From assembly GCF_018977255.1 (NCBI RefSeq), contig NW_024704742.1, forward strand, positions 16,618,001 to 16,682,000: a stretch of DNA of 64,000 bases. Reading direction: 5' to 3'. Positions 1-64,000 of the stretch are shown here, in pieces. The stretch's first letter is position 1, and each line of letters starts with the position of its first letter. The notes under the pieces are model-generated. The model saw only the letters and a list, made by a program, of their open reading frames with translations, ran no database searches and was not told the origin of the DNA. A program made the position numbers and the translations under genes. This DNA is from Callorhinchus milii. Its lineage: Eukaryota.

Positions 1-732
1 AAATAGAGTTAGAAAATTGCTAACCTTTTTTATTGAAAACTTGGATGATAAATCAATCCACATTCAGTGTGCTACCATACCAATCCCATTTATTTAACAA
101 TATTACTGTTTCAAAATTTCCATGGTTCAGAGGATATTGACTCAATCCCAAACTTCCCGCCTTACAATTTGCACTTATATAATGATAAGACTCAGTGAAA
201 CTCGCATAAGTCTTATCTTTATAAATCGTATAATTGCCTAAGTGTACAAACACGTGTCCCATTCAGATTCCTGTTAAAACCATTTGTATTTATTTGCACT
301 ACTTGCATTAATCATCTCCTAACTCGTAACGCCATTCCCCTACACTCCATTAATCCTGCAGTTACCAGCTGAATTGAATTGCAGGAAATTACGTCCAGAC
401 CCATCGAAACATACACATTTACCGGCAGAATGCATTGAATCGCGGGAAACGTAGTCTTGATCTGTTGGTGAATTCGTAAAAGAACTTCATTTCCCACAAT
501 TTAATGCGATTCCTATGCTTACCAGTAAATGCTTGCAGCGACATGTCAAAATGCATTGAATCGCAGGAAAGGTAGTCTTGTCCTGTCACCGCAGACACAT
601 TTACTGGTTGCAGTAACAAACTACCGCATGTGCACTTACCGGCTGGATTGAATCATGCATGAGCAGTATTTATTGTTGATTAAATTGGATTTTATATGAC
701 TTGTATGATTTGCCTGCAACTCGGATTTCGCA

Positions 733-1088
733 ACAACAAGAACAACAACTTGCACTTGTACAGTGCCCTGCACGCAGGGTAGCATCTCAGAGCGCTTAAC
801 AGTGGCGGAGCCTGACTCCGAGCTGGTGGGGTTTTGGGAGGTGGCCGTAAGCACAGTTGATGAGGAAGGTCTTCAGGCAGGACTTGAAAAAGGGAAGAGA
901 GGGAGCAAGGCGGAGGGATTGAGGGAGAGTGTTCCAGAGTTTCGGGGGTCATGGCTGAAAGCACAACCACCGATGGAACTGAAGGCACGAGGGACAAGCA
1001 GGAGGTGGGTCGGGGAGTAGTCAGGTCTAAGAGCTAGGAAGGTGATATGAAGGGATTTGAAGATAAGTGTGAGGATCTTGAAATCAAT
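733..1088 (-). mobile_element. L2 LINE 3' fragment (ORF2 C-terminus plus 3' tail), decayed
   Basis: Minus strand reads ...ILTLIFKSLH / W-N-T-L-P-like L2 C-terminus and ends in a (GTT)n-type tail; similar to the L2 copy at 46719-47599. Confidence 0.8.
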
Positions 1089-1755
1089 TTAAATGACCAA
1101 AGTCATATTAAATCTTATAGCCCCGACTGATACGACTTATGTGAGTTTTACTGTATCACGTTTCATATCAGGAAGGCATCTTAAAGTGTTTCACAGTGCT
1201 AACGTACACTCTATGGTTATAGATTTAATTCCCTTTGAAGGGGCTGGCATTGAAACTCAGATTTCAACATATGTGTTGAGAATTATTAATTTTCAGCTGG
1301 TCTGTCATGTGAGCTGCCCCATCAGGGAGGAAGGGCTAACACTTATTGTGTTTTATTCCATGGGGAGCATGCCTTCTGTCAGCAGTTACAGGATGCAAGT
1401 GATGTTGGCCTATGTTGGAGATTATAGCCTGTTCATTTCCGCTCACAATGTGGGCAACAATTGGCTGAAACATTCTAGTTCCACTCTCCTGAATAATTAA
1501 AGTCCTGAGTGCTGTGATTTATTTTCTCTACATTGTATCTCTTTAGATGTTGGATCTGTTTTGAGGGCTGAACTTAAGAGCAGTAGATTCACTTAAAGCA
1601 TTAATTTTAATGGCTTATAAGACCATTGAAATTTATTGATAGAGTGCCCCTGGCAATCACTGTATGTAAAAGTACCTTTACTAATCATTATTGATTGAGT
1701 ATGTTTCCAGTCACAGTTAATAGCTAATATTTACATTAAACCCATAACTACATTA

Positions 1756-2120
1756 GAAGTGCTGTAGCATAGTGATTACAGCATTCACTTTACAAATGAG
1801 AGGACCTGGATTCGATTTCCGGGCAGGGTGAAGAATTAATCCTTACTTCACATAGCTCTGCTTACGTAGCAGTAAGTAGAACCCAGTTGTTAGTTGATTG
1901 GCGGATTGCTTTTCCAAGGATAATAATCAAAAAAAAAAAAATTTTTAAATAATAATTTCATCACTCAATCCATGACTGTTTGTGGGACGCTGCTGTGTGC
2001 AAATGGCTGCGTTTCACCCACAAAACGTACAGTCAATTCACTTTACAGTATATTCTGTGAAGCATTTTGCGACGTCTCAAAGAAGTGATAATGCAAGGAT
2101 AATGCAAGGATTATTATTAT
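1756..2120 (+). mobile_element. tRNA-derived SINE, long subfamily, diverged
   Basis: Degenerate A box and B box (TAGCATAGTG..GGATTCGATTTCC), conserved body TGTTTGTGGGACGCTGCTGTGTGCAAATGGCTG, tail CAAGGATTATTATT. Confidence 0.85.
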
Positions 2121-2309
2121 TTTATTAAGGGATTTTCTTTGCTGCCCTAAATATATATTTATTTTATAACTTACTTCAAAAGCAGAATTAATTTTCAAAT
2201 TCTGTGTCAATAAACAATAATACACTTGACTTTTTTAATTGTGATCTGTACATTGCCTTGTGATTTATCGAAGCTGGTTTTACAATGGCTAGAACATACT
2301 TACATCTTC

Positions 2310-2420
2310 CATGTGTCAACCTAGAAAATACATGATCACTACACTTGACACTATCATGTGAAGCACTTTGAGAGATGTCCTCCTGATACAAAAAGCATTA
2401 TGTCAAATGTAGGGATTATT
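2310..2420 (+). mobile_element. SINE/L2-type 3' tail fragment
   Basis: GTGAAGCACTTTGAGAGATGTCC...CAAATGTAGGGATTATT matches the SINE tail. Confidence 0.6.
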
Positions 2421-2635
2421 CTAAGTTTGAAGTCTGAGACTGGTACACCTTCAAGCCTGATGAACTAGCTGTAATATTTTATATATATTTTCTTTAGTCA
2501 ATACATTTTTGATTCTATTTATTTAACCTGTCAGTTTGGGTGTTGGACTGTTTGTGTTTCTATTTGCTGTATGCCAATAAATTTCCTTTTTGCTACTTGT
2601 GACAATTTTTTTCTTGCCTTACGCAGAGTGATTTT

Positions 2636-3000
2636 ACATAGAGTAACAGAGAGGCTAATGGCATGGAAACAGGCCATTCGGCCCAACTCGTCCATGCCAG
2701 TGTTTATAGTCCATCCAAGTCTGCAAACCTCTGATTCCCCTCATCCATACCCCTCTACTCCCTTCTCCCAAAAGTATGCTTCAAGATTTTTCTTAAATAC
2801 ATTGATAATTTTTGCTTCAACCACAATATTACCATGCTCTGTGTGAAGAATTTCCCGCAAAATTCAATATTAGATTAACTAATATTTATAGTCATGTCCT
2901 CCAGTTTTGGACTCGCCAACAAGTGTAAACAGCTTATCAATATCCACCTTATCAATTCCTTTCATAACCTTAAACACCTCATATCTCTCATTCTCTCTCT
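2636..3000 (-). mobile_element. CR1 LINE 3' end, decayed
   Basis: GAAACAGGCCATTCGGCCCAACT is the reverse complement of the CR1 3' UTR hairpin seen at about 19640-19665. Confidence 0.75.
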
Positions 3001-3111
3001 CCTCTTTTCCCCTTTCTCTGCTACCGCTGTTATGGGTGTTGTTGTTCTGTAAATTAAGGTAATGTCTGTGTTTAAGTCATCATTTGAACACAGACATGAA
3101 ATTCCTTTTAA

Positions 3112-3288
3112 AAAAATTGGTCACTCAATCCATGACTGTTTATATGGGACACTGCTGTGTGCAATTGGCTGACGCATTTCACCCACAAATATACAGTTAA
3201 TTCACGTTAAAGTATATTCAGTGAAGCACTTGAGACATCTCGAAGATGTGATAAGGTGCTACATCAAATGCAAGGATTATTATTATTA
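3112..3288 (+). mobile_element. SINE 3' half (body plus tail)
   Basis: AATTGGTCACTCAATCCATGACTG...CAAATGCAAGGATTATTATTATT. Confidence 0.85.
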
Positions 3289-3488
3289 CTGGTTTACAGT
3301 CCTCTTGGTGTCTTGGTGGTTAAATTATTTTAAACTTGGAAAAAAATATTTACGGTTTTATCCTGCGGTAATGTGATGTTCTACATTAATATGCATTGCA
3401 CTGCGGCAAAACATACTGCAGCACAATACTTTGTTAAGCCCAGAACATAGTGTAAAATGAAGACTAAGGTAATTTTGGATGTAATTTC

Positions 3489-3797
3489 GGAGTCCTGTAG
3501 CTCAGTGGTTAGAGCACTCGCTTTGCAAGCGAGAGACCTGAGTTCAATTCCATGCAGAGGGCGAAACCTTGGGCAAGTTTCCTTACTCCACACGCCTAAT
3601 AATAATCCCTCCAAAACCAAAAACAATAATAAATTGGTCATTTTCAATCTACGACTGTTTGTGGGACATTGCTGTGCGCAATTGGCTGCCGCGTTCGACC
3701 ACAAATATACAGTTAATTCACTTTACAGTATATTCTGTGAAGCACTTTGAAAAGTCTCAGTGACGTGATAAGGCGCTATATCAAATGCAAGTATTAT
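3489..3797 (+). mobile_element. tRNA-Ala(TGC)-derived SINE, short subfamily, full length
   Basis: GGAGTCCTGTAGCTCAGTGGTTAGAGC A box; anticodon arm CTCGC-TTTGCAA-GCGAG (3517-3533); B box GAGTTCAATTCC; conserved body; L2-like tail. Confidence 0.93.
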
Positions 3798-4169
3798 ATG
3801 TTTGACTGTGAACTGTACTTGAATTATAGAAATTGCACAGGTTTATAGTTCTGCAAAAATCTGTATTCTCTTCCCGTAATTATTGTTAAAAGCTTCTGTG
3901 TCTTTTGTCAGTTTGAAATCTAAATGATAGTTGTACTGATTTCAAATAACTACCAATTAAAAAATCCTTTTGGGCTCCAACTATGCTTCTAAATGGGTAA
4001 AAAGATTAATAATACATATTTTTAAAATTCACGAAGCACATTGACGAAAGTAAACATTGCAAACCTATTATGAAAATGTCACCTCCTCGGCCTTGGATTT
4101 TTGTAATTATCCACATTTGACAGCGGTTAGCTGTTTCCACCTGTTGATGAGTCCAAAAACATCAATAGA

Positions 4170-4415
4170 AATTAACCAGAGCAGATCTAGAAGGAAGTTC
4201 AGGAAGAGCTTCTTCATGCTGAGGGTGGTGAGAATGTGGAACTTACAGTCAGACACTCTGGTCAAAGCACAAAAGCATCATTGTCTTGAAAAGATTACTT
4301 GATACATAAATGAAGGAAAAAGGAATAGAGGGGATTAGGAAGCAGTATAAACACCAACCTGAATTTGTTGGACTGAATGGCCTATTTCCATGCTGTAACA
4401 TTCTATATAATTCTA
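4170..4415 (+). mobile_element. CR1 LINE 3' end
   Basis: Translates RKSFFMLRVVRMWN (CR1 C-terminal FF..RVV..WN motif), then 3' UTR with ATTCTA repeats. Confidence 0.8.
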
Positions 4416-4794
4416 TATAATTAACAAATACCATTGAAATGAAATACTACTTCTGCTATAATAGCTAGCTATTCAGTGGTTGATTTTAATTTGCAAAATC
4501 AATTGTAAATGCTAATATCACACTTGTGCTTGTGAAAATGTTATATCTTTGTCTAATTGTTTTTGAAACCCACTATAGACAGTTATCCTGAAATTTTAAT
4601 TGCTGGAAGCGATATGTGAGTAGATTAAACAATTTGCATTGGAAATGTAATTTATGTTTGTCAGAGCCTGAGGCTGAAGTGAGCTCTGTTCACATGCTGT
4701 ATTCATACTGTATATTTAACACCAACCTACATTTTTGCAAGCTGTTCATTCCAAGAAACCCAAGGTAAGCGAAGGCTCAGGAAGCACAAATTTA

Positions 4795-5560
4795 ATCCAG
4801 ATATTAGGTACTACTTATAAAACGTAAAATTAGGAAACACTGTACTCCATGGATGGAATAGAATTTACCAAGAGTGAAGCTGAAGGAGATCTAGGATTGT
4901 TAGTTGACTCATCATTCATTATGTTGAAGCAGTGTGAGGCAGCAAAAAACCAGGCAAGCATGATGTTGGGTTATTTTGCTGAATCAGTTGAGTTCCGATT
5001 CTCGGACATAATACTCAGAAGGCTGTATCGTGCTGTGGTCAGGTTGCACCTAGAATACTGCATGCAGTTCTGGGTGCCCTGAGTTGAGTGTGTGTATGGG
5101 GTGGAGGGGGGGTGGGGTGCTGCCCTAGAAGCGGAACAGAGCAACGAGGATGATGCCCAATGTTAGAAAAATTAGCTATGTGCAATGATTAAACAAACTA
5201 GGGTTATTCAGACATAAGAGAAGCCATGTCAGAGAGAATCGTATTGACGTGAATAGAACTTTAAATGGGATTGAAAAAGCAAACACCCAGAACAATACTT
5301 TAGGGTGCATCCAGAGAGTAGGACAATTGGACATATGTTTACAGTTGCAAAGGACAGCTTCAGGACATATACTCAGAAGATTTTCTTTAGCCAGAGAATA
5401 ATTAACAACTGGAACAGGTTACCAGGAAGGGTGATGGAGATCAGGATACCGTACTCATTCAAAATAAAACAGTTTTTTGCTGGGATGGGAAGATGGTAGG
5501 TTAGGATGAGATCAGTTGGGCAAACAGCCTTTTTCATCCAAACCAATCTTGTGATCTGGT
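4795..5560 (+). mobile_element. CR1 LINE ORF2 C-terminal fragment, old and decayed
   Basis: ORFs 4849-5082 (DLGLLVD...LYRAVVRLHLEYCMQFW) and 5305-5499 (FFSQRIINNWNRLP). Confidence 0.85.
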
Positions 5561-6326
5561 GAGCTGTCCTGACAGCCATAAGGAGGTAGTTTTAGCAGTT
5601 GTACAGTTCACACCCACTACTGTAAAAGTGTAAGCTGTAAGCACTCCGGGACGCTACCCCGTGTGATGGGCAATATATATATGCAAGTTTTTGTTGTGTA
5701 TTAAGCGTGATTGACTCTGAACTCACTATCCTGCGCTATTTTAAATCTCAGAGGCTGCCTGTTGACCTAAAACTTCCAAAAATATGAGCATAGACACCAA
5801 ACACAGGTCCCAATTTGCTCATGTTTGTAGACTTAAGACCATGGTCTTACAGTTTAAGAAAGTGTGGAATTTTGGAAAGCAATCTTAAATTCAGTCTCAA
5901 TTTTGAAGCAGATTTTCTGCATTTCATTTTGGTAGTGCAGAAAACCTGCTTCCAAATAATGACTGATTTTAAAATTTCCATAATTCTGGAAAATTATAGC
6001 CTAATGATTCAATTTTAGACTATAGAAGAGGATATTGAGTTTTGTGAATGCCAGGCACTGCAACCCAACTTCTACTACCGGTAGTGTATTACAAGTTTGT
6101 TTTCTTAATAGATGGAAAGCAAAAGAGTACAGCTGCAGATAACTATAACAAACAGTTATTGCTGGGAGCGGAAAGAAAGAGTGATTTTCCAGTCATTAAT
6201 AAATTTATGAACCGTGGCATGCAATCACATCAGATTTTCTCCTGGTCAGTTCAAGTACCAATTCTGGTAATGTGAGATTGTAATAGGAACATGCAAGACA
6301 ATTTACTGGATCATCATACCTCATTT

Positions 6327-6414
6327 AACTATTGTTGCTCGTTTTGAGTACCTTTCATTGTCGGTCTAGAGTAACTATTGTTACCTATCTAGAGTACCTT
6401 TTGTTGTCTGTCAA
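6327..6414. repeat. Degenerate tandem repeat, unit about 23 bp, about 4 copies
   Basis: Recurring GAGTA(A/C)CT(A/T)T..TTG...TCTA segments. Confidence 0.5.
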
Positions 6415-6723
6415 GCGTTGGTAATGCAAATACTTTGAAAAAGAAGCCAATCTTAAATTCTAGCTTATTGTCGGTTTACTCCTGATTGCACAAGACAATA
6501 CTTTTATCTCTGAATCTGCAATATCGAAAAACTGACAAACTCATCTCGGCAAGATAAGATATCCGATGCTTTACTCTTCATGGGGCACAATTTAATTTTG
6601 GTTCAGGTACTGGTATACTCATTACATTTTGGAAACGGAAGATAAAAGGTTTTAAAGTAACAACGGATTTCTATTGCGCTGAGCAAGGTCAAGCTTGATC
6701 AATTGAATTATAGATTTTACATT

Positions 6724-7690
6724 TTCATAAGACGACAGCATGGAAACAAAATATTTGGGCTAGCAAGTCTTTGATGGTGTTTTACTCAAAATGAGTTTCC
6801 ACCCACTCCTTACTCCTTCCCAATACCCTTCTGTTCTTTCTTCCCTCCGGTCTAGCTTCCTCTTAAATGCAATTGTACCATCTGCTTCAACCACTGCTTG
6901 GGGCAGTTAGTTCCACATTCTGACTACCCTCTTTTAGGTCTCCCTCTTTTAGGTTCACTGTCTTACACTTGTGTCCTGTGTTTATGGACTCTTCAACAAG
7001 TGGCAACAGCCTGTTTAAACTAATCTTATCAAGCCCTTTTATAATTTTAAACACTTCTATTAGGTCCCCTCTTAAACTTCTCTCGCGAATAAAAGCCTAA
7101 GCTATCCAGTCCATACTGATAGCAGTAACTTACCAACCTGGTATCATCTTAGTAAACGTATGAGGTACTCTTCCATCATTGTTATATCCAGTGGTAGTGT
7201 GGTGACTAGAATTGGACACAGTACTCCAAATATGGTCTAACCAAGGTTTTCTATAAATTCAACATCAACTCCTCACTTTCATATTCTCTCCTTCTGAATA
7301 TAAAGCCCACGATCCCATTGGCCTTTTATGTGTTTATCTACATGTTTTGGGACTTTTAAAGATTAGTGGTTCTAAAACCGCAGATCTCTTTGCTACTCTA
7401 CACGTTTTAGGTTCTGATCATCTAGGCAATAGGTTGTTTCTTTGTTTTATCCTGCCAAAGTGAATTACTTTATCATTTTCCTATATTAAACTTAACTTAC
7501 CATCTGTCTTCCCATTCTGCAAGCTTGATTATGTCTTCTTGCATTCTTCTGCATTCCTCTTCACTATTTACCGTGACTACCAGCCCCGACCCCACTCCCA
7601 TCCCCAGGTTGCTATCGTCTGCAAATGTTATCACCACAACTCCTATATCTGAGTCCAAATTTTTTATAGTTAATCGTAGTGGTTCTAGCT
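6724..7690 (-). mobile_element. CR1 LINE ORF2 3' part, decayed
   Basis: Reverse-complement CR1 motifs: CACAGTACTCCAAATATGGTCTAACC (RPYLEYCV), CTATCGTCTGCAAA (FADD), CCACATTCTGACTACCCT (RVVRMW). Confidence 0.85.
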
Positions 7691-8159
7691 ACAACATCAA
7701 ATTGCATTTTATAGCGTCTTTCACGTTGGGAGGACGTCCCAACCCGGATCCCTCCGGAATATCAATTCATACCTCATACCAGGCTGAGAAGATGCCCTGT
7801 AACTCCTACCTTTTGTTTTTGTTTTTCTAACTATTTTTTAATCCAAGCTGTCTCTTCCATGACTCCACCTGCTGCGATATAGATGAATTGTGATGTTATG
7901 CTGTAATTTCAAATGTAATATCCTCTAAAGTAAAATTATATTCAGTGCAAGGGGGAAGTTCAGCAACAAATGTTAATAAAAAAAAGTGTATTAAAATAAA
8001 ATTGGTAGATTGTGCAGTTTCAGCACATAAAAATGTAGCAGTTTGTAAAATGATGAGCTGCAGTAAATTATGTGGCTAAAATATAACTGTGTTTCTAAAC
8101 TCTACACCTGGGAATGCAGACAGATATGTCATTGAAGAATAAGTTGCCTAGCTCAGTAA

Positions 8160-8330
8160 AAATCATTGCCATTATTCACTTGATTGTTGTTTCTGGGACA
8201 TTGGTATGCACAATTTGGCTGCTAAGTTAATCTACAAAATACACAATTACGATAGTTGCAGCCTATTTTGTGAAGCGATTTGCGACGTCCTTCTAAGTCA
8301 AAGGTGCTGCATCCAGTGTAAGTATTATTA
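8160..8330 (+). mobile_element. Old SINE body/tail fragment
   Basis: GTTTCTGGGACATTGGTATGCACAATTTGGCTGC...GTGAAGCGATTTGCGACGTCC. Confidence 0.65.
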
Positions 8331-8779
8331 TGTTTGAATATTCATGTCGGGACATTGATCACAAGTGTTGAAAAACTTAAATATGCACCCCTGCAATACG
8401 TTATATGCAATAATTGCACAAAATAATTACTTTACCAGGATTGATTTACATGATCCTTGACAGTTTGAATGCTGAAATGTTACATTTTTATTAAACTCCA
8501 CAACTACAGCTCAAGGATGAGAAAATGAAATGTCAAAACTCTAGAAGTTCTCATCATCCAGAACGGAATTCATTTTCAACACTTAATTGAGATATTATCA
8601 GAAAGAATGGATGAGATTTCATGCGCTTGATTTCACTTTTGAATTTAAATTAGTTCAGATATACAGATATTCTCTGTTTAGATTGCCAACTCTAGGAATT
8701 GTAGCTTTTCATTCCTGAAATTTGATGCTAAAAATATTAATGTACTGAAAAATATTAATATTGGATTATCAAAACAATT

Positions 8780-8834
8780 TAGACATCTCTCATAACATAG
8801 ATATCTCTCATAGCTTAAACATCTCTCATAACAT
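8780..8834. repeat. 18-bp tandem repeat, 3 copies
   Basis: A(G/A)A(C/T)ATCTCTCATA(A/G)C(A/T)T repeated three times. Confidence 0.8.
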
Positions 8835-9232
8835 ATGCACTTTGAGTCAGAAGGTTGTGGGGTGAAGCTTCCTATGCGGACTCTGAGTTTATACTTTAGA
8901 CTGACACTCCAGTGCTGGGAGTGCTGAATTGTCAGACTTGCCATCCTTCGATTAAGAAGTTAAACTGAATTCCTGTCATTCTATCCCTGTCAACATCCCA
9001 TGGCTTTTTACTTCAAAAAGTGAAGAGAGTTTCTCGTAGTGTCCTGATCAATAAATAAAATAAAATTGGTCATTCACTTCATGTCAGATTGTGGGATATT
9101 GCTGTGCACAAACTAACTGCGATGTTCAGCTACAAATATACATTGACTATACTTTACAATGATTCCTGTAAATTCCTTTTGAAATGTTTCGACATTGTGA
9201 TCAAACAGTATATCAAATGCAAGGATTACTTA
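8835..9232 (+). mobile_element. Older DeuSINE (SacSINE1-like), decayed
   Basis: Head CTTTGAGTCAGAAGGTTGTGGG, then CTGACACTCCAGTGC..GGGAGTGCTG, CATCCCATGGC, GTGGGATATTGCTGTGCACAAA and CAAATGCAAGGATT tail; matches the remembered SacSINE1 layout. Confidence 0.7.
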
Positions 9233-9354
9233 TTTATCAGTATTAATTTGTTATGAAACGCATCTTAATACTCCAAAATAAATTTTAAAAAAATTCCAGC
9301 TCATATCAACCATTTTAGAAGAGGGGAGCTATCTTTTTCTTAAAAAAATATTTT

Positions 9355-9538
9355 CAATTCTGGAAGGAGATTCGATGGTAGCTTTCAAAAGGGAATTGGA
9401 TAGGTATTTGAAAACGAAAAAATGCTGGGCTATGGTGTAAGAGAGGAGGAGTGGGATTTGTTGGATATCTTTTTCAAAGAGCTGGCACAGGCATGATGGC
9501 TGAATAGCCTCCTTCTGTGCTGTAAGATTCTATGATTT
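9355..9538 (+). mobile_element. CR1 LINE 3' end
   Basis: TTCAAAAGGGAATTGGATAGG...GGCTGAATAGCCTCCTTCTGTGCTGTAAGATTCTATGATT. Confidence 0.85.
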
Positions 9539-9819
9539 CCATCAGGTGAAAATCAGCATTGCAGGCTTGGTTTGCACTCATAATCAACAATACTGTACTA
9601 TAAATCCAGCCAAATGAATCACTGCAGCCATATTTGCATCATAAATAGCAACTGAGGGCCAGAAAACAAACACTGCTTGTCCATCAAGGATAGAGATCTG
9701 CAATTTTGGTTTGAAAAATTTTCAGAGATTTAGAAACACCACTGTATTAGTTATGTCACTCTCAGATTGTTCTCAGGAATGATGGGCCAGTGTTGAGGAG
9801 ATGAAGGAAATAATTGTGG

Positions 9820-10050
9820 GGAGGGGCAATTGAGCTAAAACAGTATCCTTTCACATTATGGACCTGGCTTTGAATGTCTCTAACCAGATGGTACACTTCA
9901 AACTACTGTATGAGTGCCTCATGTAAAGTGTGCTTGTGCAACCTGAATCCAGTATCTTGTGGCTGGGAGCTTGACAGCATAAAACTACCCATCAATCAGC
10001 ACAAATTGGTACTGAATTGGAAATCTCAGTCAAGAGCTGTAATGGTGTTT
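9820..10050 (+). mobile_element. Ancient LF-SINE-like relic
   Basis: Ordered blocks CCTTTCAC..GGACCTGG, CATGTAAAGTG, CAGCATAAAAC, AATTGGTACTGAATTGGAAATCTCAG; similar copy at 48940-49200; family name from memory. Confidence 0.45.
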
Positions 10051-10882
10051 GGTGTAAGAATTGGAAATATTTACAATGGTGCAGCAGGCGCTATTCTCCT
10101 GCGGTTGGTGTTGAAGCACATTGATGGGCACAGTGAAGCCTGCTTTTTATTCCACATTTGTTTTTTTTAAACAAAATATATATTTATTTGTGGATGGAAT
10201 ATGTAGTTACACTCATCTCAAAGAAACAATTCCTATGACAGAAAGGAAAAAGCAACTCATTATTTTCCCATTTCAGAATGCAACAGACCCAGCCCATTAT
10301 GGCAAGCAAGGGCCTTTGCAGGGTGCAGTTACAAGGTGTATACAAAGATGCTCGTGTATTACATGGTGAGCGTACTCTGATACCTTCCTCCATGGGTAGG
10401 GACTCTGGGTGTGTTTGTGCGGCACTGATGTGAGCAAGGAGTGGCTGCACCTGGGGATAGACACCATGTGGCCTTTGCTGCGCCTGAACTGAGCTCAATC
10501 CCCATTTGGGTTATTACTGTACCTAAACTGGTAGTGCTTGGTGCTGACAAGGTCACTGACTGAGCAGAGTGGGGGAAAGGTGAAAAATCCAGTTACCAGC
10601 TCTCATATTCCACCAATTATGGAGTAAAAAAATCTGAATAAAGTATTCTCTGTATGGCTTTTATGTTCAGGTTTTGCTTTAATTGGTTTTCCTGCCTTTA
10701 CACCCTCTATGGCAATGCAGTTTTAGCCTTCCTTTTTGTGATTTTTAAAGAATATCTTTCTTAAGGTACTATTTCAGCAGAATCCATGGTGGGTTCAAGT
10801 GAGGAACAAGTTAGTTTAAACTTTTGTTGTGCCATAAACCTTATTCTGATAGATTCAATTTCCTGATTGTTAATTCATGATG

Positions 10883-11303
10883 CAACAACAACAACAAGAT
10901 TCCATTTATAGAGCGCCTTTCACGTCGGGAGGACGTCCCAAAGCGCTGTACAGTTGGGTCAGGACCCGAGCAGGGGGCTAATGGTTAGGGTGAGGGGAGG
11001 AAAGGGAGGGAGCGAGGAGGGAGTAGAGAGTCGAGAGGGGAGCTGAAGGCACGGTCAAAGAGAAAGGTCGTGAGACCATCCTTGAAGGAGGAAAGGGAGG
11101 AGGCAAGGCGAAGGCACTGGGGGATGGAATTCCAGAGCCTAGGGGCTGAGAGGCTGAAGGCCCGGCCACCGATGGTAGGGCGGTTGGGGCGGGGGATGTG
11201 GAGCAGACCGGAGCCAAAGGAACAGAGGGTACGGGCAGGTAGGTAGGGGGATAGTAGGTCGGAGAGATAGGAGGGAGCAAGGCCGTGAATGGCCTTGTAG
11301 GTG
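10883..11303 (-). mobile_element. L2 LINE 3' fragment, young subfamily
   Basis: Near-identical to 47140-47599 in reverse; (GTT)n tail and GGGACGTCCTCCCGACGTGAAAGGCGC stem-loop. Confidence 0.92.
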
Positions 11304-22009: not shown

Positions 22010-22710
22010 GGTAAAGAGCCTTTCACATCGGGAAGACATCTCAAGCTCTTCACAAGCTTCACTGTGAAGTGGAGGGACTGTTCACTTGTAGACAAGTAAA
22101 TTAAAGACAAAGCACATTATGTAATTAATCGGAAGGATTCTTGGCTTGGAAGCTAGGAGAATTGTGGTTTGGGATCTTCAACATCAACCTAACTAAACAA
22201 TTGGGACCTCAATTTAACACCTTATCCAAAAGTCTCTAACTTAGTCCTGCAGGAGTCCTGTAGCTCGATGGTTAGAGCATTTGCCTTGCAAGCAAGAGAC
22301 CTGGGTTCGATTCCAGGCAGGGCGAAACTTTGGGCAAGTTTCCTTACTCCACATGCCTAATATTAATCCCTCAAGAAAAAAAGCATAAATAAATTGGTCA
22401 CTTCAATTCATGACTGTTTGTGGGACACTGCTGTGTGCAATTGGCTGCGGTGTTTCGCCCACAAATATATAGGCAATTCACTTTGCAGTCTATTCTGTGA
22501 AGCGCTTTGAGACGTCCAGATTAGGTGAAAAGTGCTATAATCAAATGCAAGGATTATTATTATTAAGTCTGCACCTTTGGCAATGCAGCACTTTGTCAGT
22601 ACTGAACTAGAATGTCAAGCTAGATAGACAGTGAGATAAATTCTCAATGTGGGGTTTCAGCCGACAAACTTTGGATGAAGAAGCATCAGTGTCACCAACT
22701 GAGCCAAGCT
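22010..22710 (-). mobile_element. Older DeuSINE (SacSINE1-like) split by a young SINE
   Basis: Reverse-complement blocks GGGATCTT..GGACCTCAATTTAAC..TCCAAAAG (left) and CACCTTTGGCAATGCAGCACT..CAGTACTG...CCAACTGAGCCA (right). Confidence 0.6.
22252..22564 (+). mobile_element. tRNA-Ala SINE, short subfamily
   Basis: GGAGTCCTGTAGCTCGATGGTTAGAGC...GGTTCGATTCC...CAAGGATTATTATTATT. Confidence 0.93.
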
Positions 22711-23630
22711 AACAACAACAACAAATTACATAGCGCCTTTCACGTCAGGAGGACTGGACAGTCAGAGATCCACACCCAAGCTGGTGGTTTGCATCAGGTG
22801 GGATGGAAGGCAGGGAAGGTGGGATGGAGGACGGGGAAGGGTGACCAAAGATACGGTCAAAGAGGAGGGTCTTGAGATGGGTATTGACAGAGTCTCTAAC
22901 TCTGCGGGATGGAGTTCCAGAGGGTGTGGGAAGAAAGGCTGAAGACCCGCCACCAATGGTGGGATGGGCAAGGTGGGGACATGAAGTAGACTGGAGCCCG
23001 CTGAGTGGAGGGAGCGGACAGGTTGGTAGGAGGTTAAGGGGTCACAGAGCTAGGTAGAAGCCAGGTTGTGGAGGGCTTTGAAGGTGAGGACCAGGATCTT
23101 GAACAGTGTCCTCTGAGTGATGAGGAGCCAGTGAAGTCAGGCGAGGATGAGGGTGATAGGGTCGCGGAGCCTGGTGTGGGAGAGGACATGGGCTGCAGAG
23201 TTCTGGATGATCTGCAGCCTGTGGAAGGAGGAGTTGGGGAGGCCAACAAGCACAAAGTTGTGTAGTCGAGCCTGGATGTGATGAACACGTGGATGAGAGT
23301 CTCAGCGGCCTACTGTGAGAGACAGTGGAAGAGCCGGGCAATGTTGCCGAGGTGGGGAAAGGCAGAGCGGATAATGGTACAGATGTGGGGTATGAAGGGC
23401 AGATAAGGGTTGAACTGGATGACAAGGTTTCGTATTGGCTCCGTGAGGTATACAGTGCATCCATGAAGAGTGATGCTGTCAGTGCCTGAATTATAGAGGT
23501 GCTGATGGAAGCCAAGCAAGAGGGCCTTGGTCTTGTTGGAGAACATTCAACTGGAGAAAGTTGGCTCTCATCCTTGATTTGATGTCTGACATGCAGTCTG
23601 TGAGGACAGCTGTGGTCCTAGAGTCGAGAG
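22711..23630 (-). mobile_element. L2 LINE 3' fragment
   Basis: NKTKALLLG...RNLVIQF...FITSRLDY peptides; (GTT)n tail. Confidence 0.9.
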
Positions 23631-24374
23631 ACACTATAAATCATTGAGGCTTATTCATCAAATGTCATTAAATTTACACACTTTGTAAGGAAAGAGCATC
23701 TTATTTTTCTCTTTGCGTTCAGTCATGGACCATGACTGGGAAATATTGATAATAATAAAAATAATCCTTGAATATAATTTAGCGCCTTTTATTTGTGAGG
23801 ATGTCTCAAAGTGCTTCATGGGATTGTGAAGTGTATTGACAGTGTAGTGCAGACAGACACCTACAAAATAATGGTATTTTCCTTTTGCTTACCCAAACTA
23901 CGTTTGTAGGATCAATTAATAAAGTACTGGGAATCTGGAATTTGGACATTATGAATCTTTCACTCACTATGAGTACCTCAGTATTTTAAAAAGAATTACA
24001 TATGCATTTATCTCCTGCTCCCATCACAACGAGGGTTAAAAATTCTGTTCAGACTTATGCCTTGGGTCTTTGACAATGAGAGTCTATAATGAGAAATGCC
24101 ATTAGTGGCTGACAATGCCTTTGGCAGTGTACTAATTTTCTGACCAAATATCAATTAGTTCCAATTTCTAGCTCCACTTCCGCTACCTCACCTAGTTTCC
24201 AGCTCCCAGGCCAACATCAACCCACATTGGCCACAAGCTCTTGGCTGTATACCTAGGCAGACCAAGACTATATTTTCAAGGTAAATTTTGAGATGGTACT
24301 TTTTAGAAAAAAATTGCAGTATTCTGTAAAGGTATCAAGTTTATTTTAACCTCAAAATCAGCAATAGCTTCTGA

Positions 24375-24540
24375 TTGTAATTCAATCCACGACTCTTTGT
24401 TGGACATTACGATGCACAATGGGCTGCCTCGTTTTGCCCACAAAATATGCAGTCAATTCACTTCACAGTTATTCTGTGAAACGCTTTGAGACGTCTCATA
24501 GATGTGAGAAGGTGTTATATCAAATGCAAGGATTATTGTT
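24375..24540 (+). mobile_element. SINE 3' half
   Basis: TCAATCCACGACTCTTTGTTGGAC...CAAATGCAAGGATTATT. Confidence 0.8.
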
Positions 24541-25814
24541 ATAGCCTGCATGTACTAAATGTAACCTGTACAAATGTGGAACTGTATCTATACTGGGCTT
24601 AAAACATAAATGGAATTTCCTAGATGCAGTTCCTGTCATTTGATATTCAGAAAGAAACCCTGGCAATTGGTTGTGCTCGGAAGTAGGATGGTATTGCACG
24701 GAACGTTATCTGCAGTTGTGGTTCAGACAAAGTAATTACCAAAACATTTCAAAATGAGAAGAATATAAAAAGTACGAGCGAAGCGGAACATAATTTATGA
24801 GCTAAGTGCTCTGGGATGCCTCCCTGCGTGAGGGGTGCTATATAAATGCAACTTGTTGTTGTTGTAATTTATGAACCTTACAATCAAAAGCAAATTGTGT
24901 GAAAAAAATCGCTGTGCTTTTTGATATACTTGTGGAATTTTGCTCCTTGCACAAAACTATAAAACTAAATGCATGAAGCAGGACAAGCACTTGGGAACAG
25001 AAGAAAGCTAGCAGTTAGTTGTGAGACCAGGCAGTTCTGATATTGACGGTGGGCGTGGGGGGAAGGGGAGAAAAGAGAGTTTTTGAATCGAGCCACGGAT
25101 ATACCTAATGGGATTTGGGAACAGAACTTTGAGGTACTTGACAAGGAATACTATTCCATCCGACTTTTTAATGGAGTGAGAGAAGCTGAATTGTTTACTC
25201 TTGAGATTGAAGTCAATCACAAACTGCAAATTGTGAAGTGGTTGGCAGACCAAACTTTTTAAACCGCAGATTTTGTCAGGATCTGGAGAATCCGTACACA
25301 GTCCCGAATAGGACGGTTGGAGTGCACAATGTCAGAATGAAAAATGGGATCAATATGATGGGAAATGGAAAAGATAAATTTATTTTTCTGCAGGCATTAA
25401 ACACTCCAGCCATTTCATCGCTGCTGACCGCTCAGCAGGATCCTTTTCAAGCTTGATGTGTGATGTTAGTCTGTTTTTCTTTCAAGGCACCATATAGATT
25501 AAGAGTTTTTTTTATTATAAGGTGTAAATCTTGCGGATAATTATTGCAGTACAGAACACTAGAGGAGATGTGCAACTTATCCCTGCTTTACAAAACTTGG
25601 ATCAGTTATCTCTCCCTGCAGAGCAATTGAAACCTTATTTTCTTTAAATGCTGTTTAGTTTGCAAAGCTAAATTGTTTGTGCTGTCAGGTATTATTTTTA
25701 CCTCATAGATTGAGAATTCAGGAATGTGTTTGTATTTAGAAGACAATATGAGTGAAGTGTTTCTGGTAATTACTTTTTGTCTGCTACATTTTCACACTTT
25801 GCCATTTAAAGTCC

Positions 25815-26045
25815 CGAGAACCAAAGAAAGATACAATACAGCAGGAGGCCATTTAGCCTATCTTATCATGTTGGTGTTTGCTCCTTCAAAAAGCCATCCA
25901 CCTGAATCCCAATTCACTGCTCTTTCCCCATACCCTCTAATACTCTTCCTTTGCATGTGTTTGTTCAATTTTTTTAAAATGCCCAAATCAACTCTGTTCT
26001 AACCCTCATTCCGAGGAAATCATTCCTTGCTCTGTTCACCCTCAC
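25815..26045 (-). mobile_element. CR1 3' end; probably continues at 28713-29220
   Basis: ACAGCAGGAGGCCATTTAGCC...CTCTTTCCCCATACCC (reverse CR1 3' end). Confidence 0.65.
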
Positions 26046-26060
26046 TTTTATTCATCAGAA

Positions 26061-26190
26061 CTCTAAAGGTCATTGACCTGAAAAGTTAATTCACTTTCCT
26101 CTACCCATAGATGCTGCCTGACCTGCTGAGTGTTCCCAGAGAATTCTGTTTCTTTTTCAGATTTCCAGCATCTGCAGTATTTGCCTTTTC
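26061..26190 (+). mobile_element. Short Penelope 3'-terminal unit with decayed hammerhead
   Basis: AGGTC-ATT-GACCT-GAAA stem II and box, then CATAGATGCTGCCTGACCTGCTGAGTGTTCCCAG...CAGATTTCCAGCATCTGCAGTATTT as in 21500-21565. Confidence 0.8.
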
Positions 26191-26209
26191 TCTCTTTTTA
26201 TTTTCCTAA

Positions 26210-28712
26210 TTACAATCCGCCCGCCACCTTTGAATCTCTCAGCCTGGATTCACTGGGACTATAACATTGTCCCTTCTCCCCATGATGATCCTCGCCAGCG
26301 GGCTAACCATGCCTTGCTGACCACCCCCCACCCGACCCCCGCCGTTCGCTCTTAGTCTTGGGGTGCGCACTTTGGCTGCCGCCACCGACCTGAGCTGCTT
26401 CCCCATAATGCTCCCACCCCTGCTACCCTCCACTACTCCTGCTCGGTCCTCCTCTCCCACCGCCCTCCCCGACTACTATCCCCGCTCGACCATCCCACTG
26501 CTTCCCTCTGTTCCAATCTGCAAATCCTCTGTCGGGCCCACCGTGTGAGTTGCCACTGGCTGTCCAACAGCAGACACTCTGACTGCCCTATCCCCCATTC
26601 TTGCCACAAGACTCATTGATCCTCCATCTCCACCTCCATCTACTACCGCTCCTGGAAAAAAATCTCCCCACACCTCTTTCTTGGCTGCTGTGGAGTCATC
26701 TAAACTCCTTCCCCTCTGGGCTTCCTCCCGCAATGACCGATCCTCCTTGATCACTCTTCTGCACAGCTCCCATTCCTCCACTCTCGATTCCCTTGCTCCC
26801 CTCTCTTCCCAAGCCGTCTCCTATTCACGTATGCCACCACAGTACACTAGCCACCTCCACGCCCTTAAAGCACAGGTGTGTGCCGCTGAGCGCACCTGGC
26901 TTAAATCAAACTTAACGGTACATCGGCAGATCTGCCTGAACCTTATCAAATCTTATCGCTTCGCCCTCGCCTCCGCTAAATCGTTGTCCTACTCAAAGAC
27001 AATCTTGGCTAAGGACAACCCCAGGCTCCTCTTCTCCATCACAAACTGGCTCCTCCGCCCACCTTCTCACGCCTTGCCCATCCTCACTTCAAATGCCAAC
27101 TGCGAGGCGATGCTGGACTTCCTCGAATCCAAAGTCGAGCGAATCCGCTCAGATGCCTCTGCCATTCCATCTACTACCCCCTTCCCATCTCCCCTTCCCA
27201 CGCTCGTCACTCCTAACTTTAAAAAAACGTCCATGGACCCATCTCTACTCACAAACTGCCGCCCCATCTCCAACCTTCCTTTGCTCTCCCAAGGTCTAAG
27301 AACAAGTTGTTGCTTCATTCCTTCCTCTCCCGCCACCCCCTTCTCAAACCCCTCCAATCGGATTTCCTTGCCGCCCACAATACAGAAATAGCCCTGGTCA
27401 AAGTGACAAATGACATTCTGTCCATCTGCGACCGGGGCTCCCTCTGCCTCCTCGTCCTCCTTGACCTCTCTGCTGCCTTTGACACAGCCGACCTCTCTAT
27501 CCTCATCCACAGCCTCTCATCTCACCTCAACCCTCACGCCTCTGTCCTTGACTGGTTCAGATCGTACCTCTCACACCGCCTCCACTTCATCTCCACAAAC
27601 GGTTTCTCCTCTAGCCCCCGCACTGTCTCGTGCGGTGTTCCTCAGGGCTCTGTCTTTGGTCCCCCCCTCTTCAATATCTAAATGCTCCCTCTTGGTGATA
27701 TCATCCGCAGACATGGGGTCAACTTCCACATGTTTGCGGATGACACACAACTGTACTTCTCTGCCTGCATCCTTGATTCCAGGACTACTGCTGTGCTGAC
27801 AGAATGTCTGTCAGACATCAAGTCCTGGATGAGAGCTTAATTTTCTTCAGTTGAACGTCAATGTGATCAAGGCTCTCCGGATTGGCTCCCGTCAGCACCT
27901 CCACACCTCAGGCACTGACAGCATCACCGTCCATGGTTGCACACTCCACCTTACTAAGCCAGTCCAGAACCTTGGGGTCTTGTTTGTTTTGTTTCTATTC
28001 ATTCTACTCCACATCTGCGCCATGACCCGCTCTGCCTCCCCCACCTCCACAACATCGCCCAGCTCCTCCACTGTCTCACACCGCAGGCCGCCGAAACTCT
28101 GATACATGCTTTCATCACATCGAGGTTTGACTATGCAAACTCCTTGCTTGTCAATCTCCCCAATTCCTCCCTCCATAGGCTGCAGATCATCCAGAACTCT
28201 GCAGCCAGCGTCCTCTACTGTACCAGGCTCTGTGACCCTATCACCCCCATCCTTGCCCAACTCCACTGGCTTCCAATCACACAGAGGATACAGTTCAAGA
28301 TCCTGGTCCTCACCTTCAAAACCCTCCATGGTCTTGCTCTCCCCTCTACCTCTGCGACTTTCTACCCCCTACCATCCTGCCTACTCCCTCCGCTCAGCGG
28401 GCTCTGGCCTGCTTCATGTCCCCTGCCTCGACCGCCCCACTATTGGCGGGTGTGCCTTCTGCCACTCTGCCCCCACCCTCTGGAACTCCATCCCATAGTC
28501 CCTCCACCTCGCCCCCTCCCTTGCCACCTTCAAGATCCATCTTAAGACCCTCCTTTTTGACCATGTTTTCGATCTCCCTGCTTCCTCCCCGTCCTCCACC
28601 CTCCCCAATCTTAACCCGCAGCTCGGATCCAAAACTCTGTCTGTCCAGTGGCTTGGAACGTCCTCCCGACGTGAAAGGTGCTATACAAATGTAATTTTGT
28701 TGCTGTTGTTGT
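26210..28712 (+). mobile_element. L2 LINE, long internally deleted and frameshifted ORF2 (RT) copy
   Basis: [62 protein letters not shown]2 tail. Confidence 0.93.
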
Positions 28713-29222
28713 TTGTGTTGTTGAATTTGTGTCCTCTTATTCTCAAAATCCCTACCAGTCGAGAGAGTTTTTCCTTATTAATTCTCTCAAACTCTTTCAG
28801 TAACTTAAACACGTTTATCATTCTATCCCTTAAATTTCTCTGCCTAACCTATTTAGCCTCTCCTCACAGCAATATTCCTTCTTTTCTCGAACCATCTTGT
28901 AAACCTTCGCTGCACTATCTTGATAGCTTTTATATCCTTTCTATAATGTAGTGCTTAAAATTGCACACACTATTCCAGATGTGGCTTGATGTAATCTATA
29001 TATATTGTCTGTTCTTTCTTTTGTATTCAATAGCTCTGTATAGACTCCTATTTGCTCATTTAATGGCCTTCTCTAAATTGCAGTCCTATTGTTAACGAAC
29101 CACAGGATATGTATACTTCCAAATCCCTCTGTTTCTCCACTGCGTTGAGAATTGTACCACCCAGTATATAGTTCTGCTCCCTGATCTTTTCCAAAATGCA
29201 CCACTTTCCATTTGTCTACAGG
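28713..29222 (-). mobile_element. CR1 ORF2 fragment, decayed
   Basis: VDKWKVVHFGK; reverse CACACTATTCCAGATGTGGC (PHLE*CV). Confidence 0.75.
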
Positions 29223-29854
29223 TTGTGAAATTGGTTGTCTGGCAAATGTTTTGATCCTCAACAAAATTTCTGTGAATTAACCCAATCTAGATACTCAAGT
29301 GTTTTTAATATTTTAAGGATGTAATTGCTGCATTGTTGAATATGAAAAGTATAGCTTTTAACCAGAATTTTGCCACATTTTAAGAAAAATAAAACCTTAG
29401 AAATTCACAGCACAGAAGATGACCATTCGCACCCTGTCTCTGTGTTGCCAATTTGAAAGAGCAATCTTTTCAGTCCCATGTACCTTTTCTCCATAGCACC
29501 TCTTGTATCGCCTGTCAAGATAGATATCTGTGTATCTACCCGTTGTATTGCTGCAGGTACCAGGATCACTGGCAGATTAAATTAAGCTTCAATGAAAGTC
29601 CTATGGGGGTAGCTTGGTTGAGTTTGTGTAACTGAATTTGTTTATGCTGTTAGAAATAGTGCTGATTCAGCATGTTATCCTACTCATGCGACTCAAAACT
29701 GCCTATAACAACACAAGTGTCATAAACATCATTTTATAACAACAAAATTATTACGAACACATTTCTCTCTTAGTAGTCACATGCCCTTGCCCAGCCATGT
29801 CCTTCAAGTCCTTCAATAGTTTGGTTTTAATAAGTAATATCACTGCTATTGAAA

Positions 29855-29965
29855 TTTCGCCCAGAAAATATACAGTCAATTCACTTTTCATTATATTTTG
29901 TGAAGCATTTGAGACGTCTCAAAGACATGATAAGGCGCTATATCAAATGAAAGGATTATTATTGT
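29855..29965 (+). mobile_element. SINE 3' tail fragment
   Basis: ATATACAGTCAATTCACTTT...GAGACGTCTC...GGCGCTATATCAAATG. Confidence 0.8.
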
Positions 29966-30576
29966 TATTATTTCTATTAATAACTGCTCTAGAATTCTCA
30001 GCAATGCCAAGCTAGGACAAGATCTGACTATACTTTCTATATTCAATAATGCAGCAATTAAAATTAATGCAATAATGTTTGAGATCAATTTCATTGCATA
30101 ATTTATTGCACCTCCTATTATTACATTGTAATTATGATCATTATCTTTCTCTCTTCCGTTCACCCTCAAGATCCAATTGTAAAATCACATGCAAAATTGC
30201 AATTGTTTTCAAGCTATTGTGGCACATTTTCAGTAAAACAAACCAACACTCTGCTCCTTTGATCAATAGTAGCAAATTATGTTTATTGTGGTCGTAAATC
30301 ACTGAAAATCTATTTGTAGACTCTGGATAAGGATTAGTAATGAGATTGTCATGTTCACTTTGTTTGAGACCAGCATAGACCTAGGACAAAATAAATGGAC
30401 TTGGTGTTTCTCTTTCCAGTCTGACATGTTTATTAAACATGTCCATGCTTTTTTTATAGCTTCCATATATTTCATATGAGATCATGGCTGGGCAAAGGTA
30501 AATTACAGATTAGTATGTGATCCTGCGTATGATTTTGAACAATGTGATACGGCAACTATGAATATTCATCTAAGCA

Positions 30577-31729
30577 GAGAGGCCAAAAGGGGCCTGGGCC
30601 ACCCAACATTCCCGTCCAAAATATTTATTTTTATTTTAAGCTGTTTTTCCTCGAGTAAAAAATATTTGTGAATTTCTTCAGCTTTGATCATATTTAATGG
30701 AAGCACAGAAATTAAGTCTCCATATCTACTTTTAACAATGTCTTCAGTTGTATTTGAATCACCAACTTTTCCTGCTGTGTAATGTCACTGGTGTTATGCC
30801 CAATGCCTGCATCATTACAGACAGTGGAAAATTCAAAAAATTCATTTCAAAACATTTGCCTCTTTATCCATTGCGACCTCAATGAGTGACATGAACAGAC
30901 ATAGACTCTGATCGATACAGAAAGCAATTTGGAGGGTTTTTTTTAGGGTTTTTTTAAGTTTCCACTGTCTGTAATGAGGGTTGTACAGGGATCATTACAG
31001 ACAGCGGGAAATTCAAAAAAATAAACTAAAACCCCTCTGGGTTGCTCTCTGTGTATTGGAGCCTGTGTCTGTCTATGTCAGTCAGTGCCCTTGTGACATT
31101 GGCTAACAGGGACAAACAGAGACAGAAGCGCCCAAAGATTTCTTTTAGTTTAATTTTTTTAATTTGCCACTGCTTGTAATGATACTGGCATTGGTTTTGC
31201 TAGTTACTTGTACCGAAAGATCTTACTCTGAATATAGGAGAGTCAAAACATTCTTGAGAAATAAGAAAGAATGACCAATATTACTTTGGTGCACATTTAT
31301 TATGATATGAATAGACGTCGATCAAGTTGTAGATAAACTTGTTAGAAAACACCATCCATCTAGGCTACTTTCCTCCTCATTGTGAATCTGTTGTGAATAT
31401 GTTCAGTAAACACTTGGTGTATATGTTTATATAATTTTTTAAAGTTTATAATCTTGAAATATAAGAACATAAGAGTAATATAGTTATATTAACATTTTAC
31501 TCTTGATTTTTAACAATTGTAACATTTTGTAACATTTTTAAATGTTTTTTTTAAAATCATTTTGCTTCAGTAATAAATGGTGCAGGTAGGACCACCCCCC
31601 TCACACTTAACCCAGTGAAATTGTGCATTCCACCCCCGACCTAAGATTGTCGCGAGATCTGAATGCATATCCTACATTCTTTTGTTGCTCCCATCATATC
31701 TGTATCAAAAATCAAGCCTTGGTGCACTG
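30577..31729 (+). mobile_element. Internally deleted hAT DNA transposon relic (transposase C-terminal dimerisation region)
   Basis: Decayed reading FPAV...VLC | VTCTERSYSEYRRVKTFLR..ERMTNITLVHIYYDM.DVDQVVDKLVRKHHPSRL at about 30765-31375 resembles the hAT C-terminus; GC-rich CAG...CTG termini are approximate. Confidence 0.6.
30800..31194. mobile_element. Palindromic MITE-like insertion inside the hAT relic
   Basis: Termini CCAATGCCTGCATCATTACAGACAGTGG and CCACTGCTTGTAATGATACTGGCATTGG; much of the element folds back about a centre near 30985. Confidence 0.75.
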
Positions 31730-33009
31730 TTTCCCGCTCTTAAATCATTCTTTCTCGGAATCTCAAGACTGCAAATCCTGACTTAACTGCGTTTCCCCCA
31801 CCAATCGATAAGAGTGTTGGTGGAAGCATTGGGATGTTTTCAGCTTTTATTAAGTATAGCCTGTATGAGACAATCAAAGGGAACATTGTCATCTTGTCAC
31901 ACAGCCTCTTTGTTTCCTGCAATGATCCTTTTCTCCGATCTATTAAACAAAAGCAGGTGCATCAGCTTGATATATATGTTCATTTGCTGCACAAAAGGAA
32001 CTCGCAGAAGGCAACTTAAATTCAGCAACAGAGGTCTTTCACCTAATGACTGGACTACCTACTGAAGACGATGTTCAACATCTTCTCATTGTTTTTATAG
32101 TTCATTCAACACTTTTACTTCTAGCACGACAGCTTTAGCATAAGCTTCATTACACCAGCATTGTGGGATGAAAAAAATGCTCATAACTCTTCCAAGGGAC
32201 TCAGCTGTTTGTTTCCATTTGGTACAAACAATAGATGACAGAATAATTGAAACCAGTTAATTTGTTATTTCACTAAGACATGTTTGCAGCTGTGCTCTTT
32301 GTGCAGCGTTCTGTCAAGTATCTGATTTTACACTAATGATTATCAATTTGTTTAGCACCGTGGCACAATTACTCAGCTCAGTTTTTCCACTTCTCATTGT
32401 GTTAGATTTTTTCAGGGACGTTGACCTACAAATTTGAGAAATTAACTTAAAAACAAAACTATTAAATACATTCACTTAAATTGCTGAAGAAGCAATGATA
32501 TTGGAGTAGACCTTAGAGTCTTTCAGCATTTTTTATAGATGAACATTTCTTTGCAATGACATGAAAATAATTAAGTTTAAAAAATTGTAGAGAAATGGTA
32601 AGATGGATATCTCTTAGCGAATGAAATCAGCCATCTCATGAGTCATCCACATCGATCAGTAATTTACTGTGCTCTATTTCCCACTGATGTGCATTCTATG
32701 TATTTCATATCTGCTTTAAACATTTTTTGTGCATATATTTTTTCATATATGTGCAAGGGGAATGTGTTACATGATGTGATAAACATCATCAGTGAAAACT
32801 ATTACATTGGTAGAAAACTTAGATAAAAATGTTCTTAAAACATGTCATTAATTTGAGAAATTGAAAATGCATAAGGGAGAAATCATCCTCCAGAGGTGTA
32901 CCGGAGGGAGGAGGGGGGGTGATTGCTCTGTCCCAACTCTCTTAATTAGAACACCCTTTAAGTGTATTTTAACTGTGTTTTCTGTCCTTGTTATCATTGG
33001 TGATAATTA

Positions 33010-33200
33010 TCACATTGCAGAACACAATCCCCTTTTGTTCAAGGTCTGTCTCAAGACATAGCACTTCGGTATGCGCTTTGGTCATCTTTGCGCCTTTATT
33101 TCCCACCCCTAGTTCAGGTGCCAAGCCAATACAGTTACATTTCTTGGGAGGCTCTCCTGACGTGAAAGGCAATATATAAAATGTAAATTTGTGTTGTATT
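33010..33200 (+). mobile_element. L2 3' tail fragment, decayed
   Basis: TTCAAGGTCTGTCTCAAGAC...CTCCTGACGTGAAAGGC. Confidence 0.65.
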
Positions 33201-34282
33201 TTATTGTACTAATAGTATCATTTCCATACTTTTTCACTGAGAGAAAGATGAGGAAATTGGCACTTACACTAACAGGCATCGTGATGTTGTGTAGTTCAGT
33301 TTGTGCATCCAGCACAAGTTTCAAACATTGCAACTTTGACATCAAAATGAAGCAAGGCTCAAATGACACTTGTCTCCAGATCGTAATGGATCTAGTTCGC
33401 ATAATTATAGTGAATATAAAGCATTTGTTTTGTTACCACAGGAATTGTTATTGTTTCACTCATCACTGTGTATCATTTATTATTATCATGTAAAAGACAC
33501 ATGATGACATGAAGGAAATATGAAATACTTCTGTTTACTTTGAAAAGTGAACTGCTAGGTTCATTGTGTCTAGATTCTGATCATGATAGAGTGATTCAGT
33601 TGGAAAGTGTATGGGGTTTGAGTGAAAAGAATTGGGTTAGTATTGGCTGTAATGTAATGAAGAAATGAACACATGATGTGTAGCCTGATACGACTCACTG
33701 CCTGAGTGCACACACAAACAATTTCACTTTGGTGAGATACCAGAGGCATCCTGTAAAGCACATCAAGTATGAGTCACTGTCTTCAGGAGAAGACGAGACA
33801 GAGTAAAATGGGGAGAGGATGGAGAACTACTGCATTATGTTCTACATGCTGATCATCCACCAAGCATGTACTCTTATATTCTATCTGAACCCATTGTGTC
33901 TTGACCATCTTATGTGAATGCTACACTGTTTCACGTGACTGCCAAGTTCAAAGTGTTTCACAGGTTTTTTTAAGTTTTGAAATGGTCGCAGGAAAGCTTT
34001 GTAGATGCGTGGTTAAATGGAATAAACTGATCATTCCACGCTTTGACAAATCTACCATTTGTAGGATTGATCATCTGAAGAGATTAATTGTACTGAATGA
34101 ATAGGTATGATAACGTGTAAAATGTTGTGGATTGTAGTTGATCGGACACAGTTTTTGTACCTGGTTAGCTATTTTTTATTCTATGGAAGCCTATTGATGA
34201 AGAGTATTGGATTTAAATAAGTTGGCTTGTTATGCCACTCATTCCAAAGAAATCACTTATACAGGTGCTTATTTGGTTTGAG

Positions 34283-34441
34283 TGACTGTTTTTGGGACAT
34301 TGCTGTGCGCAATTGGCTGCCGCGTTCGCCCACAAATTTACAGTCAATTCACTTTACAGTGTGTTCTGTGAAGCGCTTTGGGACGTCCTTCCGACGTGAA
34401 AAGCGCTACATCAAATGCAAGGATTATTATTATTATTATTA
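34283..34441 (+). mobile_element. 5'-truncated young SINE
   Basis: GACTGTTTTTGGGACATTGCTGTGCGCAATTGG...(ATT)n. Confidence 0.9.
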
Positions 34442-35214
34442 CATCATCGCTGGACTTCACATACAATAGTTGGTTCAATACAACACTATTTTACCTAGGT
34501 TTACATTCACATTTACAATGAGAATGCTTCCAGTGTGTAGAAGTGTAATGATACAGTTATTTAGAAATTCCTGGAATTTTGCAGTATTTCATAACTTATT
34601 TAATGAATCTTCATTACATTGAATGCTTTATGAAACCCGCAGATGCAGTCTGAAGAAGGAGCTGACTTGATGGACCAGATTATCTTTTTATCAGTTCATT
34701 GCTTTCATATGTTTGTTAGTCTTGTATAATAAGCAAAAGGAAAATGCAAAATTGTACATAAGAGGGAGCTTGGCATGCCTTGAAAAGCTAGGGTCTGGTT
34801 TGACAATTTTCCTACAACTACCTAATCAGTAAACTTAACAATAGTACTATTTATGAAATCTTGATATCACAGGCACTATATTATATGCAAATGCAAAAAG
34901 AGTGTGTCGATGCTTCAGCCAATTGCTTATCATTTTGTGGCTCATTCTAGTCTCTATTGCTCTCGTGTTTTTTTTGCAGTTTCTGGATTGTTGGCTTTGT
35001 TGCTGACACCATTGTGGAACTTTTTCACAATTTCTTCCTAGTTTGTCTTTGTGTCCTCAACCACAACAAGGAACATTGCTTCACAAAATTTCCACAGACA
35101 TTGCTGGGAGTGCAGAAATATACTTTTCTCCATTCCTCAGAGTTTAACTTAAATCTTTCAATTCAATTATAATTATACACAAACAATAATATTGCTTGAG
35201 GAGGAATTTATTTC

Positions 35215-35400
35215 TAACACAGAAGATTGAAGGTGTCTAGACAATTCAAATTTAGTTACCTTACAGATTGAGTGGTAAATATATGGAATGAAGTGTCTGG
35301 GGAAGTAGTGGATTGAGATAGTGTCAGCAATTCAAGAGGAAATTAGAAATTGGTTGGTAAATAAATCAATAGAGAGATAAGAGAGATAGAGCAGGGTATT
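35215..35400 (+). mobile_element. CR1 3' fragment, decayed
   Basis: GAGTGGTAAATATATGGAATG...TTCAAGAGGAAATTAGA. Confidence 0.55.
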
Positions 35401-35997
35401 CCCAAGTCAGTAAATAAGTGGGAAGAAGCCTTGAATTGCAAACTTAGACCAACCATGGAACAAGTAGATAGCAAAATCATAAATACATGGATCAAAACTT
35501 TACAGCTACTAAATCATTTTTCTATATGTAAGATACGAAACTCAACTTCAAAGGGAATATTTTTCTGTGAAAAGAGATTATTTGAAATAAGTAATATGTG
35601 CATCCTGATCAAGGACTGAATAAAAGGAGAGCTGATCACAAGCTTTCCACTGACAGTTTTCCAAAATCTGATTTTCCTAACTTGCATAAATGCAAGAAGC
35701 AGAAAATAATTCACATCAGCCCCTGAAAGATTACCTTTCGAAATATGACCCATATCATATGGGCATCCCAAGGAAGACAAAATGTTTCTAATAATAAGTT
35801 TCAAGGATACGTGTTTGAGTTTTTATAATTTTTTATATTTTGTAACATGGGGTATAATATTCTTTTTGATCTGTAATCCTTTTGTTATTGCACGAATAAA
35901 GCCTCAAAGTGCATTACAAAGTGTTCTGCAAAGTGGAGCAACTGTGTATTTGTACATTAGAGTACATGGCGATGCAGTAATTTTCAGTAAGTATGTA

Positions 35998-36444
35998 CAA
36001 CAACAACAACAAAATTACATTTGTAAAGCGCCTTTTAAGTCGAGAGGACGTCCCAAGGTGCTGGACAGGCAGAATTTTGGACCTGAGCTGGGGGTCAGGG
36101 TGGGGGAGCGTGGAGGCATGGGGGGAAGCAGGGAGATCAAAAGCACGGTCGAAGAGGAGGGTCTTGAGATGGGTCTTGAAGGTGGCAAGGGAGGGGACAA
36201 GGCGGAGGGACTGCTGGATGGAGTTCCAGAGGGTCGGGGCAGAATGTCGGAAGGCCTGCCCACCAATAGTGGGGGGAGCGAGGCGGGGGATGTGAAGCAG
36301 GCCAGAGCTTACCGAGTGGAGGGAGCAAACAGGATGGTAGTGGGTAAGGAGGTCGGAGAGGTAGTGGGGAGCAAGACCGTGGATGACTTTGAAATTGAGG
36401 ACCAGAATCTTGCACTGTATGCTCTGTGTGATGGGAAGCCAGTC
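35998..36444 (-). mobile_element. L2 LINE 3' part, split by CR1
   Basis: DWLPITQSIQCKILVL...KTLLFDRAF; (GTT)n tail; continues at 38322. Confidence 0.93.
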
Positions 36445-38321
36445 CCACAAAAGGTCGTCCAAATGACGAAGGTAATTGTGTCTAGAATGAAGGAGAAAAA
36501 GGTGTATGACAAATGTCAAGTCCAAGATACAGAAGACAACCAAATAGAATATAGGAAGTACAGAAGAGAACTGAAAAAGGAAATAAGATGGGCAAAAAGA
36601 TTATACGAAAAAAGGTTAGCCGGTAACATTAAAGGGAATCCTAAAATATTTTACAAAAATATCAAGAAAAAAAGGTTAGTCAAAGGTAGGATGTGGCCAA
36701 TTAAGGACCAAGGCGGAAATCTTATTGTGGAGGCAGAAGCATGGCTGATTTACTGAATGAGTACTTTGCATCTGTCTTCACAAAAGAAGTGGATGCACCA
36801 AATGCCGCAGTATGGAGAAGAGGGTAGAGGAAATGGATAGGATAAGTATAAACAGAGAGGAAATACTGAAAAGGTTGACTGGGCTCAAGGTAGATAAGTC
36901 ACCCGGTCCGGACGGGATGCAACCAAGGTTACTATGGGAGGCACAGGTACAAATAGCGGAGGCTTTGGCTACAATTTTTCAATCTTCGTTGGACACAGGG
37001 GTGGTGCCAGAGGACTGGAGAGTGGCCAATGTTACTCCCCTGTACAACAAAGGAACAGAAGAACAAACCTGGAAACTACAGGCCAGTCAGCCTAACATCA
37101 GTAGTGGGGAAACTCCTGGAGACTATAATCCGGGACAGAATAAATCTTCACTTAGAAGAATATGGGTTAATTAGGGACAGCCAACACGAATTTGTTAAAG
37201 GCAAATCTTGTCTAACAAATCTAATAGAATTTTTCAATGAGGTAACGGAGAAGGTGGATGAAAGTAGTGCAGTTGATGTTCTTTATATGGACTCTCAAAA
37301 GGCATTTGACAAAGTGCTACATAAAAGACTTGTAAGAAAAATAGAAGCCCATGGTATAAAAGGGATAGTGGCATCATGGATCCAGAACTGGCTGGAAGAC
37401 AGAAAGCAGAGAGTTGTGGTGAACGGCTGCTTTTTTGACTGGAGGGAAGTGTACAATGGCCTCCCCCAGGGATCGGTATTGGGACCACTGCTCTTCTTAA
37501 TATATATAAATGATCTGGACTTGGGTATAGCAAATACCATTTCCAAGTTTGCAGACGACACAAAGTTAGGTAGGGTAGTAAACAGTGAGAAGGATAGTAG
37601 CCAACTGCAGGAAGACATAGACAGAATGGTAAAATGGGCAGACACACGGCCGATGAAGGTAGATAAAGCGGTAAAAAGGGCATATGGGATACTAGGCTTT
37701 ATAAATAGGGGCATAGAGTACAAGAATCAGGAGGTTATGATTAACCTGTATAAAATACTGGTTAGGCCTCAGTTAGAATACTGCGCCCAGTTCTGGGCAC
37801 CACACTATAGGAAGGATAGTAAGGCATTGGAAAGGGTGCAGAGGAGATTTATGAGGATGGTACCAGGAATGAGGGACCTTGATTATGAGGAAAGGCGAGA
37901 GAGGCTGGGATTATTCTCATTGGAGCAGAGAAGGTTACAAGGAGACCTAATAGAGGTTTTCAAAATCATGAGGGGATTTGATAGATTAGAAAGGGAAAAA
38001 CTGTTTCCACTGGTGGGTTTGTCGGTGACTCAAGGTCACAGATTTAAAATAGTTTCTAAAAGAAGCAGAGGGGAGGTGAGAAGAAATTTTCTCACGCAGC
38101 GAGTTGTTCGAATCTGGAACGCATTGCCTGAGAGGGTGGTTGAGGCCGATTCGATAACAACTTTTAAAAACGCGGTGGATGGGTATTTGAGGAGGACGGG
38201 TTTGCAGGGTTATGGGGAAAGGGCTGGGGAGTGGGATTGACATTACATTGCTCTTTTCAAAGAGCCGGTACAAACTCGATGGGCCAAATGGCCTCTTATT
38301 CTGCTGTACAATTCTATGATT
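36445..38321 (+). mobile_element. 5'-truncated CR1 LINE ORF2 (reverse transcriptase), frameshifted pseudogenic copy
   Basis: KSPGPDG, NYRPVSLTSV, DSQKAFDKV, GLPQGSVLGP, FADDTK, C-terminus and ATTCTATGATT tail; TSD CAGTC at 36440-36444 and 38322-38326. Confidence 0.97.
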
Positions 38322-39620
38322 CAGTCGAGTTGGGCAAGGATGGGGGTGATAGGGTCACGGAGCCTGGTGCGGGAGGACGCGGGCTGCAGAGTTTTGGATG
38401 ATCTGCAGCCTGTGGAGGGAGGAGTTGGGGAGGCCAACAAGCAATGAGTTTGCATAGTCAAGCCTCGATGTAATGAAAGCGTGTATGGTTTCGGCGGCCT
38501 GTGGTATGAGACAGTGGCAGAGCTGGGCGATGTTGCAGAGGTGGGGAAGGCAGAGCGGGTCATGGTGCAGACGTGGGGTAGAAAGGAGAGTTGAGGTTCA
38601 AACAAGACCCTAAGGTTCCGGACTGGCTTAGTAAGGTGGAGTGTGCAACCATGGACGGTGATGCTGTCAGTGCCTGAGGTGAGGAGGCGCTGACAGGAGC
38701 CAATCAGGAGAACCTCGGTCTTGTTGATGTTCAACTGAAGAAAGTTAGTTCTCACCCAGGACTTGATGTCTGACAGACATTCTGTCAGAACAGCAGTGGT
38801 CCTGGAGTCAAGGGTGGAGGCAGAGGTAGAGTTGGGTGTCATCCGCATACATGTGGAAGTTGACCCCATGTCTGTGGATGATATCACAAAGAGGGGGCAT
38901 ATAGATAATGAAGAGCAGGGGACCAAGGACAGAGGCCTGAGAAACGCCGCACGAGACGATCCCGGGGGAGAAGAGAAGCCGTTTGTGGAGATGAAGTGGA
39001 GGCGATGTGAGAGGTACGATCTGAACCAGTCAAGAACAGAGACGTGGAGGTTGAGGTGAGAGGAGAAGTGGTGGATGAGGATAGAGTGGTCGACGGTTTT
39101 GAAGGCAGCAGAGAGGTCAAGGAGGACGAGGAGGCAGAGGCAGCCCTGATTGCAGATGGACAGAATGTCATTTGTCACTTTGACCAGGGCGATTTCTGTG
39201 CTGTGGGCAGAGGGGTTTGAGAAGGGAGTGGTGGGAGAGGAAGGAGCGAAACTGAGAAGCAGCAAATTGTTCCTGGACCTTGGAGAGGAAGGGGAGGTTA
39301 GAAATGAGGCGGTAGTTAGGGAGTAGAGAAGGATCCAAGGAGGGTTTTTTTAAGGATAGGAATGATGACCCTAGTTTTTAATTGGGTGGGAATAGTACCA
39401 GAGGGCAGGGAGAGGTTTACGATGTCAGTGAGTAGATTGGCAAGAAGGTGGAGCTGGGAGGTAAGGAGAGGAGTAGGGATAGGGTTGAGGGAGCAGATGG
39501 TTTGTTTCATATGGATTTTGGTGTTAATGATAGAGGAGGGGGAGACAGGTTCAAAGGTGTGGAGGGAGGGATGGGTAGGGGCTGGGCTACACCATGAAAG
39601 ATGTAGTGCCAACATAACAG
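38322..39620 (-). mobile_element. L2 LINE RT region (5' part of the split copy)
   Basis: ORF 38321-39265 HSTEIALVKVTND, LLDLSAAFKTVDH, NFLQLNINKTE. Confidence 0.93.
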
Positions 39621-40221
39621 GATAGGTAAAACACATCTTGCTGTCTAAAAATTGTTATGATTCCCATCTGCTGACTGATGGAATTAGCAGAAGCTGGTAG
39701 TGACATCTTTATTATTGTGTCGTGTTGCATTTGCTTCTTCATAAAGTAATGTATTTGTCATCATTCTTTAGAAAAGGTCCCATCTGTGCTTTGGGGCATA
39801 TTGCAGCATGGCATATTTGGATTCTTGCCAGGAACCCCTTCCCCTTATTTGGCAACTTACTGCTCCTTGTGTCTGGGCAAATCTATACAAAAATAATAAC
39901 AGTTGGTTGGCGAAACGAACCTGGTCATTGATACCATAAAATCTTGCCAATATACTCTTCCTTGCACCAGCTCTTGCAGTTGACTGCCAATTGTCATTCT
40001 TCCATTCATATCCATGTACCGACTTCAAATGATGCCATGGCCGATAGATGACTTTAAAATGTGTAGGCTAATGTTCTTTATCAGTAACTAAATAAAATCA
40101 CTAGCTTTTGTAAGTGCAATCCTTATTTACGGTTATTAATTATCCACTGGGTAAAGAAAACCTTCTTGGTATTCATATTGAAACTGTCCTAAACCTACAA
40201 CATATAAACATCTTGCTTATG

Positions 40222-40500
40222 TGTCAGCCTGGTTCAGTGGTAGTGCTCTCACTTCTGAGTTAGAAGGTTGTGGGTTCAAGTCCCACGTCATAACTTGGAA
40301 TCACATCATCTAACCTGATACCCCCACTCTCCCGGTGTCTTGGCCGACATTCCTCCGTATAATATTAGTAGCTCACTCCATGGGTGTTTGTAGTACCCCC
40401 AAATACACAGTCAATCCACTCTACACTATATCCTGTGAAGCACTTTGAGACCTCTCAATGCCATGATAAGGTGATATATCAAATGCAAGGATTATTATTT
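40222..40500 (+). mobile_element. Older DeuSINE (SacSINE1-like) with internal deletion
   Basis: GGTTCAGTGGTAGTGCTCTCACTTCTGAGTTAGAAGGTTGTGGGTTCAAGTCCCAC head, CCCGGTGTCTTGGCC, SINE tail. Confidence 0.75.
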
Positions 40501-41315
40501 TGATTTATTATGAGCTGCTGATGACAAAACGGACAGTTGCCCAAGTGCAGAATGAGGTAACCTAGTGAGAAAGGAATAAGTCTTTAGAAAAGACTGGGGA
40601 TCAGATGGCTCATAGTAACATAACTGAAACTCTTGATAAATGTAGCCATTAAATTCAGTTTTTTAAAAATCTATTAATCAGTACTTATTTAGTGAAGCTG
40701 AAAACTATTGTGTTGTAAATCATTAAAACCAAGTCAACACATTTTTTTAAAATCTAGACAGAAATGTATACATTTATTTAAATGTAGAGATTGTTTTATA
40801 AAAAAGAATTAAGTGTGATTAAAATTACGCATACTGACACCCATGCTGTGGGTATAAATGAATCATGATGTGTGCCGCATTCTGTATAAGCTATGATACT
40901 CATAGAAAATGCTATGATATTGCGACTGCTAGACTAAACAAGCACTGCAAATTAAAGACAGCAACACCAATTTGCACTTATATTGTGTTTTTCAAAAACA
41001 CCAACTTGAATTTATATAACACCTTTCAAATAGAAGGAGAATGTCTCAAAGTGCTTTACAGAGACATAGTGAGACCCCAGGCGTTTATATACCGTTGACC
41101 GTCATTAAAAAGCGATTGTTGGATCAATAAAATACAACCCTGTGCTTTAGCAAAGTGCAATAGTTTGTTTCAATGCACATGCATGGGGCCAGCTGTCTTG
41201 CTCAGTATGGGCAGTTCCCTTGATAAAATACATTAGCCAACTTCTGAGTCATTGGGTCACCATGAATGTTACTTCCCGTTTGCTGTGTATGTGCAAAACA
41301 AAAAGTGACCTGATG

Positions 41316-41677
41316 ATAATAATAATAATCCTTGCATTTGATATAGAGCTTTATCATGTCTTCGAGACATCTCAAAGCGCTTACAGAATATGCTGTAAGT
41401 GAATTGACTGCATATTTTGTGGACAAAAAGTGGCAGCCAATTGCGCACATCAGTGTCCCACAAGTAGTCGTGGATTGATTGACCACTTTATTTATTTTTT
41501 TGAAGGAATTATTAACCCCAGAAAAATGATTCGCCAATCGACTAACAACAGGTTCCTACGTGCTGCTAAGTAAACAGAGGTGCGTGAAGTAAGGAAACTT
41601 GTCCAACGTTTCGCCCTGCCTGGGAATTGAACCCAGGTCTCTCACTTGCAAAGCAAGTGCTCTAACCACTGAGCTAC
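41316..41677 (-). mobile_element. tRNA-Ala SINE, long subfamily
   Basis: Head plus internal CCTCTGTTTACTTAGCAG...GTTAGTCGATTGGCG segment, body and tail. Confidence 0.92.
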
Positions 41678-43530
41678 CAAGCTAGGCTTCAGGCATTGTT
41701 TGAGTGTAATTGAGTCAGCAAGCTGTGCACATGAGCACTGAATACCATCCAACATTGCAACTGCATTATAACCAAATTTACATCATAAATTTGATTATAA
41801 TGAAGCACATTATAATGGAACTGTACTGTAATGCCTATCATGTAGGAAATATGTCACAAAGTACTTAATTGAAGTATTAAATTATGGGCAATGCACTTTG
41901 TTTCTTGCCTTTTGTCAATCCTTGCTCCCTTGAAAAGTTGGCAACCATACCTGCCCCTCCTGCTGATGAAAATTCCCTTAACATAAACAGCTCTGAACAT
42001 GAACCAGCAATTAATGTTCTTTCTCCGAATTCCTATAGATAGCAGTCCAGGCTTATTCAGTGCATAAAATCTAATTGTTCATGAGATGAAGCTTTTATCA
42101 GTGATTCCAAACTTTATGTCTTTGAAGAATTAAACATGTTCATCTACATATGTATATACAATCTAATTCTAAAGAAAGTATCCTACATTCAGGAAAATCG
42201 GTAGAAATGCTCTGTGCTTCAAAACAGAATGCTGCAGTAGGCAGAACGTTGTCTTATCATCTGCTTGACCTAGGTTAGACTCTAGGCCATTTAAGTGGGA
42301 TAAGCATCTCATGCATGTGATGGTCTTAAGTGAAATTAGTTCAGACAGCTTTGAACTCTTGTTAACCAGAACTTGGAGTACTGGACACATAAAACAATAT
42401 GCTCCAGTCATCTTGATCTCAAATCTATGTTTCCTATCATCCTCCCTCTTCCCCCTCCCTACACAATATTCCTTGTAAAATTCTCAAGGACAAGTCAGGT
42501 AATTTATTAAATCTGATATCAGATTAGTTCCAGTATCTACAATGCATATTTGTGAATGCAGTTTTAGTAAGATGCACATTGTAAATCTTAGAGGAAACTA
42601 CCCATTTTCTGCCCAGTCTCCCAAGACTAGAACAATTATTCCCAGCTATGCCTCCTTGGACAAACATTCACAGCATTTTACTGCTCTTCATAGTGCACAG
42701 AAAGACAAGTTTTCTTCAGTCTGATCCTCAGGAGATTTTAGATGTAGCAACATTTAGCTTGTTCATTCATTTTACATTGGCATGCACTATCAGTCAATAG
42801 TTTTGCTGCTTGCCTTCTGGATCAATCTTATTTCCAAGGGAAGCAACTTTATATTTTATCATCTCCTTGAGGAGAATTATCTTTTTTGCATGAGTGTCTG
42901 CATTTGAAGGCCCAATATCTGAACAAGTGTTGATTGGCAATGAGACAGACAGGGTTATGATGTGGGATAAAGAGAGAGAGAATTGTGGTGCGAAGCTCTC
43001 ATTGGAAAAACAGCAGTGTAAATATCACTCACAATTGGAAAAAGTCTTCAGGACTTACAAAGTCCATGTCCTGCAGGGTACCCTATATAAATTGTGCCGA
43101 CTTCTGAGAATTCAGTTCCAATTCAAAATCTCACTGAAGCCAAGCTTTCACAAGTCTGTGTGACATCCGTGGCGCTCCCTAGAAGAGATGTACTTTACAC
43201 CTTGAGGCACTGTCTCAGTGCATGGTGCCAATTATATTGCCAATATTTTAAATTAGTGCGTTATCAACACAGTCACTTTCAGCATCTTCAACAACTTCTC
43301 AGCTGAGATCCTCTAACTTAGTACAGGGAAAGTATTGAATGGCCATCCTTGTCTATAGGGCTTAGAATTATGCTATTTGTTTCATTTGGTTGAATGTCCA
43401 CCACGATCACTTTAATGAATCAAACTTGTTTAATATGTAACACTGGGATTATTAGGAGGACAATTTTTCACAATTAATCGTTTAATTCTGAGAATTGCAA
43501 TCAATGAATAATATTTGATTAAAAAACCGT

Positions 43531-43873
43531 AGTGGTTAGAGTGCTTGCTTCCCAAGCAATAGGACCCGGGTTCGATTCCCGGTTAGAGTGAAACTTTAGG
43601 CAGCTTTCTTACTTTATACACGCTACCCAGAAGTATGTAGGAATCTGGTTGTCAACTAGTCGATTGGCGGATTGCTTTCAGGGGTAACAATCCCTTCAAA
43701 AAAATAATAATAATAATAATAATTTGGTCACTCAAGCCATGATTGTGGGCTACTACTGAGCGCAATTGGTTGGTGCGTTTCGCTCACAAAATCTTCACTT
43801 TACAAAATATTCTGGGGGCGCTTTGAGACGTCTCAACGATGCGATAAGAGGCTATATCAACTGCAAGGATTAT
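43531..43873 (+). mobile_element. tRNA SINE, long subfamily, diverged
   Basis: AGTGGTTAGAGTGC...GGTTCGATTCCC...AGTCGATTGGCGGATTGC...tail. Confidence 0.85.
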
Positions 43874-44659
43874 GATGTAAAAAGCATTATGTATGAGCAA
43901 GGAATATAAAATATACATTTTATTATACTGTTAGTATATTTTTATTCATAAAATGTGCTTTATAATTTGCTTTGATATATGTAGTGGCGTATATATCATA
44001 ACCAGATCATAACAGATGTTATCGACTTCAGCGAAAATTATCTTATCAACAGATCAACTCATAATATTTAAACGTCAGATTGGTTTTATAGATGACTGTA
44101 TTTCCAAATTATTTTAAAAGGACATATATAATTGTGTTTCTCCCGACTAATCTGTCACTTGTAATCTGTACATTTATAATGTGCAAAGCTGTGGATTCTA
44201 CATCACTCAAGATCAATATTTAAACCAATAATATAATAAATGTATCTTCTGGGTGATAAAAACACTGAACGTAAATACTACAATATTAGAACTCCTGTCT
44301 CGATATGGTTTTTAAAATATATTTGCAATATCACTGTACTCTTAGAATGGAGATTGATTGAATCTGATTTACTTTAAAAGTGCTTTACATCACACAGCAC
44401 ATAAATTCAATGTAATATTAATCATTGCAGAGCACTGTTTTGAATTTATTTTAGGAGGCTCGTGGCGTTTGAGTGAATACTCTATGAAGAAATAAATGTG
44501 GGATAAATGTAGGCTGAACCAATTAAGTAGAGGCTTCACTTTAACTTACAAGCGAGTTTGGCAAGCTCATTGATTCTACCCCATTCTTTCCAATGGTAAT
44601 AAACTTTTTTTGTTGAAAGAGATTTGCCCTGTAATTTTTTTGATGTTTATTTTTCTCCA

Positions 44660-45290
44660 ATTCATGAGGCCAAGAGGGAAGGTGCGTAATCTCTGAAACA
44701 AGTTGACTGCAAGATGACCGATAATGTGGTCAAGGAGGAAGGTCCTGAGCAGACCTTGAAGGAGGTGAGAGAAGATATGAGATATAAGATATAAGAATTC
44801 CAGGATGGAATTCCAGAGAGTGGAGGTAGAAAAGCTGAAAGCCTGACCACTGATGGCGGGTAGGCTAGCGACATGAAGCAGGCCAGTGACTGCCGTTGGT
44901 AGGGTTTAAGAAGTTTGTGGGGATAGAGTGGCATAAGACTTTGAAGGCACTTAAAAGTGAGGATAAGGATCTGGAACTGAATCCTCTGATTGAGGATGAG
45001 GATGGAGGTGATAGGCTCTCAGAGACTAGTGCGGGACATTTATAAATATAAATTCATTAGTATAAATTTACATTGATATAGGGCCTTTCACCATGGGAGG
45101 ATGTGTCCAGATACCTCACTCAGCTGATGGTGCCTGAGCTGGGGGAGGGGGAAGGTGGCCAAAAGCATGGTCAAAAATATAGGCATTAGGACGGGTATTA
45201 AAGGTGGTGAGGGAAGGGGGCAAGCCGATGGGATGGAGTACAGATGGTGGGTGGATAAGGTGGAAGACCTAAAGGAAGCCAGAGTTAGAT
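44660..45290 (-). mobile_element. Two decayed L2 3' fragments
   Basis: GGATGGAATTCCAGAG..AAAGCTGAAAGCCTGACC and GGCCTTTCACCATGGGAGGATG motifs. Confidence 0.6.
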
Positions 45291-45292
45291 TA

Positions 45293-45640
45293 TAAGAACA
45301 GAAGAACAGAAGAATTTGTTAGGTGAAAGAAGACCAAGGTCCATCTAGTTCACCTTCCACCATCCAGACAATTGCTTGACATGTTGTGTCCCAAACTATA
45401 TACTGTACACTGAGATATTATTTTCTAGCAGAAATTTATCCAATTCTTGAAACAGACAATATTTTCTGCTTCCGCTGTCTCCCTACGGAGCCTGTTCCAT
45501 AGGTTTACTACTCGCTCACTGAAGTAGTGTTTCTGCGGATTTGTTCAGAATTTCAATCGCAGGCCTTGTCATCTGGTTCTACTGTTCAGTTCAAGGTAAA
45601 ACAGCTTATCGTGGTCTACATTATCTATTCCCTTTATTAA
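45293..45640 (-). mobile_element. CR1 3' end (second subfamily)
   Basis: Reverse complement of 61420-61760 (CTACTCGCTCACTGAAGTAGTGTTTCTGC). Confidence 0.85.
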
Positions 45641-46718
45641 CTTTATTGGATATTGTTTGAACTTGAGAGAATGTTTAATGGCAATGCCCTACCTTTGTAC
45701 CATATTCCTTAATACCTCTACTGTCAAACTATTTGTTTTGCGGTCTTTCAAACATCCATGAAAGCTCACTTTAATGTTCCAAGGATTGTGATCTGGCTGT
45801 TTGTTTGGCGGGTATGAAAGTTATGGGTGTGACCCTTGCAATGGTCTGATTAATACCCTGAACAATATAGTATATTAATAAGTTGTACTTTTGGGGCCTT
45901 TACATTACTATTCGTGACCAACGTAAAATTAATTTGTTTTATAAATTATAATCTCCAATTCAATGGATGATTAATGTTAAATAGCTATATCAATATATTT
46001 GAGGTATAAAGTTTTCAAGCATGCAAAAATGTATTTTTTAGCAGTCACTGCACATTTAGGGAATGAATATCATTTAACGCGCCAGTAATAATTTATCCTT
46101 CACGCTATCTTCTTTTGGAAATCTTGCAATTCTGCAGACAGAACAGGAGCAAGACAATTGTTCATGATTCATTATGGTTAGATTCCTTCCCCCACTCTTG
46201 CCTCCATCTCATTTCTATCTTCATTATTAAGTTATTGTGCAGTTATAAGAAGCAACGTAATGCTTTTTAAGAAATGTAGTTATCTATATAATGGTGTAAT
46301 AGGGTGCCTCAATGTCTGGTATACTCCCATGTACAAAGATTTATGATTTCAAACTAAATATTGTACAGATATTTCCAGCTACATTAGCTAATGTCCTGGG
46401 AGATGCCACAATAGAATTAAGGCAGTGTAATAATTCATTTTCATTTCTGAAATAAACCCATTTACGTGGCTAGAACCGCAAATAGGAAAAAAATGGCATT
46501 AGAGTACTTGTATTTAGTTTGGTCAGCCTTCATTCTGACATTTTAGTTCCCATCGTCGCTGGTTCCAGCTTTGGAGAAATCACAGAAGCTGAGTTGCTGG
46601 TTTTGGTTTTCTTTCTTGGCCAAGATAAGATAAGATAAGGAGATACAATCCTTCTCCACTTTAATGATACACTACCTACATCCTAAAACTTACCTAAAAC
46701 TATTTCAAGTGACTATTC

Positions 46719-47599
46719 AGCGCCTCCGCACCTCAGGCGCCGACACCATCAGCATCCAAGGCTGCACTCTCCACCTCTCAAAGCCAGTCAGGAACCTCGG
46801 CGTTTTGTTCGACCCTGAGCTGTCCTTTCTCCCTCACATCCGCACCACAACTGGCACCGCCTTCCATCACCTCCGGAACATCGCCAGACTACGCCATTAC
46901 CTCACCCCTCACGCTGCTGAAACCCTGGTTCATGCCTTTGTCACCTCAAGGCTGGACTATGGGAACTCTCTCCTCGCCGGCCTTCCCGCCACCTCCCTCC
47001 ACAAGCTGCAGGTCATTCAGAACTCTGCAGCTCATGTACTGTCCCGCACCAGGCTTCGGGACCACATCACTCCCACCCTCGCTCGCCTCCACTGGCTCCC
47101 CATACCCCAGAGGATCGAATTCAAGATCCTCATCCTCACCTACAAGGCCATTCACGGCCTCGCTCCCTCCTACCTCTCCTACCTACTATCCCCCTACCTA
47201 CCCGCCCGTACCCTCCGTTCCTCCGGCTCCGGTCTGCTCCACGTCCCCCGCCCCAATCGCCCTACCATTGATGGTCGGGCCTTCAGCCTCTCAGCCCCGA
47301 GGCTCTGGAACTCTATCCCCCAGTGCCTTCGCCTTGCTTCCTCCCTTTCCTCCTTCAAGGCCGGTCTCAAAACCTTTCTCTTTGACCGAGCCTTCAGCTC
47401 CCCTCTCGACTCTCTTCCCCCTTCTCGCTCCCTCCCATCCCTCCCCTCACCCTGACCATTTCCCCCCTCCTCGCTCCCTCCCCTCCCCTCACCCTGACCA
47501 TTTCCCCCCTGCTCGGGTCATGACCCAACTGTGCAGCGCCTTGGGACGTCCTCCTGACGTGAAAGGCGCTTTATAAATGGAATCTTGTTGTTGTTGTTG
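46719..47599 (+). mobile_element. Young 5'-truncated L2 LINE with intact ORF2 C-terminus
   Basis: ORF to 47455: VRNLGVLFDPELSF...FVTSRLDYGNSLL...LHWLPIPQRIEFK...KTFLFDRAF; duplicated block in the 3' UTR; (GTT)n tail; TSD-like TATTC. Confidence 0.96.
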
Positions 47600-48939
47600 T
47601 ATTCCACCCCCCCAACCAAGTCTTGGCTGCATTTACATGAGTTCCGAGTTACACCCAACTTCACAGTTAAATAACTTCAGACTTCAGACAGACTTGGACA
47701 TTGCTTTATAGTTCTGATAGGAAAAGAAGCTGTGCCTATTGCCATTTTTACTATCTGTTAGAGAAAACTAACCCTCAATATACAAAAAACTGCTGCAGGT
47801 TAACTGGGTCATTTTAGTCTAATGGTCACTTTGACCATCATAAGCCTATCAAGTTCAAATATTGGGGCAAATTTATATCCAGCTCTATTGATGTAACATG
47901 TTTACTTCCTGAGCGGTATGGTGAGTAACCTAATTACACTCAAAGTGTGTTACTATGTATAATGCCATATTCCAGACAGCAGCAGTGGAGGGACATCAGC
48001 ACATACCAGTTACTCTGATATTCCAGAGGTTCAAATTCAGTGTTGCTTACCAGACTTCCTAGATACTAGCCGTTTAATCGAAGCCCAGTATGAGTCGGCC
48101 CTCACCTGCTGGTTATGTGCTTACCATAAATCAATATTTTAAAAACTGTATGTATTCCAGAGGTAAAAAAAGAAAGATGAGGAGGAATATATTTGCAAAC
48201 CACAGGAATGATAGTCCCACTTATCCCATTGTGTTATTTTAGTTTTGAGAATGCTAGTTACTCAACACTAAAGGGGATTGCTTCCTGCTGGGTTAGCTGT
48301 GGAATGACGCACTTTAGAAGCTTATCAAAGACATTGGACCAGGTCGGCTTGTTATTATCTCACCCAGCCAGGGCAGATAGGATTATAGATCAGAATTGTA
48401 TATAAATAGGAATGTTAGCATACTGATAACCTCAATCATGGGGAAAATGGATATGGTAAAATCTATTTTTATCAAAAATGTTTTTCTCGCTAACGGTTTC
48501 TCGCTAGTAATGTAAATGTGTTATTACACCACACAGAGGGATCACACAGCCATTCAAGGGCAAAATGAAGTCATGGGCCATGGAGGGTAATTGTAGACTT
48601 TTAGACAATGCAAATTTTAACTTCCATCTCATACAATCAGTTAGTTTGGAGGAACAGTAGAATACAAATTGCAGATCTTTCATTAAATGCAAAACTGAAA
48701 TGCGAGTTAGGAAAATTGAGGTACAGAAGTGAATAAGACCACGAGATATAGAAAATAAAGTTGTTAAATATGAAGTAAAACTTCTCTAAATCTGTACTAT
48801 GAATGTGTTGACATTCTCAGCTAATGATCTAATGTGGAATTGCACAATTTCTTCTTGTTGGCCTAATCATTGAGGCGCTATCAGACAGTTTGTCATACAA
48901 CAGAAGCAATTGAATTATTCATAATTGAACTGGTGGGAA

Positions 48940-49200
48940 ATTAAGTTAGAGCAGTGTCATTTCACCATGGGACTTGAGTTTGTCCTGAATCAATGCAGAA
49001 AACGTTTTTTGTTTGAACTCCCTGTTGTTTGACTGCAAGGTTTCTAAGTGAAATTAACTGGATATTTTTTAACTGTAGTAGCTTCAATTAGGCATGAAAC
49101 ATTAGCACAAAACTGCACATAATTTGACTAAAATTGGCAGTCTCACTTGGAGATGCCATCACCATTGGCAAGTAAAGGAAACAGAACCATCACAGTAAAT
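48940..49200 (+). mobile_element. Ancient LF-SINE-like relic
   Basis: TTTCACCATGGGAC, CTAAGTGAAATTAACTGG, AGCACAAAACTGCACATAATTTGACTAAAATTGGCAGTCTCA in the same order as at 9820-10050. Confidence 0.45.
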
Positions 49201-51091
49201 GGTGAATTTGCTCGCTACAATTTTCTCCTTCTGTCTCCTGAAGGTGCAGGTTCATGTTGGGGTATGCTGGACATCCTCCAATAATCCTTACCTAAGTGGA
49301 CATTCTTGATGTATGGGCTTGACAGAGAATGTGGACAGACTGTTCATTCAAGGGCATTGAAATCGAAACTAAGCGTGTCCATATTTTCTAGCAGTGATTA
49401 CTGGAGAGTGATTACCAGTGAGAAAGCTAACTGATACCCCAACCAACCCGCATCTTAGAGATGCTGAAGACAATTGTACTGCCCCCATTGGGTTTGTAGG
49501 ACTCGATTTCAATTTGGGCAGTGTCTTAGCTACTTAGCTACTCTTAGACTACTATCGTAGCTCACTGGGGGAAACTGATGCTTTTCTAAGGTTCAAATCG
49601 AGGAATATTGTTCATGTTTTTAATCCATCCTTTAGAAATGGAAATCCCATTCATCCAAACAAATCTTCTGTTAGATAATTGACTCTCATTCTGCTTATCA
49701 ACCCCCTCCCCGAAAATCTGTGACAATGCAAAGACATTGCAGAGAAGAGACCCATTGTTAAAGGGATGAAATATAAGGAACAATTAGATAAGGTTCAGCA
49801 TGTCAGTCTCAAAAAGAGACATCTCACAGGAAGGCTTATAACATCAACTTTCATTTATATAGGTCTTTCAAGCAGGTAGTGTCTCGGAGTGTTTATGGAG
49901 GCATACAAGATTCTAAATGGGATAGAAAGGTAAACCTGAAACAATATGCCCACAACAAAATCGCATAGGTTCAGGTATATTTTTCCTTTAATTCCTCAAT
50001 CCTTTGTTTATGATACTGTTTATCCCAATTTCCAATAACATAATCGTCTTACGACTGCATTGTCTTATTAGTCCTTGCTCTATTTTCGTTACTTTTGGCC
50101 CTGGGAAGCAATTCATAGTTTAATTTGTGTTATCTATGCAAAACTCACTATCATGAGATGCTGGGTTGTGAATACTCAAAATTAATTTGATGCAGAACCT
50201 TTACAGCTGGCAAAAATGGAAAGCTTCTCGTTCTCAGTCATTTGGTGCATTCAAATGCAAGTCGAGAGATTTTAAAAAAAGGTGCAGAAACCCACTACGC
50301 AATCCAGATTGACCTCTGTCAAATTGGTGTTCTAAAAAAAATGGCAATTGTGCTATTTTTGGTACTGGATAGCACATTAGTTAGATGAAAAATGTGAATT
50401 TCTGATTTAAACAAATTATTTTTTCTTGAAAATTATGGGATTTTCTTTGTGGGTTTTGATGAAGTGATCCAGTTCATTTCCCATTTGATTTCCCCATGAA
50501 TAGTTCCCTTTCCTCCTATCCTACATGCTTTTGACTAGGTCTGTGAGTCACATTGTGTAGTACTTGCCTTTTTCATCCTGTTAAAGCACTCCATAAAAAT
50601 ATGCTTGTTCTGGGAATATATTATCTTTCACTTTAATGTACAGCTTAAGCTGCATATGACAATCTCTTTTGGACTTTGCTTTCACATAGTAGACTTTTTG
50701 GGAGTCTTATTCTCCTCATGAAGGAGATTTTCTCATGCATATGGTTATTGACTGCCCAATCTCTTACCATTGTCCACCTGACTGCCATTTCTGCTTAGAA
50801 AATGATTGTTTTTGCATCTGGTCTACAAATGCATGGTCAGGACTGTCTGCATACTTATATACATTTTCTGATCAGCTGAATGAGTTGGCATTGGCCATTT
50901 TGTATGTTCAATTGGGAATTAGCTTGATTGCCTTCTGCTATAGCATGAAATGTTGAAGGCAAAATCCTTTTGAAGCACAAGAATACTCCTGATGCAGCAT
51001 CTTGTCCAATAAAAAGGTAATCATTTGCTTTTTCAAAGGAATTAGAATTTACCGTATTTGTTTTGTACCCTTCAGCTGCCTTAACTATATA

Positions 51092-51303
51092 TAATAATAA
51101 TAATCCTTGCATTTGATATAGCGCTTTTCATGTCTTCTAGATGTCTCAAAGCACTTCACAGAATATGTAAAGTGTAAAGTGAATTGACTGTATATTTGTG
51201 GGCGAAACTCGGCAGCCAATTGCGCACAGTAGTGTTCCACAAACAGTCGTGGATTGAAAATGACCAAGTTATTATTATTTTGTTTTTTGGAGGGATTATT
51301 ATT
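51092..51303 (-). mobile_element. 5'-truncated SINE
   Basis: Body and tail match the SINE family; no head. Confidence 0.9.
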
Positions 51304-53069
51304 AAGTGTGACCAGTATATGGTAGAGTCCCTTCCTAATCTGACAAATTTTAACACAGCAAAAGTAGTTTTGGATTTCACCACATCAATCCTGAACTTTA
51401 AGTTTTAAGTTTTTATTAACTGGAAAACAGCTTTTCAAAAAAAAATTAAACCAAAGATTTAACCACATTTTAAAAACAAATTACTACTTCATCCAAAATG
51501 GATGAGGGAAAACTAAGAAAAAATAGAAACCAAATAAATATTAAAAGTTTAGGTTATTAGAAAAAGGATTGAAATAGATAGATAGATTGGACTGAAAAAT
51601 TATTAAAACTGAGTATTATTTAAAATTGATTTGATTTACTGGATATATATCGTCATTACAATGAAAAGAGGTTATATATCTATATATTTATATATATATG
51701 ATAAAATTATTGTGCAAATATATAGATAACTTTATAGTCAAAAGGCTGTTGACATGAACACAATTCCTGCCTAATAAAGCAACCCTTTTTGATGTTTCTT
51801 CTGATCATCTTGTCAAATTACAAAAAAACTTAACATTTAAAGAGAAGAAAAATTAGCATGTCTTCAGCTCAAAGCCAAACAGTCATAATGTGGAGATTTG
51901 AGTTAAACCTTTTAAAACTCTTAATTGGATGCAGGAATTTTGTGAATGAGTTGGAGGCCATTATAGAATAAAGCTTATTATGCAGTACAAAAATGATACT
52001 TAATGTTTACAAGGTATTGGCTAATGTATAGTTACTTTTTGTTTTATAGATTAATCCCTCGACAGGCAGCAGTTCACTAATTTGGTACTCCCAGGGCAAG
52101 TTCACCATGCACACTGAGCCTTAACAATCCCATAAAATGTGGACACAGTGGTATTAAGCGCTGTCTGGCAAGCTTCTGCTGCCACTTACGAAACCCAGGT
52201 GGGATCCCCTTACCTGTCAGGGCTTTGGCTTCCAAAATTAGCAGGAGCTGAGTGGGACGAATCCTGCTCCCAGTGACTGGTCTGCCCCCTCCCAAGTCCT
52301 GCTGATGAGCCAGGCTGGTTGGGCTCTCAGCAGCAGCGTCCTTGAGTATTACGGACCCACCTGGCTCAGGAGCCGGACGACAGAGAGTGCCTTGATTCCG
52401 ACATTGCAATGCTAAGCACATCACCTTGGAACCAGCTCAGCTGGAAGATTCTCATAGAATGAAAAACAGCTTTGCAAGGAGATTTTACAACCAACAAAAC
52501 ATGGAAAACATGACAGGTTCCATTATAGTTGCAACCAAGTCAATCCTGTCACAATTACAAGATCACAAGATTGTTTTGGAGAAAGAAAGCCCTTTGGCCC
52601 AATTGATCTCATCCTTTCAGAAAAAAACTCTTACTGTATTCCCATTACTGTGTCCAGGGGTGCTTTAAATGAGTCCAGCATCCTGGCCTCAAACATCTAG
52701 AAAGTAGAATGTATGAATGAATGCAATTAGTTGCAGTGGTTTAACGGTGTAAAACATTTTTTTGTGATTTCTGTTGTTTCAACAATGAAACATATGTATT
52801 CTCCTGAAGCACCCATATTCCACAGACAATTCTGGAACTTTAAATCCATAGCTTTAAAATATAGTTGCTGACTGTCTGAAAACTGACTCCAAACATTAGT
52901 TTCTCAACCAGCTGACTGCTAGAAAATTGAAGTTAATTTGGTTGAATTATGGCAATGACTTGGTCAATCGTTCAAATTGTGTTTTTATTCAGCGTCAAGT
53001 TATCCAAGACTTGATGAAATTATCCATCTCGCTCAGGGAGCTTGACCTGTTCATTGCAATTATTTACAC

Positions 53070-53427
53070 GGAGTCCTGCAGCTCGGTGGTGAGAGCACTC
53101 GCCTCGCAAGTGAGAGACCTAGGTTCTATTCCCGACAAATCAAAATGTTGGGCAAGTTTCCTTACTCCACACACCTCTGTTTACCTAGCAGTAAGGAACC
53201 CAGTTGTTAGTCAATTGGCGGATCGTTTTTCCAGGGATAATAATCCCCCCAAAAAACGATAATAATTTGGTCACTCAATCCACAACTGTTTGTGGGACTG
53301 CTGTGCACAATTGGCTGCTGGTTTAGCCCACTTTACAGAATATTCTGTGAAGGACTTTGAGACATCTAGAAGATGTGAAAAGAGCAACATGAAATGCAAA
53401 GATTATTATTCCTATTATTATTATTAT
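53070..53427 (+). mobile_element. tRNA SINE, long subfamily
   Basis: GGAGTCCTGCAGCTCGGTGG...CACACCTCTGTTTACCTAGCAGTAAGGAACCCAGTTGTTAGTC...tail. Confidence 0.9.
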
Positions 53428-53955
53428 ATCAGCAAATGGTTAAGTGTGAGGCCTGGCTGATGGAATAAATGCAAGATAAAATGCTTTTAATTTTTTTTAA
53501 TTCAAATTTGTTTGTACTCTCCTACCAGTCTCCTAAAAGATCACTGATTACTGGGAAGATAATGATGAATTTTGTTTGGCTATGGGTTGTTACTTCACTG
53601 GAAATAAAGATAAAACATTTTTTTTAGAAACTTGGTTTATGTTCACAGCTGCCTGCTAGCAGAGAACAATTGTACATAGAATGCAATGCGAGTTTAAGAG
53701 TGCCTGAAGGAGTATCATTTGATCAAATTCAGAACGTTTCTGTTCTGACCACAAGCTGAAGTACAGGGGGAATAAAAGCACAGGACCAATATGTATGCAT
53801 GCATGGAAGCACAACAGTTAAAGGCTAGACGCAGGACTGCATTTTTCAACATTCAGTTAAAAAATATTTGGTTTGGATCAAAAAGCAAACTTTTCATATT
53901 GTTGTGTATGCAGATGTGGCAAAAATGGTGGTTGATAATTTTTTGTGTGAATTCT

Positions 53956-54270
53956 TAATAATAATCGTTGCATTTGATATAGCACCTTATCACGTCTTTG
54001 AGACATCTTAAAGTGCTTCACAGAACATACTGTGAAGTGAATTGACTCTATATTTTGTGGGTGAAACCTGGCAGCTAAATGTGTCCCACAAACAGTTGGG
54101 ATTGACCAAATTATTGTTTTTATGAAGGATTATTATCCCTGGAAAAGCCAATCGACTAACAACCAGGTTCCTATTTACTGCGAGGTAAACAGAGGCATGT
54201 GGAGCAAGGGAACTTGTCTAATGTTTCGCCTTGCCGAGAATCGAACTCAGGTCCTGTCTCTTGCGAAGCA
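53956..54270 (-). mobile_element. tRNA SINE, long subfamily, diverged
   Basis: Reverse tail, body, CCAATCGACTAACAACCAGGTTCC segment and B box. Confidence 0.85.
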
Positions 54271-54664
54271 TGAGGGTGTTCTTGTGATGTTCAAGGTCAG
54301 AGATGTTACTGACGAGGAGCAGAACACAATACCACTTGTTGTACTAAATTTAGTTGCAAGCATTCTCAGGCCGAATACATAATATAGGTTAAATTCATAT
54401 ATAATGACACATTTGTCCACAAAGTACAATCATACAGTATATCCTGTCAACTGCTTTGATATGTTTCAACAGCATACTAAGGTGATATATCAAATCCAAG
54501 GATTATTATTATTATGTTAATATATAACAGTTTAAAGTAGGAGTATACTATAGATTCATCTTGCCTTCATTTTGATACATCTATCTCATTGCTAATAATT
54601 GCTCTGAGACACTATCCTATGTAAAAGGTGCTATGAGGATTATCCGACTTTTTCCTATACAAAG

Positions 54665-55170
54665 TGCAGATTAACCAGAACTATCCCACCTGTGTCCTTT
54701 CCCATACTATCCTCCACGAGCCTATCACCCCCATCCTCACCACTCCACTGGCTCCTCATGCCCCAGTGAGTTCAAGATCCTCGCTCTTATCTTCAAATGT
54801 CTCCAGGGACTTTGTCCCATCCTATCTACGTGACCACTTCAAACTCTGCGAACCTGGCCACTTCCTTTGCTTAGCAGCACTGACCTGCTTCATACACCCC
54901 AAGTTACCTGCTCCTCCATCGAAGGTCAGGCTTTCAGCCTATCTTCTCACTCTCTAGAACTGCATCCCAGTGTCCCTCTGACTCATCCCCTTCCCTCGCA
55001 CCCTTCAAGTTGCATCTCAAGATCGTTTTTGACTGTGCCTTCAGTCATCTTTCCCCGCCCCACCCATCTCAGTTCCCATTCCATCTTGGGTGCCAAGCCA
55101 GGACACCCAAACCCCATGGGATGTCCTCCCATGTGAAAGGTGCTATATAAATGTAAATTGCCTTGTATTG
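54665..55170 (+). mobile_element. Old L2 3' fragment
   Basis: HEPITPILT..HW; GGGATGTCCTCCCATGTGAAAGGTGCTATATAAATG tail. Confidence 0.75.
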
Positions 55171-55224
55171 TTTATATGTAAATGGGAGCATTTGTTGTTG
55201 ATGATTTTTTTCAATTTCCAGCAA

Positions 55225-55450
55225 GAATCATAGACATTTTTTTAGCATAGAAGAAGGTCATTCACCCCTATGTGCCACTGCTACCTGTTTTTCTGTCATC
55301 TTGTTTTATTAAACTTTTCAGCTCTTCCTCCATATTCCTGAATGTTTTTACTTCTCAGGTGCTTATCTAGTTTCTTTTTCAAACCCTTTATAGTTCCAAG
55401 TTTCATCTCCTGTGCTGGTAGCATAGCTATCACCTGTTTACTTAAAACAA
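55225..55450 (-). mobile_element. CR1 3' end, decayed
   Basis: KKKLDKHLRSKNIQEYGGRAEK. Confidence 0.7.
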
Positions 55451-56134
55451 GTCTCCCTTGCACTTCGTATTCTCTTTTGAAGTCCATATTTTTGAAGCAT
55501 TGACACAGTCAAATTCTTTGTACATTACCACAATGTGTACTTTAATGTACCAAAACTACACTACATTTTCATTGCCAACCTGTTTCGGCTCTGTGATTAA
55601 TGTGCCTGAGGCATATTATTTAACACAATCTGAGTTGCTAGGCTATCCCTCATTTTTTGTGCAGGACTCAGAGTGGTGCTGTGCATACTGAAGGCACAGA
55701 CATGGTATGTCATGATTTGTCCATTGTGCAAACGTTGGATGTTTAAGGAAGAAATCCATTCCTGTAGTGCAATCAGTGCACCTGGGCTTTGCGTTCATCG
55801 AGTAATGCTGAGAGCAAGTTTATACATATCCTTGCACATCAACATTAATTGTTAGATTCCAGGTTCAGTTTGGGACTCTAATAAGAGACAATTATTTAGT
55901 TAGACACATTATGCTTCGGCAAGGCTCCAGGCTGTCAGCTAAACAGTACCCATCTATGGAACACTGACTTGTTTATTTGTTTGTTAAATTGAACACGGCT
56001 ATTGGGAATGGAGATGTTGCACTCTTCAGAAAAACATTGTGAATAGCTCAATAATGTGAGCTCAATAACACTGAGAATAGCACTGAGATTATTAGGTGAT
56101 GGCTGATCCATTATGAAGACTGTGCTTCTGAGCA

Positions 56135-56630
56135 GGTTGCTTCGCGACCACATTACACCCACCCTCGCTCGCCTCCACCGGCTTCCCATCCCCCAGAGGA
56201 TTGAATTCAAGATCCTCATTCTCACCTACAAGGCCATTCATGGCCTTGCTCCCTCCTAGCTCTCCGACCTACCTACCTGCCTGTACCCTCCGTTCCTCTG
56301 GCTCCGGTCTGCTCCACATCCCCCGCCCCAACCGCCCTACCATCGGTGGCCGGGCCTTCAGCCTCTCAGCCCCTAGGCTCTGGAACTCCATCCCCCAGTG
56401 CCTTCGCCTTGCTTCCTCCCTTTCCTCCTTCAAGGCCAGTCTCAAGACCTTTCTCTTTGACCTTACCTTCAGCTCCCCTCTCGACTCTCTTCCCCCTCCT
56501 CGCTCCCTCCCTTCCCTCCCCTCACCCTGACCATTTCCCCCTTGCTCGGGTCCTGACCCAACTGTCCAGTGCCTGGAGACATCCTCCCGACGTGAAAGGT
56601 ACTCTATAAATGGAATCTTGTTGTTGTTGT
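56135..56630 (+). mobile_element. Young L2 3' fragment
   Basis: Near-identical to 47050-47599. Confidence 0.94.
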
Positions 56631-57125
56631 TTCTTCATACTTTTTCATTCAGATAAATGTAAAGCTTCAAAACAACTACATGTTTATACCCAAGGGTGTA
56701 TCCTCCCTTGTACAGTTGTAGACTTGAGCAGTCTTCCATGTCACTCAAACTCTTTGATCAATATACCCAAAGATTTTATTAGTTTGCTTTTTTTTCCTGT
56801 GTCTAACATTTTACAATCTATAAAAGATGTGAAACACAAATCCCCATCCTGCCCTCATTCCATTGTTCTTCCACAGCCGTTCATCTTACCACATCTGTAA
56901 TTTCCTATTAACTTCTCGAAAGCTACTCCGGTTCCCTGGCTCCCCTGTGTTTCCATTGGCAACGTCACACAGGCAATATTAACAATAACCTTGAGAAACT
57001 TGTGCTGTAATGATCAATTATCTGTATTAATGAAGAATTTCAACAGAATACTACATCACTTCCATATCATCCAAAACTCGTGTCAGGATGCTACGATAGT
57101 TTCGTTAACAATCTCTCTATGATGT

Positions 57126-57557
57126 TGTTAGGTTCTTTCTACCGTAATTGGATCCTCACCATTAATTAATAAAGATCTGAACGCAGAGTTGTACAATCAA
57201 GACAGTTTATTCAACAATGTAACAGAATATACTACCAGATAAGCAGTCTTGCCTGATGACCAGCACTCGGCTCAGCAACCTGTAGTTCTTACTCTGTGGA
57301 GCTCAACTTTTCTTTGTGTGTCTGATGTATTTATACCCAGCTAGTTGTGATCTGCTCATGATGGTATTTTTCCACTAGCAAATGTGCCCTGCTGAGACTA
57401 GTTTTCCTCCTTATCTAGCTCCTTGTCCGTACTCTCTGTTCTTCCTCATTCAGTATGTTTTCATAACCTTGTATTTCCATGGTGTCTAGTCAGGCGCCCT
57501 ACTCACAGGTCGCTGCATATGAGCCATCAATTCTGTTAACCTTTTCTTATACTAACA
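57126..57557 (-). mobile_element. Candidate solo LTR (432 bp)
   Basis: Inverted termini TGTTAG...CTAACA; flanks ATGT/ATAT (4 bp, 1 mismatch); minus-strand TATAAATA (57335-57328) upstream of AATAAA (57211-57206). Confidence 0.65.
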
Positions 57558-58216
57558 ATATCTCTTTATAATGTGTACTGGTGATGTCTCTATTCAACAG
57601 AATTAAAGCACAAGATAAATCCCAGTACACTTAGATGGAATTACTCTGTTGCTTGACTTACTGATACAGGTTTTGGGAAGCCTCCTGGTATTGCTGCTCA
57701 AAGATCTGTTTAAGGACAGACCGCTCTGGTTGAGCTATCAGGAGGATGCCAGCTCCCGTTGATCAGTCCATCTGCTTTACCCCATTCCCCAAAAGTATCC
57801 TTCTTTTGGGGAATGGAATAAAGCAATGTTTCCTTGGAGCTGAGCTGCACTTTCCACCTTCCATTAATGCTCCTATGAATCCTCCTCCACTTTTATCTCC
57901 TCACCCTCATCACCTCTTGTTGACCCTTCATCAGATGGCCATGCTAGTAGCTGAGCTGGTGTGTGCACATGTAAGTAATAATGCTGGACCTGATGTTACA
58001 CTTGGACTCAGTACAGACGATATGCCTCTTTCCTATCTTTCCCAGTCATTGCCTCTCTTGAGGGGCTTAGACAACCTATGGATGTGGCTATCAATAAATG
58101 GAGATAAAGACCTGAAATCATACTCAGGATAACTTTGGATATGTTGTAATTATAGTGTTGTATCATATAAACATATAAGTGGTTACAATTTAAACAAAAA
58201 TACACTTATCTTTTGT

Positions 58217-58252
58217 GTTCTGACGAAGAGTCGTGGACCCGAAACGTTGACT
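58217..58252 (+). ncRNA. Hammerhead ribozyme motif
   Basis: GTT-CTGACGA-A-GAGTC-GTG-GACCC-GAAA-CGTT-GAC; one mismatch in stem II. Confidence 0.7.
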
Positions 58253-58353
58253 CACTTTCCTTTCTCCATAGATGCTGCCTGACCGACTGAGTTTTCCCAG
58301 CTCTCTCTGTTTTTGTTTCAGATTTCTAGCATTTGCAGTATTTTGTGTTCTGA
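58217..58353 (+). mobile_element. 137-bp Penelope-derived mini-insert beginning at the hammerhead motif
   Basis: Matches 21463-21565 and extends to the terminal sequence; exact 15-bp TSD ACACTTATCTTTTGT at 58202-58216 and 58354-58368. Confidence 0.9.
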
Positions 58354-58588
58354 ACACTTATCTTTTGTTTAGAAAAACTATAATATTGGTCCAAATCAGC
58401 AGTCACTTACATTACTTTCACTATCTTCATACACCCAGAAATCTTCATCATTCTCTTGTGCGTCATCAACTATATTTGAGTTGATGGCCCTTCACCAATA
58501 TCACCCATGGGCACTATTTAAGAGTCTTGATTCTTACGGATGGATTGTAATATATTTCTAATCTTTCATCAGCATCAATATTTCAGTT

Positions 58589-58775
58589 ACACTTTTCATT
58601 AAAATCCCTCCTGAGACCATTGCCCTCACATTCACTGATTTATGGCACAACTTTAAGTGTGACCATGTCCTTTACAGTTCTACATTACCGTGGCTGGCTA
58701 TCAGTGTTAAACACCCACCCTTGCATTCTTCTTGACGTTGTGAATCTAATTCTTGGACTCCTCCCACCTCCTTGA
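58589..58775 (-). pseudogene. Decayed Tx1/L1-type ORF1 (gag-like) zinc-knuckle remnant
   Basis: QGWVFNTDSQPR*C.NCKGHGH...C (frameshifted) followed by a second 14-codon C..C-spaced knuckle relic CEGNGLRRDFNEKC (58630-58589). Confidence 0.5.
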
Positions 58776-60342
58776 AGATCTCTCAAGGGCATTGTTGACT
58801 AGCTCCACTCATAACCTTCTGTCGTGACCTTGCTCTTACATTACTTTCACTATCTCTGGGGTTGGCACCCCACCACTTGAAAACAAAATTTAACTTCTGG
58901 CTATTATTGGATGCATTAAGGGCATTCAAGTTTTTTCTGTGAATTGTGCCTTTCGCAGTGATATCTCTGGTCCACTAATATGAAAACTCTACACTCCGCG
59001 GATGTATTACTGAAAACATCTCCTTAAAATATTCATTCTGCTTGTCAAGCACTCTTATTAGCAACTCCATTGGTCTTTGGCTCCGGTTGACTTGAACCCA
59101 TCCGCCCTATAATAGCCCTTTATCTAAAGCATCCAGCCCAGTGCATTATCCAGGCAGGCTTACAGGTCAACAACATTTTTCCTAACATTCCCAAGTAGGA
59201 AATTGCCTCTGCAATCGTAGCAGAAAATAGATGCCATTCTCTTAGCTGTGATCTCATCAGTCTGTGGGTTCTTTGCTCAGCAGCTGCAGCAATTGTATTC
59301 AATCAGTGCAAGATATGAGAAAATAGTGTGTAGAGAGAAGACGCAGCCTAATTTGTGCTAATGCAAGTTGCTGTCAATCATTCATATTTGCCCCAACACA
59401 GAAGCTTGCAAACGTACGGGTAAGCACTCAGAGCTATTAGCGGGTATCCTTTGTTAATTTGTAGCATCTACTTTTGTCATCTCCTTCACTGTGGACACAT
59501 AAGCATTGTATTATTCAGCTCACCCAAGGTATACTATCTTTTTATGATACAATCCATTATACTCAATTAGAATGACATATCTTTAGAAAATATCATCCGG
59601 CATTTAATCATTCGACCCAGAAAAAAATCTAGGCTAAAGTTGAATACAACCTTACTGCAGATTTTATTATATTGATCCAATTTTTACAGATTATTTTCTG
59701 CCCTTTGGATTTGTTTTCTTTCTCACTTCTATAAGGAGGTGTTGGATCAATAAAAGGTGATCAGGGAAACAATCATCAAACACTGAGAAGAAAATGATAG
59801 GTTGCTCTGCTGACATTCTTATTTTAAACCAAAGAAAATGGGTGGATGCACAGCAGCATTGCTCAATTGCTGTGGTGAATAATATTGAAACATTGTGATT
59901 ATATCAAGCAGAATAGACATTCATGTGCATTCAAGTCAACATCTGCATGTGGTTCAGATGCAAGCCAACTCCATATATATAAACATATCACTTTTTGGGG
60001 GGTGGGGTTTCCTGTGACATTCTACGCTGAAATTCTGCACTCAGCAGCTGGATTTGTTTTAAATGCCACAGTTGCCAGCAATATCTTCAATTGTTAGGAT
60101 GACCACAAGAAGGTCAAACATCAGAAAATGAAATCCCTTCACTCTCTGAAGCATTTACAGGAGTGAGTGAACCAATTCCACCTCACTCAACCCAACCATT
60201 CTTATAGCTTGGCTATGCATTTGTCCGAATAGTACAAAGTCATGGATAGTTTTATTTTGTGAACTCTCATTTATTGTGAATTGAATTGAGGCTGCTGACT
60301 CGTTTTGTCTGCAGATTGGATTTGAATTTCAGACCCAAGGAT

Positions 60343-60671
60343 AATAATAATAATAATAATAATAATCCTTGCATTTGATATAGCGCTTTTCACGTCGGGA
60401 GGACGTCCCAAAGCGCTTCACAGAACACACTGTAAAGTGAATTGACTGTATATTTATGGGCGAACGCGGCAGCCAATTGCGCACAGCAATGTCCCACAAA
60501 CAGTCGTAGATTGAAAATGACCAATTTATTATTGTTTTTGGTTTTTGGAGGGATTATTATTAGGCTCTGTGTGGAGTAAGGAAACTTGCCCAAGGTTTCG
60601 CCCTGCCTGGAATTGAACTCAGGTCTCTCGCTTGCAAAGCGAGTGCTCTAACCACTGAGCTACAGGTCTCC
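60343..60671 (-). mobile_element. tRNA-Ala SINE, short subfamily, young
   Basis: Full length; TSD CAAGGAT at 60336-60342 and 60673-60679. Confidence 0.95.
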
Positions 60672-61000
60672 ACAAGGATGGAGAGTAACTGTGCAAACCA
60701 GGCATAAACATTTGTAACAAATTTGATCTTTGGCTTTGCCAGGTCCAACGTGAAGAACGTGGACCACGAAGGAATGCATGCAGCACAGGATGCTGTAACT
60801 GTACCACCAGAGATGATGGAAACCCGTACATTTGTTGTAGTGCCTATCATATCAAATACACTTCAAAGGCATTTGCTGTTATTCCAGTACCTGTGTATCT
60901 GAAGCCAAACCAAGCAGTCACTATGCGTAAAGCAAAGTGATACAAATAGCCATTAGATAAATGACCAATTTGTCTGGATAATTATTGATCAGAAACACAG

Positions 61001-61303
61001 AATAATAATAATAAATATTCCTTGCATTTGATAAGGCGCTTTTCACATCTTCTCGACATCTCAAAGCGCTTCATAGAATAGACTGTAAAGTGACTGTATA
61101 TTTGTGAGCGAAACACGGCAGCCAATTGCGCACAGCAGTGTCCCACAAACAGTCAATGACCAACTTATTATTGTTTTGTTTTGGAGGGATTATTATTAGG
61201 CGTGTGGAGTAAGGAAATTTGCCCAAGTTTCGCCCTGCCTGGAATTGAACCCAGGTGTCTCACTTGCAAAGCGAATGTTCTAACCACTGAGCTACAGGAC
61301 TCC
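61001..61303 (-). mobile_element. tRNA-Ala SINE, short subfamily, apparently inserted in an older DeuSINE relic (about 60930-61395)
   Basis: Full length; flanks carry AAATGACCAATT and GGCAGAGGGGCCCTCAGTTTAAC Deu-type remnants. Confidence 0.9.
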
Positions 61304-61419
61304 AGAAGAATTCTATTCACTTTTTGATGAATATTCCAGAATCTTTGGGGCCTATCTAAACAGGCAGAGGGGCCCTCAGTTTAACAGCTCAAGCTTCTCA
61401 CAATGCAATGCTTTTGTAC

Positions 61420-61760
61420 TATTCAACCTGGACCTTGTGAAGCAAACGTTGAGAATAGTAGAACCAGAGGACACGACCTGCGATTGAAGGGGGGTCAATT
61501 CAGAACAAATCTGCAGAAACACTACTTCAGTGAGCGAGTAGTAAACTTTTGGAATAGGCTTCCAAGAGAGACATTGAAAGCAGAAAATATCATTTGTTTC
61601 AAGCACAAATTGGATAGATTTCTGCTGGAAAATAATATCTTGGGATACAATATATAGTTTGGGACACGACGTGTCAAGCAATTGCTAGGATGGTGGAAGG
61701 CGAACTGGATGTTGACCTTGATCTTCCTTCACCTAGCAAATTTTTACGTTCTTGTATTCT
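61420..61760 (+). mobile_element. CR1 3' end (second subfamily)
   Basis: RTRGHDLRLKGGQFRTNLQKHYFSERVVNFWNRLP...FKHKLDRFL. Confidence 0.9.
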
Positions 61761-62600
61761 CATAATGTGGCTAACTGAGGCAAGCTAATACATATCAGAC
61801 ATATGCTTTGCTTGTTGTCAATAAATTGTACATATAATGTGCATATAAAACACCACTTACATTGGACACAGACAGAAACTACCATAGTGACAACACACTG
61901 AAAATAACATTGCACGTGTACTGAGGAACATTTAGGAAATTGTCGCCAATTTCCAGATTTGTTCTTCATAGAGTAATTTATGATACATAAGCCTTGTTTC
62001 ATGTAAATATTGTTCTATGCAACTCTTGTCTCAAATCCAATATATTACACCTGGCAGGTCTTGGCAATTGTGTCCTTTGAGACTGACAATGTAAAGCCCC
62101 TTATTTTGTATCTGCCAGATTTCCTAGTGCCTTATATAACAGCTGCTTACATTTACTTTTGCGTAGTATCTGTGGTGTAATGTCTGTTGATCACTGTGAG
62201 CAATTATATAGCTGAGGGGACCCTGCAGAAGAACATAGGCCTAGTCACAATTCAAACCAGATTTAGCAGACTTTCTAACTGTTATATTGGATTAGAATTA
62301 AGTTAGGATTTATTGCCTTATTACTTCAATTGCAAAATCCCTGAAGTACCACAGCTTTATGTCCAAAGTGGATGTTTAGATAGATTTAAGTCTGTTGTTA
62401 AATGTAATTTGTGTCTTGCAGAAAATAAAGCATGTAGTAATCTGTGTGGTTGCAGATATATTGCAGGATATGGTGATATACATCAAGACAGTCAGTTACA
62501 ATCATTTTTGTGTTTGTAACAGTTTTCTCATAAGCAATACATCATTACAGCTATTATATCAAGTTTCCAAAGTTATGAAATCCCCTAACATTAGTTAGGT

Positions 62601-62788
62601 ACAACAACAACAACAACAAGATTGCATTTATAGAGCGCCTTTCACGTCGGGAGGACGTCCCAAGGCGCTGGACAGTTGGTTCGGGACCCGAGCAGGGGGG
62701 AAATGGTCAGGGTGAGGGAAAGAAGGGAGGGATTGAGGAGGGGTAGAGAGTTGAGAGGGGGGGGGTGAAGGCACGGTTGAAGAGAAAT
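62601..62788 (-). mobile_element. L2 3' tail fragment
   Basis: (GTT)n tail and the exact L2 stem-loop. Confidence 0.9.
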
Positions 62789-63221
62789 TGGGCTTTTTTG
62801 GTACTTTTCCACAGAAGCTACCACTTAGATATAGCCTTTAAATGCAGCTAAAATAAGTGAAGGTAACTTGCTAATAGTGGAGAAACAATTACTGTATACT
62901 AGAGAGAATCTATGCCTTTGCTTTGCCACTGAAAATATTCTATATCTGCTCCTGGGCAGCAGGTTATCCTCTATCATTTTTATTTCCATCAGGGACAAAT
63001 GCCTTGTAACTTTTCCTTCTACATCACAGGAAGATCTATCTGCTCAGTGAGCTTCTAGCAGTATATTCTCCATAGGAATGGTGCTTATTTAAAGAGTGTG
63101 TTGGAGTCTAATCCCTCACACCCCTGCAGTAGACAAATGAGAGATGGCTCAACGTTGGTTGATAAATTTATCAACTTTGCTGGGTGAACGTTTCTTATTC
63201 TCTGTTAGTTGGCAAATCTAT

Positions 63222-63730
63222 AACAACAGAATGACATTTGTAAAGCGCCTTTCAAGTCGGGAGGGCGTCCCAAAGCTCTGAACAGTCAGGGATCAGGACC
63301 CGAGCGTGGGGGCGCAGGGATGGGATGAGGGAAAGCAGAGAGGTAGGAGGGCGGCTGAAGGCACGGTCAAAAAGGAGGGTCTTGAGTCGTGCCTTGAAGT
63401 AGGCAAGGGAGGGAGCAATGCGAAGGGATTGAGGGATGGAGTTCCAAAGGATGGGACAGAGAGGTTGAAAGCCCAACCGACTTTGGTAGGGCTGGTTGGG
63501 TGGGAGACATGGAGCAGGCCGGAGCTTGCTGAACGGAGAGACAGACAAGTTGATACGGAGTTAGCAGGTCAGAGAGGTAGAAGGGGCCAAGGTGGTGGAG
63601 GGCTTTGAAAGTGAGGATGAGGATTTGAATTCTATCCTCTGAGAGATGCAGAACCAGCCGGGCAAGGGTGGGGGTGATGGGGTCACTGAGTCTAGTGTGG
63701 GAGACGACACAAGCTGCAGAGTTCTGGATA
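63222..63730 (-). mobile_element. L2 3' fragment
   Basis: LWNSIPQSLRIAPSLAYFKARLKTLLFDRAF; L2 tail. Confidence 0.88.
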
Positions 63731-64000
63731 AGTTTACCTGTATGAGATAACTTGTAGGTTACCTGTATAATGTCAGTTTTATTTGTCCTGTGGTTACCTT
63801 ACTGTTTATGGATAGAAATTGCTATGGTTAAAGCTAGCACTCACTCTTAATGGGAGGAAACATGTCTACAGTTTCATTTCTTCCCCATCTATAATACTGG
63901 TGATTCATGAGAAGGTATTTCTATTTTATTTTCTATTTATTTTGTGTGGAATAAGTTAAAAATAATAATAAGAAGAAGAATTTGGTCACTCAATGCACAA

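Follow-up and report, generated by a model that had tools for sequence, protein, structure and literature searches.

A 137-bp insert flanked by an exact target-site duplication lies within the stretch of Callorhinchus milii DNA analyzed here (64,000 nucleotides of contig NW_024704742.1, hereafter the window). The insert begins with a hammerhead ribozyme motif and is accompanied in the window by an older copy and by a much larger, decayed relative. The main features are as follows, with the basis of each call in parentheses; positions within the insert are numbered q1 to q137, counted from 58217.

58202–58216, no strand: left target-site duplication, ACACTTATCTTTTGT (identical to 58354–58368).
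58217–58353, + strand: 137-bp insert, the 3′-terminal module of a Penelope-like element (PLE), subfamily A (sequence, BLAST).
58217–58252, + strand: minimal type-I hammerhead motif (min-HHR) (sequence, published min-HHR description).
58217–58219, + strand: helix I 5′ strand, GUU (motif rules, as for the next seven lines).
58220–58226, + strand: CUGACGA box.
58227, + strand: extra A after the box.
58228–58240, + strand: helix II, GAGUC GUG GACCC, with one A·C mismatch in this copy.
58241–58244, + strand: GAAA box.
58244–58247, + strand: palindromic ACGU.
58248, + strand: U17.
58249–58252, + strand: helix I 3′ strand, GACU.
58320–58353, + strand: 34-nt tail between the family's two 3′ termini, at about q103 and at q136/137 (arm ends, genome counts).
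58354–58368, no strand: right target-site duplication, 15 bp (identical to the left copy).
26061–26190, + strand: older, diverged copy of the same module with an inverted 5′ stub of about 10 nt, TCATCAGAAC (BLAST, sequence by eye).
17780–21565, − strand: large, decayed, 5′-truncated PLE insertion of subfamily B in hairpin form (BLAST, frames, flanking repeat).
18600–18905, − strand: remnant of the PLE frame at its GIY-YIG endonuclease end (frame translation, genome search).

The two copies of the 15-mer are identical at 15 of 15 positions by script comparison, and a repeat of this length at a spacing of 152 bases is far beyond chance; the 137 nt between them bear out the initial annotation, which had described a 137-bp unit with an exact 15-bp duplication. 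The first bases of the insert are GTTCTGACGA. Because the three bases ahead of the CTGACGA box (58220–58226) are the 5′ strand of helix I, the insert does begin right at the hammerhead, as had been claimed, and its other end matches the terminus of the PLE module, so that it reaches the family's 3′ terminus. The 13-mer TTTTGTGTTCTGA, reported at both 58211–58223 and 58341–58353, is present in both places (13/13 match); BLAST of the insert against the window likewise finds the copy at 58211–58223 as a repeat of q125–137. Other family copies end in ...GTATTTTGTGTTTTG and then T or A (often TT, C or T, then A), so the GTTCTGA repeat at the end of the insert is private to this copy, from whose family it differs by one T-to-C change.

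The hammerhead has all four hallmarks published for the min-HHRs of metazoan PLEs: an extra base after A9, a G10.1–C11.1 pair, a palindromic 15.2–16.2 stretch, and a short helix I (PMC4209133). Self-cleavage is predicted from these rules, with the cut between 58248 and 58249, after q32 and thus 32 nt inside the unit. Among 99 family arms the extra A after A9 is invariant (99/99), the G10.1–C11.1 pair is present in 83, and ACGU is the commonest reading at q28–31 (80–97% per position); both core boxes (CUGANGA and GAAA) are intact in 60, the losses being mostly CpG decay. Helix I has 3–4 bp and is open, and helix II has 5 bp with a bulged A; the family form of helix II is GGGUC-GUG-GACCC, and the GAGUC of the insert turns pair 10.2–11.2 into A·C. 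The 99 arms are very alike and include no compensatory helix changes, only one-sided transitions (giving G-U or A·C). No Rfam hammerhead family matched the window at the gathering score or four loci at E up to 10; the Rfam matches obtained on the window and the four loci were to tRNA-like SINEs, together with meaningless miRNA-type matches on hairpins. The predicted fold of the 137-nt RNA (−23.5 kcal/mol, z +1.14) is equaled by 174 of 200 shuffled sequences.

The family has thousands of copies in the C. milii genome. The insert gave 1,926 first-look candidates in the 0.99-Gb assembly, and the 40 that were scored are 93–95% identical to it over nearly its whole length; the 3′-terminal 26-mer has 610 exact genomic copies and its reversed control none. 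BLAST of the insert against the window identified relatives at 21463–21567 (q1–104, 89.5%) and, on the minus strand, at 17885–17785 (q1–58 plus q92–136). These two stretches are the ends of one large insertion (17780–21565), whose tailed 3′ arm is on the minus strand and ends at 17780 and whose inverted plus-strand arm ends tail-less at 21565/21566, at about q103/104; the flanks CACTACTTATCAT (17767–17779) and CACTATTTATCAT (21566–21578) share the repeat CACTA[C/T]TTATCAT. Copies of a tRNA-derived SINE lie inside this element, and its internal arm order misfits a simple hairpin. The similar unit that had been noted at about 26061–26190 is real but old: 26069–26182 matches q14–127 at 81.6%, and by eye the likeness reaches about position 2.

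Frames upstream of the module end in ...VVYCIR.S.CGLLYIGET.RRLGDRFAEHLRSV, a GIY-YIG endonuclease remnant for which a first-look search gave 4,065 candidates genome-wide and of which a better copy is found at locus L101. Canonical PLEs are defined by a reverse transcriptase (RT) followed by a C-terminal GIY-YIG endonuclease (PMC8557442). In this family that arrangement appears only by way of database relatives of the L101 remnant (49–68% identity), in which RVT_1 (69.1 bits, P0003) precedes GIY-YIG (16.9–21.8 bits, just under the cut-off of 22.6) and which are named only as uncharacterized proteins of cartilaginous fishes. Pfam gave no relevant match in eight frames of the window's large element and two frames of L101, and no intact full-length PLE copy was seen. 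L101 itself, with an apparent frame of 826 codons, was considered as a full-length PLE and rejected, the frame running from a PLE endonuclease remnant on into a LINE endonuclease. Since the same module ends a decayed PLE with a GIY-YIG remnant in its upstream frame, the earlier proposal that the unit was made by Penelope-like machinery stands; the insert, with its min-HHR and 34-nt tail, and with the inverted 5′ arms and AT-rich duplications of its relatives, is the 3′-terminal module of a PLE family.

Copies of this module end at one of two 3′ termini. Inverted arms end at q96–107 in 27 of 36 cases and past q107 in none, and in all 36 the tail is on one arm only; where duplications fix the proximal terminus it reads AAACAAAAACAGAG..., at about q103/104. 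Genome-wide, the 27-mer ending at this first terminus marks 991 arms, and 561 arms continue into the tail. An optional tail of 30–40 bp, often at one end only, is known from PLEs (PMC8557442) and was traced by Frangieh et al. to two adjacent internal RT start sites (PMC11167929); the two termini and the one-end tail of the C. milii family fit two such sites.

The 5′ ends were read from 70 copies, the first genomic places at which the 3′ 26-mer occurs exactly, chosen regardless of upstream sequence and aligned to a long copy. All 70 are on one contig, the window's own insert is not among them, and they are young copies, having been chosen for an intact 26-mer. Start positions of the tailed arm, which are BLAST ends good to about 3 bases and checked against duplications in some cases only, were distributed as follows.

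At or below −20: 14 of 70 copies.
−19 to −6: 2 of 70.
−5 to +6: 27 of 70.
7 to 29: 11 of 70.
30 to 35: 4 of 70.
36 to 103: 9 of 70.
104 or above: 3 of 70.

The 5′ ends pile up at the 5′ edge of the hammerhead. Fifty-six of the 70 copies start at or after q−19, and against a uniform spread of these 56 truncated copies the 27 starts in a 12-base window have a binomial P of 6.6e-16; a distribution with no peak at the hammerhead, which the initial annotation had named as part of the outcome that would speak against it, is not what the copies present. Sixteen or 17 of the 27 peak copies are solo units like the window's and the others are hairpins; where duplications are clear, solo copies have their first base between −5 and +2. 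The 11 copies that start at q7–29 give the peak a shoulder. A coarse genome-wide check found the hammerhead 27-mer at 3,485 places, versus 1,545 for the 27-mer spanning −14 to +13. Loose ends also cluster at the q1 boundary in contigs of four sequencing runs (X1–X3, guessed to be RNA, and X11, of unknown kind; L016 1634–1636), which only repeat the genomic picture, since assembled contigs cannot show RNA ends. A sharp 5′ end shared by copies and placed at the opening base of helix I was not found in the PLE literature searched; the supplementary figures of PMC11167929 and PMC4209133 may show end distributions.

In about 30 of the 70 sampled copies an inverted arm lies directly upstream of the tailed one. 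At least one arm reaches −5 to +9 in 21 of 29 such hairpin copies, so that hairpin insertions turn at the same 5′ end at which solo units start. An exact flank repeat of at least 8 bases borders 19 of 22 automatically called hairpins; in a control of 2,000 mismatched flank pairs of the same family, 2.45% share even 8 bases. A hairpin thus arises in a single insertion event. Across the genome, 34 head-to-head junctions keep both hammerhead boxes intact, and no two have the same spacer. Several copies (L002, L005, and the window's 26061) bear only an inverted stub of about 10 nt, and the hairpin L057 has both its arms ending precisely at G33, immediately 3′ of the predicted cut. The hairpin forms correspond to the "inverted 5′-truncated copy" of PLEs and fit two-strand extension in vitro, the Anolis enzyme being able to cut and extend both target strands (PMC11167929).

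The target sites are AT-rich: 27 exact duplications, with a mean length of 11.4 bases, contain 72.5% A+T compared with 61.6% in the flanks, which supports the target preference suggested earlier and agrees with that reported for PLE endonucleases (PMC11167929). The further suggestion that the target of the insert resembles the duplication of the large element holds in part. CTTATC, in element orientation and no more than 25 nt after the 3′ end, recurs in three of the 67 other copies, where 0.26 would be expected (P 0.0008); relative to the tailed arm of the large element, however, the shared CTTATC is opposite in orientation, because that arm is on the minus strand. Copy L044 adjoins TTATCTTTTGT, which is nearly the insert's own target. 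The TTTTGT of the duplication was considered as a tail-like target preference and rejected, as TTTTG or its complement occurs in 2 of 27 duplications versus 1.3 expected (P 0.38), a matter of chance.

The best explanation for a copy that ends at q1, to which we assign a probability of about 0.6, is that the insert is a dead-on-arrival retro-copy of the PLE 3′ module, produced by run-off at a fixed RNA 5′ end that would be a transcription start in the pseudo-LTR. The PLE endonuclease would nick an AT-rich target with a 15-bp stagger, and the RT would start at the distal of its two start sites (q136/137), so that the copy carries the 34-nt tail; it would then copy 137 nt, run off the template RNA at its 5′ end, and join the other target end. 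The unit would thus represent run-off synthesis across the first 137 nt of a pseudo-LTR-initiated transcript, which carries the RT start sites within that length. It would have no promoter of its own and would not propagate itself, and the hammerhead would be a passenger, the cause of neither end.

The recurrence of the same end in about four of every ten young copies, in solo units as well as at hairpin turns, indicates that the RNA has a discrete 5′ end at the 5′ border of the hammerhead. That this end is the start of transcription from a pseudo-LTR promoter is our reading of the sequence around q1: TTAAAA stands 30 to 25 bases upstream in 13 of the 16 long copies listed, and the bases around q1 (CCA/GTTC) are initiator-like, fitting the initiator pattern YYANWYY. 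TTAAAA is a weak TATA look-alike, and the bases before q1 (a pyrimidine run and then CAG) also resemble a splice acceptor. Penelope of Drosophila virilis has its transcription start inside the pseudo-LTR (PMC2377424, PMC8557442), separated by 46 nt from a downstream 75-bp intron that ends against the hammerhead (PMC2377424, PMC4209133); the D. virilis start is therefore not at the hammerhead itself, which counts against a start at q1.

More tentatively, the pile-up may reflect a dedicated short leader RNA, running from the hammerhead edge to the RT start sites, that is the preferred template in vivo, in which case hairpins of about 240 bp would be the footprint of a dimeric enzyme. The two protomers would use different start sites, so that hairpin arms would end at q103/104 and q136/137 and both turn at q1. 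If such a leader exists, the two-site, two-strand priming that the Anolis PLE performs in vitro would have, in this family, its first counterpart in vivo.

The RNA 5′ end at q1 could also be made after transcription, by 5′-to-3′ exonuclease trimming of a longer transcript to a protein-bound core extending from hammerhead to tail or by some other processing at the motif's edge. In favor of this, the stretch from the hammerhead to the RT start sites is bound by the PLE protein, which helps the hammerhead to cleave in vitro (PMC11167929), the end falls precisely on base 1 of helix I, and the scatter of 5′ ends over about 7 nt (−5 to +2) is what trimming would leave. Clusters of transcription starts are just as typically spread over a few bases, however, and trimming leaves unexplained both the conserved TTAAAA at −30 and the initiator-like match, so we regard processing as rather unlikely. 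It is very improbable that the copies end where the RT stalls on, or falls off, a folded ribozyme, which would be ordinary 5′ truncation with a structural hot spot and had been one of the two readings in the initial annotation. PLE copies are as a rule truncated at the 5′ end (PMC8557442) and the hot spot adjoins the motif, but the RT moves 3′ to 5′, so that its stopping point comes after the whole motif has been copied; ends caused by a block would be expected near q36, and no peak is present there. Moreover, the RNA has no excess folding energy and folds no better than its shuffles (z +1.14), min-HHRs are unstable as monomers (PMC4209133), and hammerhead mutants leave insertion size unchanged in vitro (PMC11167929). 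Least probable of all is self-cleavage of the hammerhead as the source of the template's 5′ end, which would fit only a minority of copies, namely the 4 of 70 that start at q30–35 and the hairpin with both arms at G33 (L057). Four of 70 is little above the two or three expected from an even spread, the end of the insert and the main peak lie 32 nt upstream of the predicted cut, and no reads were seen at the cut site in Anolis RNA (PMC11167929).

The other reading offered earlier was that of a discrete, non-autonomous SINE- or retrozyme-like element that has its own transcribed masters, borrows the PLE enzyme, and possibly passes through a tandem or circular RNA. A marker at q80–90 that splits the family into subfamily A (CTCTCTC, as in the 58217–58353 insert) and subfamily B (GCGACTT, as in the large element) bears on this question.

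Solo form: 9 copies of subfamily A, 8 of subfamily B.
Hairpin form: 19 of subfamily A, 8 of subfamily B.
Long form: 3 of subfamily A, 10 of subfamily B.

Subfamily A is over-represented among the short forms (28 of 44, versus 3 of 13 long forms), and this excess, the sole result of its kind, could lean toward a partly separate lineage. The sharp 5′ end (27 of 70) would also suit a discrete element, and PLE pseudo-LTRs are regarded as the source of non-LTR retrozymes (preprint 10.64898/2026.07.22.740005). Against this, solo, hairpin, and long forms occur in both subfamilies, short copies are found next to long ones, and junctions are individually different, with 5′ junctions and hairpin spacers varying by copy; short copies were therefore made anew each time, independently of one another, and the proposal of a self-propagating mini-retroelement is not upheld. 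The unit is without the upstream TTAAAA region, and no obvious promoter was seen within its 137 bp. Nor does a retrozyme-like origin from circular or tandem RNA find support: a search of the 0.99 Gb for head-to-tail junctions (3′ end followed by the hammerhead box within 25 nt) found none, using a pattern of the same stringency as that which found the 34 head-to-head junctions; processing by the hammerhead would leave RNA ends at q32/33 instead of q1 and q137; the doubled GTTCTGA is peculiar to the 58217–58353 copy; and the RNA is not unusually self-paired. A discrete element is accordingly improbable in our view.

The insert is of a kind already described, a heavily truncated PLE copy bearing one min-HHR. 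Cervera and de la Pena (2014, PMC4209133) reported dispersed min-HHRs with the same extra base, long helix II, helix I of 3–4 bp, and palindromic helix III; these likewise number thousands per genome and are mostly single, with some close pairs on opposite strands, and the authors considered them to be probably truncated PLEs. The parts of that paper examined are silent on where truncated copies start, whereas the starts in the C. milii family cluster at the first base of helix I. The 5′ truncation, inverted 5′-truncated copy, and one-end tail of general PLE anatomy (Craig et al. 2021, PMC8557442) are all shared by the C. milii copies, which are extreme in their shortness, a whole insertion being 137 bp long and a hairpin one about 240 bp. 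Non-LTR retrozymes (Cervera and de la Pena 2020, PMC7229834; Li et al. 2026, preprint) are also short, hammerhead-bearing, and related to PLE pseudo-LTRs, and have dispersed "monomer" derivatives as the C. milii family does. They differ in their tandem repeats, canonical type-I hammerheads, and circular RNAs; the retrozyme hammerhead has a helix I of about 6 bp, a helix II of about 4 bp, and interacting loops, and the circular RNA is abundant, 170–400 nt long, and highly self-paired. The C. milii unit has no tandem junctions, ends away from the cleavage site, and carries a minimal hammerhead, the canonical type-I retrozyme form being absent from a motif with an open helix I of 3–4 bp and a 5-bp helix II with a bulged A. 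For annotation, such units should be masked as truncated PLEs and not as retrozymes or new ribozyme genes.

The closest functional comparison is with Poseidon PAc of Anolis carolinensis (Frangieh et al. 2024, PMC11167929), which has the same two adjacent RT start sites defining a tail of 30–40 bp, located likewise about 70–105 nt downstream of the hammerhead cut. PAc also shares the AT-rich targets, its hammerhead is dispensable for insertion, and its cutting and extension of both target strands would yield head-to-head insertions like those of the C. milii family. PAc differs in that its reading frame opens within the hammerhead and its RT start sites fall inside the ORF of tandem copies. An ATG at q56 was considered as the start of an element ORF, as in Anolis, and rejected: the longest frame crossing the C. 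milii unit has 115 codons, among 150 places scored of 6,119 candidates. Nor do any two of the 68 sampled 3′ ends have sequence past the terminus in common, barring insertions into other repeats.

With three sharp ends (two 3′ start sites and one 5′ end), the family amounts to thousands of natural insertion products, and its common 5′ end, two 3′ termini, and asymmetric hairpins make it a good natural record of PLE enzyme action, from which the template RNA and a two-strand priming model could be read off. The hairpins share one trait with the 5′ inversions that human L1 forms by twin priming, in which both target strands are primed in a single insertion event. Twin priming of L1 inverts a different, more 5′ part of the RNA, whereas both arms of the C. 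milii hairpins copy the same stretch, from two different start sites.

The hairpin copy L057 of the Penelope-like element (PLE) family (G000:C1:36674622-36677647) consists of two head-to-head arms, and at the turn both arms stop exactly at G33 of the 137-bp 3'-terminal module, the first base beyond the predicted hammerhead cut. This configuration makes it possible that the hairpin is a copy of a self-cleaved RNA. A start at q30-35 of the module was found in 4 of the 70 copies sampled. At another locus (G000:C12:4147304-4147421), two arms that both bear the 34-nt tail lie on opposite strands, separated by only 65 nt; the pair resembles an uncommon type of hairpin in which both arms are tailed, turning near q52.

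In the large decayed PLE insertion of the window (17780-21565), the order of matching blocks in the two arms does not fit a simple hairpin, with a SINE and a 50-bp block exchanged between the arms; this arrangement points to subsequent insertions or to a less simple origin of the element. Eight matches to the tRNA model (35-53 bits) occur in the window; all are heads of tRNA-derived SINEs.

Matches to the tRNA model (window positions)
3495-3557
20008-20079
20844-20906
22254-22325
41620-41676
43518-43590
60598-60669
61230-61301

Two of these heads lie within the large insertion in inverted orientation, and they are 95.5% identical to each other, compared with 83-88% for the surrounding PLE arms.

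The motif CTTATC is present in the first 25 nt past the 3' end in 3 of 67 copies (L049, L056, and L095; 0.26 expected, P = 0.0008), and another copy, L044, adjoins TTATCTTTTGT, nearly identical to the target of the window insert. The recurrence may reflect a slight preference of the endonuclease for particular target sequences, in addition to AT-richness. Base frequencies are uneven immediately after the nominal 3' end (...GTGTTTTG): among 68 sampled copies, T is found at +1 in 47 and at +2 in 39, T (30) or C (24) at +3, and A at +4 in 37. Reverse transcription may therefore start up to four bases farther downstream, or the target may be biased at these positions.

A single open frame of more than 400 codons at L101 (G000:C4:58467300-58470900, minus strand, 3-1262) begins in the remnant of a PLE endonuclease, crosses the 3' region of that remnant and continues into a LINE, where it enters the start of the endonuclease. 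The frame is not a gene but an accidental read-through across nested repeats.
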